Assembly (NCBI GenBank): GCA_017556685.1
Contig: JAFYMH010000018.1
Location: 1-40,023 of the forward strand
DNA from: Clostridia bacterium
GTDB lineage: Bacteria; Bacillota; Clostridia; Oscillospirales; CAG-272
Reading direction: 5' to 3'
Length of the DNA stretch: 40,023 bases
Shown here: positions 1 to 40,023 of the stretch, one piece after another
Numbering within the stretch: position 1 is the stretch's first letter
Layout of the letters: every line of letters starts with the position of its first letter
The notes under the pieces: generated by a model
Told to the model about the DNA's origin: nothing
The model's database searches: none
Seen by the model: only the letters and a program-made list of their open reading frames with translations
Made by a program: the position numbers and the translations under genes

Positions 1-6
1 CCATAT

Positions 7-82
7 GCGGATTTAGCTCATTTGGTAGAGCGTCGCCTTGCCAAGGCGAAGGTGGCGGGTTCGAGCCCCGTAATCCGCTCCA
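7..82 (+). tRNA. tRNA-Gly (anticodon GCC), CCA encoded
   Basis: Cloverleaf read by hand. Acceptor GCGGATT/AATCCGC. D arm GCTC-ATTTGGTA-GAGC. Anticodon arm TCGCC-TTGCCAA-GGCGA with GCC at positions 34-36. T arm GCGGG-TTCGAGC-CCCGT. Discriminator T, then CCA at 80-82. Confidence 0.93.
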
Positions 83-87
83 AAAAA

Positions 88-120
88 GGAAGCATCGCAA
101 AAGCGATGCTTCCTTTTTTT
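88..120 (+). terminator. Rho-independent terminator after tRNA-Gly
   Basis: Perfect hairpin GGAAGCATCGC-AAAA-GCGATGCTTCC followed by T7. Confidence 0.85.
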
Positions 121-122
121 AT

Positions 123-299
123 CCAAGTCGCAGACTTGGTATATCATTGCGCTTTAGCGCGTATATCATCTCGCCTTCGGCGAGCATATCATCACGGCAA
201 AGCCGTGCATTCTCTTCTGCGACTTGATGAGATACAACACGCTGTGTTGATGATATACAATTCCCTATGGAATTGATGAGATGCAAGGCTTGCGCCTTG
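123..299. repeat. Array of 7 short sequence-diverse hairpins joined by conserved 8-nt AT-rich linkers (3 direct, 3 inverted)
   Basis: Hairpins at 123-139, 148-161, 170-184, 193-207, 235-249, 258-275 and 284-299. Linkers TATATCAT (140-147, 162-169) and CATATCAT (185-192). Their reverse complements are ATGAGATA (227-234), ATGATATA (250-257) and ATGAGATG (276-283). Confidence 0.8.
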
Positions 300-502
300 A
301 TTTAAAAAACTCGCTTTTGCGGCGCTTTCTTTTTTCAGATGAAGGGGCTCGAAAGGGAAAGCGCGTCCCCAACGGATATAAGCTTGACTTCTGTTCGGAC
401 GCGCTTCAAATTTTCGCGAATGCCGACATTCGCCGCCTGAAGGCGGTTCCGAAAATTTCCAAGCAAAGGTGAGGAAGACCGAGCGCGCAGTTCGCGCGAG
501 AA

Positions 503-524
503 TCGAGCCCCCAAATCCGCTCCA
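503..524 (+). other. Duplicated 3-prime fragment of tRNA-Gly (T-loop to CCA), not a functional tRNA
   Basis: TCGAGCCCCCAAATCCGCTCCA matches tRNA-Gly 61-82 (TCGAGCCCCGTAATCCGCTCCA) at 20 of 22 positions. No matching 5-prime acceptor strand, D arm or T stem lies upstream. Confidence 0.75.
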
Positions 525-530
525 GAAAAA

Positions 531-557
531 AGCACTTGCGATTGCAAGTGCTTTTTT
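531..557 (+). terminator. Rho-independent terminator-like hairpin after the tRNA fragment
   Basis: AGCACTTGC-GATT-GCAAGTGCT followed by T6. Confidence 0.7.
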
Positions 558-562
558 CAGCT

Positions 563-634
563 AAATCCGCCGATGGCGGAATAAATCCACTTTGTGGATG
601 AAATCGCTACGCGATGAAATCCCGCTTCGCGGGG
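563..634. repeat. Four tandem mini-hairpin units, each starting AAATC
   Basis: AAATCCGCCGATGGCGGAAT, AAATCCACTTTGTGGATG, AAATCGCTACGCGATG and AAATCCCGCTTCGCGGGG. Each folds as a 5-6 bp stem with a 3-nt loop. Confidence 0.75.
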
Positions 635-661
635 GGTTGAGAGTGCAAATTTGCAATACCG

Positions 662-690
662 TTGACAATTTACGGAAACAATGGTACAAT
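662..690 (+). promoter_or_regulatory. Sigma-A type promoter for the SGNH lipoprotein gene
   Basis: TTGACA (662-667), 17-nt spacer, TACAAT (685-690) with an upstream TG (extended -10). The 12-nt palindrome TGCAAATTTGCA at 644-655 lies just upstream. Confidence 0.7.
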
Positions 691-754
691 ATCGTCATAA
701 GGATTTTTTGGAAAAGATTTCTTCGAAAAGCCATAAAGGAGAGGTGATTTACAA

Positions 755-1759
755 ATGAAAAGCAGAAGGATTTTTATGTTTTTTGCCCTTGCATTAACTC
801 TTGTTCTATCCGTCGCGATACTTTCCTCCTGTGGAGAGAAAGAGCCCGCCGAGCCTCCAAAGATCCCCGACGCTCCTCAAAGGATCTCCGACATTGAAGA
901 TATTACCAAAGGGTATTTCGGTGAGAGCGGCTCCTCCGTCACAATTCCTCTTTCGGACTACGTAAATGCAAACGGCTGTAACGTGACGTATCACGTCACG
1001 TCCTCCGACCCCTCGGTTGCCACCGTCACGGCGGAAAACGGCATCCTCACCGCCACGCTTTTCAAGGGCGAAGGAAGCACCGACATAACGGTCAGCGTAC
1101 AATCGGACGGAAAAGAGGCGTTTGCGCTGAGCTTTCAGATCACAGCAAAGGCTTATACAAAGATCGCCTGCGTCGGCGACAGCCTTACCTACGGTCATAC
1201 CTGGGCAAACGAAGCTTACCCCGTTTACCTGAAGCAGCTTCTCGGAAGCAGCTGCGAGGTTGGCAATTTCGGCCTGAACGGTGCGTCTGTTACCGGGACG
1301 AACCCCTCGCTTTACATCAAATATGCCGAAGAACGGCAGTACACGAACAGCCTCGCATTCGATGCTGACGCTGTGATCATCATGCTGGGCACCAACGATT
1401 CTAAGGACTGGAGTGCGGCTTCTCCCAACTTTGAGAGCTGGTACAAGGAGCTTATCGAATCCTACCGGGAGCAGAACCCCGACGTTGAGATCATCCTTGT
1501 GACCGCGCCCCCGACGCTTGAAAACAACAAATTCAACATTCCAAACGACGTCATAAGAGATCAGGTCTGCCCCATCCAGCGCGACGTTGCAGAGGAGCTC
1601 GGGCTTCCTCTCGTCGATTTCCGCAAGGTTCTGGAAGAATATGAGGGCGGATACCTTTCCTTGATCCGAGGAGACGCCGCCTTCGACGGAGTTCACCTTA
1701 CGGCAGACGGCGCGCGGCTTCTTGCGCGTCTGATCGTGGAAGAGCTCTATAAGCTCTGA
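755..1759 (+). CDS. SGNH/GDSL-family hydrolase lipoprotein with an N-terminal Ig-like region
   Basis: RBS AAAGGAGAGG lies upstream. Signal peptide with lipobox LSSC. SGNH blocks: block I CVGDSLTYG, block II-like GLNGASV, block III GTNDS and block V DGVHLT. Confidence 0.85.
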   Translation: MKSRRIFMFFALALTLVLSVAILSSCGEKEPAEPPKIPDAPQRISDIEDITKGYFGESGSSVTIPLSDYVNANGCNVTYHVTSSDPSVATVTAENGILTATLFKGEGSTDITVSVQSDGKEAFALSFQITAKAYTKIACVGDSLTYGHTWANEAYPVYLKQLLGSSCEVGNFGLNGASVTGTNPSLYIKYAEERQYTNSLAFDADAVIIMLGTNDSKDWSAASPNFESWYKELIESYREQNPDVEIILVTAPPTLENNKFNIPNDVIRDQVCPIQRDVAEELGLPLVDFRKVLEEYEGGYLSLIRGDAAFDGVHLTADGARLLARLIVEELYKL

Positions 1760-1827
1760 GCAGTTTCGAGGCAGCGATTGCTCGGCTTCTCACGAGGATA
1801 TGAGCTACGATAGGAATCCTCGGTATG

Positions 1828-1865
1828 CAGGACGGACGTCTTCGGCGATCCGTCCTGTTCCGTTT
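1828..1865 (+). terminator. Rho-independent terminator
   Basis: CAGGACGGA (1828-1836) pairs with TCCGTCCTG (1849-1857), followed by a T-rich TTCCGTTT tail. Confidence 0.6.
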
Positions 1866-2002
1866 CGTGGGTTTGGGCAGCTTCTTCGGTTGCAAGCTCG
1901 CACGCTCGTATCCTAAGCTCTCTGCGATAGGCTCTTTTCATCGACTCACCGCTCCCCCCCGACGGCTTTGACAAAAAATCCGAGCAAAAAAAGAAAAAGG
2001 GC

Positions 2003-2031
2003 TTGACAAAACGCATATACTTTGATAGAAT
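2003..2031 (+). promoter_or_regulatory. Sigma-A promoter for tRNA-Cys
   Basis: TTGACA (2003-2008), 17-nt spacer, TAGAAT (2026-2031) preceded by TGa (extended -10). Confidence 0.7.
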
Positions 2032-2049
2032 AACAAGGCAACAGAATAT

Positions 2050-2123
2050 GGCGCCATAGCCAAGCGGTAAGGCAGAGGTCTGCAAAACCTTCATCCCCGG
2101 TCCGATTCCGGGTGGCGCCTCCA
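2050..2123 (+). tRNA. tRNA-Cys (anticodon GCA), CCA encoded
   Basis: Acceptor GGCGCCA/TGGCGCC. Anticodon loop CTGCAAA with GCA. T loop TCCGATT region. Discriminator T, then CCA at 2121-2123. Confidence 0.9.
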
Positions 2124-2173
2124 GAGAACGAAGCATCCCTTTTGGGATGCTTTTTTCGTTCTCTGGAGGCGCC
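2114..2173. terminator. Bidirectional terminator embedded in a 60-bp palindrome that includes the tRNA-Cys 3-prime end
   Basis: GGCGCCTCCAGAGAACGAAGCATCCC-TTTT-GGGATGC(TTTT)TTCGTTCTCTGGAGGCGCC. Core stem GCATCCC/GGGATGC is followed by T6 on the + strand and by an A/T-rich run on the - strand. Confidence 0.75.
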
Positions 2174-2311
2174 ACTCCTTCATCGGACTTGGCTCTGTGC
2201 GCCTCGGCGCACAGAATCCGGTTCGCAGTCGCCGCGCAGAGCGCGTCGAGCTCGCTCGAACGCGGCAAGCGAGCGCCTACTCGCCAAAGGCGAGATACCG
2301 GGGCAAAAGCC

Positions 2312-2689
2312 TTAGGATCTCGCTTTTTTCATCCTCTCGTATTCCGCCTCCAACCTGCAAAGCATCGCCTTCATTTCGCCGACCCCGCCGTCCCTTGAAA
2401 CGACCGAAAGAACCTTGCCCGCCATGCTCTTGATTTCGCTTGAGGTGAGTCCTGCCGTATTCCCGTGCACGTCGAGGCGCTCCATGGATTGAATCTCTCC
2501 GAGCCAATACGTATGATACTCCTTTGATCTTCCGTACACCGAGCGCCGAGACGCCTCGGTTGTGACCGTCTGCCATTTGCGGTGCGTTCGGTCTACGTAA
2601 AGATAATAGGAATACGACACGAACCACCACGCCGCCATTTTTGCAAGAAGCTCGCCTCCTGCAAAGGAAAAATTATGCCCGCTCTTCAT
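2312..2689 (-). CDS. Hypothetical protein (125 aa), third gene of a coupled three-gene operon
   Basis: ORF with strong SD AAAGGAGGGGAG 8 nt before the ATG at 2689. The track start at 2695 is a TTG overlapping the upstream stop. I recognise no family. Sequence is aromatic-rich near the N-terminus (WWFVSYSYYLYV). Confidence 0.6.
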   Translation of the reverse strand: MKSGHNFSFAGGELLAKMAAWWFVSYSYYLYVDRTHRKWQTVTTEASRRSVYGRSKEYHTYWLGEIQSMERLDVHGNTAGLTSSEIKSMAGKVLSVVSRDGGVGEMKAMLCRLEAEYERMKKARS

Positions 2690-2691
2690 AA

Positions 2692-3099
2692 TCAAAGCTC
2701 CCCTCCTTTGAACGTCCGAGCCCCCTCTTCTGCCAAAAGCTCCGAGATCCTGCGGCGGAAGACGTCAAGTTCTCCGTAAATATTGACCGGCTCCTCAAGA
2801 AAATACAAAACGCCGAACATTCCGTCGAGGCGGAACAGAGGGTGAAGGCGCTCGGCGTCGAGCGAAACGCCGTTTTGTAAAAAGATCTCAAGGATCTCTT
2901 CCTTCCATTTGAGGTACCTCTGCCGAATCTCAAGCAGGCGCTCACTCGGCGTATCAGAGCGGATGACCTCGTTATACAGACGGATCACCCCGTAGTGATC
3001 GGAGAACGAGGGGTCAAAGCCAAACAGCCCCTGTAGCCGCTCGCTCACCCTATCGTGCTCCTTGATCGCCTCCGAAAATTCTTCAAATGACAGACTCAT
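2692..3099 (-). CDS. Hypothetical, mostly helical protein (135 aa), second gene of the operon
   Basis: ATG at 3099 overlaps the upstream stop (ATGA). SD GGAGGG lies just upstream. No recognisable motif. Confidence 0.6.
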   Translation of the reverse strand: MSLSFEEFSEAIKEHDRVSERLQGLFGFDPSFSDHYGVIRLYNEVIRSDTPSERLLEIRQRYLKWKEEILEIFLQNGVSLDAERLHPLFRLDGMFGVLYFLEEPVNIYGELDVFRRRISELLAEEGARTFKGGEL

Positions 3100-3443
3100 T
3101 TTTCCCTCCGCAGCTTCTTATTAAGGACGGCGGTGACCCGATCGGCAAGCTCCCTTCTCTCGGACTCGCTTTTCCCCTTGGCACAGAGAATTGCCTCTTG
3201 CACGAGGTGCACCTCGTCCAAAGAAAACACCCTTTGCTCCATAAAAAAGCCCTTTGCCGTTTTCCTTATGGGATAGCCCATCGCACGAAGAACCTTGATA
3301 TTTCTGCACACCGTTTTCCGATCGCAGGGATAACTGTCGGATATCGCCTCGGCGATCTTCGTTTGCGTCATGGGTCGGCTCTCGTCGCTCTCGTTGCTAA
3401 GCACGTTCAGCACCCACAGGATCAGTTGCTTTTTAGATTGCAT
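3096..3443 (-). CDS. Small winged-HTH transcriptional regulator resembling the N-terminal HTH module of YafY/WYL-type regulators but lacking a WYL domain
   Basis: PMTQTKIAEAISDSYPCDRKTVCRNIKVLRAMGYPI is an HTH-like segment. FSLDEVHLVQEAILCAKGKSESERRELADRV resembles the linker helix of that family. I prefer the ATG at 3443 (GGAGGA 7 nt upstream); the track start is 3458. Confidence 0.65.
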   Translation of the reverse strand: MQSKKQLILWVLNVLSNESDESRPMTQTKIAEAISDSYPCDRKTVCRNIKVLRAMGYPIRKTAKGFFMEQRVFSLDEVHLVQEAILCAKGKSESERRELADRVTAVLNKKLRREK

Positions 3444-3476
3444 CGTGTCGTCCTCCATCTATAGGATAGCATATCG

Positions 3477-3505
3477 ATTGTACCAAAAACCGCCCTTTCT
3501 GTCAA
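3477..3505 (-). promoter_or_regulatory. Consensus sigma-A promoter of the three-gene operon
   Basis: On the minus strand: TTGACA (3505-3500), 17-nt spacer, TGgTACAAT (extended -10, TACAAT at 3482-3477). Confidence 0.75.
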
Positions 3506-3589
3506 TTCCTGAAAAAATTTGTTTTTTGGGATACCCCCGCCCTTCCCCCCGAAAGCCTTCCTTTTTATAGAAAAACGCTTCGTTGCATC

Positions 3590-3618
3590 TTTACTTTCGG
3601 GAAAAGGCGTGCTATAAT
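3590..3618 (+). promoter_or_regulatory. Candidate promoter for the kinase gene
   Basis: TTTACT (3590-3595), 17-nt spacer, TATAAT (3613-3618). Confidence 0.6.
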
Positions 3619-3656
3619 AGGCTCGTAAATACTCAAAACGTGAAGGAGATATAAAA

Positions 3657-4679
3657 ATGAAAAAAATCGTTACGTTCGGTGAGATCATGATGCGCCTGAA
3701 TCCCGAGGGGTACGAGCGCTTCGTGCAGGCTGACAAGTTTGAGACGAGCTATGCGGGCGGTGAGGCAAACGTTGCCGTTTCGCTCGCGGGCTACGGCATG
3801 AGTGCCGCCTTCGTCTCGAAGGTTCCGAGCCACGAGATCGGTCAGTGCGCCGTCAACGAGCTTCGCCGCTTCGGGGTCGACACCTCGATGATGGTTCGCG
3901 GCGGAGAGCGCCTCGGCATCTACTTCTGCGAGAAGGGCGCCTCCCAGCGCGCCTCCAAGGTCATCTACGACCGCGCAGGCTCAGCGATCTCGAAGGCAAG
4001 CGCCGCCGACTTTGACTGGGAGAAGATCTTTGAGGGTGCCGATTGGTTCCATTTCACCGGCATCACGCCTGCCCTCGGCGGAGAGCTTCCCGCGATCTGC
4101 CTTGAGGCATGCCGTGCCGCAAAGAAGCTTGGCGTGAAGGTCAGCTGCGACCTCAACTTCCGCAAGAAGCTTTGGTCGAGCAAGGAGGCAGAGGCGGTCA
4201 TGTCGACCCTGATGCCCTACGTCAACGTCTGCATCGCCAACGAGGAGGACGCCAAGGACGTCTTCGGAATCGAGGCAGAGGACACCGACCTCAACGCCGG
4301 AAAGGTCAACCACGACGGCTACATCAGCGTTGCCCGTCAGCTGACCGAGCGCTTCGGCTTTGACATGGTTGCCATCACGCTCCGCGAGAGCATTTCGGCA
4401 TCCGACAACGGCTGGGCGGCAATGCTCTACTCGGACGGCAAGGCGTACTTCTCCCCCACCTACAAGGTACATATCGTTGACCGCGTCGGCGGCGGCGACA
4501 GCTTTGGCGGCGGTCTGATCTACTCGCTCCTGTCGGGCTACGACGAGCAGAAGGCGATCAACTTCGCCGTTGCGGCATCCTGCCTCAAGCACACCATCGA
4601 GCACGATTTCAACCTCGTTTCGGTTGCCGAGGTCGAGGCACTTGCCGGCGGAAACGCATCGGGCCGCGTTCAGAGATAA
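3657..4679 (+). CDS. kdgK: PfkB-family sugar kinase, most like 2-dehydro-3-deoxygluconokinase
   Basis: RBS GAAGGAGA. N-terminus KIVTFGEIMMRLNP..YAGGEANVAVSLA. C-terminal PfkB signature DRVGGGDSFGGGLIY. Confidence 0.75.
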   Translation: MKKIVTFGEIMMRLNPEGYERFVQADKFETSYAGGEANVAVSLAGYGMSAAFVSKVPSHEIGQCAVNELRRFGVDTSMMVRGGERLGIYFCEKGASQRASKVIYDRAGSAISKASAADFDWEKIFEGADWFHFTGITPALGGELPAICLEACRAAKKLGVKVSCDLNFRKKLWSSKEAEAVMSTLMPYVNVCIANEEDAKDVFGIEAEDTDLNAGKVNHDGYISVARQLTERFGFDMVAITLRESISASDNGWAAMLYSDGKAYFSPTYKVHIVDRVGGGDSFGGGLIYSLLSGYDEQKAINFAVAASCLKHTIEHDFNLVSVAEVEALAGGNASGRVQR

Positions 4680-4704
4680 AGCATAGCACCGAAAGGAGAC
4701 GGCT

Positions 4705-6675
4705 GTGAATTTTAAAAACACCCGAAGGCTCTCGGTAGGCAAACGGCTGACGGCGCTTCTGCTTCTTCTTTGCATGAGCGCCTCGCTTCTCGTCCTTACC
4801 TCCTGCGACAACCACGACCACTCCTGGGGGACGGTCGCAACGGTCGATCTTGCCCCGAGCTGTACCGAGGACGGACGGAAATCGATCAAATGCGCGGTCT
4901 GCCAAAAGAGCAAGTCGAGCACGACGGTCACCATCCCCGCTCTTGGCCACCTTGACGCCAACGACGATCGCATCTGCGACCGCGAGGGGTGTGGAGAGGA
5001 ATGCTGGGACGGCTTTGACAGCTATGAATACGACGTCAGCACCCTCACGCCGCTTGGCGGAACGATCCGGGTCGTCGGAAACGGAACCGAGTATGCACTC
5101 GGCTCGCGCAAACGCGGTACGCTGATCGATCTTACCGAAATGGGCTACAACGTCGTTACCATCACCGGTCGCGGCAACGTTGGCTTTGATTACACCTTCC
5201 TTTCCGCTCTGCCGGTCGACGGCGAGACCCCTGCCTATGCAACGGGATACTACGGCATCACCGAGCGGCGCGATGACAAGAGCGTGTCGGTCGAGATCCC
5301 CGAGGATGCAAGCTATCTCTATCTGACCTACGAGAGCGGCGCAACGCCCTACCTTCCCTCCTCGATCGTTTTCACCGCAGAGGATGCTCTGAAGGCGCCC
5401 CTTGAGGCTCTGCAGAGCGGCTCGGCGGAAAAATACGATTATCCTCTGCACGCCATCCAAAAGGGCGAAGGAACCGTCCTTGATACCAACGGCGTTTACA
5501 CCGTTAAAAGCGAGAACGGCAACACGACCTACGTTGCCTTCATCGATATCACGGGCTCTACCTACGACACCGTCAGAGTTGGGCTTTCGCAGGTGTATAA
5601 GAATCTGCAATACACGTTTTTGACCAAAGTGCCCGCACTCGGAGAAACGCTGCAATACGCGATGGGCTACAGTGCCGAGAAGATGCCCATGGTCTTTAAC
5701 GAGGATCATCCCAGAACGAGCGAGACCGAGGGGCTTCTCCGCATCCCCGAGAACGCCGCCTGCCTTGCGCTTCTGTATACGGAGGAAACTCTTTCCGAGC
5801 AGATCTACAAGGGTCCCTCGTACGTCGTCTTTGAGGGGCAGAACCACAACAGCACACCGGTCGAGACCGACAAAAAGGTCCTTCTCATCTCGATCGACGG
5901 TCTGCGCCCCGACGCACTTCAGAAGTCCCCTTATTTCTCTCAGCTTGCCTCGATGGCGCGCTACTCGATGACCGCCGAGACCATTTATCCCTCGGTCACG
6001 CTCCCTGCACACACGAGTATGTTCCACGGTGTTTCACCCACCCTGCACGGCGTTACCGACAACGACTTCACCCCGAAGTCCTCGCTCGGAAGCGGCCTTA
6101 CCGAGGTTCTCGTGAATGCGGGAAGAAGCTGCGCGATGTTCTACGATTGGAAAACGCTTGAGAAGCTCACCCGCATCCCAAGTCAGGTCAAAATGACCTA
6201 CAACTCAGGTTCTCGCAAGCCTGCGGGTATGGAGAAATATCAGGAATCCGCAGACCTTTCGACCGCGGCGGCGATCGAGCATATCACAAGTTCCCCAACC
6301 GATTTCACCTTCCTCTATTACGGTCTGACCGACGAGATGGGACATACCTACGCCTGGATGTCGGACAAATACACCTGGGCGATCGATTACGTGCTTGCAA
6401 ACGTTCTCCGAGTGCTTGAGGTTGTCGGTGACGAGTACGTCGTCATTATCACCGCAGATCACGGCGGCGGCGGAGAAAAGCCGAAGGATCACGGCTCGAG
6501 CACCGCAGAGGATATGACGATCCCGCTCCTTATCATCGGAGAGGGCTACGAGGCGGGAACGCTTTTCGAGGGGGACCTCTCGATCCTTGACGTTGCGCCC
6601 ACCGTCGCCGAGCTTCTCGGCGTTTGCCCGAAGTCCTACTGGGAGGGCGATAGCCTGGCGGTCAAGGAAAACTAA
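4705..6675 (+). CDS. Lipoprotein with a C-terminal alkaline-phosphatase-superfamily nucleotide pyrophosphatase/phosphodiesterase domain
   Basis: GTG start after AAAGGAGA. Lipobox LTSC. Cys-rich N-terminal segment. NPP/AlkP motifs LLISIDGLRPD, YPSVTLPAHTSMFHG, GLTDEMGHTY and ITADHGG. Confidence 0.8.
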   Translation: MNFKNTRRLSVGKRLTALLLLLCMSASLLVLTSCDNHDHSWGTVATVDLAPSCTEDGRKSIKCAVCQKSKSSTTVTIPALGHLDANDDRICDREGCGEECWDGFDSYEYDVSTLTPLGGTIRVVGNGTEYALGSRKRGTLIDLTEMGYNVVTITGRGNVGFDYTFLSALPVDGETPAYATGYYGITERRDDKSVSVEIPEDASYLYLTYESGATPYLPSSIVFTAEDALKAPLEALQSGSAEKYDYPLHAIQKGEGTVLDTNGVYTVKSENGNTTYVAFIDITGSTYDTVRVGLSQVYKNLQYTFLTKVPALGETLQYAMGYSAEKMPMVFNEDHPRTSETEGLLRIPENAACLALLYTEETLSEQIYKGPSYVVFEGQNHNSTPVETDKKVLLISIDGLRPDALQKSPYFSQLASMARYSMTAETIYPSVTLPAHTSMFHGVSPTLHGVTDNDFTPKSSLGSGLTEVLVNAGRSCAMFYDWKTLEKLTRIPSQVKMTYNSGSRKPAGMEKYQESADLSTAAAIEHITSSPTDFTFLYYGLTDEMGHTYAWMSDKYTWAIDYVLANVLRVLEVVGDEYVVIITADHGGGGEKPKDHGSSTAEDMTIPLLIIGEGYEAGTLFEGDLSILDVAPTVAELLGVCPKSYWEGDSLAVKEN

Positions 6676-6693
6676 AAAAGCTCTTTCACCGAA

Positions 6694-6924
6694 AGGGGCT
6701 GCTTCCTTTCGGCATAACCGAACGAAAAAGAAAGAAAATAGGTGCTGCGCATAGGCGTAGCACCTGTTTTTTTCTTTACGTATCCTGTTTTTTGAGCTTG
6801 AAAACCTTACGGTTTTCTCCTTTTTATCGTTTTTCGTTCTATCGCCGTTCTCTCCCTCTCGTCGTATGTAAATACGCCTTCGGGTCGAGAAACGACGATT
6901 TCTGCTCGAAATCAAGCGAGCCCC
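6694..6924. repeat. Left copy of an approximately 230-bp inverted repeat flanking the 6937-8379 cassette
   Basis: By hand alignment it is the reverse complement of 8491-8719. The outer 36 nt, a 50-nt core (6800-6849) and the inner 32 nt are identical. A central block of about 42 nt has diverged. Confidence 0.9.
6740..6773 (+). terminator. Terminator inside the left repeat (serves the upstream lipoprotein gene; palindromic, probably bidirectional)
   Basis: AGGTGCTGCGC-ATAG-GCGTAGCACCT followed by T7. An A/T-rich run lies on the other side. Confidence 0.75.
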
Positions 6925-6936
6925 AAAGGGGCTGCA

Positions 6937-7806
6937 TCAAAGCGGAAAAATCAAATCCGCCGTCTCGAGGTCTTGCCGAAAGAGATGCGCCTCGCGACGC
7001 GTTCGGCAGGTATCGGTTGTAAAATGGTAAACGCCTGCCGAGAGATCCATGCACGCCGTATAGCGCGTTGAGATCAGACGTCCTCCGAGCCCCCTTGCGC
7101 ATCCGCACGGCACAGCGACTGCGTCCATCAGAGAAAAGCACCTATCGGGGGTCGCGATCTCTTTTGCGTTCTTTGCAACGTACGCCATTCGCACGAAGCG
7201 AGAGGGCGAGGAAAAATCCCCCGGCAGCCCTTCGGCGCCGTTGTCCGAGAGCACCCGAAGCGCGGGATTTTTGATCTGCTCGGCATAGCTTGGCGAGTTG
7301 GTGAGCACGCCGTACGTTGCATCAAAAACCGAAAGTCCCATCTCCAGCGGCTCAATGGCAAGCGATTCTTTCCCATCCGAGAGAAGCCAATGCAGGGGCG
7401 TTGTCGAAAGCGCCCCTGAAACGGAATCGTCTGTAATCACAACAGATGAGAGCAGCTCCCTTGCCTCCCCGATGCTTCGGCATCTGCCGAGCAACCATGG
7501 GATCAGCTCGAACGAGGCAACGCAAGTCCTGCCGGGCTCTGCCCTTTGGTAAACGGCCTCGCCCGCGAAGCGAAGCGCCGCCATCGCAAGACCGCATTCG
7601 TTCATCGCATCGTAGTAGAGCGGCAAGCCCCCGTGAAGATGTGCCATGCCAAGCATGGACAGACTCTCGCGCCGCTCTCCCCCGTACAGAAAGCGCCATC
7701 GGAAAAGCCTTGGGGCGAGCACGGCAGTCTCGCCGTACGGCTCCTCGATATCAAGCGTTCTGCAGAACCATCGTTTTCCGCGGTCAAGCGCAAGTGCAGT
7801 ACACAT
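6937..7806 (-). CDS. Choloylglycine hydrolase family protein (Ntn hydrolase, bile-salt hydrolase / penicillin V acylase type)
   Basis: True start is MCTALAL (ATG at 7806, SD GAGGGGG upstream), giving the Cys2 nucleophile typical of the family. Motifs GVLTNSPSY and GDFSSPSRF are present. The 412-aa track ORF carries a spurious N-terminal extension. Confidence 0.85.
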   Translation of the reverse strand: MCTALALDRGKRWFCRTLDIEEPYGETAVLAPRLFRWRFLYGGERRESLSMLGMAHLHGGLPLYYDAMNECGLAMAALRFAGEAVYQRAEPGRTCVASFELIPWLLGRCRSIGEARELLSSVVITDDSVSGALSTTPLHWLLSDGKESLAIEPLEMGLSVFDATYGVLTNSPSYAEQIKNPALRVLSDNGAEGLPGDFSSPSRFVRMAYVAKNAKEIATPDRCFSLMDAVAVPCGCARGLGGRLISTRYTACMDLSAGVYHFTTDTCRTRREAHLFRQDLETADLIFPL

Positions 7807-7944
7807 AAATCCCCCTCGCCTTTCGTTTTCCATATCCTTGCCCGATGCCGCCGCATTCATGCGCGGCATTTTTTCTTTTTTCCGAATGAAGCGAAGGCTC
7901 GGGCGGCATGCTAAGGGTATCAAAGAAAAAGGAAGGATCAAACG

Positions 7945-8379
7945 ATGATAGAACCCGATACGATAAAGCTGCTGCGTGAATGCGATGCGGGCGTGAAGAT
8001 GGGGATCGCCTCGATCACCGACGTCGTCGGTCACGTCACCTCCGAGGAGCTTCGCCGTCTGCTCACCGACTCGCGCACCGATCACGAGACGATCGAGAGC
8101 GAGCTTCGCTCTCTGCTCGACCGCTACGGCGACGACGGCAAGGCCCCGAGCGCGATCGCCAAGGGGATGTCGCATATGAAGACCGAGATGAAGCTGGCAA
8201 TGGATGAATCCGACAGCACGGTCGCATCCCTTATGACCGACGGCTGTGACATGGGCGTCAAATCCCTCTCCCGCTATCTGAACCAGTACAAGGCGGCAGA
8301 GGAGGATGCAAAGGATATTGCAAAGCGCCTGATCTCGATCGAGGATCGGCTTGGCAGTGATCTGCGCGCTTTTCTATAA
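7945..8379 (+). CDS. Hypothetical all-helical protein (144 aa), possibly a four-helix bundle with internal duplication
   Basis: RBS AAAGGAAGGA. Two similar segments, ECDAGVKMGIASI and TDGCDMGVKSLSRY. Family not confidently recognised. Confidence 0.6.
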   Translation: MIEPDTIKLLRECDAGVKMGIASITDVVGHVTSEELRRLLTDSRTDHETIESELRSLLDRYGDDGKAPSAIAKGMSHMKTEMKLAMDESDSTVASLMTDGCDMGVKSLSRYLNQYKAAEEDAKDIAKRLISIEDRLGSDLRAFL

Positions 8380-8397
8380 AGCACTCCGCAAACGAAA

Positions 8398-8488
8398 GGG
8401 ACTGAGTCATTAAGAACTCGGGCGTTATCATCATTTTTGAAATTGAACGAAGCTAAAACGCCGAATTCTTAGTGCGAAGTCCCTTTTT
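8398..8488 (+). terminator. Long imperfect hairpin terminator after the 144-aa gene
   Basis: GGGACTGAGTCATTAAGAACTCGGGCGTT pairs imperfectly with AACGCCGAATTCTTAGTGCGAAGTCCC, followed by T5. Confidence 0.6.
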
Positions 8489-8490
8489 GG

Positions 8491-8719
8491 GGGGCTCGCT
8501 TGATTTCGAGCAGAAATCGTCGGCTGACGAGCGAGAGGCGTACATGCGTACGCCGAGTGAGGAAACGGCGATAGAACGAAAAACGATAAAAAGGAGAAAA
8601 CCGTAAGGTTTTCCACCTTAAAAAACAGCATACGCAAAGAAAAAGACAGGTGCTACGCCTACGCGAAGCACCTATCTTCTTTGTTTTTCGTTCGGTTATG
8701 CCGAAAGGAAGCAGCCCCT
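8491..8719. repeat. Right copy of the approximately 230-bp inverted repeat
   Basis: Reverse complement of 6694-6924. The 50-nt identical core is at 8564-8613. The outer end overlaps the stop codon of the PII-like gene by 2 nt. Confidence 0.9.
8636..8673 (-). terminator. Terminator inside the right repeat (serves the PII-like gene operon)
   Basis: On the minus strand: AGGTGCTTCGC-GTAG-GCGTAGCACCT followed by a T-rich run. Confidence 0.7.
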
Positions 8720-9056
8720 ACTCTGCGGGTTTCTGTTCCCGATCTGCGCGGCCAAGTCCGACCGCGGCATCGACCGGAAGCGAAAAGGCGATTCCCTGCG
8801 CCGGGCTGTCCTGCCCGACCGCGCCGTAGAGCGCGTGCAGGATCGCATCGCGATGCTCGGTCTCGACAAGGATCAGAACCATCTCCTTTTCGGGCTCGAC
8901 CGTGATCCGGAAAAGGCGCTCCGCCTCCTTGCTCGCGGTACCGCGGGCATGGGCAACGGTTCCCCCGCGCGCACCGAATTTTCTTGCGGCATCCATTGCC
9001 GTATCGCTATAGCCTGCATTGAGAATGCAGATGATCAGCTCGTGCCCGTAGGTCAT
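8718..9056 (-). CDS. P-II-like signal transduction protein (112 aa)
   Basis: ELIICILNAGYSDTAMDAARKFGARGGTVAHARGT...PEKEMVLILV...GIAFSLPVD matches the PII-like proteins that accompany DUF1538 genes. Its ATGA overlaps the upstream gene. Confidence 0.7.
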   Translation of the reverse strand: MTYGHELIICILNAGYSDTAMDAARKFGARGGTVAHARGTASKEAERLFRITVEPEKEMVLILVETEHRDAILHALYGAVGQDSPAQGIAFSLPVDAAVGLGRADREQKPAE

Positions 9057-9454
9057 GTCCTGTCTCCCTTCGTTTCAAGATATTTACGGTTGTTGCAAAG
9101 GAACTGATAGACCGCAACGCCGATCGTTGCCGCCATCGGAACCGTAAAGGCAACGCCCTTTCCGTTCTTCAGGGCGTCGAATTTCTCCTCGAGCGCCGAG
9201 AGCACGTCGCCCGCGCGATCCTCTCGCACAACGCCGAAGAGGATCGCCTTTTCGGTCTCGGCAAGACCGAGGAGGCGAAGCATCTGCGCATCCGCCGTTC
9301 CCTTGGCGGCAAGCGCAAGCTCCAGGTTGATCTCAAAGCCCTGCAAAAAGTCAACGTAAAATTCTGCCTTCGCGCGGTTGACGATCAGGCAAAGAAGCTT
9401 AAGCCTCTGCGGTGCGGTCGGCGAGGGCCTGTTTTTCGGTTTCCGTTCTGCCAT
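9053..9454 (-). CDS. P-II-like signal transduction protein with an N-terminal extension
   Basis: LLCLIVNRAKAEFYVDFL...AKGTA...EKAILFGVV...GVAFTVPM. I prefer the ATG at 9454 (AAGGAGGGG upstream); the track start is the GTG at 9460. Confidence 0.65.
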   Translation of the reverse strand: MAERKPKNRPSPTAPQRLKLLCLIVNRAKAEFYVDFLQGFEINLELALAAKGTADAQMLRLLGLAETEKAILFGVVREDRAGDVLSALEEKFDALKNGKGVAFTVPMAATIGVAVYQFLCNNRKYLETKGDRT

Positions 9455-9466
9455 ATTCACCCCTCC

Positions 9467-10993
9467 TTACAGAAAGCTGATGATCTGCTCATCCTCGGCG
9501 TCAAGGATGCGGCGCATCGTGATCCTGTCGCGCACCGCCTTGGTCATCACCGCCTTAAAGCCGAGCAGCTGAATACTGATCAAGGGGGTCATGGCAACCA
9601 TGGCAACGATGCCAAAGCCAAGCGAAAGAACGCTCCCCGAGCCGTGAAGCGCACAGCAGACGCCGACCGAGAACGGCAAAATGAAGCTCGAGGTCAGAGG
9701 ACCGCTTGCAACACCGCCCGAGTCGAAGGCGATCGCGGTATAGATGCCCGGCACGAAAAAGGAAAGCCCAAGCGAGAGGAAATAGCCGGGAATGAGATAG
9801 TACAGGATACTGAAATCAAAGAGAATGCGGAGCATCGACAGGCAAAGCGCGACTCCGACGCCGACCGACAGCGCGATCATCATGGATCTCTTGCTGACCA
9901 TACGGTCGGTAACCTCCTCGACCTGACGGTTGAGGACGTGGATCGCAGGCTCGGCGAGCACGACCACCATGCCGAGAAAGAGCGCAAACAAGGGAAGCGC
10001 CGTCGGGCTTGCCTCGGCGATCTCAAGACCGAGGCGGTATCCGACCGGCATAAATCCGACCGTTACCGAGGCAAGGAAGGCAACGAGCCCAACGAAGGTA
10101 TAAAGGATGCCGACGCCGATCTGAAGAAGCCTCTGCTTCGGCAGGCGGAGCACCGCAAGCTCAAGCACGGCGAAGAACAAAACGATCAGCCCTAGCGCAA
10201 GCCCGACCTCCTTTGCAGTATCAAAAAGGGTATGCAAAAGATTCATCCCGAGCCCGTCGGCGATCGAGTAGGCGGGATCCTCGTAGCCAAGGCTTCCCTT
10301 TGCCGAGGTGGCAAGCAAAAGCACGGCAAGGATCGGCCCGACCGAGCAGAGGGCGATCACGCCGAAGCTGTTTTCTCCAACGTTGCGTCCGCCGATATTC
10401 GAGGCGATACCGACGCCGAGTGCCATGATGAACGGCACCGTGATCGGTCCCGTCGTCACACCGCCTGAGTCGAAGGCGAGCGACAGAAGGTCGCCGTTTC
10501 CCGAGACGAGCACGAGCGCAACGAAGGCAAAGAGAACGAAGTAAAAGAACATCAGCATCGACGAAAGATGCACTTTAAAGAGCATCTTCAGGATCGAAAG
10601 CACAAGGAAGACGCCGACCCCGACCCCGACGGTCACGATCAGAAGCGTTCCGCTCATGACGGCGCCGACCTGCTCGGCAAGCACCGAGAGATCGGGCTCG
10701 GCAACCGTGATCAAAACCCCCATCAGGGCGGAGACCGAAAGCAGGAGCTTGATGCTCCCCGATCGGGTCAGACCCGCGCCGACAAGCTCGCCCATCGGCG
10801 TCATGGCAAGATCCGCGCCGAGGTTAAAAAGCCCGATCCCAAGCACGAGGGCAACGGCGCTGAGAAGGAACACGCCAAGCTCAAGGGAGGTAAGAGAAAC
10901 GAAGGGCGTCAGATAGATGAGAAAAACGATCCCGACGACCGGCAGAACCGACACGAGCGATTCCTTTAGCTTTTTCAGCAGAATCCCGTACAA
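9467..10993 (-). CDS. Polytopic membrane protein with a duplicated DUF1538-type domain
   Basis: 508 aa and highly hydrophobic. An internal duplication carries repeated DSGGVTTGPITVPFI and DSGGVASGPLTSSFILPF motifs. TTG start with GGAGG 6 nt upstream. Confidence 0.7.
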   Translation of the reverse strand: MYGILLKKLKESLVSVLPVVGIVFLIYLTPFVSLTSLELGVFLLSAVALVLGIGLFNLGADLAMTPMGELVGAGLTRSGSIKLLLSVSALMGVLITVAEPDLSVLAEQVGAVMSGTLLIVTVGVGVGVFLVLSILKMLFKVHLSSMLMFFYFVLFAFVALVLVSGNGDLLSLAFDSGGVTTGPITVPFIMALGVGIASNIGGRNVGENSFGVIALCSVGPILAVLLLATSAKGSLGYEDPAYSIADGLGMNLLHTLFDTAKEVGLALGLIVLFFAVLELAVLRLPKQRLLQIGVGILYTFVGLVAFLASVTVGFMPVGYRLGLEIAEASPTALPLFALFLGMVVVLAEPAIHVLNRQVEEVTDRMVSKRSMMIALSVGVGVALCLSMLRILFDFSILYYLIPGYFLSLGLSFFVPGIYTAIAFDSGGVASGPLTSSFILPFSVGVCCALHGSGSVLSLGFGIVAMVAMTPLISIQLLGFKAVMTKAVRDRITMRRILDAEDEQIISFL

Positions 10994-11039
10994 TCTATAC
11001 CTCCGTTTCGCCCGCTTGGCGAGCCTTTCGTTTCTTATC

Positions 11040-11786
11040 TTATCCGAACGCTACGTCCAGAATCATCATCAGGGAAAAGCCGAGCGAGAGCCCGAGCACA
11101 CCAAAGAGATACCCATGTCCTGCCTGCGAGGCGGGGATCAGCTCCCTTGCCGCAACGTAAAGCATCGCACCCGCCGCAAAGGCAAGCAGATACGGGAGCA
11201 GGGGGTAAAGATACGCCGTGAATAAAAGCATCGCGGCGCCTCCGAGCGGCTCGACCGCGCCCGACAAAACGCCCGCTCCAAACGACCGAGGGCGACCCCT
11301 TCCCGCCCCGGCCATCGGCATCGATATGACCGCCCCCTCGGGGAGGTTTTGCAGGGCGATCCCAAGCGAAAGGGTCAGAGCCGAGGCGATAGATACGCCA
11401 TCCGCCCCCTCAAGGAGCGCGGCGTACGCAACGCCGACCGCCATCCCCTCGGGGAGATTATGCAGCGTGACCGAAAAAAAGAGCATCCGTCCCGTCTCAC
11501 CCTCGGGAACGAGAAGATCGAACGCGGACAAAAATGCCATGCCGAAAAGCAGTCCCACCGTTGCGGGGAGCCAGGGGATCCCGCCCACTCGCTCGGTCAT
11601 TTCGATCGCGGGAATGAGAAGCGACCAGACCGACGCCGCGATCATAACGCCCGAGGCAAAGCCGAGCAGAAGCTTTAGGGGCGCCTCGCGGCGCTTTGCT
11701 TGAAAAAGGAAAACGCTCGCCGCTCCAAGCGAGGTTCCGAGGAAGGGGATAAAAAGTCCAAAAAAAGCCAAAAGGGGAAGGGGCAT
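11040..11786 (-). CDS. ZIP-family divalent metal transporter (ZupT-like)
   Basis: Motifs LHNLPEGMAVGV and ALQNLPEGAV. Multiple transmembrane segments. I prefer the ATG at 11786 (MPLPLL); the track start at 11810 is a TTG inside the upstream gene. Confidence 0.8.
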   Translation of the reverse strand: MPLPLLAFFGLFIPFLGTSLGAASVFLFQAKRREAPLKLLLGFASGVMIAASVWSLLIPAIEMTERVGGIPWLPATVGLLFGMAFLSAFDLLVPEGETGRMLFFSVTLHNLPEGMAVGVAYAALLEGADGVSIASALTLSLGIALQNLPEGAVISMPMAGAGRGRPRSFGAGVLSGAVEPLGGAAMLLFTAYLYPLLPYLLAFAAGAMLYVAARELIPASQAGHGYLFGVLGLSLGFSLMMILDVAFG

Positions 11787-11790
11787 CGCT

Positions 11791-12174
11791 TTATCTGCTT
11801 TCCTCCCCAAGGGAAAGAAGATGCTCCTGGATCCTCAAAAAGGTCTCGTCACTGATATCGTGCTCGATCTTGCAGGCGTCGGCAGAGGCAAGCTCGTCGG
11901 GCACGCCGATGCGCCGAAAGAATTCGGTCAGGGTGCGATGCCGCTCGTACACCTTCTGCGCACGCGCCTCCCCCTCGGGGGTCAGCGTGATATAGCCGTC
12001 GCTGTCGACGAGGATCATTTTTCCCTCGCGAAGATTGGCAAGCGCACGGCTGACGCTCGGCTTCGAATAGCCGGTCAGCTTCACAACGTCGATCGCGCGC
12101 ACACCCCCGAGCCTCTGGCGAAGCACAAGGATGTCCTCAAGATACATCTCGCCCGATTCTTGAATCTTACTCAC
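11791..12174 (-). CDS. DtxR/MntR-family metal-dependent transcriptional repressor
   Basis: N-terminus SGEMYLEDILVL...VRAIDVVKLTGYSKPSVSRALANL, then dimerisation/metal-site region YERHRTLTEFF...ACKIEHDIS. GTG start after GAAAAGGAG. Confidence 0.85.
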   Translation of the reverse strand: MSKIQESGEMYLEDILVLRQRLGGVRAIDVVKLTGYSKPSVSRALANLREGKMILVDSDGYITLTPEGEARAQKVYERHRTLTEFFRRIGVPDELASADACKIEHDISDETFLRIQEHLLSLGEESR

Positions 12175-12322
12175 AAAAAAGCTCCTTTTCCCTCTCCCGA
12201 GCGATGCTCGGAAGGATTTTTGGGGGCGGCAGCCGATGCAAGGCCCCTTTTCAGGCTATGCCGTAAAACGAGGATCGGTTCGGCAGAAGGGAATTTTTCC
12301 TCCGCGCGTACTGTACTCCTCC

Positions 12323-12351
12323 ATTATATCATACATTTATCAAAAAAACAA
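12323..12351 (-). promoter_or_regulatory. Candidate promoter for the DtxR-family operon
   Basis: On the minus strand: TTGTTT, 17-nt spacer, TGaTATAAT (extended -10). It leaves a 5-prime UTR of roughly 140 nt. Confidence 0.5.
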
Positions 12352-12418
12352 CCGCCGACCGAAAGGATTTTTCATCTCGGGCTCTTTGTCAAAATCCTTC
12401 GTTTTTTGAAAAAAGCAC

Positions 12419-12447
12419 TTGACAAAACCCGCCTCCGCGAATATAAT
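12419..12447 (+). promoter_or_regulatory. Consensus sigma-A promoter of feoAB
   Basis: TTGACA (12419-12424), 17-nt spacer, TATAAT (12442-12447). Confidence 0.75.
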
Positions 12448-12453
12448 ACTAAT

Positions 12454-12504
12454 GGTTAGCCAATGCTAACCGTATTTACTGCCCGTCGGTTAGCCAAGGC
12501 TAAC
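12454..12504. promoter_or_regulatory. Two palindromic operator candidates (GGTTAGC-N4-GCTAAC) downstream of the feoAB promoter
   Basis: GGTTAGCCAATGCTAACC (12454-12471) and GGTTAGCCAAGGCTAAC (12488-12504). The half-sites resemble the GGTTAG/CTAACC of DtxR/IdeR iron boxes. Confidence 0.6.
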
Positions 12505-12532
12505 TGATATAGACTGCTTGAGGATGGATACT

Positions 12533-12754
12533 GTGAGAACGTTAAAAGAGCTGAAGGTTGGAAAGAAGGCGCGCGTTGTCAAGCTTCACGGCGAGGGTGC
12601 CGTCAGACGGCGCCTGATGGATATGGGTCTGACGCGAGGAACCGAGGTAACGGTCCGCCGCGTGGCACCCTTCGGCGACCCGATCGAGTTGACCCTGCGA
12701 GGCTATGAGCTTTCGCTTCGCCGCGCAGACGCCGAGATGGTCGAGATCGAATAA
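12533..12754 (+). CDS. feoA: Ferrous iron transport protein A
   Basis: LKELKVGKKARVVKL...RRRLMDMGLTRGTEVTV..APFGDPIEL is an FeoA-type SH3-like domain. I prefer the GTG at 12533 (GAGGA 8 nt upstream); the track start is the TTG at 12518. Confidence 0.85.
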   Translation: MRTLKELKVGKKARVVKLHGEGAVRRRLMDMGLTRGTEVTVRRVAPFGDPIELTLRGYELSLRRADAEMVEIE

Positions 12755-12769
12755 GAAGGAGCTCCTCAA

Positions 12770-14911
12770 ATGGAAAAGAAGCAGATCCGAATCGCCCTTG
12801 CCGGAAACCCGAACTCCGGAAAAACGACCCTTTTCAACGCCCTGACCGGCTCAAGTCAGTACGTCGGGAACTGGCCGGGCGTAACGGTTGAAAAAAAGGA
12901 GGGGCGGCTCCGCCGTCACCCGGACGTCGTCGTCACCGATCTGCCCGGTATCTACTCTCTGTCCCCCTACACGCCCGAGGAGATCGTCGCAAGACGCTAT
13001 CTCGTCGGGGAGCGCCCCGATGCGATCCTGAACATCGTGGACGGTACCAATCTTGAAAGAAACCTCTATCTGACGACCCAGCTGACCGAGCTCGGGATCC
13101 CCGTCGTCATCGTCATCAACATGATGGACGTCGTGCGCAAGCGCCGCGACGAGATCGACACCCTTAGGCTCTCCCGTGCGCTCGGTTGCCCGATCTTTGA
13201 GGCGTCGGCGCTCAAAAACGACGGCGTTTTCGAGGCGGCAGAGGCGGCGATCGAGGCGGCAAGGGGGGGCGCATCGCTTCCCTGCCACAACTTCCGAGGG
13301 GTCGTTGAGCACGCACTGGCACATATCGAGGAGGCCGCCGTACATCACCTGCCGCTTGAAAGACAGCGCTGGTACGCCATCAAGCTCTTTGAGCGCGACG
13401 AGCGGGTCTTGGGGGAGCTTGCCCTTTCCCCCGAGGTGCTTTCGCATCTTGAAGGGGATATCCGCTGTGCCGAGCGCGAATGTGATGACGACTCCGAGAG
13501 CATCATCACCAACGAGCGCTACGACTACATCGCCTCGGTTCTAAAGGACTGCTACAAAAAGCGGAGCACGATCGAAAGAACGGTCTCGGACAAGATCGAT
13601 CGCATCGTCACGAACCGCTTTGCCGCCATTCCGATTTTTGCGGCGATCATGTTCCTCGTTTACTACGTTTCGGTATCAACCCTCGGAACGATGGCAACCG
13701 ACTGGACAAATGACGTTCTCTTCGGGAAATGGATCCTGCCGAGCCTCTCGACGGCTCTTGACGCGATCGGATGCTGGCCGTGGCTGCGCTCGCTTATCGT
13801 CGACGGCATCGTCGGCGGCGTCGGCGCGGTGCTCGGCTTCGTGCCGCAGATGCTCATTCTCTTTGCCATGCTCGGCTTCCTTGAGGCGTCGGGCTATATG
13901 TCGCGCGTTGCCTTCGTGCTCGACCGCGTGTTCCGCCGCCTCGGACTGTCGGGAAAATCCTTTATCCCGATGCTCGTCGGCGTCGGCTGCAGCGTTCCGG
14001 GGATCATGGCAAGCCGCACCATTGAAAGCGAGCGCGACCGCCGCATGACGGTCATGACGACGAGCTTTATCCCCTGCGGAGCAAAGCTTCCTCTGATTGG
14101 TCTTGTCGCAGGCGTTGCCTTCGGGGGAGAGTCGGCGCTCGTTTCGACCGCCGCATACCTGATCGGCGTTGCCGCCGTTCTTTTCAGTGGCCTGATCCTG
14201 AAAAAGACAAAACGCTTTGAGGGGGATCCCGCGCCCTTTATCATGGAGCTTCCCTCCTATCATCTTCCGACGGCAAAGAACCTCCTTCTGACGACCTGGG
14301 AGAGGGGATGGTCGTTTATCAAAAAGGCGGGAACCGTCATTCTGCTTTCCACTGTCGTGCTCTGGTTCCTGCAAAGCTTCGGCTTTGAGGGAGGCTTCGG
14401 ATGGGTGGACGATGCAAGCCACTCGCTCCTTGCCTTGATCGGCAGACCCCTTGCCCTTCTCTTCATCCCGCTCGGCTTCGGCTTCTGGCAGGCGGCGGTC
14501 GCCTCTCTCACGGGACTGCTCGCCAAGGAAAACGTCGTTGCCACCTTCGGCGTTCTTTACGGAGCCGCCGAGGTCGCCGAAAACGGCGCCGAGATCTGGG
14601 GGGCGCTCGCCGGGGATTTCGGAAGCTCGGCAGCGGCTCTCTCCTTCCTCGTCTTCAACCTGCTCTGCGCGCCCTGCTTTGCGGCGATGGGTGCGATCCG
14701 CCGCGAGATGAACAGCGCCTCCTGGACCGCCTTTGCGATCGGCTATCAGTGCCTGCTTGCCTATGCGACGTCGCTCGTCGTCTATCAGCTCGGCACGCTT
14801 ATGACCTCGGGCTTTGCTCTCGTTCACCTCCCCGCTCTGATCGGCGCCGTCGCCGTCCTTGGCGTTGCCGTCTGGCTCCTCGTTCGCCGTCCCGAGCACA
14901 AGAAGGGGTGA
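12770..14911 (+). CDS. feoB: Ferrous iron transport protein B
   Basis: N-terminal G domain GNPNSGKTTLFNALTG and DLPGIYSL, followed by a polytopic membrane domain. 713 aa. Confidence 0.95.
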   Translation: MEKKQIRIALAGNPNSGKTTLFNALTGSSQYVGNWPGVTVEKKEGRLRRHPDVVVTDLPGIYSLSPYTPEEIVARRYLVGERPDAILNIVDGTNLERNLYLTTQLTELGIPVVIVINMMDVVRKRRDEIDTLRLSRALGCPIFEASALKNDGVFEAAEAAIEAARGGASLPCHNFRGVVEHALAHIEEAAVHHLPLERQRWYAIKLFERDERVLGELALSPEVLSHLEGDIRCAERECDDDSESIITNERYDYIASVLKDCYKKRSTIERTVSDKIDRIVTNRFAAIPIFAAIMFLVYYVSVSTLGTMATDWTNDVLFGKWILPSLSTALDAIGCWPWLRSLIVDGIVGGVGAVLGFVPQMLILFAMLGFLEASGYMSRVAFVLDRVFRRLGLSGKSFIPMLVGVGCSVPGIMASRTIESERDRRMTVMTTSFIPCGAKLPLIGLVAGVAFGGESALVSTAAYLIGVAAVLFSGLILKKTKRFEGDPAPFIMELPSYHLPTAKNLLLTTWERGWSFIKKAGTVILLSTVVLWFLQSFGFEGGFGWVDDASHSLLALIGRPLALLFIPLGFGFWQAAVASLTGLLAKENVVATFGVLYGAAEVAENGAEIWGALAGDFGSSAAALSFLVFNLLCAPCFAAMGAIRREMNSASWTAFAIGYQCLLAYATSLVVYQLGTLMTSGFALVHLPALIGAVAVLGVAVWLLVRRPEHKKG

Positions 14912-14915
14912 TCAA

Positions 14916-15092
14916 ATGGCGTTCTTGATCGAAAATCTCGGAAGCATTCTTCTCTGCCTCGCCCTTGCCGCGATCCTTTCGCTCGTTCTCGTTCGGCTCA
15001 TTCGGTGCCGCCGTTCGGGTGGATCCGGATGCGGTTGCGGATGCTCGGGCTGTGCCATGCGCGACAGCTGTCATGAGAAGAAGAAAAAATAA
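14916..15092 (+). CDS. FeoB-associated Cys-rich small membrane protein (58 aa)
   Basis: ATG at 14916, just after the feoB stop. One transmembrane helix followed by GGSGCGCGCSGCAMRDSC. The track ORF start at 14859 lies inside feoB. Confidence 0.7.
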   Translation: MAFLIENLGSILLCLALAAILSLVLVRLIRCRRSGGSGCGCGCSGCAMRDSCHEKKKK

Positions 15093-15098
15093 TCCCCC

Positions 15099-15134
15099 GA
15101 AAGGAAAGCTCCCGTTATCGGGAGCTTTCCTTTC
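15099..15134 (+). terminator. Hairpin terminator after the feo operon
   Basis: Perfect 16-bp stem GAAAGGAAAGCTCCCG-TTAT-CGGGAGCTTTCCTTTC. It has only a short T-rich tail. Confidence 0.6.
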
Positions 15135-15141
15135 TATCCCC

Positions 15142-15170
15142 TTGACATTTCGGGGCCTTTCGCATATAAT
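15142..15170 (+). promoter_or_regulatory. Consensus sigma-A promoter for the MgtC-family gene
   Basis: TTGACA (15142-15147), 17-nt spacer, TATAAT (15165-15170). Confidence 0.75.
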
Positions 15171-15198
15171 AAGAAAATCATAGTTAAAGGAGACTGTC

Positions 15199-15933
15199 AT
15201 GCCGCATCTTTTGGGCGCACCCCTTTCGATTTCGTTTTCCGATCTTTCAAGCTATCTGGCAGAGCTGAATCTCGTCACGATCCTGCTCCGCCTGTTTCTT
15301 GCCACCGTCTGTGCGGGCGTGCTCGGCATCGAGCGGCAAAGGAAAAGCCGCCCCGCGGGTCTTCGAACCCATATCATCGTCTGCCTTGGCTCGGCGCTGG
15401 TCATGATGATCAGTCAATTCCTTTCGGATCAGGGGGTGACGACCGACGCCGCGCGTCTTGGCGCGCAGGTCATCTCGGGCATCGGCTTTCTCGGCGCGGG
15501 AACCATCATTCTGACCGGCAGGCACGGCAAGCCCCACGTCACGGGACTGACGACGGCGGCGTCGCTTTGGACCAGCGCCTGCATGGGTCTTGCCATCGGA
15601 TGCGGCTTCTATGCGGGAGCGCTCGCAACCTGCCTGTTCGTTCTCTTCGCCGCAACGACCCTTAACCGCATCGACAAGCATTTTTACGCAAAAACTCCCG
15701 TGATCGATCTTCAGCTTGAGATCAAGGAGGCGGCAGACCTTGCGGCGATCTGTGCGCATCTTGAGGGATGCGGCGCCGAGATCAAGGATCTTCAGCTTCA
15801 AAAGCGAAGCGAGTACGGCGAGGTGCACGTCTATGCGGCGATTGAATTGCGCCTGCAAAGTGCCAAAGAAAAGCCCGCTTTGATCGTCGGTCTCTCGGCT
15901 CTGCCCGAAATCGTCGGCATCGAGGAAATCTGA
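15199..15933 (+). CDS. MgtC/SapB-family membrane protein
   Basis: LRLFLATVCAGVLGIERQ...GLRTHIIVCLGSAL...GAQVISGIGFLGAGTI, plus a C-terminal ACT-like domain. Confidence 0.85.
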   Translation: MPHLLGAPLSISFSDLSSYLAELNLVTILLRLFLATVCAGVLGIERQRKSRPAGLRTHIIVCLGSALVMMISQFLSDQGVTTDAARLGAQVISGIGFLGAGTIILTGRHGKPHVTGLTTAASLWTSACMGLAIGCGFYAGALATCLFVLFAATTLNRIDKHFYAKTPVIDLQLEIKEAADLAAICAHLEGCGAEIKDLQLQKRSEYGEVHVYAAIELRLQSAKEKPALIVGLSALPEIVGIEEI

Positions 15934-15945
15934 GCAACGAAGAAA

Positions 15946-15986
15946 GCCGTCGCAAATGCAAGATACGCATTTGCGGCGGCTTTTTT
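15946..15986 (+). terminator. Rho-independent terminator
   Basis: GCCGTCGCAAATGC pairs with GCATTTGCGGCGGC, followed by T6. Confidence 0.8.
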
Positions 15987-16029
15987 AGTGCTGTTTTTTT
16001 AGGCCTCCTCAAGGAAGCCCCGGGGAAGC

Positions 16030-16464
16030 TTATCTGCCAAAGCGCTCAAGGAGAAGATCGATCGCCTCAAGATAGCCGGAAAATCCATGCCCCGAGATCG
16101 TCGAAACGCAAGCCGAGCGCACGTAGGAGATCTGTCGGAACTCCTCCCTTGCCGAAACGTCCGAGATATGCACCTCGACCGTCGGGATCCCGATCGCCTT
16201 GACGGCGTCGGCGATGGCAATGCTCGTGTGGGTATAGGCGGCAGGGTTAAAAACGATGCCGTCGTACTCCCCGATCGCGCCGTGCAGGGCGTCGATCAAA
16301 GCCCCCTCGTGGTTGCTCTGAAAGACCGAATGGGATATGCCGAGCGCCTCGCAATGCCGCGCGATCCTCTCGCACAGATCTGCATAGCTCTCGGTTCCGT
16401 AGATCCCCGGCTCGCGCATACCGAGCAGGTTAAGGTTTGGTCCGTTTAATATCAGGATGCGCAT
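16030..16464 (-). CDS. aroQ: Type II 3-dehydroquinate dehydratase
   Basis: MRILILNGPNLNLLGMREPGIYG...HISDVSAREEFR. ATG at 16464 with GGAGG upstream. It overlaps the aroE/aroK stop by 35 nt. Confidence 0.9.
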   Translation of the reverse strand: MRILILNGPNLNLLGMREPGIYGTESYADLCERIARHCEALGISHSVFQSNHEGALIDALHGAIGEYDGIVFNPAAYTHTSIAIADAVKAIGIPTVEVHISDVSAREEFRQISYVRSACVSTISGHGFSGYLEAIDLLLERFGR

Positions 16465-17674
16465 AGAAATCCTCCAAAATCGCCTCGGCACAGTCAAGCG
16501 GCGTGCCGTTGTTTTCGATTGTCAAGTCGGAAAAGGAAAGATATTGCCCAAGCCGTGCGCGGTACATCCTTCGAAGATCGGCACCAACCGAAAGCGGTCG
16601 GTCCTCCCGCGAGAGCCGCTCCAGCTCCCGCAAAAGGAAATAGACCTTTCCGTTCTGCACGAGCGGATAGCGGTTTCCCCCGTCAAGCACGGCACCCCCG
16701 CCGGTTGCGATGATCACCCCGGGCTCCCGTCCCGCCAGAGCGACTGCCTCGCTCTCAAGCCGACGGAATGACACCTCGCCCTCTTCTCTGATGATCTCGG
16801 CAGGGGGTTTCCCCGCCATTTCCCAAACGATGGCGTCGGTATCCAAAAGGCGCCGACCCGTCCTCTCGGCAAGGAGCTCGGCTATCGTCGTTTTTCCCGA
16901 GCCCGGCATCCCGACGAGAACGATGCTCTGCCGATCGCGCAAAAGACCGCCGAAAATCCCCTCGATCGTCTCTTCCGAAACGGGGGTACCGGTAAAGATC
17001 GAGGCGGAAACCGCCGCCTGCGCCACCAGCATGGCAAGACCTCCCGAGGCGGGAATCCGCCTTCGCTCGGCAGAGTCGACAAGTCGGGTGCGAAGGGGGT
17101 TATAGATCACGTCAAGCACGCCCTTAAGACGGGGAAAGCGCGACAGATCGACCAGACTCTCGCCGTTACTTGGGTACATCCCGACGGGGGTTGCGTTGAC
17201 GATCACCTCGCTGTCGTAGTGCCGCGAAAGTGTCTCGTAGCTGCTTTCGCCTCTGCGCGACAAAACGACGATCTCGCGTGCGCCCGCATCGCGAGCGACC
17301 GTCTGCACGGTGAGCGAGGTTCCGCCGCTGCCGAGGATCAGAACCTTGCGCCCCGAAAAGGAGACCCCCGCACGGTGCGCCATCCAAAGGAAGCCCGCGT
17401 AATCGGTGTTATGCCCGATGAGCTTTCCCCCTCGGTTTTCCACCGTGTTGACGCTTCCGATCCGACGCGCCGTCTCGTCGAGCCCGTCAAGATACGGAAT
17501 GACCGCCGTTTTGTAGGGGATGGTGACGTTCAGCCCCTCAAAGGCGCGCGACGAAAGGAAGTCCCCAAGCTTTGACGGGGCAACCTCCTTAAGCTCGTAA
17601 CCGTAACGCCCGATCAGGCGGTGGATCTCGGGCGAGCAGCTATGCCGAAGGCTCTCTCCAATCAGATAATACAT
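16430..17674 (-). CDS. aroE/aroK: Fused shikimate dehydrogenase / shikimate kinase
   Basis: N-terminal AroE features are SCSPEIH, NVTIPYK and GSGGTS. The C-terminal kinase has Walker A GMPGSGKTT followed by LLDTD and ATGGG. Confidence 0.85.
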   Translation of the reverse strand: MYYLIGESLRHSCSPEIHRLIGRYGYELKEVAPSKLGDFLSSRAFEGLNVTIPYKTAVIPYLDGLDETARRIGSVNTVENRGGKLIGHNTDYAGFLWMAHRAGVSFSGRKVLILGSGGTSLTVQTVARDAGAREIVVLSRRGESSYETLSRHYDSEVIVNATPVGMYPSNGESLVDLSRFPRLKGVLDVIYNPLRTRLVDSAERRRIPASGGLAMLVAQAAVSASIFTGTPVSEETIEGIFGGLLRDRQSIVLVGMPGSGKTTIAELLAERTGRRLLDTDAIVWEMAGKPPAEIIREEGEVSFRRLESEAVALAGREPGVIIATGGGAVLDGGNRYPLVQNGKVYFLLRELERLSREDRPLSVGADLRRMYRARLGQYLSFSDLTIENNGTPLDCAEAILEDFYAHPDIKRTKP

Positions 17675-17683
17675 CGGCGCACC

Positions 17684-18820
17684 TCAAAGCTCGGCATAGC
17701 AGCCGAGATACTCAACGTCCCCGATCGACGCCTCAAGATCGTCAAGGACCGACGCCGCCGCCTCACGGCTCGGCGCCTCGAAATCGAGATAGAAGCGCAC
17801 CTCAAAATCGCTTCCGACGATGGGTCGGGATTCGATCTTCAGAAGATTGCATCCGCCGATCGCAAGCTTTGAGATGACGGCGTAAAGCGATCCCGGCGTA
17901 TGCACAAGCGTCAGGATCAGAGAGATCCTTGAAGCGCCCCCATAGATCGCGCCGTCCTTGGCGATACAGATAAAGCGCGTGAAGTTTCCGTCGCTGTTCT
18001 GAATCTGCGCCGAGATCCCGGAAAGCCCGTAAAGCGAGGCGCAGGCGGCAGAGGCGATGACCGCAACGTCGCGGCGCCCCTGCACGGCAAGCTCGCTTGC
18101 GGCAAGCGCGGTATTTTCTGCACAAACGACTCGGATCTCGGGATGTGCCTCGAGAAAGCGGCTGCACTGACCGAGCGCCTGGGGATGCGAGCGAACCTCG
18201 CGGATCTCCCCAAGCCCCACCCCGGGGAGCGCAAGAAGCGCATGGTCGATCTTCAGCTTCAGAGAGCGGACGATCGAGATCCGATGCGACTGCATGAGAT
18301 CGAGCACCGCGCCGACCGAGCCGTGCGTGCTGTTTTCGATCGGAAGCACGCCGTAGTCGCAAAGCCCGCTCTCGACCGCAGAGAAAACGCCCTCAAAGCT
18401 CTTGAAATAGACGATATGCTGCTCTCCGAACAGGCGGTCGCAGGCGATCTGCGAATACGCGCCCTCGCTCCCCTGGCAGGCGACCCGTCCGCCTCTCGGA
18501 AACTCTGAGGCGGCCCTTTCCTGCGACTCGAGGTACTTTCTTGAAAGAGCGCCCTTCGGCGCGACAAGGCGCGACTGATAGGCGCGGCTGATCTCCATCA
18601 TCGAGGCAAAGAAGCTCCGCGCGTAGGCGCTAAACTCGCTCGGCGCGCGCTCGGAGATCTCGGCTAAGATCTCTCGCTCGCGTCGGGGGTCAAGCACGGG
18701 AAGACCGTTTTCTTTTTTATAGGCGGCGATCTCCCCCGCCAGGCGCATCCTCTCGCAGAAGAGCTCGCTCATTTCCCGATTGATGCGATCAATGCCCTCT
18801 CGACATTCCTCAAGCCTCAT
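17684..18820 (-). CDS. pheA: Bifunctional chorismate mutase / prephenate dehydratase with a C-terminal ACT domain
   Basis: The N-terminal chorismate mutase helices are IDRINREMSELFCERMRLAGEIAAYKKENGLPVLDPRRE. The prephenate dehydratase region has VACQGSEGAYS and ENSTHGSV. The tail is ACT-like. Confidence 0.9.
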   Translation of the reverse strand: MRLEECREGIDRINREMSELFCERMRLAGEIAAYKKENGLPVLDPRREREILAEISERAPSEFSAYARSFFASMMEISRAYQSRLVAPKGALSRKYLESQERAASEFPRGGRVACQGSEGAYSQIACDRLFGEQHIVYFKSFEGVFSAVESGLCDYGVLPIENSTHGSVGAVLDLMQSHRISIVRSLKLKIDHALLALPGVGLGEIREVRSHPQALGQCSRFLEAHPEIRVVCAENTALAASELAVQGRRDVAVIASAACASLYGLSGISAQIQNSDGNFTRFICIAKDGAIYGGASRISLILTLVHTPGSLYAVISKLAIGGCNLLKIESRPIVGSDFEVRFYLDFEAPSREAAASVLDDLEASIGDVEYLGCYAEL

Positions 18821-19905
18821 TTGCCGTCCTCCTCGGTTTCCAAAATTGCCTCGAGCAAAACGATCGAGGCGATCGCCTCGACGCAGGGGACCGCGCGAAG
18901 GGCGATGCAGGGATCGTGCCTGCCGCCGACCTTGACCGTCGTTTCCTTTTTATCGGAAAGAGAGACCGTTCTCTGCTCGCGCGCGATAGACGCCGTCGGC
19001 TTCATGGCAACGCGGAACAGGATCGGCATTCCGTTTGAGATCCCACCGACGATGCCGCCCGCATGATTGGTCTCGGTTGCAATCTCGCCGTCTCGGATGC
19101 AATAGGGATCGTTGTGCTCCGAGCCGCGCATGGCACAGGCGGAAAAGCCCTCTCCAAACTCGATGCCGCGAACACCGCCGAGCACGAAGATCGCCCCTGC
19201 AAGCAGGTTTTCAAGCCCCCGTCCGAGCGGAGAGCCGATCCCTGCGGGAAGCCCGATCGCGCCGCATTCGATGATCCCGCCGACCGAATCTCCCGACTCG
19301 GCGGCAGAGCGGATCTCGCGCCGCATCTCCTCGCCCTTTCGGTCGTCAAGGGTCGGAAAGTCCTTTTTCCCGGGGGAAAGCAGCTCGTCCTTCGTCAGGA
19401 AAACGGGGGAAAATCTGCCTTCGGAGACACCCCCGACCGCCTCAAGATGCGCACCGACCGAGATCCCGCGAAGCGAAAGCGCCTGCCTTGCAAGCTCACC
19501 GATCGCAACGAGGGGCGCGGTCAGACGCGCCGAGAAATGTCCTCCGCCCCGAAGATCGATCCCGCTTCCGTAGCGCATCTGCGCCGTATAATCGGCGTGC
19601 GAGGGACGGGGGGTATCGCAAAAGCCGTAATCCCCCGATCGCATATTTTGATTTAAGATCCGCACCGTGATCGGCTCGCCCGTGGTGACGCCGTCCGAGA
19701 TGCCCGACAGAAAGAGCGGCTCGTCGCTCTCGCGGCGAGGGGTTGCAAGCGCGCCTCCGCCCCGACGGCGGTCCATTGTGCGCGAAAGCGCGTCAAAATC
19801 CACCGAAATCCCCCGAGGGAAGCCGACAAGGGTTGCCTCAACGTACTCACCGTGCGACTCGCCGACAAGCGAAACCGAAAGGCGCTCTCCAAATTCAGAT
19901 CTCAT
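18817..19905 (-). CDS. aroC: Chorismate synthase
   Basis: GESHG near the N-terminus, then RPSHADY and GGGHFSARLTA. Confidence 0.9.
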   Translation of the reverse strand: MRSEFGERLSVSLVGESHGEYVEATLVGFPRGISVDFDALSRTMDRRRGGGALATPRRESDEPLFLSGISDGVTTGEPITVRILNQNMRSGDYGFCDTPRPSHADYTAQMRYGSGIDLRGGGHFSARLTAPLVAIGELARQALSLRGISVGAHLEAVGGVSEGRFSPVFLTKDELLSPGKKDFPTLDDRKGEEMRREIRSAAESGDSVGGIIECGAIGLPAGIGSPLGRGLENLLAGAIFVLGGVRGIEFGEGFSACAMRGSEHNDPYCIRDGEIATETNHAGGIVGGISNGMPILFRVAMKPTASIAREQRTVSLSDKKETTVKVGGRHDPCIALRAVPCVEAIASIVLLEAILETEEDGK

Positions 19906-21157
19906 AGGACTCTCCCTTCAGGCTTGCAAAATCGTCAAAAAAGGCGGGATAGGATTTGGATACGGCATCGGCTCCGCAGATGATCACATCGCCCCCACAA
20001 AGCGAGCGCGCGACCGCCCCTGCCATGACGATCCGATGATCTCCCGCGCCGTCGATCACGCCGCCCGAAAGCCGTCTTCCGCCGAGAACCGTCATGCCAT
20101 CCTCGGTTGCAAAGGCGCTTGCGCCAAGGGCTCTGAGCATCGCCTCGGTCGAGGCGATGCGGTCGCTCTCCTTATAGCGGAGACGGGCGCCTCCAAAGAG
20201 ATGGCTTTCGCCCTCACACGCCGCCGCAAGCACGCAAAGGATCGGAAAAAGGTCGGGGCATCCCGATACGTCAAAATCAAAGGCGGACAGTCTCTCGGGG
20301 GCAGTGACCCTGACCGTTCGGTTTTCAAGGCGGGGCGCTACGCCTGCAAGCCGAAGCGCGTCGAGCACGGCACGGTCTGCCTGCAGGCTCTCTTCGGACA
20401 GCCCCGAAACCGAGACGTCTCCCCCGATCGCGCCCGAAACAAGGTGAAAGGCGGCGTTCGACCAATCCCCCTCGACGGTGTAGCATCCGGGCGAGCGGTA
20501 GGCCGAGCCGGGAACAAGGCGGTACTCCCTTTCTCCCACGTCAAAGGTAACGCCGAATGCCGAGAGCACCGAGCGCGTTACGTCAACGTACGCGGCACTC
20601 TCAAGAGGGGTCGTTAGGGCAAGCGACGCCTCTCCTTTAAGGAGGGGCATGGCAAGCAAAAGCCCCGTCACGAACTGCGAGCTGATATTCCCGGAAAGCT
20701 CAAAGCGCCCTGCGCGAAGCCCCGCCCCAACGCGAAGCGGAAGCTCCGAGCCGACGATCTTGGCGCCGTGCTCCTCGAGCTGAAGGGCGAGGGGCGCGAT
20801 CGGTCTTTTCCCGAGCCGTCCTCTGCCAAGGAAGGTTGCATCGACCCCCATTGCCGCCGCAACCGGAAGCAGAAAGCGCAAGGTCGAGCCGCTCTCCCCG
20901 ACGTCAAGCGTTGCCCTTTCGGGCTTTTGTGCATACCGTACGGTACAGCCCCCCGGGGTCATTTGAATCTCTGTGCCAAGCGCCGAAAGGGAGGATACGG
21001 TTGCCAGGATATCCTCCGAAAGGCCGCGAAAGAGGATCTCGGTCTGCCCCTCGCAAAGAGAGGCCGCAATCAGGGCTCGGTGCAGCTCGCTTTTCGAGGC
21101 GATGGCACCGACCTCTCCGCACTTGGCGGAGGAAACGATGCGGCGCGTAAGGGACAT
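19895..21157 (-). CDS. aroA: 3-phosphoshikimate 1-carboxyvinyltransferase (EPSP synthase)
   Basis: 420 aa with SKSELHRALIAASL, GESGSTLRFLLP, RYKESDRI and DHRIVMA. Confidence 0.92.
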   Translation of the reverse strand: MSLTRRIVSSAKCGEVGAIASKSELHRALIAASLCEGQTEILFRGLSEDILATVSSLSALGTEIQMTPGGCTVRYAQKPERATLDVGESGSTLRFLLPVAAAMGVDATFLGRGRLGKRPIAPLALQLEEHGAKIVGSELPLRVGAGLRAGRFELSGNISSQFVTGLLLAMPLLKGEASLALTTPLESAAYVDVTRSVLSAFGVTFDVGEREYRLVPGSAYRSPGCYTVEGDWSNAAFHLVSGAIGGDVSVSGLSEESLQADRAVLDALRLAGVAPRLENRTVRVTAPERLSAFDFDVSGCPDLFPILCVLAAACEGESHLFGGARLRYKESDRIASTEAMLRALGASAFATEDGMTVLGGRRLSGGVIDGAGDHRIVMAGAVARSLCGGDVIICGADAVSKSYPAFFDDFASLKGESYEI

Positions 21158-21191
21158 ACGGCTCTCCTTTCGTATCTCTTAAAAATCGGGG

Positions 21192-22229
21192 TCAGATCTG
21201 AAAATATTTTGACAGATCCGACATCGGAACGCGCTCGGCGCAACATTCGCCAAGGCGCTTTGGCAAAATGAGCGTGATCTCGTCGCCCGCGCGCTTTTTA
21301 TCGCTCCGCATGGCAGAGATAAGCTCCTCGGTGGTTGCAATAACGGCATTCGGAAGCCCTCTGTAGGTGATGCACCCGATGAGATCGTCAAGGAAGTTCT
21401 CCCGACAGTAGCCCATGCGAAGCGCACCGCGCGTGGCAACGATCATGCCAACGGCAACCGCCTGCCCGTGCGTAAACTCATGCTCGGTCAGCTTCTCGAT
21501 CGCATGCCCGACGGTATGCCCGAAGTTGAGCAGGGCTCTGACCCCCTCGTCGCGCTCGTCGGCCGAAACGACGTCGCCCTTGATGGTAAGTGCGCGGCGG
21601 ATGACCTCCTCAATATCGTGGTCGGCATAAAGCATCTCAAACAGCCCTCGGTCAAAGGCAACGCCGTACTTGATCGCCTCCGCCATGCCGTCGGCGTACT
21701 GCTCCTCGGTAAGGGTCGCAAACACGCTTGGGTCGCAGAGCGCGAGCGACGGTTGCCAGAAGGCGCCGATCTGATTCTTATAGCCCATGAGATTTACGCC
21801 GGTCTTTCCGCCGACAGACGAGTCGAGAGCGGCAAGCAGCGTTGTCGGGATCTGCACGAAGCGTATGCCCCGAAGATAGGTCGCGGCGGCAAAGCCCGCA
21901 ACGTCCCCCGTGATCCCGCCTCCGAGCGCAACGATAAGATCAGAGCGCGTGATCTCCCCCTCGAGCATGGCTCTCTGCAGGCAAGCGACCGTCTCGAGGG
22001 TCTTGTTTTCCTCTCCCCCCGGGAAGGTCAGACGAAGCACGCGGTGCCCCGCCGAGCGTAGCGAATGCTCCACGCGCTCGCCGTAAAGTCGGTCAACCGT
22101 TTCGTCCGAAATCAGAGCGATCCGAAGGACTCCGAGCCCCCGCCCGATCAGAGCACCGACCGAGTCGAGAAGCCCTCGCTCGATCAGAACGTCATAGGGT
22201 GCCTTGGTATGGATATGCACGTGCTTCAT
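21192..22229 (-). CDS. aroB: 3-dehydroquinate synthase
   Basis: GGGITGDVAGFAAATYLRGIRFVQIPTTLLA and NFGHTVGHAIE. Confidence 0.92.
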   Translation of the reverse strand: MKHVHIHTKAPYDVLIERGLLDSVGALIGRGLGVLRIALISDETVDRLYGERVEHSLRSAGHRVLRLTFPGGEENKTLETVACLQRAMLEGEITRSDLIVALGGGITGDVAGFAAATYLRGIRFVQIPTTLLAALDSSVGGKTGVNLMGYKNQIGAFWQPSLALCDPSVFATLTEEQYADGMAEAIKYGVAFDRGLFEMLYADHDIEEVIRRALTIKGDVVSADERDEGVRALLNFGHTVGHAIEKLTEHEFTHGQAVAVGMIVATRGALRMGYCRENFLDDLIGCITYRGLPNAVIATTEELISAMRSDKKRAGDEITLILPKRLGECCAERVPMSDLSKYFQI

Positions 22230-22272
22230 TTCGGTCCTCCGCCGCTCGTTTTTTCTACATTATATTATACGT

Positions 22273-22301
22273 ATTATACCCTGATTTTCGGGGGATGTCA
22301 A
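22273..22301 (-). promoter_or_regulatory. Internal consensus promoter in front of aroB
   Basis: On the minus strand: TTGACA (22301-22296, containing the tyrA TGA stop), 17-nt spacer, TATAAT (22278-22273). Confidence 0.6.
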
Positions 22302-23134
22302 CCGCCGTATTCCCTCTTTCGCTGTGCGCCCTTTGCAAGAAGGGCGCACAGACCCGACTCGTCCCCCATTGCGACGACCTGACGGATCTCGGAAAGGCTC
22401 CCGATCAGGCGGTCAAGCTCGGGGAGCAGATGCTCTCGGTTTGACACGAGGATCTCGCTCCACATCTCGGCGTTGATCTCGGCAACCCTCGTCATATCGC
22501 GGAAGGATCCCGCCGAAAAGCCCCTTTGCACCTCTGCCATCGGCGAGGAGATATAGGCGTTTGAGATGACGTGGGCAAGCTGAGAGGTATAGGAAATGAT
22601 GCGATCGTGCTCAGCAGGGGACGAGAAAACGACCCGAGAGAAGCCGAGCGACAGGAAAAATGCCTTCAGGCTCGACAAAACGTCGACCGAGGCGTCGCCG
22701 TCAGGGGTTAGGATCATCGAGGCACCGATGAAAAGATCGTCGCGCGACGCCTCGATTCCCGAGATCTCGCGCCCCGCCATCGGATGCCCTCCGACGAAGC
22801 GAAAGCCGTGCGCCCTTGAAAGCTCAGCCCCCACGCGGCAGATCTCGCTCTTGATGCCCGCAAGATCAACGACGACGGTATGCCGGGAGATCTCCCCCGC
22901 GTGCTCCTTTAGCCACGCGATCGCGGCGCGCGGATAGAGCGCAAGGAGAAGAAGATCGACCTCGCGGATCGAGTCTCTATCAACAAGCCCATCGTAAAGA
23001 CCGAGCAGATGCGCGCGGTCAAGCGTTTCTTCCGAACGCTCCGAAACGAGAATTCGGTCGCTCGGGCGGTCGGCTCGAATGGATTTTGCAAACGAGCCGC
23101 CGATCAGCCCAAGGCCAACGATTCCAACCGTCAT
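22298..23134 (-). CDS. tyrA: Prephenate dehydrogenase
   Basis: MTVGIVGLGLIGGSFA Rossmann motif and GGHPMAG. The ATG at 23134 overlaps the DAHP synthase stop (ATGA). The track ORF start at 23215 is an upstream extension. Confidence 0.88.
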   Translation of the reverse strand: MTVGIVGLGLIGGSFAKSIRADRPSDRILVSERSEETLDRAHLLGLYDGLVDRDSIREVDLLLLALYPRAAIAWLKEHAGEISRHTVVVDLAGIKSEICRVGAELSRAHGFRFVGGHPMAGREISGIEASRDDLFIGASMILTPDGDASVDVLSSLKAFFLSLGFSRVVFSSPAEHDRIISYTSQLAHVISNAYISSPMAEVQRGFSAGSFRDMTRVAEINAEMWSEILVSNREHLLPELDRLIGSLSEIRQVVAMGDESGLCALLAKGAQRKREYGG

Positions 23135-24132
23135 AGCAAAGCACTCCTCACCGCATTCACGCGCTTCATCAGATCCGAGAAGGCGTCGGGGGGCAGCGAC
23201 TGCGGTCCGTCGCAAAGAGCGGCCGAGGGATCGTTATGCACCTCGATCATCAGTCCGTTTGCCCCTGCCGCAACAGCGGCAAGCGCCATGGGAGCCACAA
23301 ATCGCGCGTATCCCGTCGCATGAGAGGGATCGACGATGATCGGCAGATGGGTCATCTGACGGAGCGCGGGGATCGCCGAGAGATCAAGGGTGTTGCGCGT
23401 TGCCGTCTCGAAGGTGCGGATGCCGCGCTCGCAGAGGATGACCTGTTCGTTTCCTCCCGCCATGATATACTCGGCGCTCATCACGAACTCCTGCAGGGTG
23501 CTTGAGAGGCCGCGCTTGAGCAGGATCGGCTTGCGAAGCGCCCCAACCTCCTTAAGCAGCTCGAAGTTCTGCATATTCCGCGCGCCGATCTGAATGACGT
23601 CGACCTCCTCGAAAAGCGGGATCTGCGACGGATCCATCAGCTCGGTCACGATCGGAAGCCCGGTTCTGCGCTTTGCCTCAAGGAGCATACGGATGCCCTC
23701 GGCGCGAAGGCCCTGGAAGGCATAGGGCGAGGTTCTCGGCTTGAAGGCGCCGCCGCGCAGAAGACCTGCGCCCGCTCCCTTAACCGCCTCTGCCACCGCC
23801 GAAAGCTGCGCCTCGGACTCGACCGAGCAGGGGCCTGCGATCACGGCGAAGGAGTCGCCGCCGATCTCGACGTCACCGATCCGAACGACCGTATCCTTCG
23901 GATGGAACTTTCGGTTCGCCTTCTTGTAGGGCTCCTGCACGCGCTTGACGTCCTCGACGATCTCAAGCGCTCTCAGAAGGTCGATGTCGATATGCGAGGT
24001 GTCGCCGATCAGCCCGAGGATCGTTCTGTGCGCTCCCTCGGTTGCCTGCACCGAAACGCCCTGCTTACCGAGCCACTCTACCAAAAGATCGATCTGCTCC
24101 CTTTTCTCCTGGTCCTTCAAAATAACGATCAT
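23131..24132 (-). CDS. aroF: 3-deoxy-7-phosphoheptulonate (DAHP) synthase, class I-beta, with an N-terminal ferredoxin-like regulatory domain
   Basis: The catalytic core has IAGPCSVES, LRGGAFKPRTSPY and DPSH. An N-terminal domain of about 70 aa (MIVILKD...) resembles Thermotoga-type DAH7PS. Confidence 0.9.
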   Translation of the reverse strand: MIVILKDQEKREQIDLLVEWLGKQGVSVQATEGAHRTILGLIGDTSHIDIDLLRALEIVEDVKRVQEPYKKANRKFHPKDTVVRIGDVEIGGDSFAVIAGPCSVESEAQLSAVAEAVKGAGAGLLRGGAFKPRTSPYAFQGLRAEGIRMLLEAKRRTGLPIVTELMDPSQIPLFEEVDVIQIGARNMQNFELLKEVGALRKPILLKRGLSSTLQEFVMSAEYIMAGGNEQVILCERGIRTFETATRNTLDLSAIPALRQMTHLPIIVDPSHATGYARFVAPMALAAVAAGANGLMIEVHNDPSAALCDGPQSLPPDAFSDLMKRVNAVRSALL

Positions 24133-24165
24133 ACCCTATCTCCTTTATGATTTTTAAGCCTCGCG

Positions 24166-24199
24166 AAAAAAGAAAAATCCCACAGCGTTTGCTGCGGGA
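24166..24199 (-). terminator. Intrinsic terminator in the aro operon leader (attenuator)
   Basis: On the minus strand: TCCCGCAGC-AAAC-GCTGTGGGA followed by TTTTTCTTTTTT. It lies between the leader ORF and the DAHP synthase RBS. Confidence 0.75.
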
Positions 24200-24232
24200 G
24201 TCGGCAAGTCTACCACTATATCTGCCGTCCTG

Positions 24233-24322
24233 TCAACACAACGCCGAAAAGGCTCTGCCCGTAAAATAATAGGCAAAGCCGAAGCTATAATAAAACTTCG
24301 CGTTGTTTGTCGGAGTCGTCAT
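24233..24322 (-). CDS. 29-codon Phe/Tyr-rich leader peptide of the aromatic amino-acid operon
   Basis: Hand translation gives MTTPTNNAKFYYSFGFAYYFTGRAFSALC*. SD GAGAGGA lies 9 nt upstream of the ATG. There are 5 Phe and 4 Tyr codons, 8 of them within 11 consecutive codons. It is too short for the supplied ORF track. Confidence 0.65.
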   Translation of the reverse strand: MTTPTNNAKFYYSFGFAYYFTGRAFSALC

Positions 24323-24362
24323 TTCGTTTTTTCCTCTCGGAGGCTCGGTTTGGTTTGAAGAA

Positions 24363-24391
24363 ACTATAGCACTCCCGACGCGCTTTGTAAA
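24363..24391 (-). promoter_or_regulatory. Candidate promoter of the aro operon
   Basis: On the minus strand: TTTACA (24391-24386), 17-nt spacer, TATAGT (24368-24363). Confidence 0.6.
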
Positions 24392-24449
24392 GTAGTTTTT
24401 TCGAAAGTTCACAAAAAGTTCATATATTTCGGAACAGCCGTTCCCCTGC

Positions 24450-24478
24450 TTTACAAAAACGCTTCGATATGTTATAAT
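24450..24478 (+). promoter_or_regulatory. Promoter for comM
   Basis: TTTACA (24450-24455), 17-nt spacer, TGtTATAAT (TATAAT at 24473-24478). Confidence 0.65.
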
Positions 24479-24534
24479 AAGGCAGAAAATCTAACTTCCG
24501 CGAGATGCGTCTCCGCGGAGATTCGGAGGACAGG

Positions 24535-26079
24535 ATGCTCTCGAAAATCTATTCCGCAGGGCTTGTTGGGATCGACGGCTTTGAGGTCACGGTCGAATGC
24601 AGCGGCTGGGACCGCATCCCCGCCTTTGAGCTCGTCGGGCTTCCCGACGCGGCGGTCAAGGAGGCAAAGGAGCGCGTGCGCGCCGCCTGCGAAAATACTG
24701 GGATCTTCTTCCCGTCGATGGAGCTTTGCGTCAATTTGGCGCCCGCAAGCCTGAAAAAGGAGGGCTCCTCCTTTGATCTCGCCATTCTTTGCAGCATCCT
24801 GCAATGCGACGGAAAGATCCCCCGCTCGCTGTCGCTTCTGGATAAATGCTTTATCGGCGAGCTCTCGCTCTCGGGCGAGCTTCGCGCCGTCGACGGCGTT
24901 CTTCCGATGAGCCTTGCCGCAAAGGCGGCGGGGAGATCGGAGATCTTCGTTCCGATCGAGAACGCCAAGGAGGCGGCGGTCGCCTCGGGCATTACGGTGT
25001 ACGGCGTCGGTCACGTGCGCGATCTTCTGCTCCATCTCCGAGGGGAAAAGCTCCTTGAGCCAACCGTCTTTGACGCCGATACCTTCCGCACGCGCGCGCA
25101 AAAGGCAGTCCCCGACTTCTCTGAGGTGCGCGGTCAGGCGAAGGCAAAGCGCGCGCTTGAGATCGCGGCGGCAGGAGGGCATAACGTCCTTCTGATCGGT
25201 CCTCCCGGCTCGGGCAAGTCAATGCTGGCAAAGCGCCTGCCCGGCATCCTTCCCGATCTTACCTTCGACGAGGCGATCGAGATCACGAAGGTACATTCGG
25301 TGCTCGGGCTCGTTCGGCAGGAGAATCTCATAACGAGCCGCCCCTTCCGCTCTCCGCATCATACCGTCAGTCCTGCCGGCATGGTTGGCGGCGGAAGCTA
25401 TCCGCAGCCTGGTGAGATCTCGCTCTCGCATCACGGCGTGCTCTTTCTCGACGAGCTTCCCGAGTTTCCGAAGCAGATCACAGAGGCGCTGCGCCAGCCG
25501 CTCGAGGACGGCTGTGTAACCGTCACGCGTGCGCGGCAAAAGGTGACCTATCCCTCGTCGTTTATGCTCGTTTGCGCCATGAACCCCTGCCGTTGCGGCT
25601 ACTTTGGCGACCCCAGCCACGAATGCACCTGCTCTCCCGATTCGGTCAGACGATATCTCTCGCGGGTCAGCGGCCCCCTGCTTGACCGCATCGATATTCA
25701 GGTTGAGGTCCCTGCCGTCAGCTACGACGAGCTCAGCGCTCCGCCCTCGGGGGAGGAGCGCTCGGACGCCGTCAAGGCGCGTGCGGATGCGGCGCGACAG
25801 TTCGCCGCACGGCGCGCCGAGGCGCTCGGTGACGCGGCAACCCCGAACGCGCGCCTGACCTCGGCACAGCTTCGCCGTCATTGCAGGCTCGACGGCGGCG
25901 CAGAGGCGGTTTTGCGCGCCGCCTACGAGGAGCTCGGTATGTCGGCACGCGGACACGACAGGGTCCTGCGCGTTGCAAGAACGATCGCAGATCTTGCCGA
26001 AAGCGAGCTGATCTCGGCGCGGCATATCGCCGAGGCGATCGGACTCCGCTCGCTTGATCGCAAATATTTTGCTCATTAA
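24535..26079 (+). CDS. comM: YifB/ComM-family Mg-chelatase-like AAA+ ATPase
   Basis: [21 protein letters not shown] at the N-terminus, Walker A GPPGSGKS and Walker B VLFLDE. ATG at 24535 after GGAGGA. The track start at 24505 is an upstream extension. Confidence 0.9.
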
Positions 26080-26169
26080 ATTCAAAGAGCGACTCTTTTA
26101 CGCGACCGTCCTTCCGGACAGTTTGCGAAAAAGAGCCGCTCTTTTTTTCGGGCTTCCCTTGCCGTTGGC

Positions 26170-26985
26170 TTAAAGGAGCGAATGCTCAAGGAAGGCGTCG
26201 CCGAAACGGACGTCCACCGAGGTGCATCCGAGGGCAAGGAGGCGCTCGGCGCTTCTCTCAAAGGCGTATCCTATGTTCCCCGGCGTATGCGCGTCGGAGG
26301 TCAATATGAAGCGCGCACCAAGCTCGAGCGCCGCTGAGATCAGTCGGTCCGAGGGGTACGCCTCGCTCCGATAGCCGCGCGCGACGGCGCCGCTGTTGAT
26401 CTCAAGACGGGGCGCGACCCGAACGGCGGCGGCAAGAGCATCGCATGCCGCGCCGTAATAATACTCCGAGCGCGTGTTGATGGGCGAGCCCATCTCCTCA
26501 AATTTCGTGAGCAGATCGAAATGCCCGACGATCTCGGGACGAAGCCGATCGCAGACGTCAACGACCGAGGCAAAATACGCGTCGATCATCGCATGCTCGT
26601 TGCCCCCGTACCCGAGCGAGAGAGCGCGCAAAAGCTCCTCGGGGCTTCGGTCAACGTCAAAGCGGCCGCTCGGCGTATCAAAATAATGCACTGAGCCGAT
26701 CACGTAATCGACCTCGGAGGGGCGCCCCCCTCCGAGCGCGTCGATCTCAAGACCGATCTGCAGAGAGATCCTGTCGGCATAAAGAGCCTTCAGGCGCCGA
26801 AGCTCGGCGAAATACCCTGCCTCGTCGGTCATGCAAAAGCTCGTGTCAAAGGGGGTATAGGCGTGTCCCGAGATCCCGACCGTATGGTATCCGCGCGCGA
26901 TCGCCTCGAGCACGGTTGCCTCGGGAGTTCCCTTTCCGTCGCAAAAGACGGTATGCGTATGCAGATCCGATTTTGGAAGCCGCAT
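26170..26985 (-). CDS. hisK: Histidinol-phosphatase, PHP family
   Basis: [20 protein letters not shown] motif, GSVHY and SDAHTP. The ATG at 26985 shares 1 nt with the hisIE stop (TAATG). Confidence 0.85.
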   Translation of the reverse strand: MRLPKSDLHTHTVFCDGKGTPEATVLEAIARGYHTVGISGHAYTPFDTSFCMTDEAGYFAELRRLKALYADRISLQIGLEIDALGGGRPSEVDYVIGSVHYFDTPSGRFDVDRSPEELLRALSLGYGGNEHAMIDAYFASVVDVCDRLRPEIVGHFDLLTKFEEMGSPINTRSEYYYGAACDALAAAVRVAPRLEINSGAVARGYRSEAYPSDRLISAALELGARFILTSDAHTPGNIGYAFERSAERLLALGCTSVDVRFGDAFLEHSLL

Positions 26986-27638
26986 TACCTCATCTTCTCC
27001 TGCTTGACCTTGTGGTCGACGATTTGCCGCCGCGCCAGCTCCCGACGGATCTCGTCGGGGGAGATCCCCATCTCGACCATGAGCACGAGCGCGTGATAGC
27101 AGAGATCGGCAAGCTCGTAAACCGTTTCCTCGCGGCTCTCGCCCTTGGCGCCGATGATGACCTCGGTGCACTCCTCGCCGACCTTCTTCAGGATCTTGTC
27201 AAGACCCTTTTCAAAGAGATAGGTGGTGTAGGAGCCCGCGGGCATGCTCTCGCGGCGACCGCAGATCAGGCGGTACAGATCGTCGACCGTAAAGGGCTTG
27301 ACCGCATCTCCCTCGGGGGATGCGATCGGACGGTGGAAGCAGCTGACCTCTCCCGTGTGGCAGGCAGGGCCGTCCTTTTTGACCCGTACGACGAGCGCGT
27401 CGCCGTCGCAGTCTGCCGTTACGTCAACGACGTGCTGGTAGTTGCCCGAGGTCTCGCCCTTGAGCCAGAGCTCCCCTCTCGAGCGACTGTAAAAGCAGGT
27501 CAGGCGCCGCTCGAGCGTGATCTCAAGGCTTTCGCGGTTCATGTATGCAAGGGTGAGAACCTCGCCCGTGTAGGCATCCTGCACGATCGCGGGGATCAGT
27601 CCCTTTTCGTCAAATTTGAGTTCGCTTAGCTTCAACAT
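26985..27638 (-). CDS. hisI: Bifunctional phosphoribosyl-AMP cyclohydrolase / phosphoribosyl-ATP pyrophosphatase
   Basis: [25 protein letters not shown] and CDGDAL form the HisI part. The C-terminal HisE part has YTTYLFEKG and EESADLCYH-like [12 protein letters not shown]. Confidence 0.92.
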
Positions 27639-27656
27639 GGTAAATATCCTTTCCTA

Positions 27657-28415
27657 TTAGACTCTGACGTCAACGCCCTTTGCGCGAAGGCGCGCCTTGA
27701 GGTCGCGGATCTCGACCGTCCGATGATGGAAGATCGACGCCGCAAGCCCTGCGTCAACGCGGGGGAGCGTGTTAAAAAGCGTGATAAAATCCTCGATGCA
27801 TCCGGCTCCGCCCGATGCAACGACGGGGATCGAAACCGCCTCGGAGACGGCGCGGAGCATCTCGAGATCAAAGCCGCGCTTGACCCCGTCGGTATCGATG
27901 CTGTTGAGCACGATCTCGCCTGCGCCCGACGCCTCGCCGCGCTTTGCCCATTCGATCGCCTCAAGTCCCGTATCGTCCCTGCCTCCCCTTGCGAAAACGC
28001 GAAGCTCTCCGCCGACGCGCTTGACGTCCATTGAGAGAACGACGCACTGATCGCCATAGCGCTTTGCCGCCTCGCCGATCAGCTCGGGACGGCGGATCGC
28101 GCCCGAATTGACGCTCACCTTATCGGCTCCGCTTTTCAAAACGAGGTCAAAATCTGCAAGCGAGTTGATGCCGCCGCCGACCGTCAGGGGAATGAAGATC
28201 TCGCTCGCCACGCGGCGGAGAATGTCGGTAAAGATGCCTCTGCCCTCGGCGGATGCCGTAATATCGTAGAAGACGAGCTCATCGGCCCCCGAATCGTTGT
28301 AAAAGCGCGCAAGCGTAACCGGATCCTCGACGTCGCGAAGCCCCTCGAAGTTGGTTCCCTTCACCACGCGCCCTGCGCGCACGTCAAGGCAAGGAATGAT
28401 TCTCTTTGCAAGCAT
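27657..28415 (-). CDS. hisF: Imidazole glycerol phosphate synthase cyclase subunit
   Basis: MLAKRIIPCLDV...GADELVFYDI...PLTVGGGI...ASGGAG. Confidence 0.95.
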   Translation of the reverse strand: MLAKRIIPCLDVRAGRVVKGTNFEGLRDVEDPVTLARFYNDSGADELVFYDITASAEGRGIFTDILRRVASEIFIPLTVGGGINSLADFDLVLKSGADKVSVNSGAIRRPELIGEAAKRYGDQCVVLSMDVKRVGGELRVFARGGRDDTGLEAIEWAKRGEASGAGEIVLNSIDTDGVKRGFDLEMLRAVSEAVSIPVVASGGAGCIEDFITLFNTLPRVDAGLAASIFHHRTVEIRDLKARLRAKGVDVRV

Positions 28416-28416
28416 T

Positions 28417-29133
28417 TTACTCCCCCGCCTCTCTCAGCGCATCCCGAAGCCTGATCGCGCCGGTATAGATGGATTTTCCGAGAATCGCACCGTAAACCCC
28501 CATCTCGGAAAGGGCCTTGATCTCACCGAGCGAGGAAATTCCGCCCGATGCGATGACGTTTAGCCCCTTGATCTCGCCGAGCCGACGGTATGCGGGGAGA
28601 TTGGTCCCCTGCATCGCACCGTCGCAGGCGATGTCGGTATAGATAATCGTCGAGATGCCCCGACCGTGCATTTCACGGCAGAACTCAAAGGAATCGACCT
28701 CACTGACCGAAAGCCAGCCGTGGGTCGCAACGCGTCCGTCCTTTGCGTCGACTCCGACGGCAACGGCGTCACCGAAGCGGCGCGCGGCGCGCTCGGCGAA
28801 ATCGGGATCCTCAAGCGCCGCCGTTCCGAGGATGACCCGTCCTGCGCCTGCGTCAAGATAGCGCGCGATCCGATCCTCGTCGCGGATGCCTCCGCCGACC
28901 TCAACGAAAAGCCCCGATGCGGCGATCATCCGACCGATCAGATCAAAATTGGCAAGCGTTCCGTCCTTAGCACCGTCAAGATCAACGACGTGCATACAGG
29001 CGGCGCCCGCCTGACGGAAGGAAACGGCAACCGAAACGGGGTCGCTTGCATAGACCGTCATATCGTCGTAATTGCCGCGCAGAAGGCGCACCGCCTGCCC
29101 CCCTCGGATATCAACTGCGGGAAAAATTTTCAC
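28417..29133 (-). CDS. hisA: 1-(5-phosphoribosyl)-5-[(5-phosphoribosylamino)methylideneamino]imidazole-4-carboxamide isomerase
   Basis: MKIFPAVDIRGGQAVRL...HVVDLDGA...VEVGGGIR...ASGGIS. Confidence 0.93.
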   Translation of the reverse strand: MKIFPAVDIRGGQAVRLLRGNYDDMTVYASDPVSVAVSFRQAGAACMHVVDLDGAKDGTLANFDLIGRMIAASGLFVEVGGGIRDEDRIARYLDAGAGRVILGTAALEDPDFAERAARRFGDAVAVGVDAKDGRVATHGWLSVSEVDSFEFCREMHGRGISTIIYTDIACDGAMQGTNLPAYRRLGEIKGLNVIASGGISSLGEIKALSEMGVYGAILGKSIYTGAIRLRDALREAGE

Positions 29134-29753
29134 GATACCCCTCCCTTCATTTCACAGAAGGCGCGAAGGATCGAAAGCCCGACCTCGCCGCTCTTCTCGG
29201 GGTGAAACTGCGTGCCGTGAACGTTGCCGCTCGACACAGCGCCGACGATCTCGCAACCGTACTCCGAGCTCGCGCAGAGCGCATCCCCCACGCCGCGCGC
29301 GCAAAAGGAATGTACGTAATAGACGTAATCCCCCTCCTTGACGTAGCGAAGGATCGGGGAGGAGCGGGTGATTTTAAGGCTGTTCCAGCCCATATGCGGG
29401 ATCTTGTAGGGGAAGCCCCCCGCCTCGTCGATCCTGCGGACCTCACCGCGAAGAAGTCCAAGGCCCCTATGCTCACCGTACTCAAGGCTTCTCTCAAAGA
29501 GCAGCTGCATTCCAAGACAGATGCCGAGAAGCGGGATGCCCTTTTCGACCGCCCTATGCAGAACCTCGGCAAGTCCCGAGGAGAACAGGCGCTCGGCGGC
29601 GTCTCCGAAGGCGCCGACCCCCGGCAGAATGATCCGATCTGCCGAAAGGAGCAGCTCGGGCTCCGCCGTTACGCACGCCGCCTCGCCGATATGGCGAAGC
29701 GAGCCGACAAGGGACGAAAGGTTTCCGACGCCGTAATCGACGATACAGGTCAT
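29130..29753 (-). CDS. hisH: Imidazole glycerol phosphate synthase glutamine amidotransferase subunit
   Basis: MTCIVDYGVGNLSS, LPGVGAFG, GICLGMQLL and FHPEKS. The ATG at 29753 overlaps the hisB stop (ATGA). Confidence 0.92.
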   Translation of the reverse strand: MTCIVDYGVGNLSSLVGSLRHIGEAACVTAEPELLLSADRIILPGVGAFGDAAERLFSSGLAEVLHRAVEKGIPLLGICLGMQLLFERSLEYGEHRGLGLLRGEVRRIDEAGGFPYKIPHMGWNSLKITRSSPILRYVKEGDYVYYVHSFCARGVGDALCASSEYGCEIVGAVSSGNVHGTQFHPEKSGEVGLSILRAFCEMKGGVS

Positions 29754-30340
29754 TTGAGAACTCCCTTCGTCGAGGGAAGCGCCCCGCTGTTGCGAGGATC
29801 GATCTCTACGGCGTCGCGCAGAGCGCGCGCAAGGCATTTGAAGATGCCCTCAATGATGTGGTGCGTGTTGCGCCCCGCGAGCTGACGGACGTGAAGCGTG
29901 ATCCCTGCACTGCGCGAGAAGGCGGCAAGGAACTCCTCAACGAGCTCGGTATCAAACTCGCCGACGCGCGCCGAGGGAAGCTCGACCTCGTACCCGAGGT
30001 ATCCGCGCCCCGAAAGATCGATGGCAACGAGGATCAGCGCCTCGTCCATCGGCAGAATGCGATCCCCATAGCGGCGGATGCCGACCTTGTCGCCGAGCGC
30101 CTCCTTCAGCGCCTCGCCAAGGCAGATGCCGATATCCTCCGCCGAGTGGTGGCAATCGACCTCAAGATCTCCCTTGCAGGAGAGCGTAAGATCAAAGGAG
30201 CCGTGCTTTGCAAAGAGCGCCAGCATATGGTTGAGAAAGCCGACGCCGCTCGCCAGGCTGTATCTTCCGCTTCCATCAAGCGAAAGCGAGAGCTTGATCT
30301 CGGTCTCTCCGGTCTTTCTTTCAATTCTCGATTCTCTCAT
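29750..30340 (-). CDS. hisB: Imidazoleglycerol-phosphate dehydratase
   Basis: RKTGETEI, DCHHSAEDIGI and GRNTHHIIEGIFK. Confidence 0.93.
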   Translation of the reverse strand: MRESRIERKTGETEIKLSLSLDGSGRYSLASGVGFLNHMLALFAKHGSFDLTLSCKGDLEVDCHHSAEDIGICLGEALKEALGDKVGIRRYGDRILPMDEALILVAIDLSGRGYLGYEVELPSARVGEFDTELVEEFLAAFSRSAGITLHVRQLAGRNTHHIIEGIFKCLARALRDAVEIDPRNSGALPSTKGVLK

Positions 30341-30344
30341 GCTG

Positions 30345-31409
30345 TCAACCTCCGACGATTTCTTTAAGCTGCTCGGTCAGGTATGCCATATCGGCCTCGC
30401 TCCCGACTGTAATGCGTGCGTAGTCCCGGATTCGCTCGTCCCCAAAATGGCGGACGATGATTCCCCTCTCGCGCAGGGCCAAGGAAAGCGCCTTGCCCGA
30501 GATCCTCGGGTGCCGCGCCAAAATGAAGTTTGCCATGCTCGGGGGAAAATCAAAGCCGAGCTCGGCAAGCGCCGCCTTCGTGCTCTCGCGCACGCGAATG
30601 ATCTCGCGCCGCGTTTTTTCAAAATACTCCTCGTCCGAGATCGCCTCTGCACCCGCGAGCAGGCTCAGGCGATTGACGTTGTAGGGGTTGAAGCTGTTGC
30701 GAACCGTTTCAAGGTCGGAGGTAAGCGACGGCGCACCGATCGCAAAGCCGATGCGCGCCCCCGCAAGCGAGCGGGATTTTGAAAAGGTCTGCACGACGAG
30801 CAGATTATCGTATTTTTGAGTCAGTCCGACCGCGCTCTCGGCGCCGAAGTCGACGTACGCCTCGTCGATGACGACGAGCCGATTCAAATCGGCGGAAACG
30901 ATCCTCTCGATCTCAGACAGCGCAAGCGCAACGCCGGTCTGGGCGTTGGGGTTGGCAAGCACGACGGTCTCGCGCCCCGAAAGGAAGGCGTCGACGTCAA
31001 CCGAAAAATCCTCTCTGAGGGGACGGACCGTCATCGGAATGCCGTACAGCCCCGAAAGCACGGGGTAAAAGCCGTAGGTGATATCGGGGGTCTGCATCCC
31101 GATCTCCCGATCGCAGAAGGCGTCGAGCGCAAAGGCAAGGATCTCGTCCGAGCCGTTAGAGCAAACGACCGAGTCTGCCGATACCCCGAAATGCGCGGCG
31201 ATCGCGCGGCGAAGGCAATCCGCCGTCGGATCGGAATAGAGCCCGAGCTTCTTTGTCTCCCCTTCGCCGAGCGCCGCGAGAACGCGGGGCGAGGGCGGGA
31301 AGGGCGACTCGTTGGTGTTGAGCTTGATCAGGCGCTTGACCGATCTCGGCTGCTCTCCCGGAACGTACGGAACGAGGGTCTTCAGACCCTGTCGGAGAAA
31401 GCGGCTCAT
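30345..31409 (-). CDS. hisC: Histidinol-phosphate aminotransferase
   Basis: LNTNESP, IDEAYVDF and the PLP lysine motif QTFSKSRSLAG. Confidence 0.92.
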   Translation of the reverse strand: MSRFLRQGLKTLVPYVPGEQPRSVKRLIKLNTNESPFPPSPRVLAALGEGETKKLGLYSDPTADCLRRAIAAHFGVSADSVVCSNGSDEILAFALDAFCDREIGMQTPDITYGFYPVLSGLYGIPMTVRPLREDFSVDVDAFLSGRETVVLANPNAQTGVALALSEIERIVSADLNRLVVIDEAYVDFGAESAVGLTQKYDNLLVVQTFSKSRSLAGARIGFAIGAPSLTSDLETVRNSFNPYNVNRLSLLAGAEAISDEEYFEKTRREIIRVRESTKAALAELGFDFPPSMANFILARHPRISGKALSLALRERGIIVRHFGDERIRDYARITVGSEADMAYLTEQLKEIVGG

Positions 31410-32701
31410 TCGGTCTTCCCCTCCCTGTCTCTAAAGCGGATGAGCGCGGCGCGTGCGTGCGCCGAAAGGCCCTCGCGCTCGGCAAAGTCGGCAACCCGAT
31501 CCTTCACGGCGAGAAGCTGCTCCTCGGGATAATAGAGGTAGGAATGCTTTTTGACGAAATCGTCAACCGAAAGGGGCGAGGAGAAGCGCGCACTGCCGCT
31601 GGTCGGAAGCGTGTGGTTCGGGCCTGCAAGATAGTCGCCGAGCGACTCGGGCGTGTATCTTCCAAGGAAGACCGAGCCCGCATTCTTCACCTTCTCGAGC
31701 GCCTCGAAGGGCTCGGCAAGGCAGAGCTCAAGATGCTCGGGGGCAATGCGGTTGCTGACCTCAAGCGCCAGGTCGATGCTGTCCATGACGATGATCTTTC
31801 CGTTCGCCTCGATCGAGGTGCGCGCGATCTCCTCGCGCGGCAGGCGCGAGAGCTGCTCCTCGAGCTCTCTTGAAACCGCCTCGGCAAGGCTCTCGCTGTC
31901 GGTCACAAGCACCGCCGTTGCGAGCTTATCGTGCTCGGCCTGGGAAAGCAGGTCGGCGGCAACGAAGCGCGGGTCGGCTCCCCCGTCGGCAACGATCAGG
32001 ATCTCGCTCGGTCCTGCGATCATATCAATGCCGACGATGCCGAAGACCATTCTCTTGGCGATGGCAACGAAGATATTTCCGGGGCCGACGATCTTATCGA
32101 CGCGCGGGATGCTCTCGGTTCCGTATGCAAGTGCGCCGATCGCCTGAGCTCCGCCGCACTTGAAGATGCGGTCAACACCCGCAAGATAGGCGGCGGCAAG
32201 GATCTCGTCCCGAACGCTTCCGTCGGCGGCGCAGGGGGTCACCATGACGATCTCGCCAACCCCCGCGATCTTGGCGGGAACGGCGTTCATCAGAACCGTC
32301 GAGGGATAGCTTGCGGTGCCGCCCGGCACGTAGATGCCGACGCGGGCAAGAGGGGTAAAGCGCTGACCGAGCACGATCCCGCCGTCGCGGCGGAGCTCAA
32401 AACCGTTACGCTTTTGCGCTCTGTGGAAATAGGCGATGTTGTCCTTGGCAACCCGAAGGGTCTCAAGGAAGTCGGGGGACACGCGCGAAAGCGCCCCCTC
32501 GATCTCCTCTCGCGTTACCTCAAGAGAGGCAAGACGGCAGCGGTCAAAGCGCTCGGTATATGCAAGCACGGCGGCGTCGCCCTTTTCCCTGACCTCGCCG
32601 AGGATCTCGCGAACCGTATTTTCATACTCGATCGGATAGTCGTTGATCTCTCTTGAAAGAATATCGGCGTCACTGACGGCGCCCCGATAGATCTTGATCA
32701 T
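31406..32701 (-). CDS. hisD: Histidinol dehydrogenase
   Basis: 431 aa with YVPGGTASYPSTVLM, GPGNIFV, SQAEHD and PEHLEL. Confidence 0.95.
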   Translation of the reverse strand: MIKIYRGAVSDADILSREINDYPIEYENTVREILGEVREKGDAAVLAYTERFDRCRLASLEVTREEIEGALSRVSPDFLETLRVAKDNIAYFHRAQKRNGFELRRDGGIVLGQRFTPLARVGIYVPGGTASYPSTVLMNAVPAKIAGVGEIVMVTPCAADGSVRDEILAAAYLAGVDRIFKCGGAQAIGALAYGTESIPRVDKIVGPGNIFVAIAKRMVFGIVGIDMIAGPSEILIVADGGADPRFVAADLLSQAEHDKLATAVLVTDSESLAEAVSRELEEQLSRLPREEIARTSIEANGKIIVMDSIDLALEVSNRIAPEHLELCLAEPFEALEKVKNAGSVFLGRYTPESLGDYLAGPNHTLPTSGSARFSSPLSVDDFVKKHSYLYYPEEQLLAVKDRVADFAEREGLSAHARAALIRFRDREGKTE

Positions 32702-32704
32702 TTC

Positions 32705-33349
32705 TCAGTTTCCTTTCCCGACCGAGCAGCGCTCGATCGCTGCCTTGAGCTTTCCGGCAAGCTCGGCGATCTCATTTCCCAAAAACTGTCTGGAGGCGGG
32801 GTTTGCGATCAGTCTTGCGCTGATCGGCAAAATCTCCTCGCAGACGTGCAGATGATTTTCACGAAGGGTGGTTCCGGTCTCGACGATATCGACGATGACG
32901 TCGGATAGCCCGAGCAGAGGCGCGAGCTCGATCGAGCCGTACAGCTTGATGATCTCGATCTCGCGGTTCTTTTTCGCGTAATGGCGCTTGGCGATCTCAA
33001 CGAACTTGGTCGCCACGCGAAGCGGACGGGTCAGATCGTCCCGAAAGCCCTCTCTTGCGGCAACCGCCATACGGCAACGCCCGATGCCGAGATCAAGCAG
33101 CTCGTGCACCACGGGGCTGTACTCCAAAAGGATGTCGCGTCCCGCAACGCCAACGTCTGCCGCTCCGTTCTCGACGTAGATCGGAACGTCGGAGGGCTTG
33201 ACGAGGAAATAGCGCACGCCGTTCTCTTCATTTTCAAACACGAGCTTGCGGCTGTCGCCGAGAAGCTCGGGGCATCCGTATCCAACCGACTCAAGCAGGC
33301 GGTACACCTTATCTCCGAGTCTGCCCTTCGGTAATGCAACGCTCAGCAT
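32705..33349 (-). CDS. hisG: ATP phosphoribosyltransferase, short form (HisZ-dependent)
   Basis: MLSVALPKGRL...DVPIYVENGAADVGVAGRD...IVDIVETGTTLREN. 214 aa. The ATG at 33349 overlaps the hisZ end by 7 nt. Confidence 0.92.
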   Translation of the reverse strand: MLSVALPKGRLGDKVYRLLESVGYGCPELLGDSRKLVFENEENGVRYFLVKPSDVPIYVENGAADVGVAGRDILLEYSPVVHELLDLGIGRCRMAVAAREGFRDDLTRPLRVATKFVEIAKRHYAKKNREIEIIKLYGSIELAPLLGLSDVIVDIVETGTTLRENHLHVCEEILPISARLIANPASRQFLGNEIAELAGKLKAAIERCSVGKGN

Positions 33350-34452
33350 AAGCCATCCTCCCCCATTCGCTTGATCTCCCGAGCGCGAAAGCCCTCGGGT
33401 ATGCTTTTCGCAAGATAGACCGAACCCGACGCGCGAAGCGCGGCGGCGGCGCGGCAAACGGCGCTCGGCGCGTCGTTTTCACCGTACAGAAGCAGATAAT
33501 CGGCATCAAACTCGGCATCTCCCCCAAGGAAATAGCTGAGCTCGTTCAGATAGACGGCAAAGCCGAGAGCCGAGATGCTCTTTCCGAGCTTTGCGGCAAG
33601 GCGGTCGTACCGTCCCCCGCTCAGAACCGCCCTCGGAACGCCGTCGATATAGCCCGAGAAAACGATCCCGTTATAGTAATCGCTGTCGCTGACGACCGAG
33701 AAATCGAGTCTGACGCGATCCCGATACCCGAGCTCGGCAAGGGCGGAAAGCAGACTCTCAAGCTCCTCTGCCGTCTCTCTGATCTCCTCGCTCGTTGAAA
33801 GGGCGCGAACCGCCTCAAGGCGCTCGGCATCCCCTGCGTCAAAGTCAAGCAGAGCTTTAAGCGCGTCGGCTCGCCCTCCGTCAACGCCAAGCTCCGACAA
33901 AAGCGCGCGCAGCTCGTGCGCCCCCGCCGTCTTAAAGCAGGCGTACAGGCTCGAGCTTGCCGCGGCGCCGAGCCCGAGCGAGCGGAAAATGGCGTCGAGC
34001 AGACCCATATGCGAGATGGCAAGCACCGAGCCCTCGGAAATGAGCGAAAGGCTCTCAAGCGCAAGCGAAAGGACCTCAAGCGTTCCGACGGCGTCGACAC
34101 CGCCGAGCATCTCAAGACCGACCTGCTCGATCTCGCGGTACTCCTTGGTCTTCTTGTCGAGTCGGTAAACGCTCTCGGCGTAAAAGAGCTTCTCCCCCTC
34201 GGTCTCGCTCGCCCCCGTGTTCTTCACGATCGAAAGCGTTACGTCGGGCTTGAGAGCAAGCAGACGTCCGTCAAGGCCGTTGAAGGCAAGCACGTGCTCG
34301 CTGACAAGGAAGTTCTTGTTTTCAAGATAAAGCGAATACTCCTCAAACTTCCGCATACGGAATTTGCGGTAGCCCGCGCCTCGGTAGAGCGCGCAGAGAT
34401 CGCTCGATAGCTCCGCCAGATCGTAACGGAGCGATGGGGTGTCAAGCTTCAT
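33343..34452 (-). CDS. hisZ: ATP phosphoribosyltransferase regulatory subunit (HisRS paralog)
   Basis: Class II aaRS-like sequence RKFEEYSLY...LALKPDVTLSI...YRLDKK...GGRYD. It is adjacent to a short hisG. ATG at 34452 after GAAAGGA. The track ORF carries a spurious 89-aa extension. Confidence 0.85.
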   Translation of the reverse strand: MKLDTPSLRYDLAELSSDLCALYRGAGYRKFRMRKFEEYSLYLENKNFLVSEHVLAFNGLDGRLLALKPDVTLSIVKNTGASETEGEKLFYAESVYRLDKKTKEYREIEQVGLEMLGGVDAVGTLEVLSLALESLSLISEGSVLAISHMGLLDAIFRSLGLGAAASSSLYACFKTAGAHELRALLSELGVDGGRADALKALLDFDAGDAERLEAVRALSTSEEIRETAEELESLLSALAELGYRDRVRLDFSVVSDSDYYNGIVFSGYIDGVPRAVLSGGRYDRLAAKLGKSISALGFAVYLNELSYFLGGDAEFDADYLLLYGENDAPSAVCRAAAALRASGSVYLAKSIPEGFRAREIKRMGEDGLC

Positions 34453-34474
34453 GTTCGGGGTCCTTTCCACTCGG

Positions 34475-34777
34475 TTATTGCTGTTTGATGAAATTGCGAA
34501 GCAGGGTCGCATAGCCTCCGCTTCCGCGCTGGATACAGCGCGAGATCCTCGACAGAGTCGTTGAGGAGATCTCGGTTCTCGAGATGATCTCCTGATAGGT
34601 GTCTCCTCGCAGAAGATACTCGGCGCATTCGGTTCTCGTTGCCATCTGCTCGAGCTCGCGGAAGGTACAAACGTCCTCAAGAAAGGCGGCGACCTCCTCG
34701 GGCGTTTCAAGCTCGGCAAGGAGTCGGTAGACCTTCTGAAGCCGATCGTCCGTGCTCGGTCTTACTTGATGCTGCAT
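34475..34777 (-). CDS. yerC: TrpR-like YerC/YecD-family DNA-binding protein, first gene of the his operon (HisR-type regulator candidate)
   Basis: FLEDVCTFRELEQMATRTECAEYLLRGDTYQEIISRTEISSTTLSRISRCIQRGSGGY matches the YerC/YecD TrpR-related family. Confidence 0.8.
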   Translation of the reverse strand: MQHQVRPSTDDRLQKVYRLLAELETPEEVAAFLEDVCTFRELEQMATRTECAEYLLRGDTYQEIISRTEISSTTLSRISRCIQRGSGGYATLLRNFIKQQ

Positions 34778-34812
34778 ACTTGATTCCTCCGGTATTCGTT
34801 TCTTACCGCTAC

Positions 34813-34853
34813 ATTATACACGATTGCTTTATCAATGTAAAGTGGTAAAGCAA
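34813..34853 (-). promoter_or_regulatory. his operon promoter with an overlapping palindromic operator candidate
   Basis: On the minus strand: TTTACA (34841-34836), 17-nt spacer, TATAAT (34818-34813). The inverted repeat TTGCTTTA-N14-TAAAGCAA (34824-34853) covers the -35 box. Confidence 0.6.
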
Positions 34854-34895
34854 ATATTTTTTCAATTTTTTTCAAAAAACCGACCGAAAACGCAC

Positions 34896-34924
34896 TTGAC
34901 GGCGCCATTTCCCTGCGATATAAT
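34896..34924 (+). promoter_or_regulatory. Promoter for the DUF445 gene
   Basis: TTGACG (34896-34901), 17-nt spacer, TATAAT (34919-34924). Confidence 0.65.
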
Positions 34925-34951
34925 GAAAAAAACACATTAAAGGAGACAGAA

Positions 34952-35833
34952 ATGATCTCTCTTTCCTTTCTCGTCAGCCCCGCCGTCGGTGCCGCGATCG
35001 GCTATCTGACCAATGCGCTTGCCGTTAAAATGCTCTTCCGCCCGTACTCGGAAAAAAGGATCGGGCGGCTTCGTCTTCCCTTTACCCCCGGCGTGATCCC
35101 GCGCCGCCGCAAGGCGCTTGCAAGGGCGCTCGGGGATGCCGTCGGACGGCAGCTCGTCACGCAAAGCGATCTGAGGGAGGCGATCCTTTCGGACACAGCC
35201 CTTGACGCTCTGACCGATCTTGTCCTTGCGTCGATCTCGGGTCGGGACGGGCTCGAAAAACAGCTCGGGGCGTTGCTTGGAGAAAAGGAGCTCGGCGCCG
35301 CGAAGGAGCGCCTTGACGGGGCTCTTACCTCGGCAATCGTCTCTGCGCTATCCTCCGCCGATCTCGGCGGGATCCTTCTTAGGGAAGGCGCAGCAGCCGT
35401 TCGAAGGGCAAACCCGATGCTCGGGATGTTCCTTGGCGACGCCATGATCGAGCAGTTATCCCCCACTGTCAACGCCTCGCTTGACCGCTATCTCTCCGAG
35501 CGCGGAGAGAAGGAGCTTCTTCCGAGCGTTTCCGAGCAGAGCGAGCGCTGGCTTTCAGAGAGCCCCGCCGAGCTTCTTTCGGGACTCGGGCTTGACGAAA
35601 AGGCGCAAAGGGCGCTGATCGGAGGTGCCGTAAGGAGGCTTCTTTGCTCCTGCCTGCCGACGCTGCTTGAGGGGATCGATCTCGCCTCCATCGTCGAGCG
35701 CAAGATCGAGGCAATGGAGATCCGCGAGCTTGAATCGCTCGTTCTCTCGGTCATGCGCCGCGAGCTTCGGGCTGTCGTGAATCTCGGCGCCGTGATCGGC
35801 TTCATCCTCGGTCTTCTGGGCGCCTTCCTCTGA
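34952..35833 (+). CDS. DUF445-family membrane-associated protein
   Basis: N-terminus GAAIGYLTNALAVKMLFRPY...LPFTPGVIPRRR and C-terminus AVVNLGAVIGFILGL. RBS AAAGGAGA. Confidence 0.75.
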   Translation: MISLSFLVSPAVGAAIGYLTNALAVKMLFRPYSEKRIGRLRLPFTPGVIPRRRKALARALGDAVGRQLVTQSDLREAILSDTALDALTDLVLASISGRDGLEKQLGALLGEKELGAAKERLDGALTSAIVSALSSADLGGILLREGAAAVRRANPMLGMFLGDAMIEQLSPTVNASLDRYLSERGEKELLPSVSEQSERWLSESPAELLSGLGLDEKAQRALIGGAVRRLLCSCLPTLLEGIDLASIVERKIEAMEIRELESLVLSVMRRELRAVVNLGAVIGFILGLLGAFL

Positions 35834-35863
35834 TCGAAAGCCTTCCTATTATAACATAAAACG

Positions 35864-35905
35864 AACCGCCGTGCAATGCCTTTTTCGCATTGCACGGCGG
35901 TTTTT
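35864..35905. terminator. Bidirectional terminator between the DUF445 gene and spoIIE
   Basis: AACCGCCGTGCAATGC pairs with GCATTGCACGGCGGTT. It is flanked by an A-run upstream and a T-run downstream. Confidence 0.8.
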
Positions 35906-35923
35906 CGCTTTATTTTTGTCTTC

Positions 35924-38449
35924 TTATACGATCGGCTCTGCCGCAAGCTCCCGCGGCGCGCGGGGTGCCTCCTTGGGCTCCTCCGTCTCCCCGCCGTCAA
36001 AAGGGACAAGCCGAGGCTCCTCGGCAAGGGGAAGCTCCGAGACGCGGATGAGCGCTACCGACATATCGTCCCGTCTGTCGTGGGTTCCAGCCGCCACGCC
36101 AACGATCCGCTCGGCAACCCCTAAAAGGTCCCCTGCCATATCGCTTGACAGGATCTCCATCAGCCACGGCGCGTCCTCGTCGCTCTGGCAGATTCCGTCC
36201 GAGAGCATCACGATCACGTCCCCTGCCTCCACGTCAAAGCGAACCCTCTCGGCATCGAGCGATTCGGTCAGACCGATCGGAATGGTCTTTGAGCGGATGC
36301 GGAACAGATTGTCGCCGCGCTTGACGTAGGAGGGGGCGGCTCCGCTCTTGATAAAGCCCGCGTGACCGCTCAGCAGATCAAGCTCGAGAAGATCGACCGT
36401 TGCACTGCTCTCCTCTCCACCCATTCGAATGAGGTTATTAAGAAGCTTCAGGGTCGTCGTCTTGGCGTTTCCCGCCCCGAGCATCCTTTCAAGAAAGGCA
36501 GAGCAAACGCCCGAGGTGAGAGCGGCACGCGAGCCATGCCCCATCCCATCCGAGAGAAGCGCGTAAAAATAATCCCGATCGTTTTCAAAGAAGGTCACGG
36601 TGTCGCCCGAAACGCCGCTTGCATCGGCGGCGCGATAGGCGCGACAGCCCTCGGCTGCAAAGCGGCGCGTGCTTTTCATCTCAAGCGTGACCGCTCCCCC
36701 CGCAACCTCAAAGGAGGGGGGCGAAAGACGGGTGCCGCAAAGCTCGGAAAATTCGCGCCGAAGCTCCTCGGAAAGCGCCGCCGCTCCCTGCCAATTTCCT
36801 CCGCTCACAACGATCCATCTGCGACGGTCGCCGTACGCGGCGGCGGCGCCGGCAACGCCGTGCTTCTCAAGGACCTCCCGAAGGGCGGCGCTGAGCTTGG
36901 GGTCCTCGCTGTTTTCCGCCTTGACCGAGCCGACCGCCTCGCAAAGCAGGCGGGAGATCAGCTCGTAATCTCGGGAAAGCGCATCGGCCGCGCTTGCCGT
37001 GCCGTTAGCATGAAGGAGCCTTGCACACTCCTCTTTACAATCCTTGAAGATCTCCTCTGCTCCCGTGCAAAGCGAGCGAAGGCTCTCGGGAAGCTCGGCA
37101 GAAAGGGCGCCGTCCTCCCCCGAAAGCGCCTCGGTAACGGCGCGGGCGGCATCCTGCCCCGTGCACTCCCCCCGATCCGCGCAGAGGTCGCAATGCCGAG
37201 CGCGAGCGCGCTCGCAGGCAAGGCGAAGCTCCCTTTCGTCGGGGATGGCAGAGCTGCTCACCTCCCGAAGCACCTCGGCAAGAGAGGCAAAGGTCTCTGC
37301 CATCTCGCTCATTGCCTGCGCCGTATCCCGACGATGATGCTCGACCGAGCGGTTCACCGCCTCTAAAGCGGCTTCAGTCGCCCTTCTGCTCTCCGCCATG
37401 CTATCCCCCGAGCCGATACGGCAGAGTATAGGCCAAAGAAGAAGCGAAACGATGAGAAGTTCGGGGGTGACTGTTAAAAATCCTGTAAGTCCCCCAATGT
37501 AAGAGCCCCAAACGGAACCTGCCGCAATCCCGAGTGCAAGCGCGTAAAACAGGCCGAGCTCAAAGAGAAGCCCCGCGGCAAGCCCAAGGAGCGCAAAGGA
37601 CGGCGCATATACCGCAGACGCCCCAAGCGAGATGAGAAGTCCCGCGACCGCTCCGTGGAGCGCGCCGAGCCGCTTTGCAACGAACAGGGTCACCGCCGCC
37701 GAAAGGAGATACGGAAGCATCAGACCGAAAAAGGTCGCGCCGCGAAGCGAAAGCACGAGGAAAAAGCCGAGGGCAAGCGCCCCAAGCTGCATATGAAGGA
37801 GCTCTCCGCGATCGCGCTCGGGTGTCGGCTCGGCAGGGTCCCGACGTCCGAGCAGCTCGCCAAGCGTCAGACTCGCGTCAAGAACTCCCGTAAGCAGAAT
37901 CGTCCCCGCCGCGCAGGAGATGACCATCGTTACCGAAAAGAGAAGAGTGGCGGTAGTCGCTCCCGTGATAAAGAGCTGATAGAGCGCCGCCGTAAAGCCG
38001 ACGATCGTTGCGATCGCGGCGCGAAGCTGGGGAAATTCCATAAAAACCCCCGCCGAATCGGGGAGAATGCGCCGACCGAAGCCCGGCAGGCTTGCGAATA
38101 TGCGCATGGCGGCGGTCAGCATCAAAAGCCCCGCGTATATGTACCCGACGCTTCCCATCCCTGCCGCCGCGAGCACGCCGCCAAGGAGTCCCGCGACCGC
38201 CGACCAAGAGCGAAGCGACGCAAGGCAGGCGATCCCAAGGGGATACGCACCGAAGAGCAGAGGCGTACGCGCTAAGAGAAATACGGCCACTGCCGCGAAA
38301 ATATCCGAGGCGAGCACGAAGCCCGGATGCGCCGGGTTGCGCTTTGAAAAGAACGCCGAGATCCCACTCGGCCTCTTGCTTGTGTGAACGTCCATTGCTT
38401 GTCCCATCCTTTTTCTTGATTTTGCAAACATTTTACCACCGAGAGGCAT
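35924..38449 (-). CDS. spoIIE: Stage II sporulation protein E (membrane PP2C phosphatase)
   Basis: The N-terminal half has about 10 transmembrane segments. The C-terminal PP2C domain has SGDTVTFF...LSDGMGHGSRAA...ATVDLLELDL...MLSDGI. The start is uncertain, with in-frame ATGs between 38395 and 38449. Confidence 0.88.
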   Translation of the reverse strand: MPLGGKMFAKSRKRMGQAMDVHTSKRPSGISAFFSKRNPAHPGFVLASDIFAAVAVFLLARTPLLFGAYPLGIACLASLRSWSAVAGLLGGVLAAAGMGSVGYIYAGLLMLTAAMRIFASLPGFGRRILPDSAGVFMEFPQLRAAIATIVGFTAALYQLFITGATTATLLFSVTMVISCAAGTILLTGVLDASLTLGELLGRRDPAEPTPERDRGELLHMQLGALALGFFLVLSLRGATFFGLMLPYLLSAAVTLFVAKRLGALHGAVAGLLISLGASAVYAPSFALLGLAAGLLFELGLFYALALGIAAGSVWGSYIGGLTGFLTVTPELLIVSLLLWPILCRIGSGDSMAESRRATEAALEAVNRSVEHHRRDTAQAMSEMAETFASLAEVLREVSSSAIPDERELRLACERARARHCDLCADRGECTGQDAARAVTEALSGEDGALSAELPESLRSLCTGAEEIFKDCKEECARLLHANGTASAADALSRDYELISRLLCEAVGSVKAENSEDPKLSAALREVLEKHGVAGAAAAYGDRRRWIVVSGGNWQGAAALSEELRREFSELCGTRLSPPSFEVAGGAVTLEMKSTRRFAAEGCRAYRAADASGVSGDTVTFFENDRDYFYALLSDGMGHGSRAALTSGVCSAFLERMLGAGNAKTTTLKLLNNLIRMGGEESSATVDLLELDLLSGHAGFIKSGAAPSYVKRGDNLFRIRSKTIPIGLTESLDAERVRFDVEAGDVIVMLSDGICQSDEDAPWLMEILSSDMAGDLLGVAERIVGVAAGTHDRRDDMSVALIRVSELPLAEEPRLVPFDGGETEEPKEAPRAPRELAAEPIV

Positions 38450-38512
38450 GGGAATTTGTCAGAACGGGGTGGCGAAGAATGGGAATTTTTCTCACCTGAG
38501 CGCGAAAAAAAA

Positions 38513-38567
38513 GAAGGGGGCGCGCCGTCAGAGAATTTTCCTGACGAAACGCGCCCCAAACCGACGG
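38513..38567 (-). terminator. Rho-independent terminator after the UPF0210 gene
   Basis: On the minus strand: GGGGCGCGTTTCGTCAG pairs with CTGACGGCGCGCCCC, followed by CTTCTTTTTTTT. Confidence 0.75.
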
Positions 38568-38593
38568 ATCGGGTTGGTTTTTGCGATGGAAAC

Positions 38594-39952
38594 TCAGTTG
38601 CGAAGCGAGTGGATCGGCGCGGGAATACGTCCGCCGCGGCCAATGAAGCGCTCGCAGGAGAAGCCCGAGAGAGGCATGATCGGCGCATGGCCGAGAAGAC
38701 CTCCGAACTCGACCGTCTCGCCGACGCCCTTTCCGTACACCGGAACGAGGCGAACCGCGGTCGTTTTGTTGTTGACGACGCCGATCGAGATCTCGTCTGC
38801 GATCACGCCGCTGACGGTTGCCGCCGAGACGTCTCCGGGAACGGCGATCATATCAAGGCCGACCGAGCAAACGGCGGTCATTGCCTCGAGCTTTTCGATC
38901 GAGAGTGCGCCGACCTCGACCGCCTCGATCATGCCCGCATCCTCCGAAACGGGGATGAAGGCGCCCGAAAGTCCTCCGACGTGCGAGGACGCCATCACGC
39001 CGCCCTTCTTTACGGCGTCGTTGAGAAGCGCAAGCGCGGCGGTCGTGCCGTGCGTTCCGCACCTTTCAAGACCCATATTCTCAAGGATCCTTGCAACCGA
39101 ATCGCCCTGCGCAGGCGTGGGAGCAAGCGAAAGATCGACGATCCCATAGGGCGCACCGAGCCGCCTCGACGCCTCGTATGCGATCAGCTGACCGACGCGC
39201 GTGATCTTGAAGGCAACCTTCTTGACGATATCGGCAAGCTCGCTGAAATCGACCTCGCCCGCGCGCTTAATGGCGGAGGCAACGACGCCGGGGCCCGAAA
39301 CGCCGACGTTGATCACGGTATCCGGCTCGCCGATGCCGTGCACGGCACCTGCCATAAAGGGGTTATCCTCCGGCATGTTGGCAAAGACCACGAGCTTTGC
39401 ACAGCCGATCGAGTCCTTTTCTCTGGTAAGGTAGGCGGTCTTCATGACCGTTTCACCCATCAGGCGTACGGCGTCCATGTTGATGCCCGCCTTGGTGGTT
39501 GCCACGTTGACCGAGGAGCAAACGCGGGTCGTTTTTGCAAGCGCCTCGGGAATGGCGGCGATGAGATTTTTCGCGCCCGGCATCATTCCCTTCTGCACGT
39601 GCGCGCCAAAGCCGCCGATGAAGTTGATCCCAAGCTCGACGGCAGCCCTTTCAAGAACCTCGGCAAGGCGCACGTAGCTCTCGGGGGAAAGTCCGCCCCC
39701 GACGTAGGAAATCGGCGTTACCGAAACGCGGCGGTTAATGATCGGGATCCCATAGGTGCGCTCAAGCTCGGAGCAGACCGAAACGAGGTTCTTTGCCGAG
39801 CGCGTGATCTTATCGTAGATCTTCTCCTCAAGTCTTTTCGGATCGTCCGAGATGCAGTCGAAAAGAGAGATCCCCATCGTAACGGTTCGCATATCGAGAT
39901 TCTCCTCGCGGATCATCTGTATGGTTTCAAGAATATCTGCGGTGTTGAGCAT
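38594..39952 (-). CDS. UPF0210 / PFL-like family protein (DUF711)
   Basis: The [31 protein letters not shown]-terminus is typical of UPF0210. 452 aa. ATG at 39952 after GGAAGGA. Confidence 0.85.
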
Positions 39953-39972
39953 GCTGTTTTCCTTCCGTGACG

Positions 39973-40023
39973 TCAAACGTGATGCATAGTATTGAAAATG
40001 TCCTCGTGCATGGCGCGGATCTC
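39973..40023 (-). CDS. C-terminal end of an ACT-domain protein (UPF0237 type), truncated by the window edge
   Basis: The reading frame gives ...[16 protein letters not shown]. This is the usual upstream partner of UPF0210 genes. Confidence 0.6.

What the first reader, a model, noticed from the sequence alone, without database searches (positions are those of the whole stretch)
2312..3505. Translationally coupled operon of an HTH regulator and two unknown small proteins beside tRNA-Cys
Three minus-strand genes of 115, 135 and 125 aa are coupled. The first junction is an ATGA overlap. At the second, the ATG lies 2 nt after the stop with a GGAGG site inside the upstream gene. The operon is driven by a perfect TTGACA-17-TGgTACAAT promoter.

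The first product looks like the isolated winged-HTH module of YafY/WYL-type regulators, the family that includes regulators of several phage-defence loci, but it has no WYL sensor domain. I could not assign the two downstream products to any family. One is all-helical and the other has an aromatic-rich N-terminus. The locus sits next to a tRNA gene, which is a typical accessory-DNA location. Candidate roles are a toxin-antitoxin-like, immunity or small defence/regulatory module.

This is the best candidate in the window for an uncharacterised protein system, but the evidence is only gene organisation.
Basis: partly seen in the sequence, partly recalled or inferred. Interest (0 to 1): 0.65.

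Follow-up and report, generated by a model that had tools for sequence, protein, structure and literature searches.

The report
Regulator pair heading swappable defence genes
Three small coupled genes next to a tRNA are real and conserved; the first two (a DNA-binding regulator cut off before its usual sensor domain, plus a partner protein with no known fold) form a fixed pair in gut Clostridia that sits in front of different third genes, several of them known anti-phage genes, so the pair looks like a portable control unit for accessory immunity genes, though no function has been tested.

Summary
On the minus strand lie gA (3096-3443, 115 aa), gB (2692-3099, 135 aa, ATGA overlap) and gC (2312-2689, 125 aa, ATG 2 nt after the stop), behind TTGACA-17-TACAAT.

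The unit of conservation is the gA-gB pair, not the trio. Across about a dozen genomic contexts the pair is followed by at least eight unrelated genes: gC, the Tiamat gene TmtA, an HNH nuclease and several unknowns. It is often near other defence genes, tRNAs or serine recombinases.

- gA matches the wHTH-plus-linker module of wHTH-WYL-WCX regulators (hhalign 98.3%) and ends where the WYL domain would start.
- gB folds confidently (pLDDT 90.8) but has no relative in PDB, BFVD, Pfam, NCBIfam or PADLOC. Its family has only 51 clusters among 1.84 billion representative proteins.
- gC has no detectable relatives and was seen only with gA-gB.
- An 18-bp box, GGGCGRTTTTTGGTACAA, overlaps the promoter in every locus, including a prophage that carries only a gA-like gene.

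Best reading (about 0.4): gA is an autorepressor, gB is its partner replacing the missing sensor, and gC is one payload. Rivals are a tripartite toxin-antitoxin, a two-gene effector, or an ordinary operon. Nothing was tested functionally.

The parts
3500..3505 (-). -35 hexamer TTGACA of the operon promoter
   Evidence: Promoter scan. TTGAC(A/T) is conserved at this position in most related loci.
3478..3495 (-). Conserved 18-bp box GGGCGGTTTTTGGTACAA covering the promoter spacer and most of the -10 hexamer; inferred gA operator
   Evidence: It occurs once in the window at up to 3 mismatches, against 0.04 expected by chance. There is one exact copy per locus in 31 loci, always 35-55 nt upstream of gA. 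It is kept in prophage contigs whose gA-like gene is only 45% identical, and near-copies remain in loci where gA is deleted. Binding was not tested.
3477..3482 (-). -10 hexamer TACAAT with upstream TG (extended -10)
3451..3456 (-). Ribosome-binding site GGAGGA of gA, 7 nt before the ATG at 3443
   Evidence: Sequence. AGGAGG occupies the same position in homologous loci.
3096..3443 (-). gA, 115 aa, basic (pI 9.7) winged-helix regulator. It equals the N-terminal wHTH-plus-linker module of wHTH-WYL-WCX regulators and lacks the WYL and WCX domains.
   Evidence: HTH_11 is hit in all 11 family members. PADLOC WYL model, N-terminal part, E 2.4e-4. tblastn to a Butyrivibrio WYL-domain protein gives 28.6% identity over 96% of gA, E 1e-7. 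hhalign probability 98.3%. That target carries Pfam WYL and WCX domains downstream of the aligned part.
2692..3099 (-). gB, 135 aa, acidic (pI 4.9) protein of unknown family and unmatched fold (helix, hairpin, helix, helix, hairpin, helix); constant partner of gA
   Evidence: AlphaFold2 mean pLDDT 90.8 and pTM 0.83 from a 53-sequence alignment. Foldseek best E is 4.2 against PDB and 0.84 against BFVD. No hit in Pfam, NCBIfam, PADLOC or the PDB sequence search. At least 170 clusters at 90% identity and only 51 clusters at 50% identity among 1.84 billion representatives.
2312..2689 (-). gC, 125 aa, basic (pI 9.5) protein with an invariant aromatic/His-rich N-terminal half (HxFSFxGG...AWWFVSYSYY...DRTH...YHxYWL); the third gene in one clade of the module
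   Evidence: 13 homologues at 48-94% identity; 35 invariant columns. No family or structure match. The model is low confidence, pLDDT 62. No TM-like segment: maximum 19-residue Kyte-Doolittle mean 0.93. Seen only next to gA-gB. In L054 a 95-aa version follows an HNH gene inserted after gB.
2112..2175 (.). Long hairpin between tRNA-Cys and the operon's 3' end: a 21-nt perfect inverted repeat whose left arm includes the last 12 nt of tRNA-Cys. Probable bidirectional terminator.
   Evidence: minimum free energy -72 kcal/mol, z -13.9. The inner stem plus T-run was found as a terminator-like site.
2050..2123 (+). tRNA-Cys(GCA), convergent neighbour
   Evidence: ARAGORN; Rfam.

Best explanation
The locus is an autoregulated accessory operon built from a portable two-protein head and one interchangeable payload.

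gA is a dimer-type winged-helix repressor derived from the wHTH-WYL-WCX regulator family, but truncated just before the ligand-sensing WYL domain. It is inferred to bind the conserved 18-bp box that overlaps its own promoter.

gB is translated in step with gA through the ATGA overlap. It is an acidic protein with an unmatched alpha/beta fold. It is inferred to be gA's obligate partner and to supply in trans what the missing WYL-WCX part supplies in cis: signal sensing and/or control of gA's DNA binding, as a co-repressor or anti-repressor.

Whatever lies downstream in the same transcription unit is the payload. In this window it is gC, an uncharacterised basic protein. In relatives it is the Tiamat gene TmtA, an HNH nuclease or other small unknown proteins.

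Shown: gene structure, coupling, promoter, homology of gA, the unmatched fold of gB, constancy of the pair, variability of the follower, conservation of the box, and defence-gene neighbourhoods.

Inferred: DNA binding to the box, gA-gB contact, signal sensing, and any anti-phage role of gC.
For: - The pair is constant and the follower varies. HMM scans of 56 loci find gA and gB adjacent wherever both could be seen, except in two lineages. The followers are mutually unrelated by BLASTP: gC, a 96-aa protein, a 249-aa protein, a 245-aa protein, a 123-aa protein, a 166-aa protein resembling the C-terminus of PDC-S57, an HNH nuclease (271 aa) and TmtA (1510 aa).
- Followers are packed tightly. TmtA starts 4 nt after the gB stop (PADLOC E 5.6e-263). 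gC starts 2 nt after the stop or overlaps it.
- gA equals the wHTH-plus-linker of a verified wHTH-WYL-WCX protein. That family is known to repress and co-localise with defence systems (PMC9122601, PMC11662680).
- The 18-bp box occurs once per locus and overlaps the promoter. Promoter spacers are not normally conserved, yet this one persists while the proteins diverge to 45-65% identity, and it is also present in prophage contigs. The gA recognition-helix region CDRKTVxRNIK is invariant.
- Defence genes lie within a few kb in about 6 of about 11 contexts: TmtA, SRA/mREase, PDC-S57-like, PDC-S11/DUF4268, TIR-NLR, PDC-S27 (E 4e-57), PDC-M37B, and NOV_C with two DNA methylases.
- gB without gA still keeps a recognisable near-copy of the box and the promoter (L019, L040). 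A toxin that needs gA for neutralisation would not be expected to survive this.
- A two-protein regulator attached to immune operons has a precedent in CapH-CapP (bioRxiv 10.1101/2022.04.27.489752).
Against: - There is no experimental or structural evidence that gA binds the box or that gA contacts gB. Complex prediction could not be run.
- The exhaustive profile search found no protein in which a wHTH is fused to a gB domain, so there is no Rosetta-stone support.
- The box is not an obvious inverted repeat of the kind BrxR binds. Part of its conservation could simply reflect promoter strength (TG-extended -10 elements).
- In the human-gut lineage the inserted cassettes bring their own promoter, so not all followers need be controlled by the pair.
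- In the window itself no known defence gene is adjacent. The flanks are a PfkB-family kinase, a phosphodiesterase and a GDSL lipase. GC content is only slightly below the flanks.
- gB occurs alone in two lineages, so it may have a function of its own.
Confidence: 0.4

Rival explanations
1. Tripartite toxin-antitoxin or abortive-infection module of the regulator-antitoxin-toxin type, as in paaR-paaA-parE or omega-epsilon-zeta. gA represses the operon, acidic gB neutralises basic gC, and gC is the toxin or effector.
For: Three small, translationally coupled genes stand behind one probably autoregulated promoter. The charges fit the usual pattern: gB pI 4.9, gC pI 9.5. gB evolves faster than gA and gC (44-47% identity against 62-68% and 64-67% in the same loci), as antitoxins often do. 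gC was never seen without gB. The module moves between genomic contexts.
Against: gB is equally conserved in front of at least seven unrelated followers and also stands alone, which a cognate antitoxin would not do. In L054 an HNH gene separates gB from gC. Neither gB nor gC matches any toxin or antitoxin family or fold. Toxicity is untested.
Confidence: 0.2
2. gA-gB is itself a small two-gene defence or addiction system, a regulator plus an effector with an unmatched fold. It simply lives in defence islands and mobile-element cargo regions. The neighbouring genes, including gC, are independent residents.
For: The pair sits among defence genes and next to serine recombinases or tRNAs. The cassettes inserted right after gB carry their own promoter. 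gB has an invariant polar cluster (R21, N29, N34, H35, Y36, Y42, N43, T50, D52, R59) that could be an active or binding site. gB survives without gA.
Against: gC or TmtA start 2-4 nt after, or overlap, the gB stop, which argues for one transcription and translation unit. gC is found only with the pair. No catalytic fold was recognised in gB. The gB family is tiny and restricted to Clostridia, and gB was not found in phage or plasmid collections.
Confidence: 0.2
3. An ordinary lineage-specific chromosomal operon, for example a stress or metabolic regulator with two small accessory proteins, unrelated to phage defence. The defence neighbours elsewhere would be coincidental features of variable regions.
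For: In this species the trio is present in every strain contig that shares the identical PfkB gene and extends far enough to show it. There is no recombinase, att repeat or known defence gene in the window. GC content is near the host level. No gB or gC was found in the viral collections searched, and no gB in the plasmid collection.
Against: The same cassette sits in at least ten unrelated flanks in different Clostridia. A gA-like gene with the same box lies in a prophage cargo region next to an HNH gene 40% identical to the one following gA-gB in L054. Defence genes recur in about half of the contexts.
Confidence: 0.15

Closest known systems
wHTH-WYL-WCX regulators of defence systems (BrxR, CapW; the YafY/PafBC/DriD family)
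   Same: gA is homologous to their N-terminal wHTH plus the following helices. It is the first gene of the operon it presumably represses. The pair co-localises with diverse defence genes, as described for BrxR homologues (PMC9122601).
   Different: gA stops where the WYL domain begins. There is no WYL and no WCX domain in gA or gB, and Foldseek of gB finds none of the solved BrxR, CapW, PafBC or DriD structures. A separate protein of unrelated fold is always encoded next to gA. The conserved promoter box is not a clear inverted repeat.
CapH-CapP and ImmR-ImmA / DdrO-IrrE two-protein regulator modules
   Same: The logic is the same: a small DNA-binding repressor and a co-transcribed partner form a portable module in front of immune operons or mobile-element genes (bioRxiv 10.1101/2022.04.27.489752). 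Some gA-gB modules sit beside recombinases, as immR-immA does beside int (the immR-immA gene order is from my own knowledge).
   Different: There is no homology. gA is a winged helix of the WYL-regulator type, not an XRE HTH. gB has no metallopeptidase domain or HExxH motif (sequence; Pfam).
Three-component toxin-antitoxin operons (paaR-paaA-parE, omega-epsilon-zeta)
   Same: Gene number, sizes and coupling match, with the regulator first and an acidic middle protein followed by a basic last protein.
   Different: No sequence or fold relation to any known toxin or antitoxin was found. The middle gene is kept with unrelated last genes and also alone.
Tiamat (TmtA) and other PADLOC defence systems and candidates
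   Same: In relative L018 the pair is directly followed by a full-length TmtA. Other relatives are followed by SRA/mREase, PDC-S57-like and HNH genes.
   Different: The window carries none of these. gB and gC match no PADLOC model.

Membership tests
wHTH-WYL-WCX regulators (BrxR/CapW/YafY type) | [quoted passage not shown] | tested here: met
   hhalign of the gA profile against Butyrivibrio WP_242662277 gives probability 98.3%, E 2e-14, over gA residues 3-112. tblastn E 1e-7. The gA HMM hits both WYL proteins of plasmid pCY186 at 1e-13 and 4e-16. PADLOC WYL model E 2.4e-4.
wHTH-WYL-WCX regulators (BrxR/CapW/YafY type) | WYL ligand-binding domain | tested here: not met
   gA ends at the position that precedes the WYL domain of its homologue (residues 157-230). 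No Pfam WYL hit in gA, gB or gC. The gB profile against the WYL protein gives probability 0.5%. Foldseek of gB finds no WYL structure.
wHTH-WYL-WCX regulators (BrxR/CapW/YafY type) | C-terminal WCX dimerisation domain | tested here: not met
   No Pfam WCX hit in any of the three proteins, whereas the homologue has one.
wHTH-WYL-WCX regulators (BrxR/CapW/YafY type) | Binds repeats in its own promoter and represses the downstream defence operon | not testable with these tools
   Only a conserved 18-bp box overlapping the promoter was found. Binding and repression need EMSA and reporter assays.
CapH-CapP / ImmR-ImmA type two-protein regulators | Partner is a Zn-metallopeptidase (HExxH, ImmA/IrrE family) that cleaves the repressor | tested here: not met
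   gB has no Pfam or NCBIfam peptidase hit, no HExxH in its sequence, and no structural match.
CapH-CapP / ImmR-ImmA type two-protein regulators | Repressor and partner co-transcribed next to an immune system or mobile-element genes | tested here: met
   gA and gB overlap or are coupled in all loci. They are followed by or adjacent to TmtA, HNH, SRA/mREase, PDC genes and serine recombinases in relatives. This was not seen in the window itself.
Type II / tripartite toxin-antitoxin systems | A component homologous to a known toxin or antitoxin family | tested here: not met
   No Pfam, NCBIfam, PADLOC or PHROG hit for gB or gC. No PDB sequence or fold match.
Type II / tripartite toxin-antitoxin systems | Strict pairing of toxin with its cognate antitoxin | tested here: inconclusive
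   gC is always found with gB in about 12 contexts, but gB is often without gC and twice without gA.
Type II / tripartite toxin-antitoxin systems | Toxicity of one component relieved by another | not testable with these tools
   This needs expression experiments.
Known anti-phage systems (PADLOC-DB v2) | Match of the system's proteins to a defence-system model | tested here: not met
   Only gA gives weak hits, to the regulator models WYL and Csa3. gB and gC give none.

The most novel reading that the evidence does not exclude
gA-gB is a previously undescribed two-protein sensor-repressor switch of gut Clostridia. A WYL-family DNA-binding head has lost its built-in sensor and works with a separately encoded protein of a new fold. 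The switch is a portable control cassette that mobile elements and defence islands place in front of interchangeable anti-phage effectors. On this reading gC, and the 96-, 123-, 245- and 249-aa followers, would be new effector families discoverable by using the pair as bait.
Probability: 0.3. Interest if true: 0.75.

Novelty: new variant of a known kind. Interest (0 to 1): 0.55.

Why it matters
Regulation of bacterial immune systems is much less understood than their effectors. The described regulator modules are BrxR/CapW, CapH-CapP and RptR, and those I know of were characterised in Proteobacteria.

Here a WYL-family DNA-binding head is separated from any sensor domain and always paired with a protein of unmatched fold, in uncultured gut Clostridia. 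If the pair is a switch, it offers three things:
- a new sensing protein to study;
- a defined 18-bp operator;
- a bait for finding new payload genes, since at least five unknown follower families are already visible.

If instead the trio is a toxin-antitoxin or abortive-infection unit, gB and gC are new families. Either way the finding turns three hypothetical proteins into a testable module. The family is small and taxonomically narrow, which limits its general importance.

Tried and rejected
- **Family assignment of gB and gC.** Pfam, NCBIfam, PADLOC and PHROGs gave no credible hit. PDB sequence searches with single sequences and profiles gave none.
- **Fold matches.** Foldseek of the gB model against PDB and BFVD, and of the gC model against PDB, gave nothing below E 0.8. 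The gC model is low confidence, so its negative result means little.
- **gB as a diverged WYL/WCX domain.** Rejected by hhalign and Foldseek.
- **gB related to gC, or gC related to the 96-aa or 123-aa followers.** No relation found.
- **Rosetta-stone fusion of a wHTH with gB.** None among the 51 representative clusters. The longer relatives are internal repeats of the hairpin-helix unit, or gB fused to an unknown C-terminal domain.
- **gC as a membrane protein.** The aromatic stretch is not hydrophobic enough: maximum 19-residue Kyte-Doolittle mean 0.93.
- **Phage or plasmid origin.** gB and gC are absent from IMG/VR, gC from INPHARED phages and gB from PLSDB plasmids. Only gA-like genes appear there.
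- **Integrated island bounded by tRNA repeats in the window.** No direct copy of the tRNA-Cys 3' end and no recombinase.
- **Presence/absence polymorphism among strains sharing the identical PfkB gene.** The trio was present wherever the contig reached far enough; the only variation was an extra lipoprotein gene.
- **Scan of viral contigs with the 18-bp box.** This recovered the known prophage contigs, two chance hits inside tail-fibre genes and one site beside a phage integrase.
- **Literature searches for a described equivalent.** None found.
Full report
**1. Observation**

- gA: the ORF runs 3096-3458, but every homologue starts at the second ATG (3443, MQSKKQLIL...). GGAGGA lies 7 nt upstream of it, so gA is 115 aa.
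- gB: 2692-3099, 135 aa. Its start overlaps the gA stop as ATGA.
- gC: 2312-2689, 125 aa. It starts 2 nt after the gB stop, behind a GGAGG that lies inside gB.

A consensus scan finds TTGACA-17-TACAAT with an upstream TG at 3505-3477. tRNA-Cys(GCA) lies at 2050-2123 on the other strand. Against a relative whose proteins are 94-95% identical (L009), dN/dS is 0.27, 0.28 and 0.16 for gA, gB and gC, from few substitutions. A gut metatranscriptome holds a 304-nt contig over gB. This is weak evidence of transcription, because DNA carry-over cannot be excluded.

**2. Conservation and the real unit**

A word-indexed protein search found only gB itself, but found 13 gC homologues at 48-94% identity. 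Their contigs all show the same three-gene cassette (113-115, 129-144 and 120-127 aa) in different flanks: TrkA/TrkH, RtcB, glyoxalase, tRNA-Met/Leu, and PfkB as in the window.

A profile of gB sequences taken from those loci then recovered at least 170 clusters. Neighbourhoods of diverse members, 15 metagenome loci, and HMM scans of 56 fetched loci show three things:

- gA and gB are adjacent and coupled everywhere, except in two lineages that keep gB alone.
- gC is present only in a subset.
- The gene after gB otherwise differs from locus to locus.

The followers seen are:
- a full-length Tiamat protein TmtA, starting 4 nt after the gB stop (PADLOC E 5.6e-263; L018);
- a 96-aa protein (L021-25, L055/56);
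- a 249-aa protein (L029-36);
- a 245-aa protein followed by a serine recombinase (L039);
- a 123-aa protein (L038);
- a 271-aa HNH nuclease followed by a 95-aa gC homologue (L054, E 2e-35);
- inserted cassettes encoding a protein like the C-terminus of PDC-S57, an SRA/methyl-directed restriction domain, and a DUF4268/PDC-S11 protein (L030, L031, L036).

These followers are mutually unrelated. gC was never seen away from gA-gB.

**3. Context**

Recognised or candidate defence genes lie within a few kb in about 6 of about 11 independent contexts:
- TmtA;
- TIR-NLR with a recombinase;
- PDC-S27 ATPase (E 4e-57) with an HNH gene;
- PDC-M37B-like ATPase with a radical-SAM gene and a large helicase;
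- NOV_C with two DNA methylases and an HTH gene.

tRNA genes flank the module in the window and in five other contexts. Serine recombinases flank it in three contexts.

In the human-gut lineage the AT-rich stretch right after the gB stop is an insertion point for 1.7 kb or more of cassettes, and these bring their own promoter.

gB and gC are absent from IMG/VR; gC is also absent from the INPHARED phage records and gB from the PLSDB plasmids. A gA-like gene (45% identical) sits in the cargo region of three prophage contigs, after the tail-fibre and holin genes. It is followed by an unrelated 162-aa gene, by an HNH gene 40% identical to the L054 one, and by a serine recombinase.

In the window itself there is no recombinase, no direct repeat of the tRNA 3' end and no known defence gene. 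GC content is only slightly below the flanks. Every contig that shares the identical PfkB gene and extends far enough has the trio; one variant has an extra lipoprotein gene between gA and PfkB.

The carriers are uncultured Clostridia from ruminant, other animal and human guts. One MAG is labelled Bacteroidaceae, but the contig is only 5 kb.

**4. The three proteins**

*gA.* HTH_11 is hit in all 11 family members tested. tblastn finds a Butyrivibrio plasmid gene annotated as a WYL-domain protein (28.6% identity over 96% of gA, E 1e-7). hhalign of the gA profile against that protein gives probability 98.3%, E 2e-14, with gA 3-112 aligned to residues 23-132. Pfam places its WYL domain at 157-230 and its WCX domain at 266-334. 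So gA is the wHTH-plus-linker module of this regulator family and ends exactly where the sensor begins. The recognition-helix region CDRKTVxRNIK is invariant. Its pI is 9.7.

*gB.* AlphaFold2 with 53 sequences gives pLDDT 90.8 and pTM 0.83, with the order helix, hairpin, helix, helix, hairpin, helix. Foldseek finds nothing in PDB (best E 4.2) or BFVD (best E 0.84). Sequence and profile searches find nothing. Reading all 1.84 billion representative proteins with the profile gives only 51 clusters. None is fused to a wHTH. A group of proteins of about 290 aa repeats the hairpin-helix unit two or three times, and two proteins add an unknown C-terminal domain. gB is acidic (pI 4.9). It carries an invariant stretch, GFNPxTSNHYGxIxLYN, over the first hairpin.

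*gC.* It has 35 invariant columns, concentrated in an aromatic/His-rich N-terminal half. The model is poor (pLDDT 62, four helices, N-terminus below 50), so the empty Foldseek result carries little weight. It has no membrane-like segment, and its pI is 9.5.

**5. Cis element**

Upstream regions of 18 distinct loci share TTGAC(A/T), then about 4 nt, then GGGCGRTTTTTGGTACAAT, then about 6 nt, then a second TG-extended -10-like box.

The 18-bp core GGGCGRTTTTTGGTACAA has these properties:
- It occurs once in the window (3478-3495), against 0.04 expected even at three mismatches.
- It occurs exactly once in each of 31 loci, always 35-55 nt before gA.
- It is kept in the prophage contigs, where the gA-like protein is only 45% identical.
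- Recognisable near-copies remain in the two lineages where gA has been deleted and gB starts directly behind the promoter.

A conserved promoter spacer is not explained by sigma-factor recognition, so I read the box as the gA operator. This is an inference. It is not an obvious inverted repeat.

**6. Interpretation**

The best-supported model (confidence about 0.4) has three parts.
- gA is an autorepressor acting at the box.
- gB is its co-translated partner and replaces the missing WYL-WCX sensor and dimerisation part.
- The pair serves as a portable regulatory head for accessory genes, often anti-phage genes. gC is the payload in this clade.

The model resembles BrxR/CapW in ancestry and placement (PMC9122601, PMC11662680). 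It resembles CapH-CapP in being a two-protein module (bioRxiv 10.1101/2022.04.27.489752). It is a member of neither family: the WYL, WCX and metallopeptidase features were tested and not met.

Rivals:
- **Regulator-antitoxin-toxin operon** (0.2). It fits the coupling, the charges and the fast evolution of gB. It does not fit gB keeping company with unrelated followers or standing alone.
- **gA-gB as a two-gene effector system whose neighbours are independent** (0.2). It fits the own-promoter cassettes and the solitary gB. It does not fit the 2-4-nt junctions to gC and TmtA.
- **Ordinary lineage-specific operon** (0.15). It fits the quiet context of the window. It does not fit the module's many contexts and its prophage relatives.

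**7. Novelty and limits**

I found no description of this pair in PADLOC v2, Pfam, NCBIfam, PHROGs or the papers searched. I rate it a new variant of a known kind, namely defence-associated regulator modules. It includes one protein of unmatched fold and at least one new payload family.

The limits are:
- Only about a dozen contexts were examined.
- Nothing was tested for binding, interaction, toxicity or protection.
- The family is small and confined to Clostridia.

Noticed in passing
window 2112-2175: A 21-nt perfect inverted repeat (2112-2132 and 2155-2175). Its left arm includes the last 12 nt of tRNA-Cys. Together with an inner terminator hairpin it forms a stem of about 30 bp (minimum free energy -72 kcal/mol, z -13.9). 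It is probably a bidirectional terminator shared by the tRNA and the operon, but an inverted copy of a tRNA 3' end is unusual.
   Followed up: partly
window 12755-12843: ARAGORN calls an 89-nt tRNA-Pro(CGG) on the minus strand. The Rfam tRNA model does not reach its gathering score there. It also overlaps the start of a long plus-strand ORF (12770-14911). It is probably a false positive.
   Followed up: partly
L029-L036 (human-gut metagenome contigs), directly after gB; e.g. L031 8388-10088: The AT-rich stretch right after the gB stop is an insertion hotspot. It is empty in L029/L032/L034/L035. In L031/L036 it holds 1.7 kb encoding a PDC-S57-like 166-aa protein, an SRA/mREase 122-aa protein and a 151-aa protein. 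L030 holds a longer set that includes DUF4268/PDC-S11. The insert carries its own promoter, and no clear flanking repeats were seen.
   Followed up: partly
L021 versus L022, after position 8713: Two contigs are identical through gA, gB and the 96-aa gene and then diverge. L021 continues into tRNA-Asn and an rRNA operon. L022 continues into a large minus-strand cluster: an RNase III-like gene, a radical-SAM gene (weak pVip-like hit), a PDC-M37B-like AAA ATPase, 366-aa and 739-aa unknowns, and a 1541-aa AAA_11/AAA_12 helicase. This looks like an uncharacterised defence island.
   Followed up: partly
L018 5332-14355 (NCBI GCA_965356845.1): A possible small mobile element: RVT_1 reverse transcriptase, TnpV, gA, gB, TmtA and a large serine recombinase, ending at tRNA-Leu.
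   Followed up: no
P0159-P0173 and P0134-P0136 (hits): Distant gB relatives of about 290 aa contain two or three copies of the hairpin-helix unit (consensus roughly YxLYNxxIxxxTxxxxIxEI). P0135 and P0136 fuse a gB domain to an unknown C-terminal domain with a (Y/H)VCSQWW motif. The same VCSQW motif occurs in the PDC-S57-like 166-aa cassette protein of L031.
   Followed up: partly
L023 2825-3232 (minus strand): A second, divergent gA-like wHTH (135 aa; HTH_11 E 2.4e-7; gA HMM E 2e-18) lies back to back with the gA-gB module. It is followed by a 631-aa membrane protein, so the gA family also pairs with partners other than gB.
   Followed up: no
L047 986-1468 (also L045, L048): Strains with the identical PfkB gene differ by a 160-aa lipoprotein gene (signal peptide with an LVGC lipobox) inserted between the gA promoter region and PfkB.
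   Followed up: partly
L059 1253-1270 (IMG/VR contig): An exact copy of the 18-bp box, followed by a TG-extended -10 and a 39-aa hydrophobic ORF, lies about 140 nt from the start of a phage tyrosine integrase. No gA-like gene is in view.
   Followed up: no
L029 8424-9173 and relatives: The 249-aa protein that follows gA-gB in the human-gut lineage has no hit in Pfam, PADLOC or NCBIfam. It contains a VTVGINPS motif that, from memory only, resembles uracil-DNA-glycosylase-superfamily motifs. This was not tested.
   Followed up: no

Follow-up and report, generated by a model that had tools for sequence, protein, structure and literature searches.

Among the small repeats that bacterial chromosomes carry at gene ends, SPRITEs are non-coding interspersed elements whose core is a long hairpin with a T-rich tract. 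Their ends are simple runs of A and T, no target duplication has been identified, and they are strongly enriched near the 3' ends of convergent genes, where they are thought to be parasites that were co-opted as terminators (PMC3049150). The BOX elements of pneumococcus and the BIMEs and NIMEs of enterobacteria and Neisseria are composite, mosaic repeats (PMC3049150, PMC3184786). By analogy, SPRITE, BOX, BIME and Correia-type repeats appear to be the closest relatives in kind of the element described here. In ERIC, size variants arise from internal insertions. The target duplication made by classical MITEs is well defined; in Correia and RUP it is TA.

The window analysed here, a stretch of 40,023 nucleotides of Clostridia DNA, contains two arms of a repeat that belongs to a previously undescribed interspersed family in an uncultured Eubacteriales lineage of 59% GC. 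We consider it likely that each of these arms is an independent copy from a species-group-specific, modular, palindromic and non-coding family of the MITE/SPRITE/BIME kind in terminator position. With SPRITEs the Clostridia element shares the hairpin with a T tract, ends in A and T tracts, the lack of a clear target duplication and a placement near gene 3' ends (10/10 copies), mostly between convergent genes. This comparison is an analogy only, and no homology or sequence relationship is claimed. The host is a different one, and the Clostridia element is two to three times longer (230–325 nt as opposed to about 105 nt). It is also modular, with several nested palindromes and a GC content of 45–49% in a 59% genome, and so far of low copy number (at least 8–10).

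Anatomy of the inverted repeat pair

Positions 6694–6924 and 8491–8719 are reverse complements with 88% identity (BLAST: 88.3% across 231 nt), in agreement with the preliminary description of two arms of about 230 bp. The left unit as a BLAST query returned a single reverse match (8719–8491, E = 1.7e-80) and no third copy elsewhere in the 40-kb window. A repeat search of the window divided the same pair into 6694–6858 with 8555–8719 (165 nt, 92%) and 6858–6924 with 8491–8557 (67 nt, 81%). MAFFT alignment recovered the identical outer 36 nt, 50-nt core and inner 32 nt that had been counted by hand, as well as the diverged block at the centre of the arms. The right-hand extent needs a correction: the family module H5 at 8395–8490 adds length, and because this further 90-nt hairpin module is included, the right copy measures about 325 nt (8395–8719) instead of about 230.

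The canonical unit of about 265 nt consists of the modules M1, T1, H2, an inverted M1, a closing hairpin C and the long hairpin H5. Unit sizes range from 170 to 325 nt, and these small, non-coding units contain no transposase gene. Both window copies belong to a 230-nt subfamily, to which an additional 68-nt central module of two sequence types (A and B) is restricted. The left copy (6694–6932, forward strand) contains the type-A module, lacks H5 and points its M1 end towards the stop codon of the adjoining gene at 4705–6675, starting 18 nt past the TAA. At its inner end, AAAGGGGC (6925–6932) is what remains of a second hairpin, which strain L029 has in intact form. In canonical family members, TTTTTCGTTCGGTTATGCCGAAA is a perfect inverted copy of the inner 23 nt of the outer block M1 (AGGGGCTGCTTCCTTTCGGCATAACCGAACGAAAAA, 36 nt, 6694–6729, forward strand). 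The T1 hairpin, terminator-like in both directions, follows at 6740–6765; its stem measures 11–12 bp, and its flanks are A-rich on the 5' side and T-rich on the 3' side. Further inward on the forward strand lie hairpin H2 (GAAAACCTTACGGTTTTC) with the invariant core CTCCTTTTTATCGTTTTTCGTTC (together 6800–6839) and the type-A module (6840–6907), which holds the diverged block along with a small hairpin (6861–6878). Terminal inverted repeats are present at the outer ends (AAAGGGGCTG / CAGCCCCTTT), with a next pair inward (GGGGCTGCTT / AAGCGAGCCCC).

The right copy (8395–8719, reverse strand) is made of an A-block (8574–8719), a type-B centre (8508–8573), a C-block (8491–8507) and H5 (8395–8487). 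Its T1 hairpin is at 8648–8673 and the small hairpin of its centre (GGCGTAC-GCAT-GTACGCC) at 8537–8554. The outer end overlaps the stop codon of the PII-like ORF (8718–9056, reverse strand; TAG at 8720–8718) by the 2 nt noted earlier, and the inner end is 15 nt from the stop codon of the DUF2383 gene. Module content is therefore unequal between the window copies, with H5 on the right copy only and central types that differ (A left, B right). As read from DUF2383, H5 forms a long imperfect hairpin (predicted −34.9 kcal/mol) followed by a T run and is likely the terminator of this gene. The ORFs in the unit are frame-inconsistent. A small peptide or type I toxin was considered and rejected, since start codons are unconserved between copies, and the translated open frame through the unit retrieved no candidates from a collection of 5.8 billion proteins.

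A palindromic, bidirectional terminator had been proposed for each arm, and the T1 hairpins with their A-rich and T-rich flanks agree with this proposal. The left T1 is predicted to fold with −30.9 and −20.7 kcal/mol on its two strands; the corresponding values for the right T1 are −28.8 and −24.7 kcal/mol. Across both copies and strands, T1 thus lies between −21 and −31 kcal/mol, ahead of T runs, which is comparable with the −21 to −35 kcal/mol of the plain terminators in alleles without the element. Transcripts are predicted to end in the T runs past T1, at about 6766–6776 (forward strand) for the 4705–6675 gene and about 8637–8647 (reverse strand) for the PII-like gene, and past H5 at about 8490–8496 (forward strand) for DUF2383. 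The region contains 10 terminator-like sites, where 3.9 would be expected. These predictions make a terminator function of the element plausible, and the family is another case of selfish DNA that is sited in transcription terminators and probably itself serves as one.

The modular design recalls BOX, BIME and NIME repeats. Modules of the Clostridia element (A-block, centre A or B, C, H5) are likewise swappable or missing, and copies insert into one another. In contrast to those repeats, the modules are unrelated in sequence, do not contain alternating 35-nt GC-rich REP units and do not occur in hundreds of copies. The units also differ from REP/BIME elements with RAYT in being long, AT-enriched and of low copy number.

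Copy number, placement and strain alleles

A scan of 185,579 species genomes with the 23-nt invariant core returned eight exact matches on eight contigs of one MAG (Eubacteriales, JAZNFP01). This count is a lower bound, as divergent relatives in other species would escape an exact-match scan that found a single MAG. Ten copies were examined, eight in this related MAG and two at the window sites. The family units align across 150–265 nt, all ten contain the bidirectional T1 hairpin, and eight contain H5. In every one of the ten, a stop codon lies 0–30 nt before the element and M1 points towards it. The flanking genes are convergent at eight loci and in tandem, ahead of the next promoter, at the other two; none is divergent (0/10). 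Among the possibilities raised in the preliminary description, MITE-like elements are the one that fits: the repeat is multi-copy, dispersed, non-coding, palindromic and present or absent by strain.

No further or degenerate copies were found by nhmmer with a profile of the canonical unit across the window and 35 loci. Phage and plasmid collections contain no blastn match to the 231-nt unit, and viral contigs no match to the core pattern or to the end of the nested MITE described below. A 20-nt M1/end pattern matched JGI metagenomes twice, both times by chance and with no similarity past the 20-mer, and the lineage therefore seems absent from the JGI collection. At least seven metagenome contigs end inside the element. 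These repeats break metagenome assemblies and can seed rearrangements, and annotation of the family should therefore aid MAG finishing and strain comparison.

Strain contigs reveal at least five alleles at each of the two window sites. At the left site, the full unit is found in the window and in L001 and L002, the full unit with an intact hairpin in L029, M1–T1 alone in L006, L011 and L030, and the unit with a nested MITE in L003/L009 and L005; L004 and L010 are empty and have a plain hairpin terminator. The right site is of type B in the window, of type A in L006 and L012, occupied by the nested MITE in L009, L010 and L013, and empty in L011, L014, L026, L029, L030 and L033. The left copy, found in all lineages, appears to be old; the right copy is confined to strains whose DUF2383 identity is 99% or more. 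The empty left alleles of L004 and L010 are nested in a clade that is otherwise occupied, and may represent secondary losses rather than ancestral empty sites. In L029 a direct repeat, AAAGGGGCTGC (or AAA), lies on both sides of the unit, and a deletion between the AAAGGGGCTGC repeats produces a sequence identical to the empty allele found in L004 and L010. Similarly, removing 37 nt between CTGCA repeats from the L029 allele yields the left allele of the window. Other copies have an A-rich left flank and a T-rich right flank without a direct repeat, and most copies show no clear target-site duplication. The right-site element takes the place of an old spacer of 59–106 nt rather than simply interrupting it.

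Both central types occur at both sites. The right-site copy of L012 has an A-block identical to that of the window right copy, with a centre of type A. The window right copy resembles the distant copy L019, with which it shares H5 and a type-B centre, and is unlike the left copy. The population record is unusually clear: at two neighbouring sites it includes empty, full and truncated alleles as well as gene-converted and nested ones.

Like Correia elements and other MITEs (RUP, ERIC, bcr1), the Clostridia element has terminal inverted repeats, forms one long hairpin, is non-coding and is present or absent in close strains. It differs from Correia and RUP in that no duplication is evident, bar possibly AAA or AAAGGGGCTGC at one locus, and no cognate IS was found among the window ORFs. 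The nested MITE is 280 bp long, with 29-nt ends (GAGTCTAAGCA...). Three independent copies of the family carry it, always in the same small hairpin, and its left junction differs in each of them. In other strains it occupies the type-A hairpin that is free at 6861–6878 in the window; in L009 and L005 the type-B small hairpin is its site. The unoccupied hairpin reads GGCGTAC-GCAT-GTACGCC in type B and GTCGTAT-GTAA-ATACGCC in type A. These three sites look like hairpin-targeted insertion of the kind described for IS1397 and IS621. The nested element is distinct from these in being non-autonomous, and no duplication was seen.

Origin of the repeats and competing explanations

If the two arms are independent family members, their inverted orientation would arise only as each copy faces the outside gene that reads into it. 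For the four flanking genes, the copies would provide intrinsic terminators or take the place of earlier ones, and they may have spread in trans by an enzyme encoded elsewhere. Decay would proceed by deletions between short direct repeats that are brought together by the large hairpins, and gene conversion among family members could produce the mosaic identity pattern. The mosaic is then explained by patches exchanged between family members (patchy gene conversion). Recombination between such elements had been suggested before. This patch exchange is the part of that suggestion which survives, while insertion or exchange of a whole cassette does not.

A rather unlikely extension would have both the family and the nested MITE insert in a structure-directed manner, into or beside terminator hairpins and without target duplication, by a non-DDE enzyme (of IS110/IS1111 or HUH type) encoded elsewhere. 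Slippage between short repeats, assisted by the hairpins, would then restore a working terminator, and the nested element would have its dedicated landing pad in the small hairpin at the centre of the 230-nt subfamily. The empty pad would look like an inverted duplication of its own right flank, and the element's outer end would act as a hotspot of gene gain and rearrangement. Simple insertion into the loop of a prior terminator at every site was rejected. From copy to copy, variants at the start and at the end change independently of each other, and the GGGGCTG/CAGCCCC ends are therefore part of the element.

Less probable still is a structured RNA, that is, an sRNA gene or a 3'-UTR element selected at the RNA level. 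The folding is indeed very strong (z-scores of −6.8 to −9.2), one compensatory pair change (C-G to T-A) occurs in the small central hairpin, and the unit, as far as T1, is probably co-transcribed as a 3' UTR. A test for the strand asymmetry that RNA-level selection would leave nevertheless detected none. Both strands fold equally and have equal G-U counts (13 copies), as for a DNA palindrome. At the gathering threshold, Rfam recognised two tRNAs and nothing else in the whole window. A permissive search (Rfam 15, E ≤ 10) of 6500–8900 and the nested variant gave chance-level matches only, and no promoter-like site was found. The truncated, nested and present-or-absent alleles are the behaviour of dispensable DNA. 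These results also speak against the earlier idea that the arms are two copies of a small RNA gene.

The segment between the copies invited two further readings, a mobile cassette of the bile salt hydrolase family and an invertible switch. Both were tempting, but neither finds support here. The gene calls on which they were built are sound: a choloylglycine hydrolase family gene (CBAH, 6937–7806, reverse strand; PF02275, E = 1.4e-53), with its 3' end directly beside the left copy, and a gene for a DUF2383-like helical protein of 144 aa (7945–8379, forward strand). Inversion of 6925–8490 by homologous recombination of the 230-nt arms is very improbable. With identical runs of up to 50 nt 1.6 kb apart, RecA-mediated inversion is physically possible, and gene conversion between copies appears to happen. 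A single orientation was nonetheless seen in 15 of 15 right-junction (PII/DUF2383) contigs, window included, and in 9 of 9 left-junction contigs, all of them consensus assemblies in which minor subpopulations might go unseen. Moreover, both promoters are internal and the genes meet the same repeat after a flip, so inversion would switch nothing. A domain screen of the 38 main ORFs revealed no recombinase or transposase, as the preliminary description had said of the window.

A composite transposon that moves CBAH and DUF2383 between inverted copies as its ends is extremely unlikely. Such mobilisation of intervening DNA by MITE pairs is known, and IMU and 439-bp MITE pairs flank integrons (PMC3184786). 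Here, inverted copies do flank a two-gene segment, but the supposed cargo is found with zero or one copy. CBAH and DUF2383 remain adjacent to PII where the right site is empty (L011, L026, L029, L030 and L033) and where the left site is empty (L004 and L010), and the order CBAH-DUF2383-PII-DUF1538-ZIP-Feo is kept, in the absence of the right copy, in relatives whose DUF2383 identity is as low as 85%. The ages of the two copies, as read from their distribution over all lineages and over the ≥99% DUF2383 strains, and their unequal modules also argue against paired ends. No duplication flanks the composite, and the segment has a GC content of 56.8%, compared with 58.8% for the window. CBAH and DUF2383 are resident chromosomal genes outside the element.

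That one terminator region was copied once to a neighbouring spacer, with no wider family, has a negligible probability: only two copies occur in the 40-kb window, but eight more are dispersed over unrelated loci of the related MAG, and the right copy is closer to L019 than to its neighbour. An integron attC-like site was likewise rejected, with no R'/R'' GTTRRRY core visible by eye, dispersed core-chromosome loci and no intI.

Finally, the surroundings of the element's outer end vary. Depending on the strain, one of three different left neighbours adjoins this end, and a 2-kb gene indel with a flanking 10-nt direct repeat is located next to it.

An inverted pair from a dispersed, modular repeat family

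A repeat search recovered the inverted repeat as two paired segments, 6694-6858 with 8555-8719 (165 nt, 92%) and 6858-6924 with 8491-8557 (67 nt, 81%). When the left unit was searched by BLAST against the window, a single reverse match was obtained (88.3% across 231 nt, E = 1.7e-80); the 40 kb contain no further copy beyond these two. The inverted repeat is genuine and far exceeds chance. In an alignment of the two copies, three blocks (36, 50 and 32 nt) are identical and the centre is diverged. These results bear out the preliminary description, which had reported reverse-complementary repeats at 6694-6924 and 8491-8719 with the same blocks, and our gene calls around the repeats agree with its own. 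The left copy lies between a phosphodiesterase-type lipoprotein gene (4705-6675, plus strand) and CBAH (6937-7806, minus), and the right copy between a gene for a DUF2383-like protein (7945-8379, plus) and one for a PII-like protein (8718-9056, minus), whose TAG shares 2 nt with the repeat, as previously noticed. Both repeats are AT-enriched (GC 45-49% versus 58.8% for the window).

The copy-number check suggested in the preliminary description was made by scanning 185,579 species, one genome per species, with 23 nt taken from the invariant core, CTCCTTTTTATCGTTTTTCGTTC. It returned eight matches, dispersed over eight different contigs of a single MAG (Eubacteriales bacterium, JAZNFP01), a relative from another strain, with an 89% identical DUF2383 orthologue. 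A module plan emerged once these eight copies had been aligned to both window copies and the strain variants. M1 (AGGGGCTGCTTCCTTTCGGCATAACCGAACGAAAAA) is followed by T1, a hairpin of 11-12 bp flanked by A-rich sequence on its 5' side and T-rich sequence on its 3' side, by H2 (GAAAACCTTnCGGTTTTC) and then by the invariant core containing CTCCTTTTTATCGTTTTTCGTTC. After the core, six of the eight JAZNFP01 copies carry GGTTATGCC, which forms a perfect 23-nt inverted repeat with M1. Both window copies and two retrieved loci of this MAG (L017, L019) contain an extra 68-nt module of type A or B after the core; this module is the diverged central block of the earlier account. The remaining modules are C (GAAATCAAGCGAGCCCC-AAAA-GGGACyTCGC) and H5, a 90-nt long hairpin ending in CTCAGCCCCTTT. 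According to the module alignment, the right copy extends over 8395-8719 and the left copy is devoid of H5. Folding of the whole unit yields a single giant hairpin together with H5 (z-scores -6.8 to -9.2). Downstream of a TMEM164-family gene (L030:1000-1127) there is a degenerate copy, made up of H5 and a T1-like hairpin, across which a gene caller annotated a spurious 51-aa ORF. At two loci of one MAG (L016:250-620 and L020:4170-4477), the left flank (...GAGACGGAATAA) and the repeat copy are identical and the right flanks differ; the assembly may be chimeric at the repeat, or a duplication or recombination may truly have taken place.

Of the readings first offered for this repeat, that of MITE-like elements is supported. 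Correia, RUP and ERIC MITEs resemble the family in their terminal inverted repeats and single-hairpin fold; target duplication is defining for them, whereas for the present family it is not established. BOX, BIME and NIME share its modular make-up and repeat-in-repeat insertion (PMC3049150, PMC3184786). The sequences of all these elements are unrelated to ours. The closest analogue, again without sequence relationship, is SPRITE from S. pneumoniae. This interspersed repeat resembles a terminator, has A/T-run ends and no detectable duplication, and shows strong enrichment close to where convergent genes end (PMC3049150). The repeat is a new family of an already known kind of element, and represents a tidy, well-documented case of an ordinary phenomenon.

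A small RNA had also been proposed. In 13 copies the two strands fold equally well, with equal G-U counts, and neither a promoter-like site nor an Rfam match was found for the repeat; nothing here indicates that selection acts on an RNA. Inversion of the intervening segment by recombination is disfavoured by strain comparison, since all 15 contigs across the right junction (window included) and all 9 across the left show a single orientation. A two-gene cassette bracketed by the repeats finds no support in synteny: CBAH-DUF2383-PII-DUF1538-ZIP-Feo is kept down to 85% DUF2383 identity with the right site empty, and strains with an empty left site still contain both CBAH and DUF2383.

Alleles at the two sites

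Strain contigs were retrieved through exact-protein look-ups. The left site holds a plain hairpin terminator, GAAAGGGGCTGCACGATTTCTGCTTGAAACCGTGCAGCCCCTTTTC (L004, L010), a full unit of type A (window, L001, L002) or type B (L026, L029), M1-T1 only (L006, L011, L030), or a unit with a nested element of about 280 nt (L003/L009, L005). The right site is empty but for a plain, unrelated terminator (L011, L014, L026, L029, L030, L033), or holds type B (window), type A (L006, L012) or the nested element (L009, L010, L013). At least seven contigs break off within the elements, as a multi-copy repeat would be expected to cause. The left-site element is present in every lineage examined and is therefore probably old; that at the right site is confined to strains with at least 99% DUF2383 identity, and is therefore recent.

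In L029, the unit is followed by an intact plain hairpin, leaving the direct repeat AAAGGGGCTGC on both sides; deletion between these repeats gives exactly the empty allele. Removing 37 nt between CTGCA repeats from L029 gives the window allele, and removing 40 nt between AGCCCC repeats gives that of L026. All three changes have the appearance of slippage deletions, which the large palindrome may promote. Apart from the L029 direct repeat, no clear target duplication was seen. Central types A and B each occur at both sites, and the right-site copy of L012 combines a type A centre with the outer A-block of the window's right copy (8574-8719), private variants included. This pattern fits patchy gene conversion among family members, which would explain why identical blocks lie beside a diverged one.

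Gene ends and predicted termination

In all ten copies, M1 points to a stop codon located 0-30 nt upstream. Eight copies are flanked by convergent genes; two are located between tandem genes and precede the TTGAC(A/T)...TATAAT promoter of the following gene; none separates divergent genes. The inverted arrangement in the window would follow from each copy facing the outside gene reading into it, and the two junctions are neighbours because CBAH and DUF2383 are transcribed divergently. On either strand, the predicted folding energy of T1 is -21 to -31 kcal/mol, and T runs lie on both sides; for the plain terminators of empty alleles the energy is -21 to -35 kcal/mol. CBAH is faced by the C hairpin, and DUF2383 by H5 and a T run. 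The right-site element has taken the place of the ancestral terminator, and the G in the PII stop codon comes from it. The element therefore occupies a terminator position and, as predicted from folding, probably performs this function. Such a position could be a safe harbour for selfish DNA. The position of the PII-like stop codon varies among strains (112 or 114 aa), as set by the downstream allele.

Nested element, outer flank and neighbouring genes

The nested element is non-coding and bounded by 29-nt terminal inverted repeats (GAGTCTAAGCArACyCAAAACGAyAAG; GAGTCTAAGCA...). It spans about 280 nt (L009:6500-6790, L010:6500-6795), or 190 nt in L017 (408-598), and is inserted in the central module, at its small hairpin (corresponding to window 6861-6878 and 8537-8554). 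Three independent copies are occupied, with different left junctions (AGAG, ATGG, GGG) and no target duplication seen, pointing to apparent hairpin targeting. The element was absent from the viral contigs searched. The unoccupied small hairpin resembles an inverted duplication of its right flank, and a compensatory change, C-G to T-A, distinguishes its type A and type B forms.

The variable part is the flank left of the element: PfkB directly (L029, L030), PfkB plus the phosphodiesterase gene (window), or ValS-nitroreductase (L026). The phosphodiesterase-type lipoprotein gene is a presence/absence polymorphism, with PfkB followed by the repeat in L029 and L030. In the window, the 4705-6675 gene is bracketed by a 10-nt direct repeat, CACCGAAAGG, at 4687-4696 and 6687-6696, exactly 2000 bp apart; one copy is the RBS region of this gene and the other adjoins the outer end of the repeat. 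This pair could be a duplication from gene insertion or a substrate for slippage deletion. At L026:2700-2990 (homologous to window ~6676-6936; DUF2383 97% identical) the outer repeat end meets the ValS-nitroreductase flank, so that a rearrangement breakpoint coincides with the element end. Recombination between two family copies may have caused it, and the outer boundary appears to be rearrangement-prone.

In agreement with the preliminary description, no transposase or recombinase domain was detected among the 38 main window ORFs screened. With shikimate and histidine operons, FeoAB and SpoIIE, the window belongs to the core chromosome. An operon at 8718-10993 codes for a DUF1538 membrane protein, a 135-aa protein and the PII-like protein; it is kept in every relative examined and adjoins ZIP, an iron-dependent repressor and FeoAB. 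CBAH and DUF2383 are separated by a 138-nt divergent promoter region (7807-7944), in which a GC hairpin with a T run behind it (7850-7867; GCCGCATTCATGCGCGGC ATTTTTTC) upstream of DUF2383 could be an attenuator or leader structure.

What the first reader, a model, noticed from the sequence alone, without database searches (positions are those of the whole stretch)
24133..24391. Phe/Tyr-rich 29-codon leader ORF plus intrinsic terminator upstream of the aromatic amino-acid operon
A minus-strand mini-ORF lies between the predicted promoter (24391-24363) and the DAHP synthase start (24132). It runs 24322-24233, has SD GAGAGGA, and encodes MTTPTNNAKFYYSFGFAYYFTGRAFSALC. That is 5 Phe and 4 Tyr codons, with 8 aromatic codons in an 11-codon run.

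Codons 15-17 (GGCTTTGCC, 24280-24272) can pair with codons 22-24 (GGCAGAGCC, 24259-24251) as 9 bp including one G-U. The Tyr-Tyr-Phe codons sit in the loop. Downstream are a second hairpin (24227-24202) and a terminator, TCCCGCAGC/GCTGTGGGA plus a U-run (24199-24166).

This is the architecture of classical ribosome-mediated attenuators, such as pheL-pheA, trpL and hisL in Proteobacteria. Firmicutes are better known for T-box, TRAP or protein-mediated control of aromatic genes. It is consistent that the first controlled genes are the DAHP synthase and tyrA. I could not define a convincing antiterminator helix by eye.
Basis: partly seen in the sequence, partly recalled or inferred. Interest (0 to 1): 0.8.

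Follow-up and report, generated by a model that had tools for sequence, protein, structure and literature searches.

The report
Phe/Tyr leader-peptide attenuator of aroF operon
A 29-codon mini-gene packed with phenylalanine and tyrosine codons, followed by a switchable terminator, sits in front of the aromatic amino-acid operon and most likely works as a classical ribosome-sensed attenuator; the feature is real and widespread in Clostridia, but this kind of element was already described computationally in 2019.

Summary

It is not chance. Only 0.13% of shuffles of the intergenic region reach this F/Y density. 73% of 157 related aroF loci carry such an ORF, against 2.5% on the reverse strand.

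RNA 24252-24228, which includes the leader stop codon, pairs with the whole terminator sequence (24199-24179). Hairpin B forms its apex. It is nearly isoenergetic with the terminator (-28.1 vs -28.8 kcal/mol) and forms first during transcription. A ribosome on the stop codon abolishes it, and an upstream segment (24314-24300) sequesters it in untranslated RNA.

The same logic holds in 98 non-redundant relatives (p about 1e-16). A covariance model built from relatives alone hits the window only here.

No T-box or riboswitch matches.

Stav et al. 2019 described the "uORF-13" aromatic amino-acid attenuator upstream of aroF/tyrA in Firmicutes. Premature termination at C. difficile aroF has also been observed. 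This is a new member of a known kind. No experiment has tested the mechanism.

The parts
24363..24391 (-). Sigma-70-type promoter: TTTACA, 17 nt, TG-TATAGT. The transcription start is expected near 24356.
   Evidence: 10 of 12 consensus matches with an extended -10 TG. The upstream gene is divergent (ComM/Mg-chelatase-like, 24505-26079 +).
24332..24338 (-). Shine-Dalgarno sequence GAGAGGA of the leader ORF, 9 nt before the AUG.
   Evidence: In the family, 93 of 98 leaders have an in-frame start preceded by an SD core, against 15% at random positions.
24233..24322 (-). Leader ORF of 29 codons plus UGA: MTTPTNNAKFYYSFGFAYYFTGRAFSALC.
   Evidence: A public gene caller also called it on the same metagenome contig (L161 1811-1900).
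24263..24295 (-). Regulatory codon run, codons 10-20: F Y Y S F G F A Y Y F (8 aromatic of 11). This is the proposed stalling zone.
   Evidence: p = 0.0013 against shuffles. Of the leader ORF's nine F/Y codons, 8 are U-ending, against 47% in the window's genes.
24300..24314 (-). Region 1, the anti-antiterminator strand UCC..ACAAACAACG. It pairs with region 2 in untranslated RNA. It is an imperfect direct repeat of the terminator 5' arm plus loop.
   Evidence: MFE. P(pair 24301-24243) = 0.98 in the untranslated leader. R1:R2 duplex of -15.7 kcal/mol.
24251..24280 (-). Hairpin A, the P1 stem of the family. GGCUUUGCC pairs with GGCAGAGCC, and Tyr-Tyr-Phe codons sit in the loop.
   Evidence: Alignment A1: 95.7% of cells paired, with an A-U to G-C swap at one pair (AU:6, GC:5). 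A CM built from relatives alone hits 24283-24229.
24228..24252 (-). Region 2, the antiterminator 5' strand CCU..CGGCGUU.UGUUG.C.GGA. It contains the leader stop codon UGA (24235-24233).
   Evidence: It pairs with 24199-24179. A ribosome footprint on the stop codon raises the cost of the antiterminator from 0.7 to 12.0 kcal/mol.
24202..24227 (-). Hairpin B, the apical stem-loop of the antiterminator. It also persists in the terminator form.
24166..24199 (-). Intrinsic terminator (regions 3 and 4): UCCCGCAGC-AAAC-GCUGUGGGA followed by UUUUUCUUUUUU.
   Evidence: 9 bp, 6 G-C.: -15.9 kcal/mol. Terminator pairs covary in relatives.
16430..24132 (-). Controlled operon: aroF (24132-23131), tyrA (23134-22298), aroB (22229-21192), aroA (21157-19895), aroC (19905-18817), pheA CM-PDT (18820-17684), aroE-aroK fusion (17674-16430).
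   Evidence: Pfam hits. The tyrA start comes from the public gene call.

Best explanation
This is a classical three-state, ribosome-mediated transcription attenuator that senses charged tRNA-Phe and tRNA-Tyr.

Transcription starts near 24356 and the leader ORF is translated.

(a) Phe and Tyr plentiful. The ribosome runs to UGA (24235-24233). Its footprint covers region 2 (24252-24228). The terminator (24199-24178 plus the U-tract) folds and transcription stops before aroF.

(b) Phe or Tyr scarce. The ribosome stalls in the F/Y run (codons 10-20). It melts hairpin A and covers or separates region 1. Region 2 is left free. As the terminator 5' arm emerges, region 2 zips onto it from the base of hairpin B. 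It then also captures the loop and most of the 3' arm. The terminator cannot form in time, and RNA polymerase reads into aroF-tyrA-aroB-aroA-aroC-pheA-aroE/K.

(c) No translation. Region 1 (24314-24300) pairs with region 2, and the terminator forms.

Shown here: the sequence elements, their mutual exclusivity and energies, and their conservation and covariation in relatives. Inferred: that ribosomes really stall there, that transcription and translation are coupled, and that read-through responds to Phe/Tyr.
For: Leader ORF, SD, promoter and terminator are present.

F/Y density: p = 0.0013 against shuffles of the region. In 157 related aroF loci, 72.6% have an ORF with at least 6 aromatic residues in 12 codons within 300 nt upstream. 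The figure is 2.5% on the reverse strand and 4.8% in shuffles. For at least 7 aromatic residues the figures are 61.8%, 0% and 0.8%. Trp codons are almost absent from these runs, 4 of 767.

Of 101 non-redundant leader-bearing loci, 98 passed the terminator criterion and 3 did not.

Window antiterminator: -28.1 kcal/mol against -28.8 for the terminator form. Co-transcriptional folding shows region 2 pairing with the terminator 5' arm as soon as it emerges. It reaches -24.7 kcal/mol before the 3' arm is complete. In the untranslated leader, P(terminator) = 0.999 and P(R1:R2) = 0.98.

Family test on 98 loci: the cost of replacing the terminator by upstream pairing is 5.9 kcal/mol. It is 12.8 with a shuffled upstream segment (Wilcoxon p = 4e-17) and 12.5 with a ribosome footprint on the leader stop codon (p = 1e-15). 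For the window the three values are 0.7, 7.9 +/- 3.9 and 12.0.

Gapless helix test: region 2:3 complementarity has p < 0.05 in 32 of 55 loci, with different sequences in different loci.

Cross-locus test: a locus's own region 2 pairs with its own terminator at -18.0 kcal/mol, against -12.0 for other loci's segments (p = 7e-17).

P1 and the terminator covary. A CM built without the window hits only 24283-24229 (26.4 bits, E = 5e-5).

No Rfam family matches, including T-box, even at E <= 10.

Prior art with the same reading: Stav et al. 2019, uORF-13. Premature termination was observed in the aroF 5' UTR of C. difficile (Fuchs et al. 2021).
Against: There is no experimental evidence for this locus or for any member of this leader family.

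Taken alone, the window's antiterminator is only marginally better than shuffles (p = 0.06; p = 0.15 for the best gapless helix). Its support comes mainly from the family.

Equilibrium folding with a masked ribosome always keeps the terminator, and P(antiterminator) is only 0.11 at equilibrium. The switch therefore has to be kinetic.

Transcription-translation coupling is weaker in some Firmicutes. B. subtilis RNA polymerase outruns ribosomes (my own knowledge, not tested here). That could limit a trp-type mechanism unless pausing synchronises the two.

About 27% of related aroF loci lack the leader.
Confidence: 0.85

Rival explanations
1. The leader peptide is an arrest peptide in the style of TnaC or SecM. 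It would sense free Phe or Tyr, or another ligand, in the ribosome exit tunnel, rather than charged-tRNA supply.
For: Some residues outside the aromatic run recur in relatives, such as FAAEY before the run and G-K/R-A after it.
Against: These recurring residues coincide with RNA pairing strands. G-K-A is the 3' arm of P1 and FAAE is region 1, and both covary at the RNA level. The order of F and Y, the peptide length and the C-termini vary freely between loci. That does not fit a tunnel-sensing arrest motif. Sensing free amino acid would also give induction by excess, the wrong sign for a biosynthetic operon.
Confidence: 0.04
2. The terminator is constitutive or leaky and the mini-ORF is incidental. 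Alternatively, the short transcript is a small RNA or encodes a small hydrophobic protein with its own function.
For: Equilibrium folds always favour the terminator. The short transcript would be about 180-190 nt with a strong terminator, like many sRNAs.
Against: The F/Y enrichment is tied to aroF operons in about 73% of 157 loci, and is absent on the reverse strand and in shuffles. The complementarity between the stop-proximal segment and the terminator is locus-specific, which a simple terminator would not need. The peptide is not conserved as a protein.
Confidence: 0.05
3. A trans-acting factor controls the terminator, and the ORF plays no role. Candidates are a T-box-like tRNA contact, a riboswitch ligand, or an RNA-binding protein of the TRAP or PyrR type.
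For: Firmicutes commonly use T-boxes and TRAP for aromatic genes (general knowledge). The leader is highly structured (z = -5.0).
Against: No Rfam family matches at gathering score or at E <= 10. Twenty related loci without a leader also show no T-box upstream of aroF. What is conserved is codon content and alternative pairing, not an aptamer-like core.
Confidence: 0.04

Closest known systems
uORF-13 'aromatic amino acid attenuator' motif (Stav et al. 2019, BMC Microbiol 19:66, PMC6429828, supplementary text; found from Clostridium novyi)
   Same: It lies upstream of aroF (DAHP synthase), with tyrA next in the operon. It is a short ORF ahead of a terminator stem, with a conserved F-Y-F in the loop of stem P1. 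It occurs in Firmicutes (Clostridiales among others) and in metagenomes, and was proposed to be a trp-like attenuator. The window has Y-Y-F in the loop of hairpin A/P1, the terminator, and the aroF-tyrA context.
   Different: Their alignment is not held in the paper's text supplements and nothing in Rfam matched, so a model-based membership test was not possible. As far as I could read, the paper's text describes only P1 and the terminator. The antiterminator with an apical hairpin, and its dependence on the stop-codon position, are worked out here. No experiment exists for either.
E. coli pheL-pheA, trpL and hisL attenuators (Proteobacteria)
   Same: The three-state logic is the same: regulatory codons, 1:2, 2:3 and 3:4 alternative pairings, a stop codon placed so that a terminating ribosome covers region 2, and an intrinsic terminator.
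   Different: There is no sequence or covariance-model similarity. The sensed pair is Phe plus Tyr rather than one amino acid. It controls the common shikimate pathway plus both terminal branches, not pheA alone. The antiterminator carries an extra apical hairpin and also pairs with the terminator's 3' arm.
aroR-aroF leader of Corynebacterium glutamicum (Actinobacteria), as cited by Stav et al. 2019
   Same: It is a leader peptide with an F-Y-F motif upstream of a DAHP synthase gene, and a transcription attenuator.
   Different: According to Stav et al., it belongs to a different phylum and differs in peptide and RNA structure. I did not compare the sequences here.
uORFC-13-1 (Acholeplasma aroF uORF; Brewer et al. 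2021, PMC8632094) and uORF-12 (Firmicutes, mostly amino-acid transporters)
   Same: Both are Phe- or F/Y-coding uORFs ahead of a terminator in front of aromatic-pathway or transporter genes.
   Different: uORFC-13-1 is confined to Acholeplasma and relies on a run of U encoding Phe. uORF-12 has its F/Y peptide before P1, a more complex structure, and mainly transporter genes downstream.

Membership tests
Ribosome-mediated (leader-peptide) transcription attenuators | Short translatable ORF (SD plus start codon) in the 5' leader of an amino-acid biosynthetic operon | tested here: met
   An SD-preceded start is present in 93 of 98 family members.
Ribosome-mediated (leader-peptide) transcription attenuators | Cluster of codons for the pathway's end-product amino acid(s) | tested here: met
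   8 F/Y codons in 11. p = 0.0013 against shuffles. Conserved in 73% of 157 aroF loci, against 2.5-4.8% in controls.
Ribosome-mediated (leader-peptide) transcription attenuators | Intrinsic terminator between the leader ORF and the first structural gene | tested here: met
   Present in 98 of 101 non-redundant leader-bearing relatives. Terminator pairs covary.
Ribosome-mediated (leader-peptide) transcription attenuators | Antiterminator that excludes the terminator and is blocked when a ribosome sits on the leader stop codon | tested here: met
   Window: -28.1 against -28.8 kcal/mol. The cost rises from 0.7 to 12.0 with a ribosome at the stop. Family: 5.9 against 12.8 (shuffled) and 12.5 (stop masked), p about 1e-16. 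Cross-locus specificity. This is computational evidence only.
Ribosome-mediated (leader-peptide) transcription attenuators | Anti-antiterminator (1:2) pairing in untranslated RNA | tested here: met
   P = 0.98 for the R1:R2 pair in the untranslated leader. The 1:2 helix has p < 0.05 in 21 of 55 relatives.
Ribosome-mediated (leader-peptide) transcription attenuators | Read-through responds to charged-tRNA supply and needs leader translation | not testable with these tools
   This needs reporter, Term-seq or in vitro coupled assays.
uORF-13 aromatic amino acid attenuator (Stav et al. 2019) | Located upstream of aroF, with tyrA next in the operon | tested here: met
uORF-13 aromatic amino acid attenuator (Stav et al. 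2019) | Short ORF with an F-Y-F consensus inside the loop of stem P1, followed by a terminator stem | tested here: met
   The loop of hairpin A encodes Y-Y-F. P1 is conserved and covaries in 13 sequences.
uORF-13 aromatic amino acid attenuator (Stav et al. 2019) | Match to the published alignment or covariance model | not testable with these tools
   No alignment is among the paper's held supplements. No Rfam 15 family matched. As a surrogate, a CM built from 12 related aroF leaders hits the window once, E = 5e-5.
Rfam leader families of other lineages (Phe_leader of gamma-Proteobacteria; leu/phe leader of Lactococcus; names recalled from memory) | Covariance-model match | tested here: not met
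   cmscan of 24050-24500 against all 4227 Rfam families at E <= 10 gave only a spurious snoRNA hit.
T-box leader | Match to the T-box covariance model (specifier loop plus T-box antiterminator) | tested here: not met
   There is no T-box hit in the window at gathering score or at E <= 10. The same search does detect a T-box elsewhere (L058).

The most novel reading that the evidence does not exclude
The window's version may carry an extra regulatory layer absent from relatives. The leader's SD region (24349-24329) is strongly complementary to the terminator U-tract plus the 20 nt after it (24177-24155). In read-through transcripts this pairing could shut off further leader translation or reshape the aroF 5' UTR. 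Separately, near-identical leader logic in MAGs labelled Planctomycetota and Victivallales could mean that the attenuator travels with aroF between phyla.
Probability: 0.1. Interest if true: 0.4.

Novelty: new member of a known kind. Interest (0 to 1): 0.25.

Why it matters
The result confirms that gut and anaerobe Clostridia widely control entry into the shikimate pathway, together with the Tyr and Phe branches, by a leader-peptide attenuator reading Phe and Tyr codons together. T-boxes and TRAP are not used at these loci.

It also supplies an explicit, testable three-state structural model for a motif class (uORF-13-like) that was published only as "uORF plus P1 plus terminator" and has no experimental test. 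The model gives the antiterminator, its apical hairpin and the role of the stop-codon position.

For annotation, the 29-codon ORF should be labelled a leader peptide, not a hypothetical protein.

It does not open a new kind of mechanism.

Tried and rejected
1. Equilibrium MFE folding with a masked ribosome footprint, for the window and for truncated leaders of 55 loci. The terminator always won, or the free 5' arm always found some partner. The test did not discriminate and was replaced by constrained-energy and shuffle tests.
2. RNAduplex with 100 dinucleotide shuffles per locus timed out and allowed large loops. It was replaced by a gapless helix search.
3. The first constrained-fold run used the wrong ViennaRNA constraint symbol ('<' instead of '>'), so it forbade nothing. 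It was discarded and redone.
4. A metagenome scan for closer relatives of the window's aroF found nothing above about 71% identity. Window-lineage-specific covariation could therefore not be tested.
5. T-box, riboswitch and other Rfam families: no match. No T-box lies upstream of aroF in 20 leaderless relatives.
6. The SD/post-terminator complementarity was tested as a conserved feature. It is not conserved: 7 of 89 loci at p <= 0.05.
7. A literature search for the motif names returned noise.
8. The organism could not be identified.

Full report
OBSERVATION

- Promoter: TTTACA-17-TG-TATAGT at 24391-24363.
- SD: GAGAGGA at 24338-24332.
- Leader ORF: 29 codons, 24322-24233, encoding MTTPTNNAKFYYSFGFAYYFTGRAFSALC. 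It has 5 Phe and 4 Tyr, with 8 aromatic codons among codons 10-20.
- Hairpin A: 24280-24272 pairs with 24259-24251.
- Hairpin B: 24227-24202.
- Terminator: UCCCGCAGC-AAAC-GCUGUGGGA (24199-24178) followed by UUUUUCUUUUUU.

The genes downstream are aroF (DAHP synthase with the ferredoxin-like domain), tyrA, aroB, aroA, aroC, pheA (chorismate mutase-prephenate dehydratase) and an aroE-aroK fusion. The upstream gene is divergent (ComM/Mg-chelatase-like). The terminator therefore cannot belong to an upstream gene.

The F/Y density is not a composition effect. Only 0.13% of 3000 dinucleotide shuffles of the intergenic region reach it. It is the only such ORF in the 40-kb, 59% G+C window. Eight of the nine F/Y codons end in U, against 47% in the window's genes.

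COMPARATIVE EVIDENCE FOR THE LEADER ORF

I fetched 80 genomic and 80 metagenomic loci encoding aroF relatives at 61-72% identity. They are mostly Oscillospiraceae, Lachnospiraceae, Christensenellales and other Clostridia MAGs, plus isolates.

Within 300 nt upstream of aroF, 72.6% of 157 loci have a short ORF with at least 6 aromatic residues in 12 codons. The figure is 2.5% on the reverse complement and 4.8% in dinucleotide shuffles. For at least 7 aromatic residues the figures are 61.8%, 0% and 0.8%.

The peptides vary in length and in the order of F and Y, and hardly ever contain Trp (4 of 767 run codons). A start codon with an SD is present in 93 of 98. Of 101 non-redundant leader-bearing loci, 98 have a strong intrinsic terminator between the leader stop and aroF. 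The median energy is -20 kcal/mol and the median distance from stop to terminator is 38 nt.

THE ANTITERMINATOR

Plain MFE folding with a masked ribosome keeps the terminator in every state.

Enumerating structures of the RNA left free by a ribosome stalled at the end of the F/Y run (24252-24178) gives a second fold at -28.1 kcal/mol, against -28.8 for the terminator fold. In this fold:
- CCU (24252-24250) pairs with GGG (24181-24179).
- CGGCGUU (24246-24240) pairs with AACGCUG (24189-24183).
- UGUUG (24238-24234) pairs with CAGCA (24194-24190).
- C24232 pairs with G24195.
- GGA (24230-24228) pairs with UCC (24199-24197).
- Hairpin B sits at the apex.

The 5' strand contains the leader stop codon. 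The 3' strand is the whole terminator.

Folding successively longer transcripts shows this helix forming as soon as the terminator's 5' arm emerges. It reaches -24.7 kcal/mol when only four nucleotides of the 3' arm are out. The switch is therefore kinetic, as in trpL.

A ribosome footprint on the stop codon raises the cost of the antiterminator from 0.7 to 12.0 kcal/mol.

In the untranslated full leader, region 1 (24314-24300) pairs with region 2 (P = 0.98) and the terminator forms (P = 0.999). Region 1 is an imperfect direct repeat of the terminator's 5' flank: CGACUCC occurs at 24318-24312 and at 24203-24197. That is expected if both pair with region 2.

IS THE ANTITERMINATOR MORE THAN CHANCE?

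For the window alone the support is marginal: p = 0.06 against shuffles, and p = 0.15 for the best gapless helix. The family settles it.

- In 98 non-redundant loci, the energetic cost of replacing the terminator by upstream pairing of its 5' arm averages 5.9 kcal/mol. It is 12.8 when the upstream segment is shuffled (Wilcoxon p = 4e-17). It is 12.5 when a ribosome footprint is placed on the leader stop codon (p = 1e-15). In 61 of 98 loci p <= 0.05.
- The best gapless helix between the post-run segment and the terminator arm plus loop has p < 0.05 in 32 of 55 loci. Different loci use unrelated sequences that stay complementary, for example GUGGAUUUCGCU/GGUGAAAUUCAC, AUUUAGUGUUGCCG/CGGUGAUGCUAAAU and GGUAUCGCUGUG/CGCAGCGAUACC.
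- Each locus's own stop-proximal segment pairs with its own terminator better than the segments of other loci do: -18.0 against -12.0 kcal/mol, p = 7e-17. The window ranks in the best 8%.

HAIRPIN A IS A CONSERVED STEM (P1)

In a subfamily of 13 sequences including the window, RGCUUURCC pairs with GGYARRGCY, enclosing three or four F/Y codons. In alignment A1, 95.7% of P1 cells are paired. One pair alternates A-U (6 sequences) and G-C (5). The terminator shows compensatory changes at 6 of 9 pairs. Slid controls give 34-51% pairing.

A covariance model built from the 12 relatives only (P1 plus region 2) finds exactly one hit in the window, at 24283-24229 on the minus strand (26.4 bits, E = 5e-5).

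ALTERNATIVES

No Rfam family, including T-box and the proteobacterial leader families, matches the region at gathering score or at E <= 10.

The recurrent non-aromatic residues (FAAE, G-K/R-A) coincide with RNA pairing strands. The peptides are otherwise free to vary. Both points argue against an arrest peptide or a functional small protein.

The distance from the stop codon to the terminator (33 nt here, median 38 nt) is too long for a terminating ribosome to block the terminator directly. The antiterminator is therefore needed.

WHAT IS KNOWN

Leader-peptide attenuators in Firmicutes have been predicted for his genes (PMC2965389, PMC9413887).

Decisive for novelty is Stav et al. 2019 (PMC6429828), who described two "aromatic amino acid attenuators" found from Clostridium novyi.
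- uORF-13 has 336 examples in Bacillales, Clostridiales, Thermoanaerobacterales, Negativicutes and metagenomes. About half lie upstream of aroF, with tyrA the next most common gene. It has a short ORF ahead of a terminator stem and F-Y-F in the loop of P1.
- uORF-12 has 1258 examples, mostly upstream of transporters.

They note the analogous but distinct aroR element of Corynebacterium. Brewer et al. 2021 describe a further aroF uORF in Acholeplasma. Fuchs et al. 2021 detected premature termination in the aroF 5' UTR of C. difficile.

The window's element matches the verbal definition of uORF-13 in context, P1 loop content and terminator. I could not run their model, because no alignment is held.

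I found no experimental dissection of this family. As far as I could read, the published text does not describe an antiterminator.

VERDICT

It is a new member of an already described kind, so interest is modest (0.25).

What this analysis adds:
- the explicit three-state model with coordinates;
- the roles of hairpin B (antiterminator apex) and of the stop-codon position;
- family-wide statistical support.

UNCERTAINTIES

- The organism is unidentified. It comes from a metagenome, and its closest aroF relatives are Clostridia at 70-72% identity.
- No close relatives were available for lineage-specific covariation.
- All energies are nearest-neighbour predictions.

Noticed in passing
window 22273-22301 (-): A perfect sigma-70 consensus (TTGACA, 17 nt, TATAAT; 12 of 12) lies in the 68-nt gap between the tyrA stop and the aroB start. 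It could be an internal promoter that expresses aroB-aroA-aroC-pheA-aroE/K independently of the Phe/Tyr attenuator, for example to supply Trp, folate or quinone synthesis.
   Followed up: no
window 24329-24349 (-) with 24155-24177 (-): The leader's SD region (CGAGCCUCCGAGAGGAAAAAA) is complementary to the terminator U-tract plus the sequence after it (UUUUUCUUUUUUCGCGAGGCUUA). The duplex is -21.6 kcal/mol, against -10.2 +/- 3.1 for shuffles. The same test in relatives is not significant (7 of 89 at p <= 0.05), so this is window-specific or fortuitous.
   Followed up: partly
L062 and L063 (MAGs labelled Thermoguttaceae), L064 (Victivallales), upstream of position 3001: F/Y-rich leader ORFs and terminators also precede aroF in MAGs assigned to Planctomycetota and Lentisphaerota. 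The L062 peptide (..YNAKSYGFNYAFLFTG..) resembles the window's (..NNAKFYYSFGFAYYFTG..) more than most Clostridia leaders do. L062 and L063 lack tyrA and aroB next to aroF. This could be horizontal transfer of aroF with its leader, or mis-binned contigs.
   Followed up: partly
window 16430-17674 (-): The last gene of the operon is a single ORF with shikimate dehydrogenase (N- and C-terminal domains) fused to shikimate kinase. No dehydroquinase gene (aroD/aroQ) is visible in the operon.
   Followed up: no
window 24312-24318 and 24197-24203 (-): The 7-mer CGACUCC occurs both at the start of region 1 and at the start of the terminator's 5' arm, followed by similar A/C-rich sequence (GACAAACAACGCG and CGCAGCAAACGCUG). 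This repeat is the footprint of two strands competing for the same partner, region 2.
   Followed up: yes
L058 5259-5503 (+): A T-box leader (93.6 bits) lies about 1.3 kb downstream of the aroF gene of a Ruminococcaceae MAG that has no F/Y leader upstream of aroF. The gene it controls was not examined.
   Followed up: no
window 26170-28415 (-): Histidine-biosynthesis-type genes lie just beyond the divergent ComM gene: a PHP-domain protein that may be a histidinol phosphatase, and a His_biosynth family protein (hisA/hisF-like). No His-rich leader ORF was seen in the window scan.
   Followed up: no
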